A stretch of 64,000 bases of DNA. It comes from Deltaproteobacteria bacterium. GTDB taxonomy: Bacteria; Myxococcota_A; UBA9160; PR03. Positions 1-64,000 of this stretch are shown here, one piece after another. Each line of letters starts with the position of its first letter. Position 1 is the stretch's first letter. Under the pieces are notes generated by a model. The model worked only from the letters and a program-made list of their open reading frames with translations, was not told the origin of the DNA and ran no database searches. The stretch lies in the NCBI GenBank assembly GCA_035063765.1, contig JAPSFT010000018.1, forward strand, positions 4,593-68,592, given 5' to 3'. Made by a program: the position numbers and the translations under genes.

Positions 1-317
1 CGGCGCAGCCGCAGCAGGGTGGCGCGGGCCACCTCGGTCTCCCCGGCGAAGAGGGCCGACTCGACGAGCTGCACCTTGCGGCCCGGCCGCAGCACCCGCC
101 GCACGGGGCGCAGCGGGGCGAGCGGCACCGGGCGCAGCAGCTCGACCGTGAGCCGCGCGGGGTGCATCGGGCCGGGCGTCTCGGCCTGCTCGGCCACGTG
201 GGCGAGGAGCGCGGCGACGGGCCCGCCGTGGAGCGCATCGGGCGACCACGGCCCGCGCGCCAGCGCGCCCGGCACGAGCATCCCGGCCTCGTCGTGGAAG
301 AGCGCCTCGCCGGTCAC
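1..317 (-). CDS. thioesterase-fold protein (TesB-like/hotdog), 5' part only; gene runs off the left edge
   Basis: Not in the ORF track. My translation of the minus strand from GTG at 317 gives [65 protein letters not shown]... The GPWxPxxxHGGxxAALL block is typical of acyl-CoA thioesterase-like proteins. Third codon positions are almost all G/C. The GTG overlaps the TGA of the upstream gene (GTGA). Confidence 0.45.
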   Translation of the reverse strand, partial: MTGEALFHDEAGMLVPGALARGPWSPDALHGGPVAALLAHVAEQAETPGPMHPARLTVELLRPVPLAPLRPVRRVLRPGRKVQLVESALFAGETEVARATLLRLR

Positions 318-1633
318 AGCGTCGGCAGCCCCCACTCGAAGCCGAGCAGCGCGCGGTCGCGCGCGTCGAACTGGCCGAACAGGCCGTCGCGCGTGCCGTA
401 GAACCAGTCGAGCCCGGCCCAGACCCACAGGCCGTCGCGCAGCTCGTAGCGCAGCTCGGGGCGGATCGTGCCATCGCCCTGGTCCAGGTTGTGGAGCCAG
501 ATCGCCTCCGCCACGAGCTGCTCGTTGCGGAAGCTGCGGCGGGCGAGGAAGGTCACGTTCGTGTCGAGGCGGTCGCGCAGGAGGCCGGGCTCGTCGTCGG
601 GCAGGAAGCTCGGGAAGAGCTGGAGCGAGAGGACGGTGTCGCGGAAGCCGTACCAGTCGAGGCCGAGCACGGCGCCGAGCTCGTCGCTGCGCACGACGCC
701 GTCGCGGTCGCCGGGGTCGTCGGTCGGCTGCCAGCGGGGCCGGGTATAGGCGGCTTCGAGGCGGACGGTGAGGTCGCCGAAGGTGTTGCTGGCGGTGACG
801 CCGAGCACGTGGGCGCGCTCGTACTCCGGGGAGACCTCGACCTGCGCCGGCCCGCGCAAGGAGCGGCGCAGCACGGGCACGTCGTCGTAGTGCCACAGGT
901 AGTTCGCGCTGAGGTCCCAGTCGCGCAGGCGTCCGGCCAGCCGCGCGCCGAGGTCGGAGCCGCGGAAGGCGTCGGGCCGCTCGGGCGCGCGCACGTGGAC
1001 GGCGACCCCGGGCGGCGGGCGCGGCCCGACCAGGCGCGGGGCGTGGAACGCGAAGACGGCGTCGGGGCGCGGCACGTCGTGGGTGCTCGGATCGGGGATC
1101 CACAGGAGCTGCAGCGTCGCGCTGCCCACCGGCACTTCGACGTTGGCGGTCCAGAGCGGGATCCGCGACTGGTCGAAGTCGTCGAGGATGAACTCGCGGA
1201 AGTCCTGGGGATCGACCACGTCGAGCACCTTCAGCCCGTCGGCCTGGCCCCAGACCACCTGCTGCTTGCCGATCCGCAGCCAGGCCGGCCCGAGCCGGCC
1301 CTCGACGTAGAGCTCGCGCAGCTCGGCGTCCACGCGATCGCCGAACTCGAGGCGCCGGGTCGGCGCCCAGAGCTCGGACTGGCTCGGCCCGCCCGGTGCG
1401 AGCCGATCGTAGGCGTCCGCGTGGAGGCGGCCGATCGCGGTGAGCTGGAAGCCCTCCGGCAGGCGCTGGTCGAGCTGCGAGCGCACGCGGGTCTCGAGCT
1501 TCTGGGCGCGCCCCGAGCCGGCCTCGATCGCCCATTCGCCCTCGATCGTGGTCGTGACCCGGGGGCGCTCGCCGAGCGCGGGCGCGGCGAGCGTCGCGCA
1601 GGCGAGGAGGACGGCAGTCGGGCGCAGCGACAT
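314..1633 (-). CDS. DUF1302-like outer-membrane beta-barrel protein
   Basis: ORF 314..1903 trimmed to ATG 1633, which gives signal peptide [48 protein letters not shown] and the alternating Trp/Tyr/Gly-rich strand pattern resemble the DUF1302 family. Confidence 0.5.
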
Positions 1634-1727
1634 GGCCGCGCATTCTATCCGGGTTCGGCGCGGCCGCCTTGGCAGGCGGCAAGCGCCACGGTTACGCTGC
1701 GCGCTCCGCTTCGCCAGGAGGCCTCCG

Positions 1728-2309
1728 ATGCTCCGCTCCGCCGGCACGCTCCTCGCCTTCGCTTGCGCCGCGCTCGTTGCAGCCGGCGGGGCGATCGCCC
1801 AGACGCCCCAACAGGGAGGGAACCCCGTGGTCGTACTCGAGACGACGCTCGGCTCGATCGAGATCGAGCTCGACGCGCAGAAGGCCCCGATCAGCACCGC
1901 CAACTTCCTGGCCTACGTGGACTCCGGCCACTACGACGGCACCGTCTTCCATCGCGTGATCCCGGACTTCATGATCCAGGGCGGCGGCTTCGACGACTCG
2001 ATGGCCCAGAAGCCCACCCGGGCGCCGATCAAGAACGAGGCCGACAACGGCCTGAAGAACCTGCGCGGCACGGTCGCGATGGCGCGCACCAACGTGGTGG
2101 ACAGCGCCACCTCGCAGTTCTTCGTCAACCTGAAGGACAACGACTTCCTGAACCACGGCGGGCGCGACTTCGGCTACGCGGTGATCGGGAAGGTGACGAG
2201 CGGCATGGACGTGGTGGACAAGATCGCGGCGGTGAAGACCGCCAACCGCGGCGGGCACCAGAACGTCCCGGTCGAGCCGGTGAAGATCACGAAGGCGCAC
2301 CGCAAGTAG
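1728..2309 (+). CDS. ppiA: periplasmic peptidyl-prolyl cis-trans isomerase, cyclophilin type
   Basis: ORF 1440..2309 trimmed to ATG 1728, giving signal peptide [24 protein letters not shown]. Cyclophilin signature [15 protein letters not shown]; also [18 protein letters not shown]. Confidence 0.9.
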
Positions 2310-2316
2310 GGGCCCC

Positions 2317-3795
2317 ATGACGGAGCCGGCCGCGACCGCCGCCCTGCTCGCGGCGATCGGCATCCTGCTGATGCTGGCCGGCCTCGCGAGCCCGCTCTCG
2401 AGCCGGCTCGGCGTCCCGGCGCTGGTGCTCTTCCTCGGGATCGGCATGCTGGCCGGCTCCGAGGGCTTCGGCGGCATCCCCTTCGACGATTACGCGCTGG
2501 CCTTCCGGCTCGGCACGATCGCGCTCGTCCTGATCCTCTTCGACGGCGGCCTCAATACCGCCCCCGCTGCGCTCCGGCGCGCCGCGCTGCCGGCCGGCCT
2601 GCTCGCGACCGCGGGCGTGGTGGCGACCGCGGGGCTCGTGGCGCTGGCCGGCTGGGCGCTCGGCCTCGCGCCGGTGACGGCGCTGCTCGTGGGGGCCGTG
2701 GTGTCGTCCACCGATGCGGCGGCGACCTTCGCGGTGCTGCGCAGCAGCGGCGTGCGGCTGCGCGCGTCGACCGCCGCCACCCTCGAGGTCGAGTCCGGCC
2801 TCAACGACCCGATGGCGATCCTGCTCACGATGATCGCGACCGAGCTGGCGCTCGGCCGGGCGATGGGCGCCGGTGAGGTGGGCCTGCTCTTCGTCCAGCA
2901 GTTCGGGGTGGGCGGCGCGGTCGGGGTCGCCGCCGGGCTGGCGGCGCGCGTCCTCCTGCGCAGCGTCCGGCTGCCCGCCGCGGGCCTCTATCCGGTGCTG
3001 ACCCTCGCGATCGCCTTCCTCTCCTTCGGGCTCGCGACGCTGCTCGCCGGCAGCGGCTTCGTCGCGGTCTACGCCACCGGGCTCCTGCTCTCGGCGAGCT
3101 CGCTCCCCTACGGCGCCGGGGTCCGCCGCGTGCACGACGCCCTCGCCTGGCTCGCGCAGATCATGATGTTCACGCTGCTCGGGCTCCTGGTCTTCCCGCG
3201 CCAGCTCCTGCCCGCGATGGGGGTCGGGCTCGGCATCGCGCTCTTCCTGGCCTGCGTGGCGCGCCCGCTCGCCGTGGCGCCGATCCTCGCGCTCCTGCGG
3301 GTGCCCGGGCGCGAGAACGCCTTCGTCTCCTGGGTGGGGCTGCGCGGTGCGGTGCCGATCATCCTCGGGGCCTATCCGGCGGTGGCAGGCTTTGCCGACG
3401 GCGACGAGGTCTTCCACCTGGTCTTCTTCGTCGTGCTCGCGAGCAGCTTCGTGCCGGGCGCCACGGTCGGCTGGGTGGCGCGCCGGCTCGGCATCGCCGA
3501 CCCGGGCCCGCCGCCGCCGCCCGTGAGCGTCGAGCTGGTCTCGCTGCGCGAGCTCCCGGGAGACTTCGTCTGGTACCACGTCGCGCCCGCGTCCGCGGTC
3601 GCCGGCGCCGAGATGCGCGACCTCCCGCTGCCCGAGGGCTGCCTCGTCACGCTGGTCCTGCGCGGCGGCGACGTCGTGGTGCCGCGCGGCGGCACCGCGC
3701 TCCTGCCCGGCGACCAGGTCTGCGTCTTCGTCCTGCCCGAGGGCCGCCCGCTCCTCGACCTGCTCTTCGGCGGCGCCTCGGAGGAGGCGGGCTAG
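2317..3795 (+). CDS. nhaP2: K+/H+ antiporter, CPA1 family with C-terminal TrkA-C/RCK_C-like domain
   Basis: 492-aa polytopic membrane protein. The N-terminus LLAAIGILLMLAGLASPLSSRLGVPALVLFLGIGMLAGSEG is typical of NhaP2/CvrA. The soluble C-terminal domain is ...LRELPGDFVWYHV...LPGDQVCVFV. Confidence 0.75.
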   Translation: MTEPAATAALLAAIGILLMLAGLASPLSSRLGVPALVLFLGIGMLAGSEGFGGIPFDDYALAFRLGTIALVLILFDGGLNTAPAALRRAALPAGLLATAGVVATAGLVALAGWALGLAPVTALLVGAVVSSTDAAATFAVLRSSGVRLRASTAATLEVESGLNDPMAILLTMIATELALGRAMGAGEVGLLFVQQFGVGGAVGVAAGLAARVLLRSVRLPAAGLYPVLTLAIAFLSFGLATLLAGSGFVAVYATGLLLSASSLPYGAGVRRVHDALAWLAQIMMFTLLGLLVFPRQLLPAMGVGLGIALFLACVARPLAVAPILALLRVPGRENAFVSWVGLRGAVPIILGAYPAVAGFADGDEVFHLVFFVVLASSFVPGATVGWVARRLGIADPGPPPPPVSVELVSLRELPGDFVWYHVAPASAVAGAEMRDLPLPEGCLVTLVLRGGDVVVPRGGTALLPGDQVCVFVLPEGRPLLDLLFGGASEEAG

Positions 3796-4014
3796 TGTCC
3801 CGCCCCCGAGATCCAGGACACTGGAGCCGGTTCACCGCCCGACGGCGGCCTCGATCTCGCCGGCGCCGCAGCCCACCGCAACGGCCGGCGCCCGAGCGCG
3901 GCCACCTCGTGTCAACCGCTCGCCGTCCTCGCGCGTTGACGGTGCGGGCCCCCAACGCCCGCGGAGTCGAGCATGGTCCCCGATCGCGCCGGCCGCGCCG
4001 GCAGCCTCCCCCGG

Positions 4015-5451
4015 ATGGGTCCCGCGATGCTTCCGAAGCGCCTGTGCGCCCTGGCCCTCGCAGCCGCGCTGGCGCTCGCCGCCGCCAGCGCCGCGCGCGC
4101 GCAGCCCTACGACTTCTCGCAGGCCGATTCGCTGCTCACGAACGAGCTGCCGGAGCTCCACGGACACGTCGCCGTCATCGTCCGGCAGGGCGGCGTCGAG
4201 ATCTACCGCTTCCAGACGGGCGACATCGGCTACGACACGCGCATCGGCCTCGCCTCGGTCACGAAGACGATCTCGGCGGGCGTGGTCCTCGCGCTCGTGG
4301 ACGAAGGCCTCCTCGCGACGGGCGAGCGCCTCGGCGACGCGCTGCCGCTCTTCGAGCACGACGGCCTCGGCGACCCGACCGTGCGCGACGCCTGGGGCAT
4401 GCGCGCCGGCATCTCGTCGGCCGTCCCCTACGAGCGCGACCCGCGCTTCACGTTGGCGGAGTCGGTCGAGCGCATCGGCCTCACGGGCTTCCTCGTGTTC
4501 TCGCCACCCGGCTCGCAGCTCGGCTACGACGGCGCGGGCATGCAGGCCGTCGGGCGCATCGCCGAGCTGCGCACGGGGCAGGCCTGGGAGGCGATCGCCC
4601 GCAGCCGCATCTTCGACCCCTGCGGCATGCCGGTGTCGGACTACGGCCAGTTCGCGCCGAACCCCTCGGTGCCCGGCGGTCTCCGCAGCAGCGCGGAGGA
4701 GCTGATCGACTACGCGCAGATGATCCTCGACGGCGGCGGGTGCGCGGGCCAGCGCGTGCTCTCGGACGCGGCCATCGAGCAGCTCTTCGAGAACGCCACC
4801 CGCGGTCTGCCCGTCCACCACTCGCCGTTCCCGCCGGCCCATCCGCTCTACCCCTACGGCGCGGACCCCGACTACGCGTTCGGCGCCTGGGTGCTGGCCG
4901 AGGATCCGGCGACGCAGCACGTCGAGGAGCTGGTCGGCGCGGGCGCGTGGGGGAGCTTCGTCTGGATCGACCGCCGGCGCGGCCTCTCGGCGGTGCTCGT
5001 CACCCACATCGTGCCGGGGTCGCAGACCTCGATGGACGCCGCGCTCGGGCTCTTCGACGTGGCGCGACGCCAGGTCGAAGGGGCGCAGGCCCGCGCGCTC
5101 ACGCCCGCGCCCGCCGGCGCCGAGGCCCGGCTCACGTGGCAGCCGGCACCCGGCTCGATCGCCACGCGCGTCTACGGCGCGGCGACGCCGATCCGCGACG
5201 TGTACGGCCTGCGCGGCGCCGAGCTGCTCGCAGAGGTCGCGTCGGACACGGTCGTCGTACCGCGCTTCCCGTACTACGCCGCGACCGCCGTCTTCGCGGG
5301 GCTCGACGACACCGCGCTCGTCCCGGGGGTGAACAGCGTGACGGGCTTCGTGCCCGAGGCGCCGCAGGCGACCCTCGGCACGCTCGCCCTCCTCACGCTC
5401 GCCCTGCTCGCGCGGCGCGCTGTTCCGCGCCCGGCTGTCGGCGGGTTCTAG
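4015..5451 (+). CDS. secreted serine hydrolase (beta-lactamase/PBP-type family) with PEP-CTERM-like tail
   Basis: ORF 3973..5451. A start at ATG 4015 (alternatives 3973 or 4027) exposes the signal peptide LCALALAAALALAAASAARA. SxxK nucleophile motif SVTK. C-terminus VPEAPQATLGTLALLTLALLARRAVPRP. Confidence 0.7.
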   Translation: MGPAMLPKRLCALALAAALALAAASAARAQPYDFSQADSLLTNELPELHGHVAVIVRQGGVEIYRFQTGDIGYDTRIGLASVTKTISAGVVLALVDEGLLATGERLGDALPLFEHDGLGDPTVRDAWGMRAGISSAVPYERDPRFTLAESVERIGLTGFLVFSPPGSQLGYDGAGMQAVGRIAELRTGQAWEAIARSRIFDPCGMPVSDYGQFAPNPSVPGGLRSSAEELIDYAQMILDGGGCAGQRVLSDAAIEQLFENATRGLPVHHSPFPPAHPLYPYGADPDYAFGAWVLAEDPATQHVEELVGAGAWGSFVWIDRRRGLSAVLVTHIVPGSQTSMDAALGLFDVARRQVEGAQARALTPAPAGAEARLTWQPAPGSIATRVYGAATPIRDVYGLRGAELLAEVASDTVVVPRFPYYAATAVFAGLDDTALVPGVNSVTGFVPEAPQATLGTLALLTLALLARRAVPRPAVGGF

Positions 5452-8201
5452 GGCCGGATCACGGCCTCGACCGCGGTCTCGAGGTCGATCACCCGGCGCG
5501 CGACACGCAGCACGTCGCCGGCGGTGACGGCGGCGATGCGGGCGGCGTAGCGGTGCTGGGCGTCGGCGCCGAGTCCGTAGAGGGCGTCGATCGCCATGTG
5601 CGCGGCGCGCACGACGCTGCGCTGGCGGTCGATCTCGAAGTTGCCGATCAGGTAGCGGCGCGCGCGCTCGAGCTCGCCGGCGGGCGGCGCGTCCGCCACC
5701 AGCGCCGCGAGCTGCTCGTGGATCGCGCGGCGCGCCTCGTCGAGCTTGTCGGGCGCGGTACCGATCGTGATCGCGAAGAAGCCCGGCGCCACCCCCTCGG
5801 CGTCGAGGGCGTTCACCGAGTAGGCGAGCCCACGCCGGTCGCGCAGCTCGAGGAAGAGCCGCCCGCCCTGGCCGGCCAGCACCTGCGTGATGACCTCGAG
5901 CGCGAAGCGGTCCGGGTCGTCGACGGTGAGCCCGCGGAAGCCCACCGCCAGGTGCGCCTGCGCGCGATCCTTGCGCAGCTCGACCCGGCGCGCTGCCGTG
6001 GGCGGCGCCTCGGCCGGCGGTGCGGGGCGCGGGCAGGGCGCGGCGTCGAGCGCCGCGAGCCGCGCCGCCACCTGCTCCGCGGCCCGATCGGGGTCGACGT
6101 CGCCGGCGAGCGCCAGCACGAGATTCGGGCCACGGACCCAGCGCGCGTGGTGCGCGAGCACGTCGGCGCGCGTGAACGCCGCCACCGTCTCCGGCGTGCC
6201 CAGGACCGGCCAGCGATAGGGATGCGTGCTCCAGAGCGCGGCGGTGAAGAGGTCGAGGACGCGCGCGCCGAGCCGGTCCTCGCGGCGCGCCAGCGCCGCC
6301 AGCGTGTCGCGCCGCTCGCGCTCGAGCTCGTCGGCGGCGAAGGCCGGCTCGAGCAGGACCTCGGCGAACAGGTCGAGGGCAGGCTCGAAGCGGTCGCTCG
6401 TGGCCTCCATCGAGAGCCCGAAGCCGCTGCGCCCCGTGAAGCCGTCCACGTCGGCTGCGATCGCCTCGATCGCGTGGGCCAGCTCGGCGGCGCCGCGCCG
6501 GCGCGTCCCGCGCAGCCACATCGAGGTCACGAGCTGGGTGAGGCCGGCGCTGGTCGCGTCCTCCGCCAGGAGTCCGCCGTGGAAGGCGCCGCGCAGGGCC
6601 ACCACCGGCACCTCGCGGCGCGGCTCGACGTGGAGCACCGCGCCGCTCGCGAGCCGATAGCTCTCGATGGCGGGGGCGAGACGGGAGGCGCGCGCGGGCG
6701 TGGCGCCCCTCGCCGCGGCGGCCGCCGGTGCGCCCAGCGCGGGCGCGGCGCCGATCCGCTCGGGCACGACGGCCCGCGCCGCCTGCTCCGCGCCGCGGCC
6801 AGCGGCCCCGACCAGTGCCTTCTCGTCGAGCGCGGGCACGGCGCCCTCGGGCAGCACCGCGGCCACCGTCACCCGGCGCGGATCGAGGTGGGTGGCGGCG
6901 ACGCGCAGCAGGTCGGCTGGCGTGGCGTTCCGCACGGCCTCCAGGTACGCCGCGTCGCCGCGGAACGAGCCGGCGATCGCCTCGAAGGTGCCGAGCTTGC
7001 GCGCCCGCCCGGCGACGCTCTCGCGCTCGAAGTGCTCGCTGGCCAGGAAGTTCGCGCGCGCCTTCTCGATCTCGTCGTCCGACACCACTGCGCGACGGAT
7101 CGTCTCCACCTCGCGGGCGATCGCCGCGACCGCGTCGGGGACCCGCTCCGGATCGAGATCGGCCGACACCCCGAACAGCCCCCGGTCCATCGGCGTGTAG
7201 CAGGAGGCGTCCACGCGATCGACGAGGCCCTCGCTCTCCTTCACGCGGCGCACGAGGCGGCTGCTCTCGCCCTCGCCGAGCACGAAGGCCAGCAGGTCGA
7301 GATAGGGCGTGTCGGGGTGGGCGAGCGCGACGGCGGGCCACGCGATCTCGAAGCAGGCCCGCTCGAAGGGCCGGCGCAGGAGGGCGGCGCGCGGCGCCTC
7401 CTGGGGCGGCTCGGCGGGCCGCGCGCGGCGGGCGCCCGCCGGCACCGCATCCGCGAAGAGCGCGCGCACGGAGGCGGCCAGGGCGTTGGCCTCGAAGTCG
7501 CCGCTCGCCACCACGAGCAGGTTGTCGGGTGCGTACCAGCGCCGGTAGAAGGCCCTCACGCGCTCGCGGTCGAAGCTCGCCACGCTCTCGCGCGAGCCCA
7601 GGATCGGCGCGCGATAGGGGTGCGTCCGGTAGGCCGTCGCGAAGAGCGCCTCGGCGCAGACGTGGGGCGGCGAGTCGTCCGAGCGCCGGATCTCCTCGAG
7701 CACCACCTCGATCTCGCGCGCCAGCTCGTCGGGGTCGAAGAGCGAGCCGCGCACCATGTCGGCCAGCACGTCGAGCGCGATCCCGAGCCCGTCGGAGGGC
7801 ACCGTCGCGTGATACACCGTGGTGTCGTAGCTGGTGTAGGCGTTGACACGGCCGCCCACGCCCTCGATGGCGCCCGCCACCTCGGCGACTCCGCGCCGCT
7901 CGGTGCCCTTGAAGAGCATGTGCTCGTGGAAGTGCGCGAGGCCGGCCTCGCCCGGCCCCTCGTCGGCCGAGCCCACCTTCGCCCAGATCTGGAGCTCGGC
8001 GACCGCGGCCAGGTGCGACTCGTCGAGGAGCAGCACGAGGCCGTTCGGGAGGACCTCGCGGCGGGGCGCGCGGAGCGGGGCCGCGGAGGGCTGGTCGGGG
8101 GCGGCCACGGTCGGCGGAGCATAGCCGACGCCCCGCGGCTCTCTATCCTGGCTGCGCCATGCCCAGGAACCAGCGGGCCAGGCGCTGCTCGCGATGCCCA
8201 T
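5448..8201 (-). CDS. M16 (pitrilysin/insulinase) family zinc peptidase, two fused M16 halves
   Basis: 917 aa. The inverted zinc motif HxxEH occurs in LAHFHEHMLFKGT in the first half only; the second half is M16-like without the motif. The start is uncertain: ATG 8201 overlaps hemW, and in-frame GTG 8108 is an alternative. Confidence 0.8.
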   Translation of the reverse strand: MGIASSAWPAGSWAWRSQDREPRGVGYAPPTVAAPDQPSAAPLRAPRREVLPNGLVLLLDESHLAAVAELQIWAKVGSADEGPGEAGLAHFHEHMLFKGTERRGVAEVAGAIEGVGGRVNAYTSYDTTVYHATVPSDGLGIALDVLADMVRGSLFDPDELAREIEVVLEEIRRSDDSPPHVCAEALFATAYRTHPYRAPILGSRESVASFDRERVRAFYRRWYAPDNLLVVASGDFEANALAASVRALFADAVPAGARRARPAEPPQEAPRAALLRRPFERACFEIAWPAVALAHPDTPYLDLLAFVLGEGESSRLVRRVKESEGLVDRVDASCYTPMDRGLFGVSADLDPERVPDAVAAIAREVETIRRAVVSDDEIEKARANFLASEHFERESVAGRARKLGTFEAIAGSFRGDAAYLEAVRNATPADLLRVAATHLDPRRVTVAAVLPEGAVPALDEKALVGAAGRGAEQAARAVVPERIGAAPALGAPAAAAARGATPARASRLAPAIESYRLASGAVLHVEPRREVPVVALRGAFHGGLLAEDATSAGLTQLVTSMWLRGTRRRGAAELAHAIEAIAADVDGFTGRSGFGLSMEATSDRFEPALDLFAEVLLEPAFAADELERERRDTLAALARREDRLGARVLDLFTAALWSTHPYRWPVLGTPETVAAFTRADVLAHHARWVRGPNLVLALAGDVDPDRAAEQVAARLAALDAAPCPRPAPPAEAPPTAARRVELRKDRAQAHLAVGFRGLTVDDPDRFALEVITQVLAGQGGRLFLELRDRRGLAYSVNALDAEGVAPGFFAITIGTAPDKLDEARRAIHEQLAALVADAPPAGELERARRYLIGNFEIDRQRSVVRAAHMAIDALYGLGADAQHRYAARIAAVTAGDVLRVARRVIDLETAVEAVIRP

Positions 8202-9429
8202 GAACCGGAGGACCCGCCGCGCTCCGCACGCCGTTCCCGCGGACGACGGCTGCGTCGGCGTCTACCTGCACGTCCCGTTCTGCGAGCGTGTCTGCCCCTA
8301 CTGCGACTTCGCGGTGGTGGCCGCCCGCCCTCTCACCCCGGCTCGCGAGGCGGCCTACCTCGACGCGCTGGAAACCGAGCTGGCGCAGCGTGCGCCCGGC
8401 TTCGCGAGGCCGGGCGGCGGCCCGCGTGCGCTCGCGTCGGTCTACCTCGGCGGGGGGACGCCATCGCTGCTGGCGCCCGAGTCCGTGGCGCGGCTCGTCG
8501 CCGCCGCCCGCGCGCACTTCCCGGCCGGCGGGCGCGTCGAGATCACGCTCGAGCTGAACCCGGGCACCACCGAGCGCGCGCGCCTGCCCGGCTTCCGCGC
8601 GGCCGGCGTGAACCGGCTCTCGATCGGCGTGCAGTCGTTCTCGGATGCGACCCTGAAGCGGCTCGGGCGCGCGCATCGGGCCGGGGAGGCCCACGCCACG
8701 CTCGCCGCCGCGCGGGCGGCCGGCTTCGACGACGTCTCGCTCGACCTGATCGTCGCCGCACCGGGCCAGCGCCTGGCCGACCTCGAGCGCGACCTCGACG
8801 CCGTGCTCGCCTTCGGCCCCGAGCACGTCTCGGCCTACCAGCTCACGATCGAGCCGGGCACGCCCTTCGCGCGCGCCGCCGCGCGCGGCCAGCTCGCGCT
8901 CGCGGACGAGGACGAGGGCGCGGCGATGCTCGAGCGGCTCGCGGCGCGGCTCGCGGCGGGCGGGCTCGAGCGCTACGAGATCTCGAGCTTCGCGCGTCCC
9001 GGCCGCGAGGCGCGCCACAACCGGCGCTACTGGGAGCGGCAGGCGGTGCTCGGGATCGGGATGGGCGCCTGGTCGTGCGAGCCGGCCTCCCCCGCCGCGC
9101 CGCACGGGGCGCGCCGCGCCAACGTGCGCCAGCTCGACACCTACCTCGCGCGCATGGCGGCGGGTGAGCCGGCGGCGGCCGCTCCGCCCGAGCGCCTCAC
9201 GCCCGAGACGGCACGGGGCGAGGCCGCCTTCCTGGCGCTGCGGACCGCGCGCGGCCTCGACGCCGCCGCCTTCGCGGCCGAGTTCGGTGCGCCGCCGCGC
9301 GCGTTCTGGCCCGAGGTGATCGCCGAAGCGCTGGCCGGCGGCTGGCTCCTCGAGAGCGCCTCCGGCGACCTGCGCCTGACTCCTGCCGGCCTCCTGCTCT
9401 CCGACTCGATCTTCGAGCGCCTCGTCTGA
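8194..9429 (+). CDS. hemW: radical SAM family heme chaperone / oxygen-independent coproporphyrinogen oxidase-like protein
   Basis: Radical-SAM cluster motif in VYLHVPFCERVCPYCDF, plus SVYLGGGTPSLL and NRLSIGVQSF. The 411-aa length and its position upstream of hrcA match the hemN/hemW-hrcA arrangement. Confidence 0.8.
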   Translation: MPMNRRTRRAPHAVPADDGCVGVYLHVPFCERVCPYCDFAVVAARPLTPAREAAYLDALETELAQRAPGFARPGGGPRALASVYLGGGTPSLLAPESVARLVAAARAHFPAGGRVEITLELNPGTTERARLPGFRAAGVNRLSIGVQSFSDATLKRLGRAHRAGEAHATLAAARAAGFDDVSLDLIVAAPGQRLADLERDLDAVLAFGPEHVSAYQLTIEPGTPFARAAARGQLALADEDEGAAMLERLAARLAAGGLERYEISSFARPGREARHNRRYWERQAVLGIGMGAWSCEPASPAAPHGARRANVRQLDTYLARMAAGEPAAAAPPERLTPETARGEAAFLALRTARGLDAAAFAAEFGAPPRAFWPEVIAEALAGGWLLESASGDLRLTPAGLLLSDSIFERLV

Positions 9430-9502
9430 TCCCGCCTTGCACGGCGCGCTGGACGGATCCCCCCTGTTCGGCTACCGACTCCTCGGATTCCAAGGAGTTG
9501 CG

Positions 9503-10585
9503 TTGCAACCGCGCAGCGGCGCCGACCCTCTCGCCCGCGACCTGCCGGCGCTCGGCGAGCGCCAGCAGCAGGTGCTGCGCGCGATCGTGGCGCGCTACGT
9601 GGGCGACGCGGCGCCGGTCGGCTCGCGCAGCGTGAGCCACGTCCTCGCGGTCCCGCTCTCGGCCGCGTCGATCCGCAACACGATGGCGGAGCTCGCCGAG
9701 CTCGGGCTCGTCGAGAAGCCGCACGCCTCCGCCGGCCGGGTGCCGACCGCACTCGGGCTGCGGGTGTTCGTGGACGCGCTGGCGCCGCGCGGCCTCGACG
9801 AGTTCGAGCGCCGCGCACTGGCGGCGGGGATGGGCGAGCCCGACCCCGAGTCGCTCGGGCGCGTCGCCTCGCGCGTGCTCTCGGAGTGCACCCGCCAGCT
9901 CGGCTTCGTCGTGGTGCCGCGCATCGAGGCGCTGCGGCTGCGCCACCTGACCCTGGTGCGGCTCTCGACGAGCCGTGTGCTCGCGGTGCTGGTCGCGGAG
10001 ACCGGCGAGACCCTGCGCCGGGTGGTCGCAGACGAGGAGTCGGGCGCGCAGCCCGAGCTCGACCGGCTCGCCTCCGCCCTGAACGAGCGGGTTGCCGGAC
10101 GGACGCTCAGCGAGCTGCGGGAGGCGCTCGCGCGCGAGGTGGCCGCCTTGCGCTCGCGGGCCGAGGGCGTGGTCGGTCGCGCGCTGCGGCTCGCCTGGCG
10201 CGCGCTCCAGGCCGAGGGCGGGGGCGAGACGGGCACCGGGCGGCACGATCTCGTGATCGCGACCTGGCTCGCGCTGCTCGATCAGCCCGAGTTCCAGGAT
10301 GCAACGCGGGTGCGCGAGCTCCTCGCCACGATCGAGACCCGCCAGGCGCTGCTCCAGGTGGTGGAACGGGTGCTGGGTGGTGGCGCCGGCGGCGTCCAGG
10401 TGGCGCTCGGCGAGGAGCTCGGCGAGCCCGAGCTGCGCCAGCTCGCCCTGGTCGCGGCACCCTACGGGAGCGGGGTCGCGCCGGGCGTGCTCGGCGTGAT
10501 CGGGCCGCGGCGGATGGACTACGCGCGCGTCATGGCGCTGGTCGGGTACCTGTCGGAGCTCGTGACGAGGAAGCTGTCGGCGTGA
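9503..10585 (+). CDS. hrcA: heat-inducible transcription repressor HrcA
   Basis: ORF 9437..10585. LGERQQQVLRAIVARYVGDAAPVGSRSV...IRNTMAELAELGLVEKPHASAGRVPT is HrcA-typical. I prefer TTG 9503, which sits 5 nt after AAGGAG; ATG 9437 is the alternative. Confidence 0.85.
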   Translation: MQPRSGADPLARDLPALGERQQQVLRAIVARYVGDAAPVGSRSVSHVLAVPLSAASIRNTMAELAELGLVEKPHASAGRVPTALGLRVFVDALAPRGLDEFERRALAAGMGEPDPESLGRVASRVLSECTRQLGFVVVPRIEALRLRHLTLVRLSTSRVLAVLVAETGETLRRVVADEESGAQPELDRLASALNERVAGRTLSELREALAREVAALRSRAEGVVGRALRLAWRALQAEGGGETGTGRHDLVIATWLALLDQPEFQDATRVRELLATIETRQALLQVVERVLGGGAGGVQVALGEELGEPELRQLALVAAPYGSGVAPGVLGVIGPRRMDYARVMALVGYLSELVTRKLSA

Positions 10586-11274
10586 GCGAAGGAGTGCGGC
10601 GACGCCCGCCGGGCGGCGGGGGCGGGGAAGGCTGGGAGGGCTTCGCGGAGGAGGCCGCGGGCACGCTCGGCCCGAGCCCGGAGCTCGAGGACGCGATGCG
10701 GGAGGCCGCCGAGTCGGTCGAGGCACTCCACGAGCATCGAAAAGAGCCAGGCGCGGGCGGCTCCCCCCAGGCCGAGCGCGCGGGGTCGGATCCGGCCGAG
10801 GCCGAGAGCAGTGAGCTCGCCGAGCTCAGGGACCGCTACCTGCGGCTTGCGGCGGACTTCGAAAACTTCCGCAAGCGGACGCTCAAGGACCGCGAAGAGG
10901 CGCATCACTTCGGGCACCAGAGCCTCGTCAAGGATCTGCTGCCGACGGTCGACAACCTCGAGCGCGCCGTCGACCACGCTCGCAAGGGCGGGGAGAGCTC
11001 GGGGCTGCTCGAAGGCGTGGAGCTGGTGCTGCGCGAGCTCGAGGCCCTGCTCGCCCGGTACGGCGTGACTCCCATCGAGGCCCTCGGGCAGGCCTTCGAT
11101 CCCGCCCTCCACGAGGCCATGGCCCAGGTGCCCGACGCCTCGAAGCCCCCCCACACCGTCGTCGAGGTCTTCCAGCGGGGCTACCAGCTCCGGGGCCGGC
11201 TCCTGCGCCCCGCGCGGGTCGTGGTGTCCCGCCCTCCTGAAGGTTCCGGCGCGGACGGCCGAAGAGACGGCTGA
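10582..11274 (+). CDS. grpE: nucleotide exchange factor GrpE
   Basis: C-terminal part of ORF 9886..11274. LRDRYLRLAADFENFRKRTLKDRE...LLPTVDNLERA...HEAMAQV. GTG 10582 overlaps the hrcA stop (GTGA); a later ATG is possible. Confidence 0.85.
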   Translation: MSEGVRRRPPGGGGGEGWEGFAEEAAGTLGPSPELEDAMREAAESVEALHEHRKEPGAGGSPQAERAGSDPAEAESSELAELRDRYLRLAADFENFRKRTLKDREEAHHFGHQSLVKDLLPTVDNLERAVDHARKGGESSGLLEGVELVLRELEALLARYGVTPIEALGQAFDPALHEAMAQVPDASKPPHTVVEVFQRGYQLRGRLLRPARVVVSRPPEGSGADGRRDG

Positions 11275-11319
11275 GGGGCCCGCGCCGGGCGGCCCCGTCG
11301 CGACGGGGGATCGCAGGCG

Positions 11320-13152
<1,833 letters not shown>

Positions 13153-13266
13153 CCGCTCGCGCCCCCGCGCCCGGACCGCGGGCGGCGGATCCACGCGTGC
13201 CCCGTTGCGCCTCGTTCGCGAGTGCCTAGGCTAGCCGCCGGTTTTCGCCCCGAGGGGGTCCGTCCG

Positions 13267-14391
13267 TTGGCCAAGCGCGACTACTACGAGGTGCTCGGGG
13301 TCGATCGCTCCGCCGACGCCGAGGCGCTGAAGAAGGCCTACCGGAAGCTGGCCCTGCAGCACCACCCGGACCGCAACCCGGACGACCCCGCCGCCGAGGA
13401 GAAGTTCAAGGAGGCGTCGGAGGCCTACGCCGTCCTCTCGGATCCCGAGAAGCGCCGCGCCTACGACCGCTTCGGCCACGAGGGCGTTGCGGGTGCGGGT
13501 GGCCCCGGCTTCGGCGACTTCGGCGACCTCGGCGCCTTCGGCGACGTGCTGAACGACCTCTTCGGCGATCTCTTCGGCCAGCGCGGCGGGAGCGGCGCGC
13601 GCCGCCGCGGCCGGGGCCGGCGCGGTGCCGACCTGCGCTACCAGCTCGACCTCGACCTCGTCGAGGTGCTCGAGGGCAAGGACGCCCGCATCTCGATCCC
13701 GAAGATGCGCCCGTGCGGGAGCTGCAGCGGCTCGGGCGCCCGTGCCGGCACCCGCCCCGAGAGCTGCGGCCGCTGCCGGGGCACCGGCCAGCTGATGTTC
13801 CAGCAGGGCTTCTTCCGGATCAGCCGGCCGTGCGACGCGTGCGGCGGCGCGGGCGAGATCGTGCGCGAGCGCTGCACCTCGTGCCGCGGCCAGGGGCGGG
13901 TCGAGAGCCAGCAGACCCTGTCCGTGAAGATCCCCCCCGGCGTCGAGAGCGGGACCCGCCTGCGCCTGGCCGGGGAGGGCGAGGCCGGCATCGAGGGCGG
14001 CCCCTCCGGCGACCTCTACGTCGACGTCGTCGTGCGCTCGCATCCCTTCTTCACGCGCGACGGTTCCGACCTCCACTGCCAGGTCCCGGTCTCCTTCGTG
14101 CAGGCGGCGCTCGGCGCCGAGATCGAGGTGCCGACGCTCGAGGGCAAGATCCCGATGCGCATGCCGGAGGGAACCCAGTCCGGCCGCGTGCTGCGGCTCG
14201 CGGGCAAGGGGCTGCCCGCGCTCGGCCGCCGCGGGCGCGGCGACGTCCTGGTCCAGATCTTCGTCGAGGTGCCGACCAAGCTCACCGACCGCCAGCGCGA
14301 GCTGCTCGAGCAGTTTGCCGAGGAGTCCGGAACGGAGGTGTCGCCGGTGACCCGGAGCTTCGTCGAGAAGCTGCGCGACTTCTTCAGTTGA
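13267..14391 (+). CDS. dnaJ: molecular chaperone DnaJ
   Basis: J-domain [34 protein letters not shown], a Gly/Phe-rich linker and four CxxCxGxG zinc-finger repeats. TTG 13267 is preferred over the ORF-track start 13222. Confidence 0.93.
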
Positions 14392-16526
14392 TGCGCGCGG
14401 GAGCGGCGCTGGCCCTGCTGCTGGCGGCAGCCTTCGGGCTGGGCTGCGCGCTGCTGCCCGGCGCCGAGCGCGGCGTCGGGGCGGACCGGCGCATCGTCGA
14501 CGACGCGCTGCGTGCGGCCGAGCGGGATCCGGCGATCGCGCGCGGGCGCCTCGCCGCCTTCCTGCGCACCCATCCCGGGAGTCCCCTCTTCGACGACGCC
14601 GCCCTCGCGCTGGCGCAGCTCGAGCGTGCCGCCGGCGACGAAGCCGGCGCGGAGAGCACCCTGCGCGCCGCCCTCGCACGCCAGCCGCGCGGCGACCGCA
14701 CCGACGCCGTGCGCGTCGAGCTCGCCGACCTGCTGGTCGCGCGCGGCGCGAGCGACGCCGCCTGGGTCGAGGCGCAGCGGGTCCGGCTCGGGCTCGTGCG
14801 CGACAGCGAACGCCCGCGTGCGGCGCGCCTGGTCGCCGAGCTGGCGCGCGCGCACGGCGACCGGCGGGCGGAGGCCCTGGCGCTCGCACGGCTGCGCGAC
14901 GAGACCCCCGCCGAGGGCGCGGCCGGCTACGACGCCGAGATCGGCCGGGCGCTCGCGGAGCTGCCGACGCCGGTCCTGCTCCAGGTCGCCGAGGGGCTCG
15001 GTGCCCGCCCGTCGGCGGCGCTGGTCTGGCTCGAGATCGGCGAGCGCGCCGAGCGCGAGGGCAACCGGGCGCTCGCGATCCGCGCCTTCGCGCGCGCCGA
15101 GCGCGCCACCCTGACTCCTTCCGACGGCGCGCGCCTCGAGCGGCTGGGCGCCGATCTCGAGGGGCGCGCGGCGCCGGGCGGACTGGCCGATGCTCCGCCC
15201 CGCCTGCGCGACGTCGACGGCGAGCTTCCGCTCGCCGACACGGATGAATTGTCAGGAGCGATCGGGGTGGTGCTGCCGCTCTCGGGCCCCTTCGGCTCCG
15301 TCGCCGAGCAGACGCTGCGCGGCGTGCTGCTGGCGGCGGGCGTCTACGGGCGCGGCGCCAGCGCCGATGTGGTGGCCGCGGAGGAGGCCGCCCCGGCGGG
15401 CGGCCTGCGCGTCGTCGTGCGCGACAGCGGCGGGACGGCGGCCGGCGCGGCCGAGGCGGTGCGCGCGCTGGCGGCCGAGCCCGACGTGCGCGCGGTCGTC
15501 GGCCCGCTCCTCACCGAGGAGGTGCAGGCGGCGGCCGACGCCGCCCAGGAGACCGGCCTGCCGCTGCTCGCGCTCACCCGACACGAGTCGGTGGTACGGC
15601 CGGGGGCGGGGGTGTTCCGGCTGGCGCTGACGCGGCGCATGGAGGCCGAGTCGCTCGCCGAGTACGCGGTCGGGAGCCGGGGCCTGCGCCGCATCGCGAT
15701 CCTGTACCCGAAGGACGACTACGGTCGCGAGTTCGAGGAGCTGCTCTGGCAGGCGGTGGAGGCGCGCGGCGGCCGCGTGGTGGGTGTGGCCGGCTACGTC
15801 CCGGGCGGCCGCGACCTGGCCGCACCGATCCGCTCGCTGGTCGGCTGGTCGCTGCTCTCGGAGGACCAGCGCGCCCGCCTCGCCGCGCGCGACGCCGAGC
15901 TGGCGCGCGCGGCGGCCGCCGGCACGTTGCCGGCGGCCGGGGCTGCGGCGACGGCCGCCGGCGCCGGTCTCGCCCCGGCCACCGCGCGGGGTGCGCAGCC
16001 GCTCTCCGGCGCGGGCTTCGCGGTGACCGATCCCGACGCGAACGAGCTGCCTCCGATCGTGGACTTCGACGCCCTCTTCGTCCCCGACGCGCCGGACATG
16101 GTGGGCGCGCTCGTGCCGCAGCTCGCAGAGCAGGGGGTCGACGGGGTCGTCCTGTTCGGGCCGAGCGCCTGGCACCATCCCGCGCTGCTCCGCGACGGCG
16201 GCACGCGTCTCGAAGGCGCCTTCTTCACCTCCTCCTTCGACGCCGCACACCCCGCGGCGCTCGTGCAGGAGTTCGACCGCCGCTACGCGAGCGCCTTCGG
16301 CGAGGAGCCGACCGTCTTCGCGGCGCAGGGCTTCGACGCCGCCAACCTGGTGGCGCTCCAGCTCGCCCGCGGCGCCAGCGACCGCGAGTCGCTGCGCCGC
16401 TCGCTGCTCGCGACGGAGCTCTATCCCGGCGTCTCCGGGCCCACCACCTTCGACCCCGACGGCAACGCCCGCAAGCGGCCCTTCCTGCTCGGCGTCGCGA
16501 GCGGCGGGCTGGTCTCGCTGGAGTAG
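14391..16526 (+). CDS. lipoprotein with N-terminal TPR-like helical half and C-terminal type-1 periplasmic-binding fold (LpoA-like architecture)
   Basis: In-frame part of ORF 13713..16526. ATG 14391 overlaps the dnaJ stop (TGATG). Lipobox AAFGLGC. The C-terminal half, from GAIGVVLPLSGPFGSVAEQTLRGV, resembles the LivK/Peripla_BP_6 family. Confidence 0.6.
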   Translation: MRAGAALALLLAAAFGLGCALLPGAERGVGADRRIVDDALRAAERDPAIARGRLAAFLRTHPGSPLFDDAALALAQLERAAGDEAGAESTLRAALARQPRGDRTDAVRVELADLLVARGASDAAWVEAQRVRLGLVRDSERPRAARLVAELARAHGDRRAEALALARLRDETPAEGAAGYDAEIGRALAELPTPVLLQVAEGLGARPSAALVWLEIGERAEREGNRALAIRAFARAERATLTPSDGARLERLGADLEGRAAPGGLADAPPRLRDVDGELPLADTDELSGAIGVVLPLSGPFGSVAEQTLRGVLLAAGVYGRGASADVVAAEEAAPAGGLRVVVRDSGGTAAGAAEAVRALAAEPDVRAVVGPLLTEEVQAAADAAQETGLPLLALTRHESVVRPGAGVFRLALTRRMEAESLAEYAVGSRGLRRIAILYPKDDYGREFEELLWQAVEARGGRVVGVAGYVPGGRDLAAPIRSLVGWSLLSEDQRARLAARDAELARAAAAGTLPAAGAAATAAGAGLAPATARGAQPLSGAGFAVTDPDANELPPIVDFDALFVPDAPDMVGALVPQLAEQGVDGVVLFGPSAWHHPALLRDGGTRLEGAFFTSSFDAAHPAALVQEFDRRYASAFGEEPTVFAAQGFDAANLVALQLARGASDRESLRRSLLATELYPGVSGPTTFDPDGNARKRPFLLGVASGGLVSLE

Positions 16527-16529
16527 CGC

Positions 16530-17426
16530 GTGACCGACGCAGACGACCGCGCCCGCATCGACCGCCTGCTCGCCGTGCTCGACGTCGAGGAGCTCGACGC
16601 CGATCTCTACCGGGGCCGGAACGAGGGCGGGCGCCCGGGGCGGATCTTCGGCGGGCAGGTGGCCGCGCAGGCGCTGGTGGCGGCGAGCCGCACGCTCCCG
16701 GCCGGGCGCTTCGCACACTCGCTGCACGGCTACTTCCTGCGTCCCGGCGACCCCGGTATTCCGGTGATCTACACCGTGCAGCGTCTGCGTGACGGAAAGT
16801 CGTTCGCGACCCGCCACGTGATCGCGCTCCAGCGCGGCAAGGCGATCTTCGACGCCTCGGTCTCGTTCCAGGTCCCGGAGCGCGGCTACGAGCACCAGAT
16901 GGCGATGCCCGAGGCGCCCGCGCCCGAGTCGCTGCCGACCCGCGAGGAGCTCGTGCGCCGCCATTTCGAGGCGATCCCGGAGGCCGACCGCCACTGGGTG
17001 GCGCAGAAGCGCGCCATCGACACGCGGCACGCCGAGCTTCCGACCTATTTCGGCGGCGGCCCGCGCCAGGGCCAGAACCTGGTCTGGTTCCGCGTCTCGT
17101 GCCGGCTCGACGACGACCTCGACCGCCACCAGCACCTCCTCACCTACATGTCCGACATGACGCTCCTCGACAACGCCGTGCTCCCGCACGGCCGGAGCGG
17201 GGCGCTCGGCCCGCTGATGGTGGCGAGCATCGACCACACGCTCTGGTTCCACCGCCCGGCGCGCGTCGACGACTGGCTCCTCTACGTGCAGGACAGCCCG
17301 GCGGCGGTCGGCGCGCGCGGCTTCGCGCGCGGCAGCATCTTCACGCGCGAGGGCGTGCTCGTGGCGTCGGTCGCGCAGGAGGGGCTCCTGCGCCCGGTCC
17401 ACCGCGCGGAGGACCGCTCGGAGTAG
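16530..17426 (+). CDS. tesB: acyl-CoA thioesterase II
   Basis: LLAVLDVEELDADLYRGRN...IFGGQVAAQALVAASRT...SLHGYFLRPGDP...DGKSFATR; double hotdog protein of 298 aa. Confidence 0.85.
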   Translation: MTDADDRARIDRLLAVLDVEELDADLYRGRNEGGRPGRIFGGQVAAQALVAASRTLPAGRFAHSLHGYFLRPGDPGIPVIYTVQRLRDGKSFATRHVIALQRGKAIFDASVSFQVPERGYEHQMAMPEAPAPESLPTREELVRRHFEAIPEADRHWVAQKRAIDTRHAELPTYFGGGPRQGQNLVWFRVSCRLDDDLDRHQHLLTYMSDMTLLDNAVLPHGRSGALGPLMVASIDHTLWFHRPARVDDWLLYVQDSPAAVGARGFARGSIFTREGVLVASVAQEGLLRPVHRAEDRSE

Positions 17427-17530
17427 GCGGCGGGCGGCACCGCGGCTGCGCGAGCGTGACCGCTCGGCGAGGGCGCGGCGCCGCGCACCTTCCGCCTCAA
17501 GCCCGCGCAGGCCCGGGACGAAACGGGGGC

Positions 17531-19978
<2,448 letters not shown>

Positions 19979-19997
19979 CGCCGGCCGCGCGAGCCGG

Positions 19998-20981
19998 TTG
20001 GCTCCCGGCGTGCGCAGGATCTCGGAGGTCGGCGAGTTCGCCCTGATCGCGCGCATCGAGCGCGCCTTGCGCCGTGCCCGCGCGGCCGGCGGCCCGTCGG
20101 TCGCGCTCGGCATCGGTGACGACGCCGCGCTGCTGCGGGTGCGGCCCGGCGAGCAGGTGGCGGTCTCGACCGATGCGCTCGTCGAGTCCGTGCACTTCCG
20201 CTGGGCGCACGAGCCGGCCGATGCGATCGGGCGTCGGGCGATGAGCGCGGCGCTCTCCGACCTGGCGGCGATGGGCGCGCGGCCGCTCGGGGTCGTGGTC
20301 GCGCTGTCCGTCCCGCCCCGGCTCGAGCTGGCGCGCGTCGACGGCCTCGTGCGCGGGCTCGCCGCCGTGGCGCGCCGCTGCGGCGCGCCGCTGGTCGGCG
20401 GCAACCTGACGCGCGGGCGCGACACGACCGTGGCCCTGACCGCGATCGGGGCCCTGCGGGCCGGACGCGCGCTGCGCCGCGCCGCGGCGCGGCCCGGCGA
20501 CCGCGTGCTCGTGACCGGAACCCTCGGCGGCGCGGCCCTCGCCCTCGCTCGGGCAGAGCGCGGCCGCCGGCGCCTCCCCGGTCGCCGGGGGCGAGGACCG
20601 GAGCCTCGCCTCGACGCCGGCCGCGCAATCGCGGCGCTGCCGGGCGCCGGCGCCTGCATCGACGTCTCCGACGGCCTGCTCGCCGACCTCGGCCACGTCC
20701 TCGAGGCCTCCCGCGTCGGGGCGACGATCGACCCGGCGCGGGTGCCGGCGCCGCGAGGCTTCGCGCGGGAGTGCGCGGCGCTCGGGCTCGATCCCCTCCG
20801 CCTCGCGCTGGCTGGCGGGGAGGACTACGAGCTCTGCTTCACCGTGCGGCCCGGGGCGCCGGGGGCTCGAGCTCTCGCTCGCCGGCTCGGCGTCCGCGTC
20901 ACCGAGATCGGCCGGATCGAAGGCCGGCGCGGGCTGCGGGGTGTGCCCGGGCACGGCCTCCCGGGCTGGACGCACTTCTAG
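19998..20981 (+). CDS. thiL: thiamine-monophosphate kinase
   Basis: [13 protein letters not shown]...[10 protein letters not shown]...[11 protein letters not shown]...DLAAMGARP...GGNLTRG; AIR-synthase-related fold. The start is TTG 19998 or GTG 20010. Confidence 0.85.
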
Positions 20982-21061
20982 CCCCGGCCCGGCGCCCCCA
21001 TCGATGCGCAGGCCCGCGGTGGCCTTTCAAGCCAACTCCGCGAGGGGCCGATACGGCTCGC

Positions 21062-22345
21062 GTGCGCGTGCCGCTCTCGTCCAAGCTCGTCGTCCGCTCG
21101 CTGCTCGTGGCGGCAGCCGTGGTGTCCTTCCCCCACCTGGTGGTGGCGGCCGGGCTCACGGTGGCCGCCTGGGTCGCGCCCTTCGTGGCGCTCGGGGTCG
21201 GCGGCGGCCTCGGCTTCTTCCTCTCCCGCGAGCTCGGCCACCGCTTCGACGCGCTGCGCGAGGTCACGGCGCGCATCCGTGCCGGCGATCTGCGTGAGGC
21301 TCCGCTGCCGCGTCCCTCGCTCTTCCCGGACGAGACCGACGACATCGCGCGCAGCGTGCAGGAGATGCTCGCCAGCCTGCGCGAGGTGGTCGAGCAGGTG
21401 CAGCGCATCGGCGAGCGCGTCTCGGCGTCGGCGGGCGGGCTCTCGCGCTCGACACGCCAGAGCCAGGCCAGCCACGAGGAGGCCTCGGCCGCCGTCGAAG
21501 GCGTGGCCAAGGGCGTCGCGGACCAGCAGGCGCTGCTCGAGGACGCGATGCGCCGGATTCGCGACATCGCCGGGACCATCGAGCTCAACGCCTCGCGCGC
21601 CCGCGAGGCCTTCGGCTTCTCCGCCGAGGCGAGCCAGAAGGCGCACGCGGGCGTCGACGTCTCGCGGCTCGCGCTCGAGAAGATGAAGACCGTGTTCCAG
21701 CGCGTCGAGCAGGCCGGCGCGCTGGTCTTCCAGCTCGAGGCGAAGACCCGCCACGTCCACCAGATCACCGAGATGATCCACAGCGTCGCGCAGCGCACGA
21801 ACCTGCTGTCGCTGAACGCCTCGATCGAGGCGGCGCGTGCGGGCGAGGCCGGCCGCGGCTTCTCGGTCGTCGCCGACGAGATCCGCAAGCTCGCCGAGAG
21901 CTCCGGCCGCAGCGCCGAGGAGATCTCGAAGCTGATGCACGAGATCCAGGCGGAGACCGCCGAGGTGGCCGACGAGATGCGCCAGTCGGGAGTCGTGATC
22001 GGCGAGGGGCGCGACGACGTGAACACGATCGCCCACTCGCTCGAGCAGATCCAGTCGGCGGTGCAGGAAGCCGCCGGGCGTGCCGAGGAGATCTTCCAGG
22101 AAGCCGACGCACAGGCGCGTGACGCCGAGCGCATGGTGGGCGGCATGGACGAGATCGCGCGGGTCGGGATCGCGAACGGCGGCGCGATCCGCGAGGTGTC
22201 GGAGGCCGCGCAGGTGCAGCTCGCAGCGATCGCGGAGACGGCCTCGTCGGCGCACGCGCTCACCGAGCTGGCCGACGAGATGCGCGGCGTGCTGCGCCGC
22301 TTCCAGACCGGCGGCGCCCCGCCGCGCGCGGAGGCCGGGACGTGA
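21062..22345 (+). CDS. methyl-accepting chemotaxis protein (two TM helices, HAMP, no sizeable periplasmic domain)
   Basis: In-frame part of ORF 20771..22345 from GTG 21062. Signalling hairpin [44 protein letters not shown]-like segment follows TM2. Confidence 0.9.
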
Positions 22346-22821
22346 GCGGGCCGAGCCCGCGGCCCCCGGCCGCCGCCGAGACGCGTCTCGTGCTCTTCGA
22401 GGTGGCGGGCGCCGCCTACGCGATCCCGATCGCCGAGGTGCTCGAGGTGATGGAGAGTGCGCCGACGGCCGGCATCCCGGGCCTGCCGCGGCGCCTGGCG
22501 GGCGTCGTGAACCATCACGGCGACGCGTTGCCGCTGGTCTCGCGCGAGGCGCTCTTCGATGTCGCGGGAGCGGCTCCGGGACCGTCGCAGCACGTGCTGG
22601 TCCTGGCCGAGCGCGACGGCGAGTCCGGAATGCTGGGCGTGCCGGTGGACCGCGTGGTCGGCCTGGCGGACGCGGCGCTCAGCCCGCACCAGGAGCCGGG
22701 GCTGGTGGTGGAGCGGCTGCCGGTTCGTGGCCGCGTGACGAGCGTGCTCGATGCCCGCCGCCTGCTCGGGCGTGCGGCGACCTTGATCGACGTGTCCACG
22801 ATGCCCGCGCACGCCCGCTGA
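22342..22821 (+). CDS. cheW: chemotaxis coupling protein CheW
   Basis: [24 protein letters not shown]... shows a CheW-like domain. GTG 22342 overlaps the MCP stop (GTGA). Confidence 0.85.
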
Positions 22822-22854
22822 GGGCGCGCGGCTGTTTCGAAGGGGAGGGTGACG

Positions 22855-23226
22855 ATGGCGAGCCGGGTCCTGGTGGCGGACGATGCGCGTTTCATGCGCC
22901 AGCTGATCCGCGAGATCATCGAGCCGGAAGGCTTCGAGGTGGTCGGTGAAGCGGCCGACGGCCGGGCGGTCGTCGAGGAGTTCTCGCGGCTGCAGCCCGA
23001 CGTGGTGACCATGGACATCGTGATGCCGAAGCGCTCGGGCATCGACGCGGTGAAGGAGATCCTGGCGCTCGATCCCAGCGCGAAGATCGTGATGGTGAGC
23101 GCGCTCGGGCAGGAGGCGCTGGTGATGGAGGCGCTCCAGGCGGGCGCCGCCGACTACGTCGTGAAGCCCTTCAAGCCCGATGCGGTGGTGACGACGCTGC
23201 GCAAGGTGATCGAGAAGGGCGAGTAG
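22855..23226 (+). CDS. cheY: response regulator CheY (receiver only)
   Basis: [12 protein letters not shown]...[16 protein letters not shown]...KIVMVSALG...DYVVKPF. ATG 22855 lies 5 nt after GGGGAGGG; GTG 22849 is the alternative. Confidence 0.92.
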
Positions 23227-23675
23227 TGGATCCGGCCAAGTACCGGGCCCTGTTCCTCGAGGAGGCGACCGAGCACCTCGCGGAGATGAGCCGGGCGCTG
23301 CTCGAGCTCGAGAAGGATCCCCGCGCACGCGAGGCGATCGACCTCGTGTTCCGCATGGTCCACTCGCTGAAGGGGATGGGCGCCTCGCTCGGCTACGAGG
23401 CCGTGAGCGAGCTCTCCCACCGGCTGGAGGACCGCCTCGGCGCGTGGCGCGCGCGGGGCGGCATCGACGACCCGGCCGGGCTGCCGCTCCTGTTCCGCGG
23501 CCTCGAGAGCCTCGAGGGCATGGTGGCGGCCGTCCGCGAGACCGGCGGCGCACCGCAGCCCGACCCCGCCCTGGTGGCAGCGCTCGACGCGCACGCGCCG
23601 GAGCCGGCCCCGGCCGGGGAGGCTCCGGCCGCCGGCGCGCTGGTGCCAAAAAAAACCCCAGCGCGCGCCCGCTAG
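23226..23675 (+). CDS. cheA: CheA histidine kinase, P1 (Hpt) domain fragment ending just after an A8 tract
   Basis: The Hpt motif [15 protein letters not shown] carries the phosphorylatable His. The frame terminates at TAG 23673-23675, 18 nt after the A8 run. The rest of CheA continues in another frame. Confidence 0.8.
23648..23655 (+). other. A8 homopolymer at the cheA frame break
   Basis: ctggtgccAAAAAAAAcccc. This is the only long A/T homopolymer I noticed in this GC-rich window. Adding one A, or a -1 slip, fuses the P1 frame to the P3-P5 frame. Confidence 0.9.
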
Positions 23676-23758
23676 CCTCCGCAGGTCGCGCGCCCGAAGC
23701 CGGGGCCGCGGAGGGCCCGGAAGCCGAAGGGGCGAGGGCGGCGCCGCCGCCGCCCTCG

Positions 23759-24919
23759 GTGCGTGTCCCCAACGAGCGCCTCGACCGCTTCCTGTCGGCG
23801 GTCGGGGAGGTGATCCTCACCACCACCCAGCTGCGGACCGCCGCCGGCGACGGCGAGCCCGGCTCCGCCGAGCCGCGTCTCGCGCGCGGCTTCGACCACA
23901 TGGACCGCGTCGTCGGCGAGCTCAAGCGCCGTGCGCTCGAGCTGCGTACCACACCGCTCCTGCGCATCATGGAGAACCTGCCGCGGCTCGCGCGCGAGGT
24001 GGCCCTGCGCGGCGGCAAGGCCGTCGAGGTGGAGCTGCGCGGCGCCGAGCTCGAGCTCGACCGCTCGATCCTCGACCGGCTCTACGACCCGCTCGTGCAC
24101 GTCGTGCGCAACGCCGTCGACCACGGGCTCGAGGCGCCCGAGGCGCGCCGGGCCGCCGGCAAGCCGGAGGTCGGGCGGCTGCTCGTCGAAGCGGTGCGCG
24201 AGAAGGACGCGATCCGCATCGCGGTCCGCGACGACGGCGCCGGCGTCGACGTGGACGCCGTCCGTGCGCGCGCGATCGCGCTCGGCGCGCTGCATCCCGA
24301 CCTCGCCGAGGACCTGCCCGCCGAGGAGGTCCTCCCGCTGGTGTTCCGCGCGGGCCTCTCGACCGCAGCGGCGGTCTCCGACATCTCCGGCCGCGGCGTC
24401 GGCATGGACGCCGTGCGTGCCACGCTCGAGTCGCTGGGCGGCGAGGTGCGGCTCGCCTCGCACCGCGGTGCCGGCACCGAGGTGTCGCTGCGGGTCCCGA
24501 TCGCGGCCGCGGTGCAGCGCGTGCTGCTGCTCGGCCTGGGCCGCGAGATGGTGGCGCTCCCGATCGCCAAGGTGGAGCGCATCGTCGAGGTCGAGGCGCA
24601 CTCGATCGAGCGCAGCGGCAGCGACGACTTCACGCTGGTGGACGGCGAGCCGGTGCTGGTGATCGACCTCGTGAGCCGGCTCGGCTGGGCCGATCCGCTC
24701 CCACCCGGCGCGCCCACCGACGCCGCCCCCGTGTTGCTGCTGCTGGCCGACGTGCGCGGCGAGCGGGTTGCGCTGCGCGTGGATCATCTGGCCGGGCAGC
24801 AGGACATCTACGTGAAGCCGCCGCCGCTCCTGCTCGGAGGGCTGCGCGCGCTGATCGGCCTGACGGTGCTCGGCGACGGGCGCCCGGTCTTCCTCGTCGA
24901 CCTGAACCAGGTGCGCTGA
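23759..24919 (+). CDS. cheA: CheA histidine kinase core (P3 dimerisation, P4 HATPase, P5 CheW-like)
   Basis: Downstream part of ORF 23444..24919: [53 protein letters not shown], then a CheW-like end. GTG 23759 is the first plausible independent start; otherwise this is the frameshifted continuation of 23226..23675. Confidence 0.8.
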
Positions 24920-24922
24920 GCA

Positions 24923-25498
24923 ATGGACGCCACCGAGGCCGAACGCATCCGCAGCGAGCTCGACCGGTTGTGCGAGCTCGCGAACGTCGGTGCGGGACAC
25001 GCCGCCGGCGCGCTCGCGCGGCTGCTCGGCTGCACGGTGTGGATGGACCCGCCGCGCGTGCGGGTGGTGCGCCGCGGCGAGGAGGCGGGGGGGGCGCTGG
25101 CGGCGAGCACCTCGGGCGTGTTCTTCGCGGTGGAGGGGGCGATCGGCGGGACCTTCGGCGTGCTCTTCCCGCAGCGCGCGCGCGAGTCGCTGCTCCTGGC
25201 GCTGCTCGGCGATCCCGACCCGCACTCGGAGGAGGCCGAGTCGGCGCTCCGCGAGGTCGGCAACATGCTCGCGTCGCACGCACTCTCGGCGGTGGCCGAC
25301 CTGATCGGCGATCGCGTGCTGCCCTCGCTGCCGGTGCTCGCGGAGGAGGGCGCCGGCGCCGTGCTCGGCGCGCGCCAGGCGCGCGGCGAGCCGGTGCGGA
25401 TCGAGTCGCGGCTGGTCGACGGCGCGGGAGGGCTGCGCTCGCTGCTGGTCTGGGTTCCCGCGCCCTTCCCGTCCGAGGCGCCTCCTCCCGACCTCTGA
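24923..25498 (+). CDS. cheC: CheC-family CheY-P phosphatase
   Basis: Both CheC active-site motifs ([DS]xxxExxN, then about 22 residues, then P) are present: DRLCELAN...WMDPP and SALREVGN...LPSLP. Confidence 0.8.
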   Translation: MDATEAERIRSELDRLCELANVGAGHAAGALARLLGCTVWMDPPRVRVVRRGEEAGGALAASTSGVFFAVEGAIGGTFGVLFPQRARESLLLALLGDPDPHSEEAESALREVGNMLASHALSAVADLIGDRVLPSLPVLAEEGAGAVLGARQARGEPVRIESRLVDGAGGLRSLLVWVPAPFPSEAPPPDL

Positions 25499-25542
25499 TA
25501 CCGTCCGCCTCCCCGGGTGCGGGGACGGCGCGGGAGGTCGGC

Positions 25543-26292
25543 TTGGACCGCGATCGGCTGCGCGCGCTGCTCGCGCAGGTGCGGAGTGGCGAGGTGGGCG
25601 CCGAGGAGGCACTCGAGCGCCTCGCGCAGATGCCCTTCGTCGAGACCGCGCACGCGCGGGTCGACACCCATCGCGCGCTCCGCCAGGGCCTGCCGGAGGT
25701 CGTCTACGGGCCGGGGAAGAGCGCGGAGCAGATCACCGAGGTCGTGCGGGTGCAGCGCGACGCCGGGCTCTCGGTGCTGGTGACGCGCGTCGAGCCCGAC
25801 ACCGCGGCACGGGTCTGCGCGCAGCTTCCGGGCGGCGAGCACGACGCGGCCGGCCGGCTGCTCTGGTACGGGCCCGCGCAGGTGCCGGTGGTCGGCAAGG
25901 GGCTCGTGCTGGTGGTGTCGGCCGGCACCTCGGACCTGCCGGTGGCGGCAGAGGCGGCCGGCGTGGCCCGGCGCTACGGCAATCGCGTCGAGCTGCTTGC
26001 GGACGTCGGCGTGGCCGGCCTGCACCGCCTGCTGGCGTCCTCGACGCTGCTCCGCCAGGCCCGGGTGCTGATCGTGGTGGCGGGCATGGAAGGGGCGCTG
26101 CCCTCGGTCGTGGGCGGGCTCGTCGACAAGCCGGTGATCGCGGTGCCGACCAGCGTCGGCTACGGCGCGTCGTTCGGGGGGATCGCGGCCCTGCTCGGCA
26201 TGCTCACGAGCTGCGCCTCGAACGTGTGCGTGGTCAACATCGACAACGGCTTCGGGGCCGCGCATGTCGCAACGCTCGTCAACCGGCTCTGA
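25543..26292 (+). CDS. larB: nickel-pincer cofactor biosynthesis protein LarB (PurE-like carboxylase/hydrolase)
   Basis: In-frame part of ORF 24970..26292. TTG 25543 lies 6 nt after GGGAGG. ARVDTHRALRQGLPEVVYGPGKS...LVVSAGTSDLPVAAEA...VVAGMEGALPSVVGGL...AVPTSVGYG. Confidence 0.8.
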   Translation: MDRDRLRALLAQVRSGEVGAEEALERLAQMPFVETAHARVDTHRALRQGLPEVVYGPGKSAEQITEVVRVQRDAGLSVLVTRVEPDTAARVCAQLPGGEHDAAGRLLWYGPAQVPVVGKGLVLVVSAGTSDLPVAAEAAGVARRYGNRVELLADVGVAGLHRLLASSTLLRQARVLIVVAGMEGALPSVVGGLVDKPVIAVPTSVGYGASFGGIAALLGMLTSCASNVCVVNIDNGFGAAHVATLVNRL

Positions 26293-27658
26293 GCGGCGCG
26301 TCCCGCCGGCGGGCGCGGCGCCCGCTGCGGGCCGCCTGCTCCACCTCGACGCGTTCTCGGGCCTCGCGGGCAACATGCTGCTCGGCGCCCTGCTCGAGCT
26401 CGGGCTGCCGCAGCGCACGCTGATCGCCGACCTCGGCGGCCTCGGCGTGCCGTTCCAGATGGTCTCGCGCCGCGTGCGGCGCGGAGCGCTGGTGGCGCGC
26501 TGGGTGGACGTGCGCGTGCCGCGCCCGCGCTCCGGCGGCCGCCGGGCGGTCGCGCGGAGCTCCGCCTCCCGCCCGCACCCGCATCCGCACGGCGCTGATC
26601 CCGCGCACGCCGGCGCTCACGAGCCCGGCTCCGTGCGCGTGCGTCCTCGCGCCGCGGCGCACGGCGGAGGCCGGCGCTACACCGAGATCCGCCGCCTGCT
26701 CGAGCGCGCGCATCTCGCGCCGGAGGTGCGCGCGCGCTCCCTCGCGGCCTTCGCCGCGCTGGCCGAGGCGGAGGCCAGGGTACACGGTATCGCTGTCGAA
26801 CAGGTCCACTTCCACGAGGTCGGCGCGGTGGACGCGATCGTCGACGTCACCGGCGCCGCGATCGGCCTCACGCGGCTCGGCGTCGGGCGGGTCACCTGTA
26901 CGCCGCTCCCGCTCGGGCACGGCACCGTCGAGACCGAGCACGGCCGGCTGCCGCTGCCGGCGCCGGCCACGCTCGAGCTCCTGCGCGGGATCCCGGTCGC
27001 GCCGGCGCACCTCGCCTGGGAGACGGTGACGCCGACCGGGGCCGCGCTCGCGCGTACGCTGGTCGACGAGTTCCGCGAGCTGCCGGCGATGACGATCGAG
27101 AGGATCGGCCTCGGCGCGGGCAACGACCGGGCCGGCGGGCTCCCCAACGTGCTGCGCGCCGTGCTCGGCCGCGGATCGGGGGCCAGCGTCGATCGGGTCG
27201 TCCTCCTCGAGTGTCACATCGACGATCTCAATCCCGAGCACTTCGAGTACCTCATGGAGCGGCTCTTCGAGGCCGGTGCGCTCGACGTCGCGCTCCAGCA
27301 CCTGCAGATGAAGAAGAACCGTCCCGGCTTCGCGGTCCGGGTGATCGCCCGGCCGGCCGAGCGGGAGGCGCTGGCCCGGGTGCTCTTCGCCGAGTCCACG
27401 ACCCTGGGGGTGCGCGTCAGCGAATCCGACCGGATCGTCCTCGCGCGGGAGGAACGCCGCGTCGTGACGCCCTTCGGCCCGATCCGGGTCAAGGTGGTGC
27501 GGGACGCCGGCGGCCGGGCCACGCCCTCGGCCGAGTACGAGGATTGCAAACGGGCAGCCCGGCGGGCCGGCGCACCGCTGCGCGAGGTGGTCCGGGCGGC
27601 CGAGGAGGCCGCGCGAGCTCCCGACACCGGGAGCCGGCCGCGTCGCCGCCAGCGTTGA
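26264..27658 (+). CDS. larC: nickel insertion protein LarC (DUF111 family)
   Basis: LLHLDAFSGLAGNMLLGALLELG at the N-terminus, a His-rich insert SRPHPHPHGADPAHAGAH, and FHEVGAVDAIVDVTG. Overlaps larB by 29 nt. Confidence 0.8.
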   Translation: MSQRSSTGSERRVPPAGAAPAAGRLLHLDAFSGLAGNMLLGALLELGLPQRTLIADLGGLGVPFQMVSRRVRRGALVARWVDVRVPRPRSGGRRAVARSSASRPHPHPHGADPAHAGAHEPGSVRVRPRAAAHGGGRRYTEIRRLLERAHLAPEVRARSLAAFAALAEAEARVHGIAVEQVHFHEVGAVDAIVDVTGAAIGLTRLGVGRVTCTPLPLGHGTVETEHGRLPLPAPATLELLRGIPVAPAHLAWETVTPTGAALARTLVDEFRELPAMTIERIGLGAGNDRAGGLPNVLRAVLGRGSGASVDRVVLLECHIDDLNPEHFEYLMERLFEAGALDVALQHLQMKKNRPGFAVRVIARPAEREALARVLFAESTTLGVRVSESDRIVLAREERRVVTPFGPIRVKVVRDAGGRATPSAEYEDCKRAARRAGAPLREVVRAAEEAARAPDTGSRPRRRQR

Positions 27659-27739
27659 CAAGGCCGAGCCGTGGCTCCTACGATCGTGCCGCTCCCGAGC
27701 GGCTGCTCGAGCCACCCAGGAAACCCAGGAGGTCGGTAG

Positions 27740-27964
27740 ATGGGGGATCTGCCCAACGCGGTCGTGAAGCGCTTGCTCACCAAGCACGGCGGTGAGCTGC
27801 GCGTGTCGGGGCCGGCGATCGACAAGGCCGTCGAGGCGGCCGAGGGCTACCTCGCGCGCCTCGCCCAGGAGGCGCAGGCGCTCGCCGTCGCCGACAAGCG
27901 CAAGACGATCATGGACCACGACATCGCCAAGGCGCGCCAGAAGCTGGAGTCACCCGGTTACTAG
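27740..27964 (+). CDS. histone-fold DNA-binding protein (archaeal HMf-like / bacterial histone)
   Basis: 74 aa. AGGAGG lies 7 nt upstream of the ATG, and third codon positions are G/C-rich. Full-length similarity by eye to HMfB: LPNAVVKRLL / ELRVS / long central helix / KRKTI / MDHDIAKARQKL. Confidence 0.8.
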   Translation: MGDLPNAVVKRLLTKHGGELRVSGPAIDKAVEAAEGYLARLAQEAQALAVADKRKTIMDHDIAKARQKLESPGY

Positions 27965-27984
27965 ACGCCCCGCTCGTAGGGAGC

Positions 27985-29316
27985 TCAGGCCGCCGGCGTC
28001 GCCACCTCTGCGAGGTAGTCGATCCAGGTCCGCTCCGCCCCCGGCTCGAAGCCGCAGAAGCGCAGCCCGAAGCCGTCCGGACCGAGCGCCGCCGCCGGCA
28101 GCCGGTAGATCGGCTCGGCATCGACCTGGAGCGTGGCGCCGTGGTCAGGCAGGTGGAAGGCGAAGCGCTGCCGCACCAGCGCCGGCGCGGGCGTCCGCAG
28201 GAAGACGCCGCCGCGTCCGACGCTTGCGGTGACGCCGGGCGCGGGGCAGCCGGCCCAGGAGATCGAGAGCGCCTGCTCGTAGCGCGCGAAGCGCCGCCGG
28301 TCGGTGGCGGCGATCTCGGCCAGCGCATCCGCCGCCGCAGGACCTTCGAGCGGGCCCGCCCAGTAGGCAGCGGCGCCGGCCGCGTCGGCGGCGCTGCGGC
28401 GGCCCTCGCGCGGGCGATCGTCCACGAGGGCGACCGGGACGTCGAGGATGCCCGGCAGCTCGCGCAGCGCCGGGATCAGCTCGCTGCCGTCGCCACGGTC
28501 TAGCCGCGCCTCGGCGAGCACGACCTCGAAGGTCCGCTCGCGGAAGGCCTGCATCGCCTCGCTTGCTCCGCGCGCCGACTCGACCGTGAAGCCGCGCCGG
28601 CGCAGTGCCTCGTGCAACGCGCGGTCCGCGGCGAGGCGTGCCCCCACGACCAGCGCGGGGACCAGCCGGACGAGCCGCGGTGCGGGCAGATCCGCATCGA
28701 TCCGGCGCGGCCGGTCCCGGCGCTTCTCGCGCGCCAGCGCCTCGAGCCGCGCCGTCACCGCGAGCTCCAGGTCGATGGCCGTGCTGCAGCCGCGGTCGGG
28801 CTCGAAGACGCGCTCCTCGGCGCCCGTCAGCACCATCCCCGAGAGCGGCCCGCGCGAAGGCAGCACCACCTGGTGCGGCTCGATCGCGAGGCCGCGCGCG
28901 CGCGCGTCCTCGAGGCCGAGCGGGAAGCTCCACTGCGGGGCGCCGGCGGGGGCCTCGGCCGTCACGCCGAGTCCGTCGAGCCAGCGACGGGTGCGGGCGA
29001 GCCCGTGCATGCGCTCGCGCCATGCGGTGCGCACCCGGGCCTCGAGCTGGCGGGCGTTCTCGCAGTCGAGGATCCGGACGAGCGGCACGTGGAAGAGCGC
29101 GAGCGGCGCCAGGCACTTGATCCGGTCGTGCCCGACCGTGTAGAAACGCAGGGCGCGCAGGCGCCGCGCTCCCTGCGGCGTCTCGAACGGCTCCGGCCCG
29201 ACGGGCAGGGTGACGAGCAGCGAGCGGCCGCCCGCGAGCAGGCCAGCCTCGAGCCCCATCGCCTGGAAGCGGCGCTGGAGGATCTGCTGGCGACGGAGCT
29301 CTTCCGCCTGCGCCAC
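27985..29316 (-). CDS. hypothetical protein: unknown N-terminal domain + pseudo-receiver + PilZ-like C-terminus
   Basis: C-terminal third of track ORF 27985..31548; start at GTG 29316 or ATG 29259. The REC-like segment ALVVGAR...FEVVLAEARLDRGDG...VPVALVDD has Glu at the phospho-acceptor position and lacks the DD pocket and the conserved Lys. The C-terminus has RRRFAR (RxxxR) and SVGRGGVFLRT, which is PilZ-like. Confidence 0.6.
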   Translation of the reverse strand: MAQAEELRRQQILQRRFQAMGLEAGLLAGGRSLLVTLPVGPEPFETPQGARRLRALRFYTVGHDRIKCLAPLALFHVPLVRILDCENARQLEARVRTAWRERMHGLARTRRWLDGLGVTAEAPAGAPQWSFPLGLEDARARGLAIEPHQVVLPSRGPLSGMVLTGAEERVFEPDRGCSTAIDLELAVTARLEALAREKRRDRPRRIDADLPAPRLVRLVPALVVGARLAADRALHEALRRRGFTVESARGASEAMQAFRERTFEVVLAEARLDRGDGSELIPALRELPGILDVPVALVDDRPREGRRSAADAAGAAAYWAGPLEGPAAADALAEIAATDRRRFARYEQALSISWAGCPAPGVTASVGRGGVFLRTPAPALVRQRFAFHLPDHGATLQVDAEPIYRLPAAALGPDGFGLRFCGFEPGAERTWIDYLAEVATPAA

Positions 29317-29384
29317 GCCCGGTCCCTCCCGGCGTCGATTCGGCCCGACGCCGGCGCCGCTTGAGCCGCCCCCACGGACGAGAA

Positions 29385-29416
29385 GGGCCCCGGTGCCATG
29401 CTTGGCACCGGGGCCC
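29385..29416 (-). terminator. GC-rich hairpin immediately downstream of groEL (probable intrinsic terminator)
   Basis: GGGCCCCGGTGCC-atgctt-GGCACCGGGGCCC is a perfect 13-bp stem with a 6-nt loop, 26 nt after the groEL stop. On the minus strand it is followed by TTCTCGT, a weak U-tract. Confidence 0.6.
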
Positions 29417-29441
29417 AGGGCGTCGTCCGGAACGGGCCGGG

Positions 29442-31094
<1,653 letters not shown>

Positions 31095-31382
31095 CTACTC
31101 GAGGATGGCGAGGACGTCGTCCTCGCGGATGATGATGTGTTCGTCGCCTTCCAGCTTGATCTCGGTGCCGGCGTACTTGCTGAACAGGATCTTGTCGCCC
31201 TTCTTCACGGCGAGCTCCTGGAGCTTGCCGTCGTCGAGCACCTTGCCCTTGCCGACGGCCACCACCTTGCCCTCCTGCGGCTTCTCCTTGGCCGTGTCGG
31301 GGATGATGATGCCGCCCTTGGTCTTCTGCTCCTCGTCGATGCGCTTGACGAGGATGCGGTCGTGCAGCGGTTGGACCTTCAT
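31095..31382 (-). CDS. groS: co-chaperonin GroES
   Basis: ORF 31095..31544 trimmed to ATG 31382: [44 protein letters not shown]. Confidence 0.97.
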
Positions 31383-31537
31383 GGCCTCCTTGTCTCCCGG
31401 GCCACCCGAAAGGGGGCCCCAGCTCGGGTCCGAAGTCGCACCCCGCCCGAGAGCCCGGGAGCCGCGCTGCTGCGGGGTCCTTGTCCCGGACGGGGTCCGG
31501 TACGGGTCGCGGACGGGGTCGCCGTTGCCGGCGGGTC

Positions 31538-31564
31538 CTGGCACTCACGCCGGGCGAGTGCCAG
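31538..31564. promoter_or_regulatory. CIRCE operator (HrcA binding site)
   Basis: CTGGCACTC-acgccgggc-GAGTGCCAG has perfect 9-bp inverted arms and a 9-nt spacer. It matches the core of the CIRCE consensus TTAGCACTC-N9-GAGTGCTAA. It lies 156 nt upstream of the groES ATG and 83 nt upstream of the divergent lexA ATG. Confidence 0.85.
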
Positions 31565-31646
31565 CGCGGGCCGAGTCTAACGAGCGGTCCTCCGGCGGGG
31601 CAAGGGAGGCTTCGCTAGCTTTCGCCTCGTTTTCGTCGGAGGTGCG

Positions 31647-32249
31647 ATGGCCCTGACCCGCCGCCAGCGCGAGATCTACGACTTCGTGTGCGCGTTCATC
31701 GACGAGCAGGGCTACTCGCCGAGCCTCGAGGAGATCGGGGCGCGCTTCGGGCTGTCGTCGGTGGCGACCGTCCACAAGCACGTCCACCAGCTCGTCGGGA
31801 AGGGCTGGCTGCGCAAGTCCTGGAACCGCGCGCGCTCGCTCGAGCCGGCCGGCGAGGAGGGGGTTCCCCAGGTGACCCTGCCGCTCCTGGGGACGGTCGC
31901 CGCCGGGACTCCGATCGAGCCGATCGAGATCGAGGAGCGCGTCGCCGTACCCGCCGGGCTGGTCCGGCGGCCCGACGCCTGCTTCGCCCTGCGCGTGCGC
32001 GGCGACTCGATGATCGACGAGCAGATCCGCGACGGCGACACCGTGGTGGTCGAGCGCCGCGCCGAGGCGCGCGACGGCGACACCGTGGTCGCGGTGCTGC
32101 GCGGGGAGGAAGCGACCCTGAAGCGCTTCCAGCGCCGGGGTGCGACGGTGCGGCTGCTCCCGGCCAACGCCCGGATGAAGCCGATCGAGGCGCCTGCCCG
32201 CGACGTCGAGATCCGCGGCGTGGTGCGTGCGCTGCTGCGGCGCTACTAG
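31647..32249 (+). CDS. lexA: SOS repressor LexA
   Basis: N-terminal wHTH LTRRQREIYDFVCAFIDEQGYSPSLEEIG; Ala-Gly cleavage site in LLGTVAAGTPIEP; catalytic Ser in VRGDSMID and Lys in ATLKRF. Confidence 0.93.
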   Translation: MALTRRQREIYDFVCAFIDEQGYSPSLEEIGARFGLSSVATVHKHVHQLVGKGWLRKSWNRARSLEPAGEEGVPQVTLPLLGTVAAGTPIEPIEIEERVAVPAGLVRRPDACFALRVRGDSMIDEQIRDGDTVVVERRAEARDGDTVVAVLRGEEATLKRFQRRGATVRLLPANARMKPIEAPARDVEIRGVVRALLRRY

Positions 32250-32256
32250 GGTTCCC

Positions 32257-32697
32257 GTGGACCCCCGAGCCCCGGCCGAGGACCGCCGCGTCCGGCTCAC
32301 CCGCGCCGTCGACTTCTCCGCGTCGCTCCGCTACGCGCTGCCGGGGTTGTCGGAGGAGGAGAGCCTCGCGCTCTTCGGCCCGGCCGCGCGCCAGCACGGC
32401 CACAACTACCGGCTCGAGGTCACGATCGAGGGGACCCCCGACCCCGCCACGGGAATGGTGATCGACCTGAAGGAGCTGAAGGGCGTGCTCGAGCGCGAGA
32501 TCGTCGCCCGCTTCGACCACCGGGACCTGAACCGCGACACACCGTGGTTCGAGAAGCAGCCGCCGACCCCGGAGCGCTTCGCCCTCGTGATCCACGAGCT
32601 GCTGCGCGCGGCGCTCGGCGGGCTCCTCCACGGCCTGCGCCTGCGCCAGGACGACGACCTGTGGGTCGACGTCCGGGCGCCGGAGCCTGTGCCCTGA
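32257..32697 (+). CDS. 6-pyruvoyl-tetrahydropterin synthase/QueD-family paralog lacking Cys and first zinc His (probable non-catalytic or partner subunit)
   Basis: ORF 32227..32697; GTG 32257 is preferred (7 nt after the lexA stop). [29 protein letters not shown] and FDHRDLN are family-typical. However, FSASLRY replaces FxAAHRL, there is no Cys in the protein, and LRQDDD replaces the conserved ET motif. Confidence 0.75.
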
Positions 32698-32702
32698 TCG
32701 CC

Positions 32703-33110
32703 TTGACCCGCCGCTACCGCTTTCCCGCTGCCCACGTGCTGCGCAACGAGCGCTTCTCGGAGGCCGAGAACCGCCGGATCTACGGCAAGTGCGCCCACCC
32801 GAGCGGCCACGGGCACGACTACGGGCTCGAGGTCACCGTGACCGGCCCGCTCGACCCGCGCACGGGCGCGATCGTGCCCGTGGCGGAGCTCGACGCGCTC
32901 GTGCGCGAGCGGGTGCTCGACCGGCTCGGGCACCGGCTCCTGAACGAAGACCCGTGGTTCGCCGTGGCGGTACCGACCGCGGAGAACATCGCGCTCGCCG
33001 TGCGCCGGGAGCTCGGCGCGGCGCTGGCCGAGCGCGGGGCGGCGCGGCTCGCGCGCATCCGTCTCGAGGAGACGCGCCGGAACGCCTTCGAATGTGGAGA
33101 GGAACCTTGA
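32703..33110 (+). CDS. 6-pyruvoyl-tetrahydropterin synthase (PTPS-type, catalytic Cys present)
   Basis: In-frame part of ORF 32544..33110; TTG 32703 (or CTG 32694) abuts the previous stop. [40 protein letters not shown] (compare mammalian GKCNNPNGHGHNY) and LEETRRN. LGHRLLN has Gly where the family has Asp. Confidence 0.8.
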
Positions 33111-33688
33111 GCGCAGAGCGGGATCCGATCGAAGGGTTGGTGGCGTCGATGCTCCGGGAGCTCGGAGAGGACCCCGGGCGGGAGGGGCTCCTCCGGACGC
33201 CCGGCCGCGTGGCGCGCTCGTGGCGCTTCCTGACCAGCGGCTACGAACAGGACCCGATCGCGATCCTCAACAACGCGGTGTTCGAGGAGGGCTACGACGA
33301 GATGGTCCTGGTCAAGGACATCGCGTTCTACAGCCTCTGCGAGCACCACCTGCTGCCGTTCTTCGGGCGCGTGCACGTCGCCTACATCCCGGACGGCCGG
33401 ATCGTCGGGCTCTCGAAGCTGCCGCGCATGGTCGGGATGTTCGCGCGGCGGCTGCAGGTGCAGGAGCGGCTCACGACCGACATCGCGAGCGCGCTCGAGA
33501 CGGTGCTGCGGCCGAAGGGGATCGCGGTCGTCGCCGAGGCGATCCACCTCTGCATGATGATGCGGGGCGTGGAGCAGCAGAACGCCTTTGCCATCACGAG
33601 CTCCCTGCGGGGAGTGTTCTCGGACGATCCCAAGACCCGCGCGGAGTTCATGGAGCTGATCCGCCACAACAAACAGGCCTTCGCGTAG
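33092..33688 (+). CDS. folE: GTP cyclohydrolase I (FolE type 1)
   Basis: In-frame part of ORF 32789..33688: [11 protein letters not shown]..., [38 protein letters not shown]. The start is ATG 33092 or TTG 33107 (7 nt after GGAG); both overlap the previous gene. Confidence 0.92.
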
Positions 33689-33770
33689 CAGCCTCCCGGA
33701 ATGGGATCCCCTAGGGGTAATCGTCTATCCGCGACTGGGGAATTCGTTGACGCGCGGTGTAAATTCGTGC

Positions 33771-33798
33771 TTGCCAAAGATCGGATCGCAACTATCAT
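33771..33798 (+). promoter_or_regulatory. candidate sigma70-type promoter in the AT-richer patch upstream of the sigma-factor gene
   Basis: TTGCCA-16 nt-TATCAT, located in the least GC-rich stretch of the window. It would give a 5' leader of roughly 390 nt. Hexamer match only. Confidence 0.25.
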
Positions 33799-33877
33799 GC
33801 GCCCCGCGCCCAGGGTGGTTGGAGACGCTGGACTTCCGACTAGATCGGCCGGATCGAGCGACCGGCGGCGCCGGTTG

Positions 33878-33901
33878 CGAGGTGTGACGCACGAGGTGTG
33901 A
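33878..33901 (+). repeat. tandem 10-bp direct repeat CGAGGTGTGA (14-bp period) in the sigma-factor leader
   Basis: CGAGGTGTGA-cgca-CGAGGTGTGA read directly from the sequence. It is immediately followed by the near-perfect hairpin CGCCGAATCG-gcttt-CGACTCGGCG. Confidence 0.7.
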
Positions 33902-34196
33902 TCGCCGAATCGGCTTTCGACTCGGCGCGTCAGAGGAGGGTCCTCGAGGGGGGCCTTCGAGGCAGGGTCGGTCGGCAGATCGACGTCGATGCGATCCGTC
34001 CTCGCGCGAGCGAGACCGCCCACCTAGTCAGATGAGCCCATGCCGCGCGGCATCGACCGACGCCACGTGGTGACACCATCGGCCTGCACCTCGGCCCCGT
34101 CCGGGACAGACCCGGCGCAGGCGCGAAGGCGGGACCGGAGCTTCCGGCGGCGAACGAGGGACGCCGGAGCGTCGAACTCGGAGGAATCGAAGGGAA

Positions 34197-35747
34197 ATGA
34201 ACGCGCAGCGGACGCCGCGCAAAGGACTCGGTGGTGCCATCAAGCAGCGCCGCCAGACGAAGGCCCGGGATGAGCTCGGGGCCGAGACGGACTTCAGCGC
34301 CATCGCCACCGTCGATCAACTGGTCGCGCACGCGGCCCGTTGGACCGTGGCGCGCGCCGGGGAAGACGTGCGCGATCGCGAGCGCAGCGCGCTCGTCTCG
34401 TACTTCCGCGACATCGCGTCGATCCCGACGCTGACCAAGGACCACGAGGTCCTGCTCGCCAAGGAGATCGAGGCGTCGACGCTGGCCTTCCGCCAGGGCA
34501 TGCGCTCGATCCCGATGGTCGCGGACGAGGTGATCGGGATCTGGCGCGAGCTGAAGGCCGAGGAGCGCGTGACCGGCAAGATGTCGGAGTCCTTCGGCTC
34601 CGGCTCGCCGGACGGCGAGGACCTCACGGCCAAGGTCGACGAGGCGCTGGCACGCGTCGAGAAGCTGCTCGGGCAGCGGCAGGCCACCGTCGGCACCGGC
34701 GGGCGCCGCAGCAAGGAGGCCGCGGCGGCGCTGGAGCGGCTCGACCGCAAGCTCGGCCGCGCGCTCGACGATGCCGACCTGTCGATGCAGATCCTGGGCC
34801 GGATCCGGCTCCGCCTGCTCGAGGTCCGGCGCGAGCTGCAGCGCGCGCAGCGTGACCTCGCATCGGCCGAGGCCCGCAAGGGCGCCGATCGCGCCCAGCG
34901 GGTGAGGGCTGCGCGCGAGCGACTTGCGGCGCTCGAGGTCCAGGTCGGTGTGGAGGCGGAGCCGTTCCTGCAGCGCATGCGCGGGATCGAGGACTCCTGG
35001 CATCGCCTCATGGAGGTGAAGAACACCTTCGTGCAGCACAACCTGAAGCTGGTGGTCGCGATCGCGAAGGACTTCCGGAACATGGGGATCACCTTCCAGG
35101 ACCTGATCCAGGAGGGGAACCTCGGGCTGATCCGGGCCGTCGAGAAGTTCGACTACCACCGCGGCCACAAGTTCTCGACCTACGCCGTGTGGTGGATCCG
35201 CCAGGCCTTCATCCGGGCGATCCAGAACCACTCGCGCACGATCCGGATCCCGAGCCACGTGCACGACACGCTGCTCAAGTACCACCGCGCGTACGCGGAG
35301 CTCGAGACCCGCCTCGGCCGCGAGCCGACGCCGGTCGACCTGGCCAAGGCGCTGAAGACCACCGCCGACCAGATCGAGCAGCTCCAGCGCATGACCCGCG
35401 AGCCGGTGAGCCTGGAGGCGGAGGTCCGCGGGACCGACACCAAGCAGGTCAAGGACTACGTGAAGGACCCCGACGCGGTGTCGCCGATGGAGGGGCTCGA
35501 CCACGTGCGCCTGGAGCGCGAGACCGCCGACGGGATCGCGCTGCTCTCTTCCCGCGAGCAGAACATCCTGCGCTGGCGATTCGGCATGAGCGGCGAGAAG
35601 GAGCACACGCTCGAGGAGATCGGCGCCAAGCTCGGACTGTCGCGCGAGCGCGTGCGCCAGCTCGAGGCACGCGCGCTGGCCAAGCTGCGCGCGTCCGAGC
35701 AGGGCGAGCGCCTGCGCTCGTTCGTCACGCCCGACGCCGCTGCCTAG
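34197..35747 (+). CDS. RNA polymerase sigma factor, sigma-70 family (RpoD-like, with long insertion between regions 1.2 and 2)
   Basis: Region 1.2: [24 protein letters not shown]. Region 2: [57 protein letters not shown]. Region 4.2: [28 protein letters not shown]. It is divergent from canonical RpoD (RIPSHV instead of RIPVHM), so housekeeping versus group-2 status is unclear. Confidence 0.85.
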
Positions 35748-35771
35748 CGAGGTCGCCGGCGCTTGGCATCC

Positions 35772-35809
35772 GGAGAGCGGGAGAGCGCGGGCGCGCCCTT
35801 CCGCTCTCC
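35772..35809 (+). terminator. hairpin downstream of the sigma-factor gene (possible terminator, no U-tract)
   Basis: GGAGAGCGG-20 nt-CCGCTCTCC, a 9-bp stem beginning 25 nt after the stop codon. Confidence 0.3.
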
Positions 35810-35926
35810 GCTGGCGCTCGGATCCGGGCTCCGGCTGCGGCGCAGGCGCCTCCGTCCCGCCGGCTGCGCCCGGGCCGGCGTGAGCCCGGCACGCCGGGCG
35901 GGAGATGCGGGGTAGAGTTCCGCGCG

Positions 35927-36889
35927 ATGCCTGCTCCCGCCCGCCCCGCCCAGCCGCTGGTCTCCGTGGTCGTACCCGTGCTCGACGAGGAGGACTGCGT
36001 CGTCGAGCTCGCCCGCCGCGTGCGGGCAGGGTGGGAGAGCGCCGGCGTGCGCGGCGAGCTGCTCTTCGTCGACGACGGCAGCCGCGATGCGACACCCGCG
36101 CGCCTCGCGGCGCTGCGCGCAGCCGACGCCGACGTCAAGACGATCCGCTTCACCCGCTCCTTCGGCCACCAGGCCGCGCTCAGCGCCGGGCTACGCTTCG
36201 CGCGCGGGGACGCCGTCGTGACGCTCGATGGGGACCTCCAGCATCCACCCGAGCGGATCCCCGCGCTGGTCGAGGCCTGGCGCGCCGGGGCGGACGTGGT
36301 GCAGGCGGTGCGACGGGCCCAGGAGGAGCGCCCGCCGGGCTGGAAGGAGCGGGCGAGCCGCTCCTTCTACGGCCTCATGAACCGGGTCAGCCGCACGCCG
36401 ATCGTGCCCTCCGGCGCCGACTTCCGGTTGCTCGACCGGCGTGTGGTGGACGCGCTGCTCGGCCTCGAGGAGCACTTCGTGTTCATGCGCGGCCTCGTGC
36501 CGTGGCTGGGCTTCGCCGAGGCGCGCGTCTGGTACGAGGAGCAGGCTCGCTTCGCGGGCCGCAGCAAATACCGGCTGCGGCCCATGCTGCGCCTCGCGCT
36601 CGACGGCCTGGTCTCGTTCTCGGTGCTGCCGCTGCGCGCGATCGGGATGCTCGGCGCCGCGACCGCCGTGCTGGGCCTGCTCTTCGGGCTCTTCGCCCTC
36701 GTGGCCCACGCCACCGGCCGGGTCGAAGCCAGCGGCTGGACGTCGCTGGTGGTGCTGGTGCTGGTCTTCGGCGGCGTGCAGCTGCTCTCGCTCGGTGTGG
36801 TGAGCGAGTACGTGGGGCGCATCTACGAGGAGGTCAAGCACCGGCCCCGCTACGTGATCGACCGGGTCGAGGGCGTGGAGTGGCCGTGA
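35927..36889 (+). CDS. family-2 glycosyltransferase, polyprenol-phosphate sugar synthase type (GtrB/CsbB-like, two C-terminal TM helices)
   Basis: In-frame part of ORF 35189..36889 from ATG 35927: VSVVVPVLDEEDCV...LFVDDGSRD...FGHQAALSAGL...VVTLDGDLQHPPE, with two C-terminal TM segments. Confidence 0.85.
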   Translation: MPAPARPAQPLVSVVVPVLDEEDCVVELARRVRAGWESAGVRGELLFVDDGSRDATPARLAALRAADADVKTIRFTRSFGHQAALSAGLRFARGDAVVTLDGDLQHPPERIPALVEAWRAGADVVQAVRRAQEERPPGWKERASRSFYGLMNRVSRTPIVPSGADFRLLDRRVVDALLGLEEHFVFMRGLVPWLGFAEARVWYEEQARFAGRSKYRLRPMLRLALDGLVSFSVLPLRAIGMLGAATAVLGLLFGLFALVAHATGRVEASGWTSLVVLVLVFGGVQLLSLGVVSEYVGRIYEEVKHRPRYVIDRVEGVEWP

Positions 36890-37743
36890 GCTGTCCGGTA
36901 TGCCGTGCGCCGGGGGCGGCGCCACGGCTGCGCAAGGACGGGATCGAGATCCTCTCCTGCGCCGCGTGTGGCACCGGCTTCTGGCAGCCGGGCCCCGACT
37001 TCGACCCGGGCGCCCTCTATGGCGCCCGCTACTTCGAGGGAGCGGACCACGCCGCCGGCTACGACGACTACGCCTCGCTCGAGGGCGCCCTGCGGGCGAC
37101 CTTCGCACGGCGGCTGGGTGCGCTCGGCCCGCCCGGGCGGCCGGGCGCGCGGCTGCTCGACCTCGGGCCGGCCTACGGCTTCGCGGTGGCGGAGGCGCGC
37201 CGCGCCGGCTGGTGCGCGGTGGGGCTCGAGCTCTCGCTCGCGGCGGCGGCCCGGGCCGCGCCGGTGACGGGCCCCGGCGGCATCGCGGTGGGAAATGCGC
37301 AGCGCGCACCGTTTCGCGATGGCAGCTTCGACGCGGTGACGCTCTGGGACGTACTCGAGCACCTCGCGGCACCCCATGCGGCGATCGCCGAGGTGGCGCG
37401 CGTGCTGCGCCCGGGCGGCCGGCTCGCCCTCACCACCGGTGACGTCGGAAGCCTCGTCGCACGGGTGTCCGGCCGGCGCTGGCACCTCTACACGCTGCCC
37501 GAGCACCTCTTCTTCTACAGCCGTGACGGGCTGCGCAGGCTGCTCGCCGCCCACGGCCTGCGCGTGATCGGGATGCGTGCCGAGGGCGCGCGCTACCCGA
37601 TCGGCTACCTGGTGGAGCGGCTGCGCAAGTCGCTGCTCGGGCGTACGGCGCAGCGCCCGCTGCGCTTCCCCGGCGCCGGGCTCTCCCTGCCGGTGAACCT
37701 CTTCGACGTCGTCACGGTGCACGCCGAGCGCGAGGCGGCATGA
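36886..37743 (+). CDS. class I SAM-dependent methyltransferase with N-terminal zinc-ribbon
   Basis: GTG 36886 overlaps the upstream stop (GTGA). CPVCRA...CAACG zinc ribbon; SAM motif I LLDLGPAYGF; FDAVTLWDVLEHL; VLRPGGRLAL. Confidence 0.8.
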   Translation: MSCPVCRAPGAAPRLRKDGIEILSCAACGTGFWQPGPDFDPGALYGARYFEGADHAAGYDDYASLEGALRATFARRLGALGPPGRPGARLLDLGPAYGFAVAEARRAGWCAVGLELSLAAAARAAPVTGPGGIAVGNAQRAPFRDGSFDAVTLWDVLEHLAAPHAAIAEVARVLRPGGRLALTTGDVGSLVARVSGRRWHLYTLPEHLFFYSRDGLRRLLAAHGLRVIGMRAEGARYPIGYLVERLRKSLLGRTAQRPLRFPGAGLSLPVNLFDVVTVHAEREAA

Positions 37744-39863
37744 GGCGCGCCCTGGCGACGATCGTGGTGGGCGCGCTCGCCGCCGGTCTCTGGCTCGTGG
37801 GCGCCACCACCCCTTCGAGCCCGGAGCTCGAGGCCGAGCGGCCGCCGCTCGTCTATGACTTCTTCTCGTACTACCGCCCGAATGCGGTCTACGCGGCCGC
37901 CCGGCTGCAGGCCGGCGAGCTGCCGCTCTGGAATCCCTACCAGCAGCTGGGCGGCCCGTTTCTCGCGACGCTCCAGGCCGGTGTCCTCTACCCGCCGAAC
38001 GCGCTCCATCTGGTTCTCCCGTCACAGGGCGCCTTCACGTGGCTCGCCGCCGCGCATCTGGCGCTGGCAGCGGTGGGTGCGCTCGTGCTGGCGCGCGCGT
38101 GCGGCGCCGGACCGTGGGGCGCTGCCAGCGCGGGGCTGCTCCACGCGGGCTCGCTCCAGCTCTGGTCGTCGATGTGGACGCCGCCGACGCTCTACACCGC
38201 CGCGTGGATGCCCGTGGTGCTCGCTGCCACCCTGCGCGTGGCCGAGCGGCCCTCGCCCGGGCGCGCCGCCGGCTTCGCGCTCGCCCTCGCGATGCAGGTC
38301 CTGGTGGGTTGGCCCTACACCGTCGCGATGACCGCGCTGGTCGGCACGGCCCTCGCCGGCGCCGTTCTGGGGGCCCGGGCCTGGCGGGAGCGGCGGCTCC
38401 CGGCGTCTGCGCTGGCCGCCCTGGCGGGCGGGGCGCTCGCCGCCGCCGGGCTCGCTGCCCCGCAGCTCGCGCCCTCGCTCGAGCTCCTGGCGCACAGCGC
38501 CCGCGCTCCCGGCACCCTCGATCCGGCGACCGCTGGTGCGGAGCTGGCGACGCACGACCCCGGGCCCGTCCTGCAACACCTGCTCGCGAGCGGGACCAGC
38601 GCCGTCACTCCCGGTCTGGCGGCGCCGGTGCTGGCGCTGGCGGCGGTGGTCCTGGCCGGCCCGGGCCGGGGGCGCGCGGCGGTCCTCCTGCTCGCCGGAC
38701 TGGCGGGGCTCGCCGCGTCCTTCCCGGGCCACCTGCCGGTGTACGACGCCCTGCGCGGGCTGCCGCTGCTCGGCGACTTCCGCTTCCCGTTCCGCTACCG
38801 GCTCGTGACGAGTCTGGCCCTGGCGGTGTGCGCGGGGGTCGGGATCTCGCGGCTCGTCGCTCGTGCCGGCCGTGTGCGCCGGGTTGCCGCCGCCGGCCTG
38901 TGCGCCGCCGCCGTGCTCGTCGAGGCTGCCCCGATGCTGCGCGCCTACGCCGCTCCGACGCGTCGCTTCCCGCGCCGCGAGGCGCCCCCTCCCGAGCGCC
39001 TCGGGCCGCTGCTCGCGGTGGTCGAGAAGCCCGAGCACGCCGCGAGCCGCAGCCTGTGGCTCGGCTTCGGCACCGACCGCCTGGGCCAGGCGGCGGGGAT
39101 CCGCGTGCTCCAGGACCTCGAGCCGCTCTCGCTCGCGACGACGAGCCGCTTCGTGCAGTTCCTCGGGACCGGCGACGCCGGCGTCGTGGCGGGCGACCCC
39201 GGCGTGGTGCGGCCCGTCTTCGGTGCCCCGTACGCGGGTACCCCCCGGCTGCCGGCGACACCCGAACGGGCCGCGTTGCTCGATCTCCTGGCGGTCCGCT
39301 TCGCGGTGCTGGCCCGGCCGCCCGCCTGGCTCGAGGCGGACTGGCGGCTGGTGCCGGCGGGGACTCGCGCACCGCGCCTGTTCGAGAACCCCCACGCCCT
39401 GGCGCGCGCCTGGCGCGCCGCGTGGGCCGAGGCCGAGCCTCCCGACCCGCAGGCTGCGCTCGAGCGCCTGCTCGCACCGGACTTCGACCTGCGCACCACC
39501 GTGTTGCTCGATCCCTTCCCCGCGCTAGGGACCGCGGGGTCGGCGCGAGACGGCCCGGACCCGAGCGGCTGGGCCCGCATCGAGCGGGACGATCCCGAGC
39601 GCGTCGTCGTGCGCACCCGCGGTCGCGCGGCAGGGATCCTCGTGCTGGCTGACGCCTGGTTTCCGGGCTGGCAGGTCACCGTGGATGGCGAAACCGCCGA
39701 GGTCCTGCGTGCCGACACCGCGCTGCGTGGGGTGCAGGTGCCCGCGGGCGAGAGCGTGGTCGAGTGGCGCTACCGACCGCGCTCGTTCCGGCTCGGTGTC
39801 GCTGCGGGGGCGGTAGCGGGGCTCGCCCTCGCGGCGGCGCTCGCGGTCGCGAGCCGGCGCTAA
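37740..39863 (+). CDS. YfhO-family polytopic membrane protein (putative lipid-linked glycan glycosyltransferase)
   Basis: ATGA overlap with the methyltransferase gene. YDFFSYYRPNAVYAAARLQAGELPLWNPYQQLGGPFLA at the N-terminus, many TM helices, and a C-terminal LADAWFPGWQVTVDGETAEVLRADTALRGVQVPAGESVVEWRYRP. Confidence 0.7.
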   Translation: MRRALATIVVGALAAGLWLVGATTPSSPELEAERPPLVYDFFSYYRPNAVYAAARLQAGELPLWNPYQQLGGPFLATLQAGVLYPPNALHLVLPSQGAFTWLAAAHLALAAVGALVLARACGAGPWGAASAGLLHAGSLQLWSSMWTPPTLYTAAWMPVVLAATLRVAERPSPGRAAGFALALAMQVLVGWPYTVAMTALVGTALAGAVLGARAWRERRLPASALAALAGGALAAAGLAAPQLAPSLELLAHSARAPGTLDPATAGAELATHDPGPVLQHLLASGTSAVTPGLAAPVLALAAVVLAGPGRGRAAVLLLAGLAGLAASFPGHLPVYDALRGLPLLGDFRFPFRYRLVTSLALAVCAGVGISRLVARAGRVRRVAAAGLCAAAVLVEAAPMLRAYAAPTRRFPRREAPPPERLGPLLAVVEKPEHAASRSLWLGFGTDRLGQAAGIRVLQDLEPLSLATTSRFVQFLGTGDAGVVAGDPGVVRPVFGAPYAGTPRLPATPERAALLDLLAVRFAVLARPPAWLEADWRLVPAGTRAPRLFENPHALARAWRAAWAEAEPPDPQAALERLLAPDFDLRTTVLLDPFPALGTAGSARDGPDPSGWARIERDDPERVVVRTRGRAAGILVLADAWFPGWQVTVDGETAEVLRADTALRGVQVPAGESVVEWRYRPRSFRLGVAAGAVAGLALAAALAVASRR

Positions 39864-39888
39864 CCACCCGCGGCGGCCGGCCTCGCGA

Positions 39889-41424
39889 TCAGCCGGTCTC
39901 GGTCGCTCCCGGCTGCAGCAGGGGCGACAGGTCGACCCGCAGGCGGCCCTCCTCCTGGAGGCGCTTGCGGGCGGCCTCGAGCCAGGCATTGCGGGCCTCG
40001 GCGCGCAGCGCGTCGCGCAGCCGCTCGCGCTCGGCGGGCAGGTCGGTGGCCAGCTCCTCGGGCGTGGGCGTGCGCCGCTCGAGCAGCTCGACCATCACCT
40101 TCCTGTCTCCGCTCTCGAAGACGCGCGGCGAGGTCGGCTGCTCGGAGGTCAGCGCGAAGGCTGCCACCACGAGCTCCGGGGCGGCGCCGACCCCGGGGAC
40201 GAAGCCGTCGGGGTGGCGCGTGATCCAGTCGGTGCGCTGGATCTCGATCCCGAGCTCGCGCGCGGCGTCGACGAGCGTCTGGCCGCCCCGCACCGCCTCC
40301 GCGAGCGCGGTGGCCTGCTCCCCGACGAGCTCGCGCGCGCGGTCCTCGCGGACCAGTCCCTCGGCGATCTCGCGCGCCGCGTCGTCGAAGCTGCGCTCCT
40401 CGGCCGCCTTGCGCTCCTCGACGCGGATCACGTGGAAGCCGAAGTCGGTCTTCACGACCTCGCTGACCGTCCCCGGCTCGAGCGAGAAGGCCACCTCCTC
40501 GAACGGGGGCACCATCTGCCCGCGGGCGAAGAAGCCGAGGTCGCCGCCCTGGCTCTTCGAGCCCGGGTCCTCGCTGAGCTCGCTCGCGACGGCGGCGAAA
40601 TCCTCGCCGCCCCGGATCCGTGCGAGCGCGGCCTCCGCGCGCGCGCGCACGGCCGCGACCTCCTCCTCGCTGGCGCCGGGTGCGACGCGCAGCAGCAGGT
40701 GGCGCGCACGCACCCGCTCGGGCTGCTTGTAGCGCTCGGGATGCTCGTCGTAGAACGCGTGCACGCGCGGAGCCTCGCCCGCGAGCAGGGCCTCGACCGG
40801 GGCATCCTCCACCTCGACCTCGGCGGAGGGCTTCGCGGGGTCCAGGACCACCAGGGCGAGCTTCACGGCCTCGCGCTGGTAGCGGAGCGCGTCGCGCACC
40901 TCGGCGTCCGAGACCTCGACCCCGGCGTCGATCAGCTGGAGCAGCTTGGTGGTGAGGATGTCGTCGCGGATCTCGCTCGCGAAGCGCCGCTCGCTTCCGA
41001 ACCGCCGCTCGCCGAACTCGCGGGCAGCGGCCGCGTCGATCGTCCCCTCGGGCGTCGGGAAGATCCTGCGGAGGATGTGCCGGATCTCGTCGTCGGTGGC
41101 GCGCAGGCCGAGCTGCTCGGCCTCGCTGGCCAGGACCGCGCGCTGGATCAGCGACTCGGCCGCCATCTGGTCGAGGTAGGCGCCGGCGCCGGCGGCGTCG
41201 AAGGCGTCGCCGAGGCTCTCGCGCAGGCGGGCCTCCTGCTGCTCGCGCGAGCGCTGGACGTCCTGGAGCGTGTAGCGGCGGCCGTCGAGCTCGACGACCG
41301 CGCCCGAGGAGGGGCCCGACGCCATCGGCCCGCCGAGCCCGAGGTAGGCCACGAACACGCCGCCGACCAGGAAGACCACCGCTCCCATGAGCCAGCGTTG
41401 GCTGCGGCGCAGCGCCTCGAGCAT
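39889..41424 (-). CDS. membrane-anchored periplasmic chaperone/peptidyl-prolyl isomerase (PpiD/SurA-like, parvulin domain)
   Basis: N-terminal anchor WLMGAVVFLVGGVFVAYLGL. Parvulin domain VRARHLLLRV...GGDLGFFARGQMVPPFEEVAFSL...TDFGFHVIRVEER. Confidence 0.8.
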   Translation of the reverse strand: MLEALRRSQRWLMGAVVFLVGGVFVAYLGLGGPMASGPSSGAVVELDGRRYTLQDVQRSREQQEARLRESLGDAFDAAGAGAYLDQMAAESLIQRAVLASEAEQLGLRATDDEIRHILRRIFPTPEGTIDAAAAREFGERRFGSERRFASEIRDDILTTKLLQLIDAGVEVSDAEVRDALRYQREAVKLALVVLDPAKPSAEVEVEDAPVEALLAGEAPRVHAFYDEHPERYKQPERVRARHLLLRVAPGASEEEVAAVRARAEAALARIRGGEDFAAVASELSEDPGSKSQGGDLGFFARGQMVPPFEEVAFSLEPGTVSEVVKTDFGFHVIRVEERKAAEERSFDDAAREIAEGLVREDRARELVGEQATALAEAVRGGQTLVDAARELGIEIQRTDWITRHPDGFVPGVGAAPELVVAAFALTSEQPTSPRVFESGDRKVMVELLERRTPTPEELATDLPAERERLRDALRAEARNAWLEAARKRLQEEGRLRVDLSPLLQPGATETG

Positions 41425-41702
41425 CCCGGACTCCTTTCGTCGCCTCGATCCCCCGGCTTCGACGGGCCGCGGAGCCTAGGTGTGCGGATCGCTGCGGGCA
41501 AGCAGCCTCGACGCCCCCGCGCCCGTCCTCGCGCGCGCCGGGCGTGCGGGCGGTTGCTCTTCGGGGGGCGCGGCTGTTAGCATTGCCGGCGGCTCCCCCC
41601 CTCCCTCCAAAGGATCCGTGAATTCCAGCACTTAGGGGTCGAGCTTCAGGAGTGCCCCGCCCTGCCGAACGGCGTTCCACTCCCGGCGGCCACATGGAGT
41701 AA

Positions 41703-42743
<1,041 letters not shown>

Positions 42744-42869
42744 CGGGCCGCACCGCGGCGCTGCGCTCCGGTTCCGACGAAGGAGGGCACGGCGCCGTGG
42801 AAGGCGGGCAGGGCGCCACGACGAGGCCCTCCGACGACAAGAGCGGTCCAGAAGGCCCGAGGTCGTCCG

Positions 42870-43787
42870 ATGCTCCGCGTCCTGCTCGAGCGCCTGCGCG
42901 TCCCGCTGCTCCTGGCGCTGCTCGTCGGCCTCGCGCTCCTGGCCATCGCCTCCGACCGCCGGGCGCTGGCACGCGGCGCGCGGGATCCGGGCTGGCTCGG
43001 GGGCTTCTTCATCGAGGTGGCCGCGCCGATCCAGAAGGCGCTGTCGGCGCCGGTCGACGGCGTCCGTGGCGCGTGGGGCGACTACGTGGCGCTGCTCGAG
43101 GTGCGCGACGAGAACCGGGAGCTGCACGAGCGCGTGGCGCAGCTCCAGGAGGAGAACCTCCAGTTCCGGGAGGCGCTGGTGGAGAGCGGGCGCCTGCGGA
43201 CGATCGCCGAGATGCGCAGCGCGATCGAGGTGCCGATGCGGCCCGCGCAGGTGGTCGGCACCGACGTGTCGCCCTGGTTCCACTCGGTGCTGATCGACCG
43301 CGGGCGCAGCGACGGCGTGCGGGCCGGCATGCCGGTCGTCACCGAGACCGGGGTGGTCGGGATCGCGACGGCGACTTCGCGCAACGCCGGCCGCGTGCTG
43401 CTCCTGGTCGACGCGCAGAGCTCGGTCGACGGGATCGTGCAGCGCAGCCGCGCGCGCGGGATCGTGAAGGGCACCGGCGGTGACGGCCTCGAGTTCGAAT
43501 TCTTCGTGCGCGGCGACGACGTCCAGGTGGGCGACCTCGTGATCACCTCGGGCTTCGGTGGCGCCTACCCGAAGGGGCTGCGGGTGGGCGAGGTGGTCGA
43601 GGTGCAGGCGGATCCCGCGGCGTTCGTGCATCGGGCGGTGTTGAAGCCGGCGGTCGACTTCGGGCGCCTCGAGCAGGTCTTCGTCCTGCTCTGGCGCGGG
43701 CCCACGCTCGAGCTGCTCTACGAGGGCGAGGGCGACCTGCCGGACCGCGACGAAGCGGCCGCGCCGGAGCCGAGGCCGGGCTCGTGA
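42870..43787 (+). CDS. mreC: rod shape-determining protein MreC
   Basis: N-terminal TM helix, a coiled coil ENRELHERVAQLQEENLQFRE, and beta domains GMPVVTETGVVGIATA...VITSGFGGAYPKGLRVGEV. Position after mreB. Confidence 0.9.
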   Translation: MLRVLLERLRVPLLLALLVGLALLAIASDRRALARGARDPGWLGGFFIEVAAPIQKALSAPVDGVRGAWGDYVALLEVRDENRELHERVAQLQEENLQFREALVESGRLRTIAEMRSAIEVPMRPAQVVGTDVSPWFHSVLIDRGRSDGVRAGMPVVTETGVVGIATATSRNAGRVLLLVDAQSSVDGIVQRSRARGIVKGTGGDGLEFEFFVRGDDVQVGDLVITSGFGGAYPKGLRVGEVVEVQADPAAFVHRAVLKPAVDFGRLEQVFVLLWRGPTLELLYEGEGDLPDRDEAAAPEPRPGS

Positions 43788-44311
43788 GAAGGATCATGCT
43801 GGCGGCATGGGCGCTCGCCCTCGCGGGCCTGTGGATCGTAGGCGGCCTGGCCGAGTGGGTGCCGCGCGGCTGGCTGCCGGACCCGTCGCTGCTGGTCGCC
43901 GTCGCGCTGGGCCTGCGCGTGCCGGGAGCGCCCGGGCTGGTCACGGCCTGGGTGGTGGGGTGGAGCGCGGACCTGCTCTCGGCGGGCCCGCTCGGCCAGC
44001 ACGCGCTGCTCGACATGGGCGCGTGGCTGCTCACCCGCGCCGCGGCCCGGCGCGTGGACCTCGCGCGCGCGGTGGTGCTCGTGCCCTTCGTGGTCGGCCT
44101 GACGGCGGCGCACGTCGTCGGCGAGTGGCTGCTCGGCGGCGTGCCGGAGCCGGGGCGCGCCGCGCTCGGCATCGCGATCCCGCACGCCACCGCCAACGCC
44201 GCCGCCGCCCTCGCGGTGCGCCGGCTCTTCGATGCCGTGCTCGGCCGGGTCGATCCCGAGGATCCCGTCCACGGTGCCTTCCGCATCGAGGCGGGGCCGG
44301 GCCTGCGATGA
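43784..44311 (+). CDS. mreD: rod shape-determining protein MreD
   Basis: 175-aa protein with about five TM helices. GTGA overlap with mreC and ATGA overlap with mrdA. The call rests on position and hydrophobic profile. Confidence 0.75.
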   Translation: MRRIMLAAWALALAGLWIVGGLAEWVPRGWLPDPSLLVAVALGLRVPGAPGLVTAWVVGWSADLLSAGPLGQHALLDMGAWLLTRAAARRVDLARAVVLVPFVVGLTAAHVVGEWLLGGVPEPGRAALGIAIPHATANAAAALAVRRLFDAVLGRVDPEDPVHGAFRIEAGPGLR

Positions 44312-46209
44312 GCCAGTTCGGCCCCGGCGGCGGGAGCGACCCGACCCTCGAGCGCGGCCTGCGCCTGCTCGCCGCGGGCATGGCGGCCGCCTTCTCGATC
44401 TTCCTGCTGCGGCTCGTGCAGCTCCAGGTCGTGCAGGGCGAGGAGCACCTCGAGCGCTCGCAGCGCAACTCGATCCGCACCGAGCGCCTCACCGCGCCGC
44501 GCGGCGAGATCGTCGATCGCAAGGGGCGCCTGCTCGCGACGACGCGGCCCGCCTTCCATCTCGAGGTCGTGCCCAGCGAGCTGCGTGACCCGCCGCGCAC
44601 GCTGGCGGTCCTGGCCCGCCTGCTCGGCGACGAGCCCGAGCGCCTGCGCGAGAGCTACGGGGATCCGCGCGGCCGGGCGCGCTTCCAGCCGCTGCGCCTG
44701 TCCGACGACCTCGACTTCGAGCGGCTGGCGCGCGTGGAGTCGCACCGCCATGCGTTGCCCGGGGTGCTGACCGAGGTGCGGCCCTACCGGCAGTACCCGC
44801 ACGGTCCGCTCGCCGCGCACCTGCTCGGCTCGCTCGGCGAGGTGAGCCCGGGCCAGCTCGAGAGCGAGCGCTTCGAGGACTACCGGCCGGGTGACGTGGT
44901 CGGGAAGTCGGGCGTCGAGGCCCTGCTCGAGCCCTTCCTGCGCGGGCGCGCGGGCGGCCGCAACGTCCTGGTGGACGTGGCGGGCCGCGAGGTCGAGGTG
45001 CTGGACCGCGTGGAGGCGCGCCCGGGCGCGCGCGTCGTCCTGGCGCTCGACCTCGACCTGCAGCGCACCGCCGAGGAGGCGCTCGCCGCGGCCGCGCCGC
45101 CGGAGGAGCCGGTCTCGGGCGCCGTGGTCGCCCTCGATCCACGCGACGGCGGCGTGCTGGCGATGGCGTCGCTCCCTTCGTACGACCCGAACGCCTTCTC
45201 GGGGCGGATCGACGCCGCCTTGTGGCGGCAGCTCACCAGTGACCCGATGAAGCCGCTCCAGAACCGCGCGCTCTCGGGGCAGTATCCGCCCGGGTCCACC
45301 TACAAGGCGTTCGTTGCCGCCGCGGCGCTCGAGGAGGGGCTGCGGCTTCCGAAGACCACCGTCTTCTGTCCGGGCGGCTTCGCCTTCGGCAACCGCACCT
45401 ACCGCTGCTGGAAGCGCGGCGGACACGGGACGGTCGACCTGCGGCGCTCGCTCATGCAGTCCTGCGACGTGTACTACTACCGGGCGGGTCTCGATCTCGG
45501 GATCGACCGGCTGGCCGAGTACGCCAAGGCCTTCGGGCTCGGAGCGGTCACGGGTATCGGGCTCGAGGGAGAGCAGCCGGGTCTCGTGCCGAGCAGCGCG
45601 TGGAAGGAGCGGCGCTTCGGCCAGGAGTGGATGCCGGGCGAGACCGTGTCGGCCGCGATCGGGCAGGGCTACAACCTGCTGACGCCGCTCCAGCTCGCCG
45701 TGTCGTATGCCGCCATCGCCAACGGCGGCCACGTCCTGCGGCCGCGGCTGGTTCTCGAGGTGGTGGAGCCGGGCGGCGTCCACGTGCCGCAGCCGCCGCA
45801 CGAGATCCGTCGCGTGCCTGTGTCGGATGAGAACCTCGCACTGGTTCGCGACGGGCTGCACGCCGTGGTCGACGCGCCGGGCGGCACCGGCCGGCGCGCG
45901 CAGGTCCCGGGGCTCGCGGTGGCCGGCAAGACCGGCACCGCGCAGGTCGTCCGCCTCGAGAAGACCGCCGGGAAGACGGGGCTCGCGATCCCGCGGCCGT
46001 ACCGCGACCATGCCTGGTTCGCCTCCTTCGCGCCGGCCGAGGCGCCCGAGATCGTGGTCGCGGTACTGGTGGAGCACGGCGGGGGAGGAGGCGCCAACGC
46101 AGCGCCGATCGCCCAGAAGGTCCTGCAGCGCTGGTGGGACGACAAGAACGGCCGGCCGCCGCCGGCGCCCGAGGAGCCGGCCGTGACGGCCGCCCGGGGG
46201 GCCGGATGA
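44308..46209 (+). CDS. mrdA: penicillin-binding protein 2 (elongasome transpeptidase)
   Basis: In-frame part of ORF 43807..46209 from ATG 44308. APRGEIVDRKGRLLA, SxxK in PPGSTYKAF, KTGTA, and HAWFASFAPAEAPEIVV. Confidence 0.93.
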   Translation: MSQFGPGGGSDPTLERGLRLLAAGMAAAFSIFLLRLVQLQVVQGEEHLERSQRNSIRTERLTAPRGEIVDRKGRLLATTRPAFHLEVVPSELRDPPRTLAVLARLLGDEPERLRESYGDPRGRARFQPLRLSDDLDFERLARVESHRHALPGVLTEVRPYRQYPHGPLAAHLLGSLGEVSPGQLESERFEDYRPGDVVGKSGVEALLEPFLRGRAGGRNVLVDVAGREVEVLDRVEARPGARVVLALDLDLQRTAEEALAAAAPPEEPVSGAVVALDPRDGGVLAMASLPSYDPNAFSGRIDAALWRQLTSDPMKPLQNRALSGQYPPGSTYKAFVAAAALEEGLRLPKTTVFCPGGFAFGNRTYRCWKRGGHGTVDLRRSLMQSCDVYYYRAGLDLGIDRLAEYAKAFGLGAVTGIGLEGEQPGLVPSSAWKERRFGQEWMPGETVSAAIGQGYNLLTPLQLAVSYAAIANGGHVLRPRLVLEVVEPGGVHVPQPPHEIRRVPVSDENLALVRDGLHAVVDAPGGTGRRAQVPGLAVAGKTGTAQVVRLEKTAGKTGLAIPRPYRDHAWFASFAPAEAPEIVVAVLVEHGGGGGANAAPIAQKVLQRWWDDKNGRPPPAPEEPAVTAARGAG

Positions 46210-47315
46210 CCCGCATCGAGCGCCGCATGGCGCAGCACTACGAGTGGTGGCTGCTCGGCCTCGTCTGCCTCCTGCTCGGCCTCGGCCTCGCCAACCTGAT
46301 CTCCGCCACCCACGCGGGCAGCGAGGGGCTGCTCTCGCCGAACGTGATCCGCCAGCTCGTCGCGCTCGGCCTCGGCGCGGCCCTCCTGGTCGCGACCCTG
46401 CTCGTCGACTACCGGCACCTCGAGCGCTGGGGCTGGTTCGTGTACGCGGGGACCTTGCTGCTGCTGGCGTCGACGCTCGTGCTCGCGCCGGTGACCCGCG
46501 GCAACCAGAGCTGGCTCGTCTTCGGCCCGTTGCGCCTGCAGCCCTCCGAGTTCGCCAAGCTGGGCCTGGTGGTGGCGCTGGCCCGCTTCTTCCACCGCAA
46601 CCCACCCGCGGAGATCCGGCGCCTGCGCGACCTCTGGCGCCCGGGGCTGATCCTCGCGGGCCCGGTCGGGCTGATCGTGCTCCAGCGCGACATGGGCGTG
46701 GCCGTGCTGACGCTCCTGATCGGCGCGACCTACCTGCTCTTCGTTCGCATCCCGGCGCGTGCCTGGCTGGCCGTGGCAGGCACCGGCCTCGCGGTGCTGG
46801 CCGCGATCTGGATGTTCGGCCTCGAGCCCTACCAGAAGAGCCGCATCCTCGACGTGCTCGACCCCGCACGCGACCCGCTGGCCTCGGGCTACCAGGCGAA
46901 CCAGTCGCGGATCGCGATCGGCTCGGGCGGGCTCGCGGGCAAGGGCTGGCTGCACGGCTCCCAGACGCAGCTGCGCTTCCTGCCCACCCAGCACACCGAC
47001 TTCATCTTCTCGGTGCTGGCCGAGGAGTGGGGGCTGCTCGGGGCCGCGGTGGTGCTCGTCCTCTACTTCGTGGTCTTGATCTGGGGCTTGTTCATCGCGC
47101 GTGGCTCGAAGGACCGCTTCGGGGCGCTGCTGGCGGTGGGGATCGTCGCGATCCTGTTCTGGCCGGCGGTCGTGAACCTGGCGATGGTGGTGGGGCTCGG
47201 CCCCGTGATCGGCGTGCCGCTGCCGTTCTTCTCGTACGGCGGCTCGGCGATGATGGCGGCGCTGGCTGCGGTGGGCCTGCTCCTCAACGTGTCCTTGCGG
47301 CGCTACATGTTCTGA
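46206..47315 (+). CDS. rodA: peptidoglycan glycosyltransferase RodA (SEDS family)
   Basis: In-frame part of ORF 46134..47315 from ATG 46206 (ATGA overlap). LQPSEFAKLGLVVALA, QSRIAIGSGGLAGKGW, HTDFIFSVLAEEWG, PLPFFSYGGS. Confidence 0.93.
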   Translation: MTRIERRMAQHYEWWLLGLVCLLLGLGLANLISATHAGSEGLLSPNVIRQLVALGLGAALLVATLLVDYRHLERWGWFVYAGTLLLLASTLVLAPVTRGNQSWLVFGPLRLQPSEFAKLGLVVALARFFHRNPPAEIRRLRDLWRPGLILAGPVGLIVLQRDMGVAVLTLLIGATYLLFVRIPARAWLAVAGTGLAVLAAIWMFGLEPYQKSRILDVLDPARDPLASGYQANQSRIAIGSGGLAGKGWLHGSQTQLRFLPTQHTDFIFSVLAEEWGLLGAAVVLVLYFVVLIWGLFIARGSKDRFGALLAVGIVAILFWPAVVNLAMVVGLGPVIGVPLPFFSYGGSAMMAALAAVGLLLNVSLRRYMF

Positions 47316-47316
47316 G

Positions 47317-48060
47317 ATGTCGGAACCGCGGCGCAAGCGAAACCTCCCGCGCATCGGCGCCTTCTTCGACATGGACAAGACGCTGATCGCCGAGAACTCC
47401 GGCTCGCTGTACATGAAGTACCGCTACGAGCGGGGCGAGGTCGACGGCTGGGACCTCGCCAAGGGCCTCTACGCCTACCTGCGCTACAAGGCCGGCATCC
47501 TCGACATCCGCGCCTTCACGCAGGCTGCGATGGTGGAGTTCCGCGGCCAGTCGGAGCGCCGGCTGCTGCGCGAAGCGCGCGCGTTCGTGGAGAAGATGGT
47601 GGTCCCCACCCTCTATCCGGCGGCGATCGAGAGGATCCGCTGGCACCAGTCCCAGGGACACGTGGTCGCGATCGTGTCGGGCGCCACGAAGTTCGTCGTG
47701 CGGCCGCTCGCCGAGCAGCTCGGGATCCGCCACTACCTCTACACGCGCCTCGAGGTCGAGCACGGCCGCTTCACCGGCCGCGTGATCGACCCGATCTGCT
47801 TCGAGGAGGGAAAGATCTACTGGCTCCAGCAGCTCGTCGACGAGAAGGGGATCGAGCTCGCCAAGAGCTGGTTCTACACCGACTCGATCACCGACCTGCC
47901 GCTCCTGGAGCTGGTCGGGCATCCGGTGGCGGTGAACCCCGACCCCTTCCTGTACCGGACCGCGCGGCGGCGCTGCTGGCCCGTCGACTTCTTCGAGCCC
48001 CCTACGCAATCAGCTTCTTCGCCATCTCCTCGAACGCCGCCTTCCGCTGCGCCCCGGTGA
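47317..48060 (+). CDS. HAD-IB family hydrolase (SerB-like)
   Basis: DxD motif in IGAFFDMDKTLI, VSGATKF, and YTDSITDLPLL. The Pro/Ser-rich C-terminal tail overlaps the 3' end of trxA on the opposite strand by 59 nt. Confidence 0.8.
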   Translation: MSEPRRKRNLPRIGAFFDMDKTLIAENSGSLYMKYRYERGEVDGWDLAKGLYAYLRYKAGILDIRAFTQAAMVEFRGQSERRLLREARAFVEKMVVPTLYPAAIERIRWHQSQGHVVAIVSGATKFVVRPLAEQLGIRHYLYTRLEVEHGRFTGRVIDPICFEEGKIYWLQQLVDEKGIELAKSWFYTDSITDLPLLELVGHPVAVNPDPFLYRTARRRCWPVDFFEPPTQSASSPSPRTPPSAAPR

Positions 48061-48328
48061 TCTGCTCGACGACCTGGCCGCCGCGGAAGGCGAGGATCGT
48101 CGGGATCGCGCGCACGCCGTAGCGCGCGGGCGTGGACTGGTTCTCGTCCACGTTCATCTTGACCACCTTGATCCGGCCCTCGTAGGTCGCGGCGAGCTCG
48201 GCGATGACGGGCGCGATCTGCCGGCACGGCGCGCACCACTCCGCCCAGAAGTCCACGATCGCGGGCAGCTCGGAGCGCAGGATCTCGGCTTCGAAGCTCT
48301 GGTCCGTGACGTCGTCGATCGAGGCCAT
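48002..48328 (-). CDS. trxA: thioredoxin
   Basis: ORF 48002..48427 trimmed to ATG 48328; 108 aa. VDFWAEWCAPCRQIAP (WCAPC variant of WCGPC) and GVRAIPTILAFRGG. Confidence 0.93.
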   Translation of the reverse strand: MASIDDVTDQSFEAEILRSELPAIVDFWAEWCAPCRQIAPVIAELAATYEGRIKVVKMNVDENQSTPARYGVRAIPTILAFRGGQVVEQITGAQRKAAFEEMAKKLIA

Positions 48329-48462
48329 TCGCTGGTGTCTCCTTGGGATGCGGGCGGTGTCGGACGCGGGGCCCGAAGCGGGCCGGCTGCCGGCCGTGGC
48401 TCGGATTCCAGGGGCGCGACGCGGCATGATAGCAGCCGCGCGTGCGCGCCCCGCGCCCTCGC

Positions 48463-48492
48463 GTTGACGCTGTCGCGCGCCCCCCCTATGTT
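48463..48492 (+). promoter_or_regulatory. candidate sigma70-type promoter for the SIS-DHS-macro-heme gene string
   Basis: TTGACG-18 nt-TATGTT, about 40 nt upstream of ATG 48532, with GGAG 7 nt before the ATG. Hexamer match only. Confidence 0.3.
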
Positions 48493-48531
48493 GCTCGTCG
48501 CTCGCATCCCCTTGGAATCTCGGAGTTTTTC

Positions 48532-49134
48532 ATGCGCGAGAGCCGCTCGGACCGGGACCCCGCGAGCCGCGTGCGCGTGCTCCTCGAGGAGGGCGCGCGC
48601 ATCCAGAGCGCGATCGCCGCGGGGCAGGCCGAGGCGATCGCGAAGGCCGCCAGCATCGTCGAGGAAGCGTTTCGCGCGGGGGGCAGGGTGCTGCTCTTCG
48701 GAAACGGCGGCTCGGCGACCGACGCCCTCCACATCGCGGCGGAATGGAGCGGCCGGCTCGGCCGGGTCCGTCCCGGCCTGCCGGCGCTCGCGCTCGCCGC
48801 GAATCCCGCGGAGCTGACCGCGATCGCCAACGACGACGGCTTCGAGCGCGTCTTCGAGCGGCTGGTGGAGGCCCACGGCCGGGCCGGCGACGTCGCGCTC
48901 GCGCTCTCGACCTCGGGCGACTCGCCGAACGTGCTGGCCGGCGTCGACCGGGCGCGTGCCAACGGGCTGCGCACGCTCGCGCTGACGGGCAAGGGCGGAG
49001 GGAAGCTCGCGGGGCGCGTCGAGCTCGCGATCGTCGTCCCGTCCGACGACACGCAGCGGATCCAGGAGGCGCACATCGCGATCGGGCACGCGCTCGCGGA
49101 GCTGGTCGAGGATGCGCTCTTCCCGGTGCGCTGA
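48532..49134 (+). CDS. SIS-domain protein, phosphoheptose isomerase GmhA/DiaA family
   Basis: ORF 48442..49134 trimmed to ATG 48532. LLFGNGGSATDALHIAAEW, LSTSGDSPNV and QEAHIAIGHAL match GmhA-type motifs. I cannot separate GmhA from DiaA-like proteins by eye. Confidence 0.75.
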   Translation: MRESRSDRDPASRVRVLLEEGARIQSAIAAGQAEAIAKAASIVEEAFRAGGRVLLFGNGGSATDALHIAAEWSGRLGRVRPGLPALALAANPAELTAIANDDGFERVFERLVEAHGRAGDVALALSTSGDSPNVLAGVDRARANGLRTLALTGKGGGKLAGRVELAIVVPSDDTQRIQEAHIAIGHALAELVEDALFPVR

Positions 49135-49144
49135 GGGTCGCGTC

Positions 49145-50104
49145 GTGCCGCCGCGCCAGCCGCCCCGCATCGATCGCGCGCGCGTGCGCACGATCCCGGC
49201 CCGCCGCCGCCCGAGCAAGGTGCGCCGGCGCGACGAGGCGCGGCCGCACCGGCCGGGCGCCTCCTTCGCGGACTTCCTCGACGGCCTTCCCGATCTGCTC
49301 GGCGCCGCGGACCTGCGCGAGGTGATCGATGCGGCGGTGCGTGCTCGCGCGCGCGGCCGCACGATCCTGTGGGGCCTCGGCGCGCACGTGATCAAGGTGG
49401 GGCTCGCGCCGGTGGTCGTGGACCTCGTCGAGCGCGGCTTCGTGAGCGGGATCCTCATGAACGGCGCCGGTTGTGTCCACGACCTCGAGCTGGCGGCGAT
49501 GGGCGCCACCAGCGAGGACGTGGCACCGGCGCTCGACGACGGCAGCTTCGGGATGGCGCGCGAGACGGCGCGGGAGCTGAACGAGGCGATCGCCCGTGGC
49601 GCCGCGGAGGGGCTCGGCATGGGTGCGGCGGTCGGGCGTGCGATCCTGGCCGGCCGCTATCGCCACAAGGAACGCTCGATCCTCGCCGCCGCTGCGCGGC
49701 AGGGCGTGCCCGTCACCGTGCATGCCGCGATCGGCACCGACGTCCATCACATGCACCCGAGCGCCGACGGCGCGGCGCTCGGTGCCACCAGCCATCGCGA
49801 CTTCGAGACCCTGGCGGGCCTCGTCGCGACGCTCGAGGGCGGCGTCTACCTGAACGTCGGCTCGGCGGTGATCCTGCCCGAGGTGTTCCTGAAGGCGCTC
49901 GCGCTCGCGCGCAACCTGGGCCACCGCGTGCGCCGCTTCACCACCGTGAACCTCGACTTCCTGCGCCACTATCGGCCGACCGTGAACGTGGTCGAGCGCC
50001 CGACGCGGCTCGGCGGGCGTGGGATCTCGATCGTCGGCCAGCACGAGATCCTGCTGCCGCTGCTGGCCGCCGGCCTCGTCGAGCGGGCCGAGGGCGGGCG
50101 ATGA
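49145..50104 (+). CDS. deoxyhypusine-synthase-like (DS fold) family protein, function unknown
   Basis: ORF 49112..50104; GTG 49145 follows the upstream stop. ILWGLGAHVIKVGLAPVVVDLVERGFVSGILMNGAGCVHDLE and VPVTVHAAIGTDVHHMH resemble the DHS blocks (..TSNLISSG..LV..VD.LVTTAGG.EED.. and IPVF.PA.TDGS.GD). Similarity judged by eye only. Confidence 0.45.
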   Translation: MPPRQPPRIDRARVRTIPARRRPSKVRRRDEARPHRPGASFADFLDGLPDLLGAADLREVIDAAVRARARGRTILWGLGAHVIKVGLAPVVVDLVERGFVSGILMNGAGCVHDLELAAMGATSEDVAPALDDGSFGMARETARELNEAIARGAAEGLGMGAAVGRAILAGRYRHKERSILAAAARQGVPVTVHAAIGTDVHHMHPSADGAALGATSHRDFETLAGLVATLEGGVYLNVGSAVILPEVFLKALALARNLGHRVRRFTTVNLDFLRHYRPTVNVVERPTRLGGRGISIVGQHEILLPLLAAGLVERAEGGR

Positions 50105-50487
50105 GGGGACGGATCACCTTCCGCGCCGGCGACCCGGCGCTCGAATCCGCCGACGTGATCGTGGACGCGACCACGGTGGCGCTCGTGTGCGACGCCGGGC
50201 GCGAGGCGCTCGAAGCGTCGCTGCGCGGCGCGTGGCGCCAGGCGCTGGCGGGCGCGGCGGCGCGCGGCGCGCGCACGATCGTGGTGCCTGCACTGGGCGC
50301 CGGTGCCGGCCTGCCCCTGCAGCGGGTGGCGGAGCTGCTGCTCGAGGAGGCACGGGCGCACCTGGCCGGGGAGGGTGCGATCGAGGAGATCCGTTTCGTG
50401 CTCGCGAGCGAGCCCGCGCTGCGCGTGTTCGAGTCCGTGCAGGACGGCTTCCGGATCGCCGAGCAGGTGCGAAGGGGGTTGCCCTGA
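50101..50487 (+). CDS. short macro-domain-like protein (degenerate)
   Basis: In-frame part of ORF 49369..50487 from ATG 50101 (ATGA overlap). RAGDPALESADVIVDA and ARTIVVPALGAGAGLPLQRVAELLLEEA...IEEIRFV follow the macro-domain layout, but the Gly-rich phosphate loop region is missing. 128 aa. Confidence 0.35.
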   Translation: MRGRITFRAGDPALESADVIVDATTVALVCDAGREALEASLRGAWRQALAGAAARGARTIVVPALGAGAGLPLQRVAELLLEEARAHLAGEGAIEEIRFVLASEPALRVFESVQDGFRIAEQVRRGLP

Positions 50488-51281
50488 TGGCGGTCCTGCT
50501 GCACCAGCTCGCTGCCGTCCTGTACCTGGTCGCGACGCTCGGCACCGCGCTCGGCCTCGCACTGCCCGACGCCCGGCTGGCACGGCTCGCGGTGTGGGTC
50601 CTCGCGATCGGCGCGCTCGTGCACCTCGTGGGCTTCGTCGGGCTGCACTGGCTCGACCCGCCCCCCGCGCTCACGACGCTCGCCGCGGCGGTCTCCTGGA
50701 TGGCCTGGCTCGGCGTGGTGTTCGCGCTGGTGCTGCTGCGCCGTGGCCGGCTCGAGAGCCTGGCGGGCCTCACCGCCCCCTTTGCCTTCGCGGCCACGCT
50801 CTACGCGGCTGCGGGCCTGCCGGGCGTGACGCCGGCGAGCCCTCCCGGCGCGGGCGGCTGGCCGCACCTGCACGTGATCCTGGCCAGCGCCGGCCTGTCC
50901 CTCCTCGGTGTCGCAGGCGTCGCGGGGGTGCTGTTCCTCGTCGGGAACCGCCAGCTCAAGGCCAAGCGCGGCGGCTCGCTGCTGCGCTCGCTGCCCTCGC
51001 TCGAGGCGCTCGACCGCGTCAACGTCGTGGCGCTCGCGCTCGGCTTCCCGCTCCTCACGCTCGGCGTCGTCGCCGGGATGATCTGGACCCACGCCCTCAC
51101 CGGCCACACCTGGGACGGCAGCGCTCATGCGCTCTGGACCGCGATCGGCTGGGCGGTCTACCTGGGCCTCGTGCTGGCGCGTTTCGCGATGGGCTGGCGT
51201 GGCCGCGAGGCGGCCGTCGCCGCCACGGCCGGCTTCGCGTTCCTGTTCTTCGCGGTGATCGGCGTGGAGGCGATCCTGTGA
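50487..51281 (+). CDS. CcsA/HemX-like integral membrane protein (cytochrome c assembly protein family)
   Basis: In-frame part of ORF 50019..51281 from ATG 50487 (TGATG overlap). About eight TM helices; the Trp-rich end GMIWTHALTGHTWDGSAHALWTAIGWAVY. Its position directly upstream of hemA matches Bacillus hemX. Confidence 0.65.
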   Translation: MAVLLHQLAAVLYLVATLGTALGLALPDARLARLAVWVLAIGALVHLVGFVGLHWLDPPPALTTLAAAVSWMAWLGVVFALVLLRRGRLESLAGLTAPFAFAATLYAAAGLPGVTPASPPGAGGWPHLHVILASAGLSLLGVAGVAGVLFLVGNRQLKAKRGGSLLRSLPSLEALDRVNVVALALGFPLLTLGVVAGMIWTHALTGHTWDGSAHALWTAIGWAVYLGLVLARFAMGWRGREAAVAATAGFAFLFFAVIGVEAIL

Positions 51282-52630
51282 AGATCCTGCTGGCCGGGAT
51301 GAACCACCGCACCGCGCCGATCGAGGTGCGCGAGCGCTTCGTGGTGGACGAGACCGGGCCGTGGCTCGCCAAGCTGGTGGCCGGGGAGGAGATCGAGGAG
51401 GCGGTGCTGCTCTCCACCTGCAACCGGGTCGAGGTGATCGTCACCACGCGGCGGCTCGAGGCCGCGCGCCACCGGCTGCGCAGCTTCTTCCTGCGCGATC
51501 TCGGCCGCGGCGAGCCCCTGCCCGAGCACCTCTCCTCGCACGCGGTCCTCTACGAGCACGTCGACACCGACGCGGTCCGGCACCTGCTGCGCGTGGCGGC
51601 GTCGATTGACTCGCTGGTGGTGGGCGAGCCGCAGATCCTCGGGCAGGTGAAGGACGCCTACCGGGTGGCCGCGGAGTGCGGCGCGAGCGGGCCCGTGCTC
51701 TCGCGCCTGTTCGCCGCGGCCTTCGCCGCTGCGAAGCGGGTGCGGAGCGAGACCCGCATCGCCGAGCGGCCGGTCTCGGTGGCGCGGATCGCCGTCGATC
51801 TCGCGAGCCAGATCTTCGAGACGCTGGCGGACAAGCGGGCGCTGCTGGTGGGCGCCGGCGACATGATCGAGATGGCGCTCGAGGCGCTGCGCGGGGCGGG
51901 TCTGGCCGGCATCGCGGTCGCGAACCGCACGCCCGCGCACGCGGCGGAGCTGGCAGGGCGCTTCGGTGCCTCCGCCCACGGTCTCGACGAGCTGCCGGCG
52001 CTGGTGGCGGGCGCCGACGTCGTGCTCACCTGCTTCGCCGCCGACCGGCCGCTGCTCGACGTGCCGCTCTTCGAGGAGGCGCTGCGGGTCCGGCGCCGCC
52101 GCCCGATCTTCGTCATCGACATCGGCGTGCCACGCAACGTCGATGCGGGCGTGAACGACCTCGACGACGTGTACCTCTACGACCTCGACGACCTCGGCGG
52201 TGTCGCGGAGGCCAACGCCGAGGAGCGCCGACGCGAGACGGTGCGGGCCGAGGGGATCGTGCAGGAGGAGGTCGACCGCTTCGGCGGCTGGCTCACGGCG
52301 CTGGCCGCCGTGCCGACGATCCGCCGCCTGCGCGGCCGCGCCGAGGCGGTGCGCGAGGCGGAGCTTGCTCGCTGGGTGGCGCGTGCCGCACCCGACGAGG
52401 AGGCGCGCCGGGCGGTCGAGGCGCTGACGCGAGCGATCGTGAACAAGGTGCTGCATGCGCCGGTCTCGCGGCTGCGCGCGCAGGCCGAGCGCGAGGAGGG
52501 GCTCGCCTACCTCCAGGCCGCGCGCGTGCTCTTCGCCCTGGACGACCCCTCGGCGCCGGGCGCCGAGGCCGACCTGGACGACGGCCCGCCGCCCGATCCG
52601 GGGGACGAGCCCGGGCCCGGCCGGGCATGA
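51278..52630 (+). CDS. hemA: glutamyl-tRNA reductase
   Basis: GTG 51278 (GTGA overlap). KILLAGMNHRTAPIEVRERF, STCNRVE, GEPQILGQVKDAY and a Rossmann motif LLVGAGDM. Confidence 0.93.
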   Translation: MKILLAGMNHRTAPIEVRERFVVDETGPWLAKLVAGEEIEEAVLLSTCNRVEVIVTTRRLEAARHRLRSFFLRDLGRGEPLPEHLSSHAVLYEHVDTDAVRHLLRVAASIDSLVVGEPQILGQVKDAYRVAAECGASGPVLSRLFAAAFAAAKRVRSETRIAERPVSVARIAVDLASQIFETLADKRALLVGAGDMIEMALEALRGAGLAGIAVANRTPAHAAELAGRFGASAHGLDELPALVAGADVVLTCFAADRPLLDVPLFEEALRVRRRRPIFVIDIGVPRNVDAGVNDLDDVYLYDLDDLGGVAEANAEERRRETVRAEGIVQEEVDRFGGWLTALAAVPTIRRLRGRAEAVREAELARWVARAAPDEEARRAVEALTRAIVNKVLHAPVSRLRAQAEREEGLAYLQAARVLFALDDPSAPGAEADLDDGPPPDPGDEPGPGRA

Positions 52631-53556
52631 AGCCGCTGCGCATCGCGACGCGCGCGAGCCAGCTCGCGCTGACGCAGACCGGCTGGGTCGCGCGCCGCAT
52701 CGAGGAGCGGCTCGGCGTCGCGACCGAGCTCGTGCCGCTGCGCACCACCGGCGACCGGCTCGCCGGCGTGTCGCTCGCGAAGGTCGGCGGCAAGGGCCTG
52801 TTCGTGAAGGAGCTCGAGGAGGCGCTCCTCGACGGGCGCGCCGACCTGGCGGTGCACAGCGCCAAGGACCTGCCGGCCCGCCTGCCGGAGGGGCTCGCGC
52901 TCGTGGCCTTCCCCGAGCGCGCCGACCCGCGGGACGCGCTCGCGGCCGGCGGGCGCTTCGCGAGCGTGGCGGCGCTCCCGGCCGGCGCGCGGGTCGGCAC
53001 GGGCAGCGCGCGACGCGCGGCACAGCTCCGGGCCTGGCGGCCGGAGCTCGAGATCGTGCCGCTGCGCGGCAACGTCCCGACCCGCCTCGAGCAGGTTGCC
53101 GGCGGCCGCCTCGACGCGGTGATCCTCGCCTGCGCCGGGCTCGAGCGGCTCGGGCTCGCCGACCGCATCGACGAGCGCATTGCGCCCGAGCGCCTGCTGC
53201 CGGCGATCGGGCAGGGTGTCCTCGCGATCGAGGCGCGGGCCGGGGGCGCCCTGGCCGGCGAGCTCGCAGCGCTAAGCGATCCCGCCAGCGCGCGCGCGCT
53301 CGCGGCCGAGCGCGCGCTGCTCGCCCGGCTCGAAGGCGACTGCAACGTTCCGCTCGCGGGCCATGCGCAGCCGCTCCCCGGCGGCCGGCTCCGGCTGCGC
53401 GCGCTGGTGGCGGCGCCCGAGGGTGCGCCCATCGTGCGCGCGGAGGGCGAGGGCGAGGAGCCGGAGGCGCTCGGGCGCCGCGTCGCGGACGCACTGCTCG
53501 CGGCCGGGGCGGAGGCGATCCTCGCCGCCTGCCGCGAGCCGGGAGCGGGGGGATGA
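52627..53556 (+). CDS. hemC: hydroxymethylbilane synthase (porphobilinogen deaminase)
   Basis: ATG 52627 (ATGA overlap). LRIATRASQLALTQT, TTGDRL, KGLFVKELEEALL, DLAVHSAKDLP and RGNVPTRL. Confidence 0.95.
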   Translation: MKPLRIATRASQLALTQTGWVARRIEERLGVATELVPLRTTGDRLAGVSLAKVGGKGLFVKELEEALLDGRADLAVHSAKDLPARLPEGLALVAFPERADPRDALAAGGRFASVAALPAGARVGTGSARRAAQLRAWRPELEIVPLRGNVPTRLEQVAGGRLDAVILACAGLERLGLADRIDERIAPERLLPAIGQGVLAIEARAGGALAGELAALSDPASARALAAERALLARLEGDCNVPLAGHAQPLPGGRLRLRALVAAPEGAPIVRAEGEGEEPEALGRRVADALLAAGAEAILAACREPGAGG

Positions 53557-55103
53557 GCAGTGGCCGCGTGCTGCTGGTCGGGGCCGGCCCCGGCGCCCCG
53601 GACCTGATCACGGTACGCGGCGCCGAAGCCTTGCGCGGCGCCGACGTCGTCGTCTACGACACGCTGGTCGCGCGCGAGCTGCTGGCCCTGGCGCCCGCCG
53701 GCGCCGAGCGGGTCGACGTCGGCAAGCGCGGGCACGAGGACCCGATCCGGAGCCAGGAGGAGATCCAGGCGCTGCTGGTCTCGCGCGCCCGCGCGGGCCG
53801 GGTGGTGGTGCGGCTCAAGGGCGGGGACCCGTTCGTCTTCGGCCGTGGCGCCGAGGAGGCGAGCGCCTGCCGGGCCGCGGGCGTACCCTTCGAGGTGATC
53901 CCCGGCGTGACCTCGGCCCTGTGCGCTCCCTCCTTTGCCGGCATCCCCGTCACCGACCGGCGTCACGGGTCCTCGTTCGCGGTGGTGACTGGCCACAAGG
54001 ACGCCACCCGGCCCTGGACCGCGATCCGCTGGGACCGGCTCGCGACTGCGGTGGACACCCTCGTCGTGCTGATGGGCATGCGCAACCTCGAGACGATCGT
54101 GGAGACGCTGATCACGGAAGGACGCGATGCGAGCACGCCCGCCGCGGTGGTGATGGAGGCGGCGACCGCGCGGCAGCGCGTCGTGACCGCCCCGCTCGGC
54201 GAGCTCGCCCCGCGCGTGCGCGCGGCCGGGCTGTCGGCGCCGGCCGTGGTCGTGATCGGGGAGGTCGTGCGGCTGCGCGAGGAGCTCGCCTGGTTCGAGG
54301 ACGCGCCGCTCTTCGGCCGCCGCGTGCTGGTGACGCGGCCCGCCGGGCAGGCCGGCGGCCTGGCCGCCCTCCTGCGCGCGGCGGGCGCCGAGCCGGTGTG
54401 CGTCCCGATGCTGCGCGTGCTCGCGACGCCGGACGGGGAGGGCGTGGCCGACGCGCTGGCCGCGCTCGCCCGCTACGACGCGCTCCTGTTCACGAGCGCG
54501 AACGCGGCTCGCCTCTTCGCGGCGCGGCTCGTCGCGGCAGGCCGTGAGCCGGCGCGCGCGCCGCGCGCGATCTGCGTGGGCACCGCCACCGCCGGAGCGG
54601 CGCGCCGCGTGGGCTTCCCCCGAGCGGAGGTCCCCGGCGAGCGCTTCGACGCCGTCTCGCTCCTGGCGGCGCTGCGCGGCGAGGCGGCGGGCCGCCGCTA
54701 CCTCTTCGTGCGCGGCGCGTCCGCCCGCAGCCTGCTGCCCGACGGGCTCCGCGCGGCGGGCGCGCAGGTGGACGAGGCGGTGATCTATCGCACCGCGCCC
54801 GCCGAGGTGGACGCGCCGGCCCTGCGCGGAGCGCTCGTGCGCGGCGAGCTCGACGCCCTGACCTTCACGAGCCCCGAGACGGCGCGCCGCTTCGTCGCGC
54901 TCCTCGACGAGCCGGCACGCCGTGCGGCGGCGGGCCTGCGGATCGGGGCGATCGGCGGGCCGACCGCGGAAGCGCTGCGGGAGTGCGGCCTGCCGCCGCA
55001 GGTCGAGGCCGCGCGGGCCGAGATGCGGGCGCTCGTGGACGCGCTGGCCGAGGACTTCGCCGGCCGGCGCGCCGGAGGGCACGAAACGGGAGATCGGCGA
55101 TGA
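53553..55103 (+). CDS. fused uroporphyrinogen-III C-methyltransferase / uroporphyrinogen-III synthase
   Basis: ATG 53553 (ATGA overlap). The N-terminal half is CobA/SUMT: [18 protein letters not shown]...[18 protein letters not shown]...IPGVTSA. The C-terminal half is HemD-like: [14 protein letters not shown]...LLFTSANAA...[10 protein letters not shown]. Confidence 0.9.
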
Positions 55104-56074
55104 GCTTTCCCTCCGTCCGGATGCGACGCCTGCGCCGCAGCGAATCGCTGCGCCGGCTGGCGCGCGAGACGCGCCTCGGCCGCGACGACCTCGTGCTGCC
55201 GCTCTTCGCGGTGGAGGGCCGGGGCGTGCGCGAGCCGGTCGCCTCGATGCCCGGCGTCGAGCGGCTCTCCGCCGACCTGCTGGGCGAGGAGTGCAAGCGC
55301 GTAGCCGACCTCGGCATTCCGGCGGTGATCCTGTTCGGGATCCCGGCGGCGAAGGACGCGCGCGGCTCGGGCGCGGACGACCCGCTCGGGATCGTGCAGC
55401 GTGCCGTCGCGGCCGCCAAGCGCGCGGTGCCCGAGCTGTGCGTGATCACCGACGTCTGCCTGTGCGAGTACACCGACCACGGCCACTGCGGCGTGCTCGA
55501 GGGCGAGGAGGTCGCGAACGACCCGAGCCTCGAACGGCTCGCCGCGACCGCGCTCTCGCACGCCCGCGCCGGCGCCGACGTGGTGGCGCCCTCGGACATG
55601 ATGGACGGACGGGTGGCGGCGATCCGGCGCGTCCTCGACGCGGGCGGCTTCGCGGACGTGCCGATCCTCGCCTACGCGGCCAAGTACGCAAGCGCCTTCT
55701 ACGGCCCGTTCCGCGAGGCCGCCGAGAGCACGCCGGCCTTCGGGGACCGACGCGGCTACCAGATGGATCCACCGAACCGCCGCGAGGCGCTGCGCGAGAT
55801 GGCGCTCGATCTCGAGGAGGGCGCCGACGTCCTGATGGTGAAGCCCGCGCTGCCCTATCTCGACGTGCTGGCAGAGGCGCGCCGTCGCTTCGACGTACCG
55901 CTCGCCGCGTACCACGTCTCGGGTGAGTACGCGATGCTGATGGCAGCAGCAGCCCGCGGCTGGCTCGACGGCCCGCGCGCAATGCTGGAGACGCTGGTCG
56001 CGATCAAGCGCGCCGGCGCGGACTTCATCCTGACCTACGCCGCGCGCGAGATCGCCGCGCGGCTCACGCCCTGA
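55100..56074 (+). CDS. hemB: porphobilinogen synthase (delta-aminolevulinate dehydratase)
   Basis: ATG 55100 (ATGA overlap). [34 protein letters not shown] (Cys-rich zinc site), [10 protein letters not shown] and [11 protein letters not shown]. Confidence 0.95.
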
Positions 56075-56097
56075 GCGGCGGGGCCGGGAGCAGCGCC

Positions 56098-56277
56098 TTG
56101 CGCTACAAGGTCGTCGAGTGCAGCTCGCCCACGGACGAGGAGCTCGAGCGCATCCTGAACGAGTGGGCCGCCCAGGGCTGGCGCTTCGAGGGCTACCACT
56201 TCGCGATGCGCGAGTCCTCCAAGCGGCCGGCGATGGCCTTCGTCACCTTCTCGCGAGACGACGAGGGCGGCGGCTGA
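56098..56277 (+). CDS. small DUF4177-like protein (59 aa)
   Basis: Absent from the ORF track, probably for being too short. My translation from TTG 56098: (M)RYKVVECSSPTDEELERILNEWAAQGWRFEGYHFAMRESSKRPAMAFVTFSRDDEGGG. Almost every third codon position is G/C. The YKVV...LN..a.qGW pattern recalls DUF4177. Confidence 0.5.
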   Translation: MRYKVVECSSPTDEELERILNEWAAQGWRFEGYHFAMRESSKRPAMAFVTFSRDDEGGG

Positions 56278-56295
56278 CGCGCTGCCGGAGCCGGC

Positions 56296-57219
56296 TCACA
56301 GGCGGGGCAGCACGTCGCCCGCGAGCCGCTCGAGCGAGGCGCGCCGCTCGCGCTCGTCGCTGCGCGCGGCGCCGCGTACCACGAGGAGATCGACCCCCAG
56401 CCGCTCGCGATAGCGGGCGATGGTGTCGGCCACCTCGGCGGCCTCCCCGACGATCGTGCGCTCCGCCGCGGACCCGGAGGCCGCGCCGGCGAGGACGCCC
56501 GTGCTGCGCGCAGCGAGCGCGGCGAACTCCGCATCGGCGGCCTCCCGCACCCGGCGCGCCTCGGCGCCGTCGGCGGCGACGTGGACGGTCCGCATCACCG
56601 CGACGGGCGGCACCGGCGCTCCCGGCGGCAGCAGCTCCGTGTGGCGGGCGTAGTTGCGCTCGAGCGCGGCCAGGCTCTCGAGCGGGGAGGCCAGGTAGGG
56701 AAGCCCGCGGCGGGCCGCCTGCGCGAGACCCTTCGGGCCGAAGGCGGCGACGAAGAGCGGCGGGTGCGGGCGCTGCAGGGGGCGCGGCGCGCCGTCGCCC
56801 GCGTCGCGCCAGGCGTGCAGGATCGTGTCGAGGGCGTCCTCGAAGCGGTCGCGCTTGGTGCGCGGCTCGACGCCGAAGGCCCGCAGCATCGCCGGCTCGA
56901 AGCCGCGGCCGAGCCCGAGCACGACGCGGCCCCCCGAGAGCTGGTCGAGCGCTGCCACCTCGGCAGCGACCCGGAGCGGGTCGTGGATCGAGAGCAGGAG
57001 CGAGGTGGTGGCGAGCCGGATCCGCCCGGTGTGCATGGCGAAGGCCGCGAGCCCGAGCAGCGGGGAGGCCGGCGCGCCGCGGCGCAGATGGCCCTCGGGC
57101 AACCAGAGCGAATCGAGTCCCACCCGGTCGGCCCACGCCGCGAGCGCGCACGCTCGCGCCCAGCCGCGCGCATCGGCGGGGCCGCCGAGCGCGAGGCCGA
57201 GCGCGAGCGGAGGTCGCAC
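56296..57219 (-). CDS. LLM-class (luciferase-like) flavin/F420-dependent oxidoreductase
   Basis: GLDSLWLPEGH..., ATTSLLLSIHDPLRVAAEVAALDQLSGGRVVLGLGRG; 307 aa. Confidence 0.8.
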   Translation of the reverse strand: MRPPLALGLALGGPADARGWARACALAAWADRVGLDSLWLPEGHLRRGAPASPLLGLAAFAMHTGRIRLATTSLLLSIHDPLRVAAEVAALDQLSGGRVVLGLGRGFEPAMLRAFGVEPRTKRDRFEDALDTILHAWRDAGDGAPRPLQRPHPPLFVAAFGPKGLAQAARRGLPYLASPLESLAALERNYARHTELLPPGAPVPPVAVMRTVHVAADGAEARRVREAADAEFAALAARSTGVLAGAASGSAAERTIVGEAAEVADTIARYRERLGVDLLVVRGAARSDERERRASLERLAGDVLPRL

Positions 57220-57226
57220 CCGCGGC

Positions 57227-58564
57227 CTAACGCGACACCGCGCCGGTCATGTAGGGGAAGACGATCGACAGCGGGTCGACGCGGCTCTCGAGGGAGCGCG
57301 CCACGCCCGAGAGCAGCCCCAGGGTGCGCGCCAACAGCACCACGTGGCTCGGCACCCGGACCAGCGGGTCGTCGCGCATCTGCTCGACCAGTCGCTCGCC
57401 GATCCGCTCCATGGCCTCCGGCCCGAGCGAGCCCGACGCCGACAGCTCGCGCAGCATCTCGAGGCCGACGCGCGCAAGCGTCGCCAGGGAGGCGAGCGAG
57501 CCGTCGCGCGTCACGAAGCCCAGATCGTCGAGGGACCAGGCGATGGCGTCGGGATCGCGTTGCAGGACGGCGGCCAGCAGCACCAGCAGGTCCTCGCGGA
57601 ACGAGCCCGGCAGCTCCTTGGCGAGGCCGAAGTCGAGCAGCACGAGACGCGCGCCACCGGCACCGTCGGGTTCGACCAGCAGGTTGCCCGGGTGGGGATC
57701 GGCCTGGAAGAAGCCGTCCACCAGCACCTGCCGGCACCAGGCCTCGACGAGCGTACGCACCACCGCATCGGGGTCGATCCCGGCGGCGGTGAGCGCCAGC
57801 CGGTCGGTGACCTTCACGCCGTCCACGTACTCCATCACCAGCACGCGCCCGGTGGTCCACTCGGGATGGATGCGCGGCACACGCACGTCGCGGCAGCCGG
57901 CGAAGAGCGCTGCCACCCGCTCTGCGTTGCGCGCCTCGGTCAGGAAGTCGAGCTCGGCCGGCAGGTAGCGGCCCAGCTCGTCGACGATCGGCATCAGGTC
58001 GAGGTCGCGCTCCAGCCAGCCGATCGCCCGGAACAGCGCGCGCAGGTTCGAGAGGTCGCTGCGGACCAGGTCGGCGATCTCGGGATACTGCACCTTCACC
58101 GCGACCCGCGTGCCGTCGTGGAGCACCGCCTCGTGCACCTGCGCGAGCGAGGCCGACGCCACCGGCTGTGGCGAGAAGCGCCGGAAGACGGACTCGAGCG
58201 GGTGGCCGAGCTCGTGCTCGACCACGCGCCGGATCACGGGCAGCGAACGCGGCGGCACCCGGTCCTGCAGGCGCGCGAGCACCTCGACCCACTCGCGCGG
58301 GAGCAGGTCGGCGCGCGCGCCGAGGTACTGGCAGCCCTTCAGCACCAGGCCGCGCAGGTCCACGGCGGTCTGGTAGACGCTCTCGGCGCTGTCGCGGTGG
58401 AAGCGCCGCCAGCGCTGGCGCATCTGCTCGCGCGGCAGGCCCCGGGCGAGCACCTGGTTCGTCTTGATGCCGAGGTACACGCGCCCGACCGTGACCCCGA
58501 GCCGGCGCGCCCGCTCGATGCGTTCCACCGCTCCGAGGGTTGCCGCCGCGCCCGGCTTCGCCAT
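57227..58564 (-). CDS. ABC1/UbiB-family atypical kinase
   Basis: FSPQPVASASLAQVHEAVLHDGTRVAVKVQYPEI, MEYVDGVK and FFQADPHPGNLLV. Confidence 0.85.
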   Translation of the reverse strand: MAKPGAAATLGAVERIERARRLGVTVGRVYLGIKTNQVLARGLPREQMRQRWRRFHRDSAESVYQTAVDLRGLVLKGCQYLGARADLLPREWVEVLARLQDRVPPRSLPVIRRVVEHELGHPLESVFRRFSPQPVASASLAQVHEAVLHDGTRVAVKVQYPEIADLVRSDLSNLRALFRAIGWLERDLDLMPIVDELGRYLPAELDFLTEARNAERVAALFAGCRDVRVPRIHPEWTTGRVLVMEYVDGVKVTDRLALTAAGIDPDAVVRTLVEAWCRQVLVDGFFQADPHPGNLLVEPDGAGGARLVLLDFGLAKELPGSFREDLLVLLAAVLQRDPDAIAWSLDDLGFVTRDGSLASLATLARVGLEMLRELSASGSLGPEAMERIGERLVEQMRDDPLVRVPSHVVLLARTLGLLSGVARSLESRVDPLSIVFPYMTGAVSR

Positions 58565-58573
58565 GCGACGAGG

Positions 58574-59944
58574 CTACCAGAGCTCGGGAGGCGCGGAGGG
58601 GCAGGACCAGGCGCCGGCCATCGCCTCGTCCTCCGCCTCGCCCGGCGCCGGCGCGTCCTCGTCGAGCTCTTCGTCTTCGTAGGGCGGGTTGTAGGCGCAC
58701 TGCACCCAGCGCGGAGCAGGGAACTCGAGCAGGTAGCTGGTGCCGAAGGCCTGGTAGGTGAAGCTCGTGCCGTTGCCGAACAGGCCGAAGCCGAGCCGGG
58801 GCCTCGGCACCGCCTCGAGGTCCTTGCTCGCGACGAGCGCCTCGAGCGTCTCGGGATAGATCTGCTCGCGCTCGTAGTAGCGGGCCAGGGCGTCGATCAC
58901 GCGCTGGGCCTGGACCTCGCGGTTGCGCGTGTAGTCGACGCGCGCCCAGGCCTGTCCGACCAGCAGGGGGAGGCCGAGCAGGACGGCGGCCGTCCCGAGG
59001 ATGCGGGCCCGCCCGAGGAGCCGATCCGACCCGCCCGCGACCGGTCCCGGCCGCGCCAGCCCCCGGGATCCCGGCCGGGCCCGCGCAGCGGTCGCCAGCG
59101 CCAGCGCGCACAGGACCGTCGCCACCAGGAAGCCCCGTCCTCCGGACCGGAAGGGAAGGAAACCCTGTCCGCCGAGGGCGAGCCAGGCGGCCGGCAGGGC
59201 GAGCCCGAGCGCGAGCGCCAGGATGCCGAGCGGCACCTCGAGGCCGAGCGCGCCCCGGCCGCGCCGCAGCAGGGCGAGCCCGCCGAGCCCGAGCGCGGTG
59301 CCGGCGAGCAGCGAGGCCACGATCGTGCCGACCACCTCGAGGCCGAAGACCTGCACCACGGGCCACGGCGAGAGCGCGAAGGGCAGCCGCTCGTTCGTAC
59401 CCGTGACGCCGCGCTCGATCGCGACCACGCCGAGCGCGATCGGCAGGAAGGTGGCGAGGCGCAGCGGCCACGACAGCCGCAGCCAGCTCGCCGCGAGCCA
59501 CGGCGAGGTCAGCGCGACGCCGGCGACGGCGGAGATCGCGAGCAGGGAGGCCGACATCCGCCAGTGGAACAGCGTCCAGGCCACGCGGGCGATCTCCGAG
59601 CCGAACGCGTAGAGCAGGAAGGCGGCGGCGGCGATCGCCGAGGTCGTCGCGGCGGCGCGGACCAGCGCCGAGCGCGTCGTGGCCCAGCAGGCCGCCAGGA
59701 GCAGCAGGGCGGGTGTCCCGAACGCGAGCAAGCCCTTCCACCGCTCGGTGACCAGCGACTCGAGCGGCGTGCCGAGCAGGGCGCGCGTCACGAAGCCGGT
59801 CGGGGAGTACCACTCGGCACCGAGCTCCGGCCGCGGCCCGAGCCCGTGGTGGATGAGCGCCGTCCACCCGAGCGAGGCGAGCAGCAGGGCGAAGCCGGCC
59901 GCGCGCCGCGCCAGCGCCGGCCTCGCCCGCCCCGGCGCGCTCAT
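58574..59944 (-). CDS. hypothetical polytopic membrane protein with soluble Cys-containing acidic C-terminal domain
   Basis: C-terminal part of track ORF 58574..62002 from ATG 59944 (MSAPGRARPALARRAAGFALLLASLGW). About 10 hydrophobic segments. The C-terminal ~110 aa (VIDALARYYEREQIYPETLEALV...CAYNPPYEDEELDED...WSCP) show no motif I can name with confidence. Confidence 0.55.
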   Translation of the reverse strand: MSAPGRARPALARRAAGFALLLASLGWTALIHHGLGPRPELGAEWYSPTGFVTRALLGTPLESLVTERWKGLLAFGTPALLLLAACWATTRSALVRAAATTSAIAAAAFLLYAFGSEIARVAWTLFHWRMSASLLAISAVAGVALTSPWLAASWLRLSWPLRLATFLPIALGVVAIERGVTGTNERLPFALSPWPVVQVFGLEVVGTIVASLLAGTALGLGGLALLRRGRGALGLEVPLGILALALGLALPAAWLALGGQGFLPFRSGGRGFLVATVLCALALATAARARPGSRGLARPGPVAGGSDRLLGRARILGTAAVLLGLPLLVGQAWARVDYTRNREVQAQRVIDALARYYEREQIYPETLEALVASKDLEAVPRPRLGFGLFGNGTSFTYQAFGTSYLLEFPAPRWVQCAYNPPYEDEELDEDAPAPGEAEDEAMAGAWSCPSAPPELW

Positions 59945-60402
59945 GGCCCTTCCTCGTCGTCGGCGATCGCGATGCGCAGCGAGTGCCGGCGTGCCGTTTC
60001 CCCGGCGTCGTCGGGAGCGGCGCCCTTGCGCGGGACGAAGCGGATCCGTGCCGTCACCTCGACGGCGTGGCCGCGCAGCAGCCGCTCGGCCAGGGAGGGC
60101 AGGTCGATCCCGTCGAGGGTGCGCCCGATCTCGCCCGCCACGCGGTCGATCAGCTCGCGGCGCGTCCGCTCGCTCTGGGCGGCAGCGAAGTCCACCCAGT
60201 CCCGCGGAAGCGTCTCGCCGAGCGCCTTGCGCACCACCTCCTCGGTCAGGAACAGGCCCGAGAAGCCGAGGCCGACCACCCGCCGCAGCAGGTCGGGCAC
60301 GCGCCCCGCGGCCTCGGGGCGGGGTGAGCCTGCCTCGGCGTCCTCCGCCGGGCGCGGTGCGTTCGGGCGCCGCCCCGTTCCTTTCCCTCGCGGAGCGCTC
60401 AT
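59941..60402 (-). CDS. hypothetical protein (153 aa)
   Basis: ORF 59941..60402; its stop overlaps the downstream ATG (ATGA). Basic/Pro-rich N-terminus, then VVGLGFSGLFLTEEVVRKALGETLPRDWVDFAAAQSERTRRELIDRV. No family recognised. Confidence 0.5.
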   Translation of the reverse strand: MSAPRGKGTGRRPNAPRPAEDAEAGSPRPEAAGRVPDLLRRVVGLGFSGLFLTEEVVRKALGETLPRDWVDFAAAQSERTRRELIDRVAGEIGRTLDGIDLPSLAERLLRGHAVEVTARIRFVPRKGAAPDDAGETARRHSLRIAIADDEEGP

Positions 60403-60468
60403 CGAGTAGACTGCCTCCTGGATGGGATCCCGGTCCGGTCGCCGGAGGATCCTCGCCGTCGACCGTCA

Positions 60469-60494
60469 GACTCCGATCGCTGGACTCCGATCGC
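60469..60494 (+). repeat. tandem 12-bp direct repeat GACTCCGATCGC (14-bp period) in a divergent promoter region
   Basis: GACTCCGATCGC-tg-GACTCCGATCGC read directly, ending 20 nt upstream of ATG 60515. Each unit contains the palindrome CGATCG. Confidence 0.75.
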
Positions 60495-60514
60495 CGGGGC
60501 CGGCTCGAGGAACC

Positions 60515-60976
60515 ATGACTCGCGAGACGTCCCCCGCGACCCTGAGCACGACGACGCGCGTCCGCGACATCATGCAGACGAAGATCGTCACGATCGGTGT
60601 GACGGAACGCCTGTCGACGGTCGAGGATATCATGACGCTCGGACGGGTGCGCCACATGCCCGTGGTGCACGGCGGCCGGCTGGTCGGGGTGCTCTCGCAG
60701 CGCGATCTGCTCCGGACCTCGCTCTCCGAGCTCGGCTCCTACGGCAGCGAGGCCCGGCGCGCCTTCCTGCACGCGATCGAGATCGAGGGGGTGATGTCGG
60801 CCCCGCCGATCGTGATCGACCCGGATGCCTCGGTCCAGCTCGCGGCGCGGCTGATGGCGGACCACAAGGTGGGCTGCCTGCCGGTCGTCGACGGCGAGGA
60901 GCTCGTGGGGCTCGTCACCGAGACCGACGTGCTCTGCTGGGTCGCGGGCGTGTCGCCCGACCCGGCCGGAAGCTGA
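60515..60976 (+). CDS. CBS-domain pair protein
   Basis: ORF 60422..60976 trimmed to ATG 60515. There are two CBS repeats: VRDIMQTKIVTIGVTERLSTVEDIM...RHMPVVHGGRLVGVLSQRDLL and GVMSAPPIVIDPDASVQLAARLMADHKVGCLPVVDGEELVGLVTETDVL. Confidence 0.85.
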   Translation: MTRETSPATLSTTTRVRDIMQTKIVTIGVTERLSTVEDIMTLGRVRHMPVVHGGRLVGVLSQRDLLRTSLSELGSYGSEARRAFLHAIEIEGVMSAPPIVIDPDASVQLAARLMADHKVGCLPVVDGEELVGLVTETDVLCWVAGVSPDPAGS

Positions 60977-60981
60977 GGTCG

Positions 60982-62517
60982 TCAGCGGCCCCAGGCGGGC
61001 CAGCGCTCGAGCACGTGACGTGCGGTGCGGTCGGCGAGCGCGGCGGTCGTGATCTGCGGCGGCGCGCCGAGCGAGGTCGGGAACACGCTCATGTCGGCCA
61101 CGAAGAGGCCCGGGAGCTCGTGGCACTCGCCCCAGGCGTTCACGACCGAGCGGCGCGGATCGCCGCCCATCCGGCAGCTCGACTGCGGATGGGTCGAGGC
61201 GATCGGGATCGTGCCGGCCGCGGCGCCGCGGCGCGTGATCGCCCGAAGGTCGTCCCCCGGGCGCACCACCAGCGGCTCGTCCAGGTAGGGCACCAGGACC
61301 TCGCGCGCGCCGGCGGCGAGCAGCAGCTCGCAGCAGTGGACGAGGCCCTCGGCGAGCTGGCGCTCGTCGTCGCGCTCGAGCGTGTAGCGAAGGCGCGGCC
61401 GCGCGAGCGAGGGCCCCGACTCGACGCTGCCCTCGCTGCGGTCGTGGAGCATCACCAGCAGGCCGGCGGTGTGCGCGAACTGCCGCATCCAGCGGAAGTG
61501 GTCGCGGCCGAAGCCCGGAAGCTGCGTGCCCTCGAGGGCCGGAAAGCCCGTGATCGGCATCAGCACGTAGCCCTGGTGGGGGTCGCGCTCGAGGTCGATG
61601 AACTCGTCGACGTACCAGCTCTGGGGGATGCCGCGATAGGCGTGGATCGGCTCCTCGAAGAAGCCCGCGACCATCACCGAGGGGTGCAGGTGCAGGCCGC
61701 GCCCGACCCAGCCGCTGCGGTTCGCCAGGCGGCTGCGCAGCAGCAGATCGGGCGTCGCCACCGCGCCCGCCGCGAGCACCACGACCGGCGCCTCGACGGT
61801 GATCCGGGGACCCGGCCCGCTGGCGCCGGCGGCCCGCGCGTGGACCCGGCGCACGCGCCCGCCGGCCGCCTCGATCCGTTCCACCTGGGCGTCGGACCAG
61901 ATGCGCGCGCCCGCCGCGTCTGCGCGCGGGACGTAGGTGACCAGCATCGAGCGCTTCGCGTCGTAGCTGCAGCCGAGGATGCAGTAGCCGGACTGCACGC
62001 AATTCTCGCGGTTGTGACGCGTGACGAAGCCGGACCAGCCGAGCGCCTGCGTGCCCCGCCGGATGATCCGGTTCAGCGCGTTCACCTCGTCCTCGCGGAT
62101 CTGCTTGACCTGGAGGCCGGCCTCGACGCGCCCGAAGGAGGGCTCGAGCGCGGCCGGCGTGAGCTCCGGCAGCCCGTGCTCGTCGCGCCAGAGGGCGAGG
62201 ATCGGATCCGGCGTGCGGAAGCAGTAGCAGAGGTTGTGCACGGTCGAGCCGCCGATGCAGCGGCCCTGGAGGACCGTGATCGCGCCGTCCGCGGTCTGGC
62301 GCATCCCGGCTTCCTCGAAGAGCCGCGGCAGCATCTCGTCCTCGCGCTGGGTGAAGTCCTGCTTCGTCCAGTGCGGACCCGCTTCGAGCACGACGACGTC
62401 GCGGCCGCCTGCCGAGAGCTCCGCGGCCGCTACCGCCCCGCCGGCACCGGAGCCGATCACGCAGACCTCGGCGCGCAGCGCGAGGTCGGCGCCGAGCGAG
62501 CGGGCCGAGCGGATCAC
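60982..62517 (-). CDS. GMC-family FAD-dependent oxidoreductase (catalytic subunit, no own signal peptide)
   Basis: C-terminal part of ORF 60982..63093 from GTG 62517 (GTGA overlap). FAD motif VCVIGSGAGGAVAAAELS...VVVLEAG. C-terminal GMC motif STHPQSSCRMGGDP...LPGLFVADMSVFPTSLGAPP. Confidence 0.85.
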   Translation of the reverse strand: MIRSARSLGADLALRAEVCVIGSGAGGAVAAAELSAGGRDVVVLEAGPHWTKQDFTQREDEMLPRLFEEAGMRQTADGAITVLQGRCIGGSTVHNLCYCFRTPDPILALWRDEHGLPELTPAALEPSFGRVEAGLQVKQIREDEVNALNRIIRRGTQALGWSGFVTRHNRENCVQSGYCILGCSYDAKRSMLVTYVPRADAAGARIWSDAQVERIEAAGGRVRRVHARAAGASGPGPRITVEAPVVVLAAGAVATPDLLLRSRLANRSGWVGRGLHLHPSVMVAGFFEEPIHAYRGIPQSWYVDEFIDLERDPHQGYVLMPITGFPALEGTQLPGFGRDHFRWMRQFAHTAGLLVMLHDRSEGSVESGPSLARPRLRYTLERDDERQLAEGLVHCCELLLAAGAREVLVPYLDEPLVVRPGDDLRAITRRGAAAGTIPIASTHPQSSCRMGGDPRRSVVNAWGECHELPGLFVADMSVFPTSLGAPPQITTAALADRTARHVLERWPAWGR

Positions 62518-63062
62518 GACGCTACCGCCCCGCGCCCGATCAGGGGCCCGCGGTAGCCGATCAGCGGCCAGGTCGCGTCCTGGCTCCAGTAGCCGAGCAG
62601 GGCGAGGTTGCGCAGCGCCAGGAAGGCGAGCCGGCGCAGGCCGATGCGGCTCTGCATCCAGCCCGCGAGGTGCGCGTCGCGGCCGGCCTCGTCGAGGCTG
62701 CTGAAGCGCGCGAGCCGGCCGTCGAAGAGGAGGGGACCCCACTCGACGAGGCGCACCAGGGCCGGGAGCGGAGCCGTCAGCGCCGGGTCGAGCGCGCGGC
62801 ACAGCCGATCGATGGTGTCGATCGCGCCGGTGTCGCGCACCGCGGGCGCGCCCGGCTCGCCGGTGTCCACCATGCGCTCGACGATCCGGGTCAGGATCTC
62901 GCGCTCGCGGGCGGCGAAGAAGGGCGCGCCACCGGTCGGGGCCTCGCCTGCCGCGTCCGCAGGCAGCGCGCGGAGCTGCGCGAGGCCGGCGAGTGCACCC
63001 GTCCCGCCGGCCAGGCGCAGGAAACCGCGGCGGGTCGCGCGCAGGCCGCTGCTGCCGCTCAT
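62514..63062 (-). CDS. Tat-signal small subunit of GMC dehydrogenases (gluconate 2-dehydrogenase subunit 3-like)
   Basis: ORF 62514..63233 trimmed to ATG 63062. Twin-arginine signal LRATRRGFLRLAGGTGALAGLA. Its size (182 aa) and position directly upstream of the GMC gene fit the family. Confidence 0.7.
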   Translation of the reverse strand: MSGSSGLRATRRGFLRLAGGTGALAGLAQLRALPADAAGEAPTGGAPFFAAREREILTRIVERMVDTGEPGAPAVRDTGAIDTIDRLCRALDPALTAPLPALVRLVEWGPLLFDGRLARFSSLDEAGRDAHLAGWMQSRIGLRRLAFLALRNLALLGYWSQDATWPLIGYRGPLIGRGAVAS

Positions 63063-64000
63063 CCCGCCGCCTCCGTGCGCGCCAGCCAGGCACGCAGGGC
63101 GGCCGGCAGCTCGTGGCGCGCGGCGTCGGCGGGCGCGTGCGCGCGGTAGTCCACCGAGTTGTAGGTGTTCCAGAACAGCGCTGGCGCCCGCAGCCGCCCG
63201 TCGCGGAGGCGGTCGATCAGCTCCGCCAGACATTTTGCCGTGTAGGTCGTCTCGAGCGCGAGCCCGGCATCGCGGGCGATCGCAGCCGCGGCGCGACCGG
63301 CCTCGGTGGGGGAGCCGTAGCCGGCACCGAGCTGCGCGCGCGTGATCTCGAAGGAACCCGCGTCGAGCCGGACCTCGGGCAGCGAGGGGTCGAGCCGGCG
63401 CAGGCGGGCGAGGCTCGCGCGGGCGAGGGCGCGTACGCGGCGTGCCCCCGGCGGCAGGATGTCGGTCACCAGCACGCCGACCACGCGGGTCGGCAACCCG
63501 GCGAGTGCGAGCCCGAGCGCCAGCCCCGAGACCGTGCCGCCGGTCCCGAGCGGCGCGTAGATCTCGGCGGGGGCCGGCAGCACGCCGGCCGCGACCTGCT
63601 CGGCCAGCTCGAAGGCTGCCGACACGTAGCCGACGTCGCCGAGGGCCGAGGAGCCGCCGGCCGGGATCAGGAGCGGGCGTTCACCCGCCGCCCTCGAGCG
63701 CGCGAGCGCCCACGACACCCGGGCCGCCGCTCCGGGAACGCTCCGGGCGAAGCGGATCTCGGCGCCGAAGGCGAGCAGGTCGGCGAGCTGCCGCCGGACG
63801 TGTTCGCTCGGCGGCTGGGGCACGCACACGACGGTCGTGGCCAGGCCGAGCGAGCGGCCGAGGATCGTCGTCGCGAGCCCGTGATTGGTCCCGATGCCGC
63901 CGGTCGTGACGAGCCGCCGGGTCCGGCGCGCGAGCGCCGCGCCGAGCAGGAACTCGAGCTTGCGCGGCTTGTTCCCGCCGTAGAGGGGGCAGGAGCGGTC
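63059..64000 (-). CDS. PLP-dependent enzyme, ACC deaminase / D-cysteine desulfhydrase family; 5' end beyond the right edge
   Basis: The frame is open from position 64000: DRSCPLYGGNKPRKLEFLLGAALARRTRRLVTTGGIGTNHGLATT..., which includes the PLP-lysine block GGNKxRKLEF, then IPAGGSSALG and YAPLGTGGTVSGL. The stop overlaps the downstream ATG (ATGA). The track start at 63829 is only the first GTG. Confidence 0.8.
   Translation of the reverse strand, partial: DRSCPLYGGNKPRKLEFLLGAALARRTRRLVTTGGIGTNHGLATTILGRSLGLATTVVCVPQPPSEHVRRQLADLLAFGAEIRFARSVPGAAARVSWALARSRAAGERPLLIPAGGSSALGDVGYVSAAFELAEQVAAGVLPAPAEIYAPLGTGGTVSGLALGLALAGLPTRVVGVLVTDILPPGARRVRALARASLARLRRLDPSLPEVRLDAGSFEITRAQLGAGYGSPTEAGRAAAAIARDAGLALETTYTAKCLAELIDRLRDGRLRAPALFWNTYNSVDYRAHAPADAARHELPAALRAWLARTEAAG

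Follow-up and report, generated by a model that had tools for sequence, protein, structure and literature searches.

A conserved A-run in the P1-P3 linker of the chemotaxis kinase gene cheA is a probable site of programmed -1 recoding

In the 64,000-nucleotide stretch of DNA analysed here (the window), the cheA gene of a che operon switches reading frame in the linker between its P1 and P3 domains, exactly at a run of eight A residues. Comparison with related loci suggests that the two frames are probably connected by programmed -1 recoding, with ribosomes shifting at A_AAA_AAA and possibly with some transcriptional slippage. Judged from its sequence features, this one cheA gene most likely yields both free P1 and the full-length kinase. 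The genes of the operon and the elements of the proposed shift site are:

20771-22345, + strand: methyl-accepting chemotaxis protein (MCP) gene, first in the che operon (Pfam MCPsignal and HAMP)
22342-22821, + strand: cheW (Pfam CheW), with a 4-nt overlap with the MCP gene
22849-23226, + strand: cheY (Pfam Response_reg), its stop overlapping the cheA start (TAGTG)
23226-23675, + strand: cheA frame 0, coding for P1 (Hpt), part of the linker and a short tail up to TAG; 149 aa by standard decoding
23648-23654, + strand: heptamer A_AAA_AAA within A8, the proposed -1 shift site, in X_XXY_YYZ phase as CCA AAA AAA (23646-23654)
23655-23660, + strand: 6-nt spacer between heptamer and hairpin
23661-23693, + strand: GC-rich hairpin GCGCGCGCC...GGTCGCGCGC, a candidate frameshift stimulator (-20.1 kcal/mol)
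23654-24919, + strand: cheA -1 frame, coding for the remainder of the linker, P3, P4 and P5 up to the stop (Pfam)
24923-25498, + strand: cheC/cheX-type phosphatase gene, last che gene of the operon (Pfam CheC and CheX)

The MCP gene occupies an equivalent position in two relatives (L081 and L082). In frame 0 of cheA, Hpt spans residues 6-105 (Pfam), with the phospho-accepting His in FRMVHSLKG, and the reading ends at TAG 23673-23675, 17 nt past A8. The -1 frame is open from 23444 to its stop at 24919, overlapping the upstream ORF, and codes for the rest of CheA, with P3 at approximately 23756-23938, P4 (HATPase_c) at approximately 24086-24502 and P5 (CheW-like) at approximately 24521-24913. 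One added A, or a one-base backslip at CCA AAA AAA A, joins 23226-23654 to the 23654-24919 frame and gives a 564-aa CheA that reads ...VPKKNPSAR... across the junction and in which Pfam finds Hpt, H-kinase_dim, HATPase_c and CheW, all above the gathering score; no P2 domain was detected in the joined protein by Pfam. P1 with its phospho-accepting His, P3, P4, P5 and the che operon setting identify the product as a CheA histidine kinase. An Rfam scan of the whole window gave no match, and no tRNA genes were found in it.

The run itself (AAAAAAAA, 23648-23655) is the only A/T homopolymer of at least 6 nt in the window, which consists of 12% A and has a GC content of about 75%; by arithmetic from the base composition, chance alone would give about 0.003 such runs. 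The initial annotation had described a cheA broken exactly at A8 into an Hpt frame and a core frame, an A-run conspicuous in GC-rich surroundings, a one-base shift that restores full-length CheA and a GTG codon at 23759, and all of these descriptive statements hold. As the cause of the break it had put forward a sequencing or assembly error, slippage that yields free Hpt along with CheA, and a genuinely split CheA, choosing none of them; it is slippage that the comparison with relatives supports.

A one-base break at a homopolymer is the commonest signature both of a sequencing or assembly error and of a recently inactivated pseudogene. Among six independent, read-level Logan assemblies of the same strain, five carry A8 and none A9, the remaining one (L167, SRR25528446) having A7, and A8 is present again in the metagenome contig WBZY01030861.1. 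Many metagenome and MAG projects, independent of one another, have contigs with the same frame break, under names that include MEGAHIT-style (k141_) as well as SPAdes-style (NODE_) ones, and the break is common to 53 relatives, so the proposed sequencing error was rejected. Among the frameshifted relatives, dN/dS is 0.13-0.51 for the Hpt half and 0.12-0.43 for the core half, and the full-length core matches are all uninterrupted at 385-386 aa, with a second lesion in none of them. Judged by these values, both halves of cheA are functional and under purifying selection, and error or recent inactivation is left with next to no probability as the origin of a frame break that, on the sequence comparison, is real and old.

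At this GC content, non-coding frames stay open for hundreds of codons, and the frames of the relatives were assigned by tblastn. A -1 shift is needed between Hpt and core at the same linker position in 53 distinct loci, with identities of approximately 58-100% in Hpt and 59-100% in the core; owing to the common descent of these loci, the counts given here overstate the number of independent observations. Most close relatives came from a metagenome scan with a clade-specific alignment, the genome-collection scan having few of them among the matches listed, and all members of the family are uncultured (MAGs and metagenome contigs). A linker run of A7-A10 accompanies the break, its length being exactly A7 in 43 of the 53 loci and A9/A10 in a minority. 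At greater distance (below 45% identity), some 60 CheA loci are in frame and carry no run. The initial annotation had named an uninterrupted gene with no A tract in relatives as part of what would mark a decaying pseudogene; for all close relatives the opposite was found.

The heptamer A_AAA_AAA lies in X_XXY_YYZ phase in all 52 distinct junctions with a run, with variable flanks (maximum frequency 0.3-0.8 per position), and position +8 is G in 50 of them, which indicates that the run is held at 7 and not lengthened. AAA is a rare choice for lysine in these genes: those of the window use it for 1 of 29 Lys codons and those of the relatives for 40 of 713 (approximately 5%). The difference between the window's A8 and the A7 of its relatives is a G-to-A substitution after the run and not an indel; the A8, A9 and A10 variants alike are extended by substitution, with the phase and the requirement for a -1 shift retained. 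Across these junctions the heptamer is evidently under selection. Homopolymers are also the classic tracts of phase variation, and a contingency locus, in which DNA polymerase slippage toggles full-length CheA within populations, could be seen in the A7 of one same-strain assembly out of six. However, this variant (L167) leaves the frame broken and A9 is missing from all six, lineages separated by dS of up to 0.8-1.0 are fixed for the broken frame, and the differences in run length stem from substitutions at the edge of the run. In addition, the in-frame A10 set forms a single clade of a poorly resolved tree, with no toggling among close relatives. We therefore regard phase variation as highly improbable.

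A further explanation is that P1 and P3-P4-P5 work in trans as separate polypeptides, the core having its own start at GTG 23759 or through reinitiation, in the manner of CheA3/CheA4. A CheA core is able to phosphorylate isolated P1 in trans. Functioning split systems exist (PMC3591291). The window does contain GTG 23759, a GTG or TTG is found before or at P3 in 41 of the 53 loci, and low-level independent initiation could occur. However, the window's GTG is GTC in L081 and ATC in L024, ATG is found before P3 in none of the 53 loci, and 12 of them have no start codon of any kind before P3. Only 4 of the 53 have a Shine-Dalgarno-like motif for the core, only 3 offer a start codon no more than 15 nt from the frame-0 stop, and the core starts chosen by gene callers are inconsistent. 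Taken across the aligned loci, the core is without a conserved start codon or ribosome-binding site. A split CheA would also leave unexplained both the invariant in-phase A7 of rare AAA codons at the junction and the -1-frame TGA of an in-frame sister clade (below). It thus appears quite improbable, and the restart at GTG 23759 that had been suggested for the window finds no support.

The window's hairpin (23661-23693) has a folding energy of -20.1 kcal/mol and a z of -2.11, with 7 of 200 shuffles folding as well, and the frame-0 TAG (23673-23675) sits in its loop. A GC hairpin is located 5-9 nt downstream of the run in the A7/A8 loci (n = 46), where the mean dG is -23.2 kcal/mol versus -16.4 kcal/mol in other windows of the same genes and 54% of the loci are at the 5th percentile or lower. 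When compared with dinucleotide shuffles, the A7/A8 loci have a mean z of -1.18, with p<=0.05 in 39%. The hairpins owe part of their stability to GC-rich composition: dinucleotide shuffles bring the mean z from -1.7 to -1.2. Taken individually, the hairpins of L103 and L081, close relatives of the window, are unremarkable. The frameshifted A9/A10 relatives show no downstream hairpin enrichment as a group.

The window's hairpin has the same stem as those of L103, L106, L081 and L169; the differences are confined to the loop, the flanks and the inner two-pair helix. More generally, stems are invariant within subgroups and loops variable, and the stems of different subgroups are wholly different at the same position; in group C, one 5' arm pairs with two different 3' arms. 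No compensatory changes were found in the stems within subgroups because the stems there are invariant, and the structural argument is drawn from the different stems between subgroups and the alternative 3' arms of group C. Two candidate upstream elements were considered and set aside. A hairpin abutting the run, of the type that stimulates transcriptional slippage, gave only a weak signal (z approximately -0.8), and a Shine-Dalgarno-like stimulator (GGGAG/GGAGG), sought by eye, lies 3-9 nt upstream in some subgroups and 27 nt upstream in the window, an inconsistent spacing.

The site brings together the sequence elements of a -1 programmed ribosomal frameshifting (PRF) cassette, namely an in-phase heptamer, a downstream structure, an overlapping -1 ORF without conserved initiation signals and conservation under purifying selection. 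In the proposed mechanism, standard decoding would stop at TAG 23673-23675 and release a free 149-aa P1 (Hpt). For a fraction of ribosomes, with tRNA-Lys in the P and A sites on AAA AAA (23649-23654), a pause at the hairpin 6 nt downstream (23661-23693) would lead to a one-base backslip on A_AAA_AAA, and the shifted ribosomes would read AAC CCC AGC... in the -1 frame to produce the 564-aa P1-linker-P3-P4-P5 kinase. An extra A inserted by RNA polymerase at A8 would give an identical protein and may contribute. The gene would thereby deliver free P1 and full-length CheA in a set ratio, and free P1 could serve the kinase core as a trans substrate or phosphate shuttle. We infer from the sequences the occurrence and efficiency of the shift, its division between ribosomal and transcriptional routes and the physiological role of free P1. 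In E. coli, A_AAA_AAA shifts more weakly than A_AAA_AAG. Known shift sites include A_AAA_AAA (Antonov 2013, PMC3711429).

Programmed transcriptional slippage could instead be the main or only route, RNA polymerase adding an A so that some mRNAs carry A9 and encode the fused CheA with no ribosomal shift; the protein product would be identical. A length above 7 A is described as prone to slippage (Antonov 2013, PMC3711429), and the window's A8 is borderline in this respect. As A8 is at the lower edge of the reported transcriptional-slippage lengths, the two routes are indistinguishable for the window. Some frameshifted relatives have A9/A10 and, as a group, lack the hairpin enrichment, and slippage in known cases is efficient at A9/A10, the run lengths of the sister clade. 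The prevalent A7, however, is short for efficient slippage, the constant X_XXY_YYZ phase is irrelevant to RNA polymerase, the G at +8 holds the run at 7, and a hairpin downstream, with a weaker signal upstream, is the ribosomal arrangement. The phase of the heptamer and the hairpin behind it favour the ribosomal version for the A7/A8 loci, and transcriptional slippage as the principal route is unlikely.

In the sister clade, cheA is in frame with an A9/A10 run, and 8 of 10 loci have a -1-frame TGA two codons beyond the run. These eight loci use rare T-ending codons (T3 frequency 3.5-5.6%), and at other places in these genes a -1-frame stop is a median of 77-380 codons away. The retention of the TGA suggests that reading in the -1 frame does take place here. 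It is tempting to propose, and we consider it rather likely, that across the Myxococcota-type cheA clade the linker A-run is an ancient recoding device which fixes the ratio of free P1 to kinase and which has switched between two forms. One, 'shift to extend', with A7 and a hairpin, includes the window and is probably ribosomal; the other, 'shift to truncate', with an in-frame A9/A10 and a guarded -1-frame TGA, is probably transcriptional.

Several known systems resemble the proposed recoding. The tau and gamma forms of dnaX arise by -1 PRF at A_AAA_AAG in E. coli and by transcriptional slippage at A9 in Thermus, and Chlorobi have a two-ORF poly-A dnaX (Antonov et al. 2013, PMC3711429). As proposed for cheA, dnaX is a cellular gene whose A-run gives a full-length and an N-terminal truncated protein, and its family has the same duality of in-frame members, where the shift truncates, and two-ORF members, where the shift extends, with 7-10 A (PMC3711429). 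It differs in belonging to another protein family, in that the window's cheA needs the shift for the extended product, and in that the cheA case is a prediction from sequence. The IS3/IS1-family transposase OrfA-OrfAB, with -1 PRF at A_AAA_AAG or A_AAA_AAA, likewise has a short N-terminal default product and a -1 fusion carrying the catalytic part, with an A-rich heptamer, a downstream structure and a downstream ORF without its own initiation signal; it belongs to a mobile element, whereas cheA is a chromosomal signalling gene in a che operon, coding for a phosphotransfer domain and, as the second product, a histidine kinase. In work from 2017, Meydan and colleagues reportedly found that -1 PRF in E. 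coli copA releases the N-terminal metal-binding domain as the chaperone CopA(Z). Such recoding between domains, which frees an N-terminal carrier domain that works with the full-length protein, closely matches the A9/A10 sister clade, but the slippery site of copA is not an A-run, and in the window's clade the polarity is reversed, the free domain being the default product.

The poly-A run of tssM in Citrobacter rodentium is said to be longer than the window's A8. Transcriptional frameshifting at this run (PMC4256274) is reported to rescue an interrupted chromosomal gene and to give two length variants, as in the proposal for cheA. The tssM case is a strain-specific 'saviour' of an indel, whereas the cheA site is deeply conserved with an in-phase heptamer and a hairpin. 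Within chemotaxis, E. coli obtains CheA-short from one gene by alternative decoding; translation starts internally, and the P1 His is missing from the product. CheA-short is not P1 alone and, unlike the full-length product proposed for the window's cheA, does not involve frameshifting. In Rhodobacter sphaeroides CheA3/CheA4, P1 and the kinase core are physically apart, and P1 receives its phosphate in trans (PMC3591291). This system and the E. coli CheA-long/CheA-short pair each comprise more than one polypeptide derived from CheA, as proposed here, but CheA3 and CheA4 come from two genes, each with a start of its own and no frameshifting.

To our knowledge, programmed -1 frameshifting or slippage occurs in only a handful of non-mobile bacterial genes, among them dnaX, copA, cdd and csoS2. 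Recoding in cheA or chemotaxis is absent from the larger part of the review by Atkins (2016) and from Antonov 2013 with its supplements, and full-text literature searches for it returned only an unrelated +1 'hotspot' predicted by FSscan in E. coli cheA (PMC2790909), which differs in site and direction and is not a conserved feature. If correct, the present case would be the first programmed recoding in bacterial chemotaxis or a two-component kinase, and a natural, tunable version of a split histidine kinase. A deeply conserved signalling-kinase case would add a family with more than 50 diverged sequences, whose natural variants (A7 with a hairpin, A9/A10 without, out-of-frame and in-frame) would bear on how ribosomal and transcriptional recoding replace each other. 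The proposal predicts a new chemotaxis species, free P1 in fixed proportion to CheA, which could alter the input-output behaviour of the pathway, as work on split kinases suggests (PMC3591291). The frame-0 Hpt is annotated as a separate gene of 141-149 aa in every relative, and cheA genes of this kind, which appear in MAG annotations as two genes or as pseudogenes, should on this proposal be treated as one recoded gene.

The cheA gene lies in an operon with the order MCP, cheW, cheY, cheA and cheC/X, in a window of ~75% GC and 12% A. Its run AAAAAAAA (23648-23655) is the sole A/T homopolymer of six or more nucleotides across the whole 64 kb, and AAA is a rare Lys codon (1 of 29 for the window's genes, 40 of 713 for the cheA genes of relatives). 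The initial annotation had described this A8 run, an Hpt domain (P1) in ORF1, the P3-P4-P5 core in the -1 frame and a CheA joined across the two, all of which we found to be correct. One added A gives a joined protein of 564 aa with four Pfam domains above the gathering score.

Features of the cheA junction and of the joined protein
23226-23675, + strand: ORF1 (frame 0), Hpt domain, protein beginning VDPAKYR
23444 to 24919, + strand: open -1 frame, remainder of CheA
23661-23693, + strand: hairpin starting six nt past the heptamer A_AAA_AAA, frame-0 stop in the loop
Residues 6-105: Hpt
Residues 178-238: H-kinase_dim
Residues 288-426: HATPase_c
Residues 433-563: CheW-like

The break had been attributed, as one possibility, to a sequencing or assembly error. 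In a search for proteins similar to the joined sequence, the close relatives (75-99% identity; 25 clusters from Logan, JGI, ENA and NCBI) were all a core of ~386 aa without Hpt, and full-length CheA relatives appeared only at 63% identity or less; in the relatives' DNA, an Hpt ORF called on its own (141-149 aa) precedes the core. Six Logan assemblies (six sequencing runs) of a near-identical strain share an identical junction, with A8 in five, A7 in one and A9 in none, and the metagenome contig WBZY01030861.1 (L089) has the same junction as the window. The A7 assembly (L167, Logan SRR25528446, run at 502-508), in which the frame is still not restored, has flanks otherwise identical to the A8 assemblies and could reflect an error in reads or assembly, or genuine heterogeneity of the tract within the population. 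Relative to its nearest A7 relatives, the window's A8 is a substitution (CCA AAA AAA ACC versus GCA AAA AAA GCG in the related locus L103) and not a length miscall, because the codon count to the stop is equal in both. With a -1 break common to 53 loci, the error explanation does not hold, and the cheA junction is a real, conserved feature. A phase-variable locus was also rejected, since the frame state does not switch back and forth among close relatives.

For the comparison of orthologous cheA genes at the same tract that the initial annotation had proposed, we fetched 170 loci and assigned frames from tblastn matches to the Hpt and core parts. In 53 distinct loci, whose Hpt is about 58-100% identical to that of the window, Hpt and core can be joined only by a -1 shift, and every one of these except L145 carries a linker A run of at least seven (A7 in 43, A8 in six including the window's own sequence, A9 in four, A10 in two). 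A_AAA_AAA occurs in the X_XXY_YYZ phase, as set by the upstream frame, at 52/52 distinct junctions. Positions flanking the heptamer reach a maximum frequency of only 0.3-0.8; the base after it (position +8) is G in 50 of the 52, which may keep the run from growing beyond seven A's or reflect an AGN codon read post-shift. The window, with A at 23655, is one of the two exceptions. Runs longer than A7 were lengthened by substitution, with both phase and -1 requirement retained, and the frame-0 stop lies 4-16 codons past the run, the sole exception being L157 (36 codons). About 60 CheA loci at greater distance (<45% identity) lack such a run and are in frame. Two outliers are short, low-coverage contigs: L145 (about 895-905) needs a -1 shift, but its run is interrupted (AACAAAAA; GAA CAA AAA), leaving only an A_AAA tetramer, and L149 (744-750), with its A7 in another phase, requires +1, not -1. 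The locus L004 (CAZFKD010000135.1), labelled 'uncultured Spirochaetaceae bacterium', is probably a mis-binned contig, since under this label it has 70% GC and a Myxococcota-type frameshifted cheA (A7, -1).

For pairs of frameshifted lineages, dN/dS lies at 0.13-0.51 in Hpt and 0.12-0.43 in the core (dS up to 0.8-1.0), and the full-length core alignments each form one uninterrupted segment of 385-386 aa; we therefore rejected the decaying pseudogene that had been considered earlier. The proposal of a split CheA restarting at GTG 23759 fared no better, as this codon corresponds to GTC in L081 and ATC in L024, two related loci. Between the run and the P3 start, ATG in the core frame is found in 0/53 loci, none of ATG, GTG or TTG occurs in 12/53, and a Shine-Dalgarno-like motif is present in only 4/53; a start codon lies within 15 nt of the frame-0 stop in only 3/53. 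Gene callers' core starts are inconsistent, and one falls inside P3. Because both halves are under constraint and the core is without a conserved start, neither a pseudogene nor a true split in which the core initiates independently is likely. The core having no start of its own, cheA differs from CheA3/CheA4 of Rhodobacter sphaeroides, and membership of that split type was rejected.

The window's hairpin has a folding energy of -20.1 kcal/mol (z -2.11), equalled by 7/200 dinucleotide shuffles. Across 46 A7/A8 loci, the 45 nt beginning 3 nt after the run fold with a mean of -23.2 kcal/mol versus -16.4 in other windows of the same genes (z -1.7), 54% of loci lying at or below the 5th percentile; dinucleotide shuffles give a weaker mean z of -1.18 (p<=0.05 in 39%), thus the signal is partly compositional. 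Upstream of the run there is a weak structure signal only. Stems are constant within subgroups, where consequently no compensatory changes are seen, while loops and flanks differ. Between subgroups, wholly different stem sequences occupy the same position (e.g., GCGCGCGCC/GGTCGCGCGC, GCCGGC/GCCGGC, GCGCCTGCC/GGCAGGCGC and GGGCGC/GCGCCC), and one subgroup combines a single 5' arm with two alternative 3' arms that differ in their distance from it. Judged by sequence, the in-phase heptamer, 5-9 nt spacer and hairpin form a putative classical bacterial -1 frameshift cassette, with every sequence-level hallmark of a programmed site and a predicted product.

The conserved heptamer, the hairpin and the lack of a core start favour the earlier suggestion of slippage giving both free Hpt and full-length CheA. 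Most likely, standard decoding would yield a free P1 of 149 aa and a hairpin-stimulated -1 ribosomal shift on A_AAA_AAA the 564-aa CheA. RNA polymerase slippage adding one A would produce the same 564-aa protein; it may contribute at the window's A8 and is a better candidate than the ribosomal shift for A9/A10 members. Taken together, the six frameshifted loci with A9/A10 show no hairpin enrichment (mean z 0.08, median percentile 0.45), although one of them reaches the 5th percentile or below; nor do the in-frame A9/A10 loci (mean z -0.39). In L147 and L156 (62% GC, A10, -1 needed) downstream structure is essentially nil (-7.9 and -1.9 kcal/mol), which fits a switch to transcriptional slippage in this lineage. 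We consider it probable that recoding at the cheA run is programmed, by either route, and lean slightly towards a mainly ribosomal mechanism in the window. Free P1 might serve as a trans substrate, as a phosphate shuttle or sink, or in setting CheA stoichiometry within the operon; on its role, as on shift efficiency and the balance of the two routes, we infer. Work on CheA3/CheA4 backs the idea that P1 separated from the core alters signalling behaviour (PMC3591291).

Among 95 full-length relatives in the protein search, the linker position is KKK in 39 and KK in 2. Ten in-frame loci carry A10 or A9 (L083-L088, L091-L093, L096; 58-67% Hpt identity to the window). Here a -1-frame TGA lies two codons past the run in 8/10, and 6 and 10 codons past it in the other two, against median distances to a -1-frame stop of 77-380 codons elsewhere in the same genes. 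Four different codons (GCT, GTT, ACT, CCT) supply the T of this TGA as their third base, and T-ending codons make up only 3.5-5.6% in the genes carrying it. Since TGA is kept so near the run through rare codons, the most straightforward interpretation is reading of the -1 frame at the run in these genes too, where a shift would truncate CheA to P1 alone rather than extend it. In a neighbour-joining tree (~200 columns), with poorly resolved deep nodes and without support values, several deep lineages are out of frame, and all in-frame A9/A10 loci but L091 and L092 fall into one clade.

Both outcomes have counterparts: the predicted shift in the window's cheA would extend the protein, as in IS3 OrfAB, and that in the in-frame clade would release an N-terminal domain by truncation, as in dnaX gamma and copA CopA(Z). 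In dnaX, in-frame and two-ORF poly-A versions coexist in one family (PMC3711429), a mix that the cheA family parallels. No description of recoding in cheA or any chemotaxis gene was found in the accessible portion of the Atkins 2016 review, in Antonov 2013 including its supplements or in full-text literature searches, the sole match being an FSscan-predicted +1 'hotspot' at an unrelated site in E. coli cheA (PMC2790909). The junction is a good candidate for programmed -1 recoding based on a poly-A run, which here would involve a new gene family and have a new biological output.

The stop codon of cheY and the start codon of cheA share a base (TAGTG, 23224-23228), and the MCP gene and cheW overlap by 4 nt (22342-22345), which suggests translational coupling along the che operon; frameshift efficiency would therefore fix how much CheA is made in proportion to CheY and CheW. 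The operon is preceded by an AIR-synthase-related gene (19998-20981) and followed by larB-like (AIRC) and larC-like (Ni_insertion) genes (about 25500-27658), an order retained in relatives at 76-99% identity (L081, L082, L164, L169); these flanking genes have no evident functional tie to chemotaxis. An in-frame G8 run inside cheC/X (25087-25094; GAG GCG GGG GGG GCG), found in other assemblies of the same strain and missing from more distant relatives, is probably insignificant given the 75% GC genome. Very long ORFs, antisense and off-frame and reaching 1039 aa, run across the che genes, e.g., 20899-24018 (-) and 23672-25612 (-); they are artefacts of high GC and would mislead gene callers.
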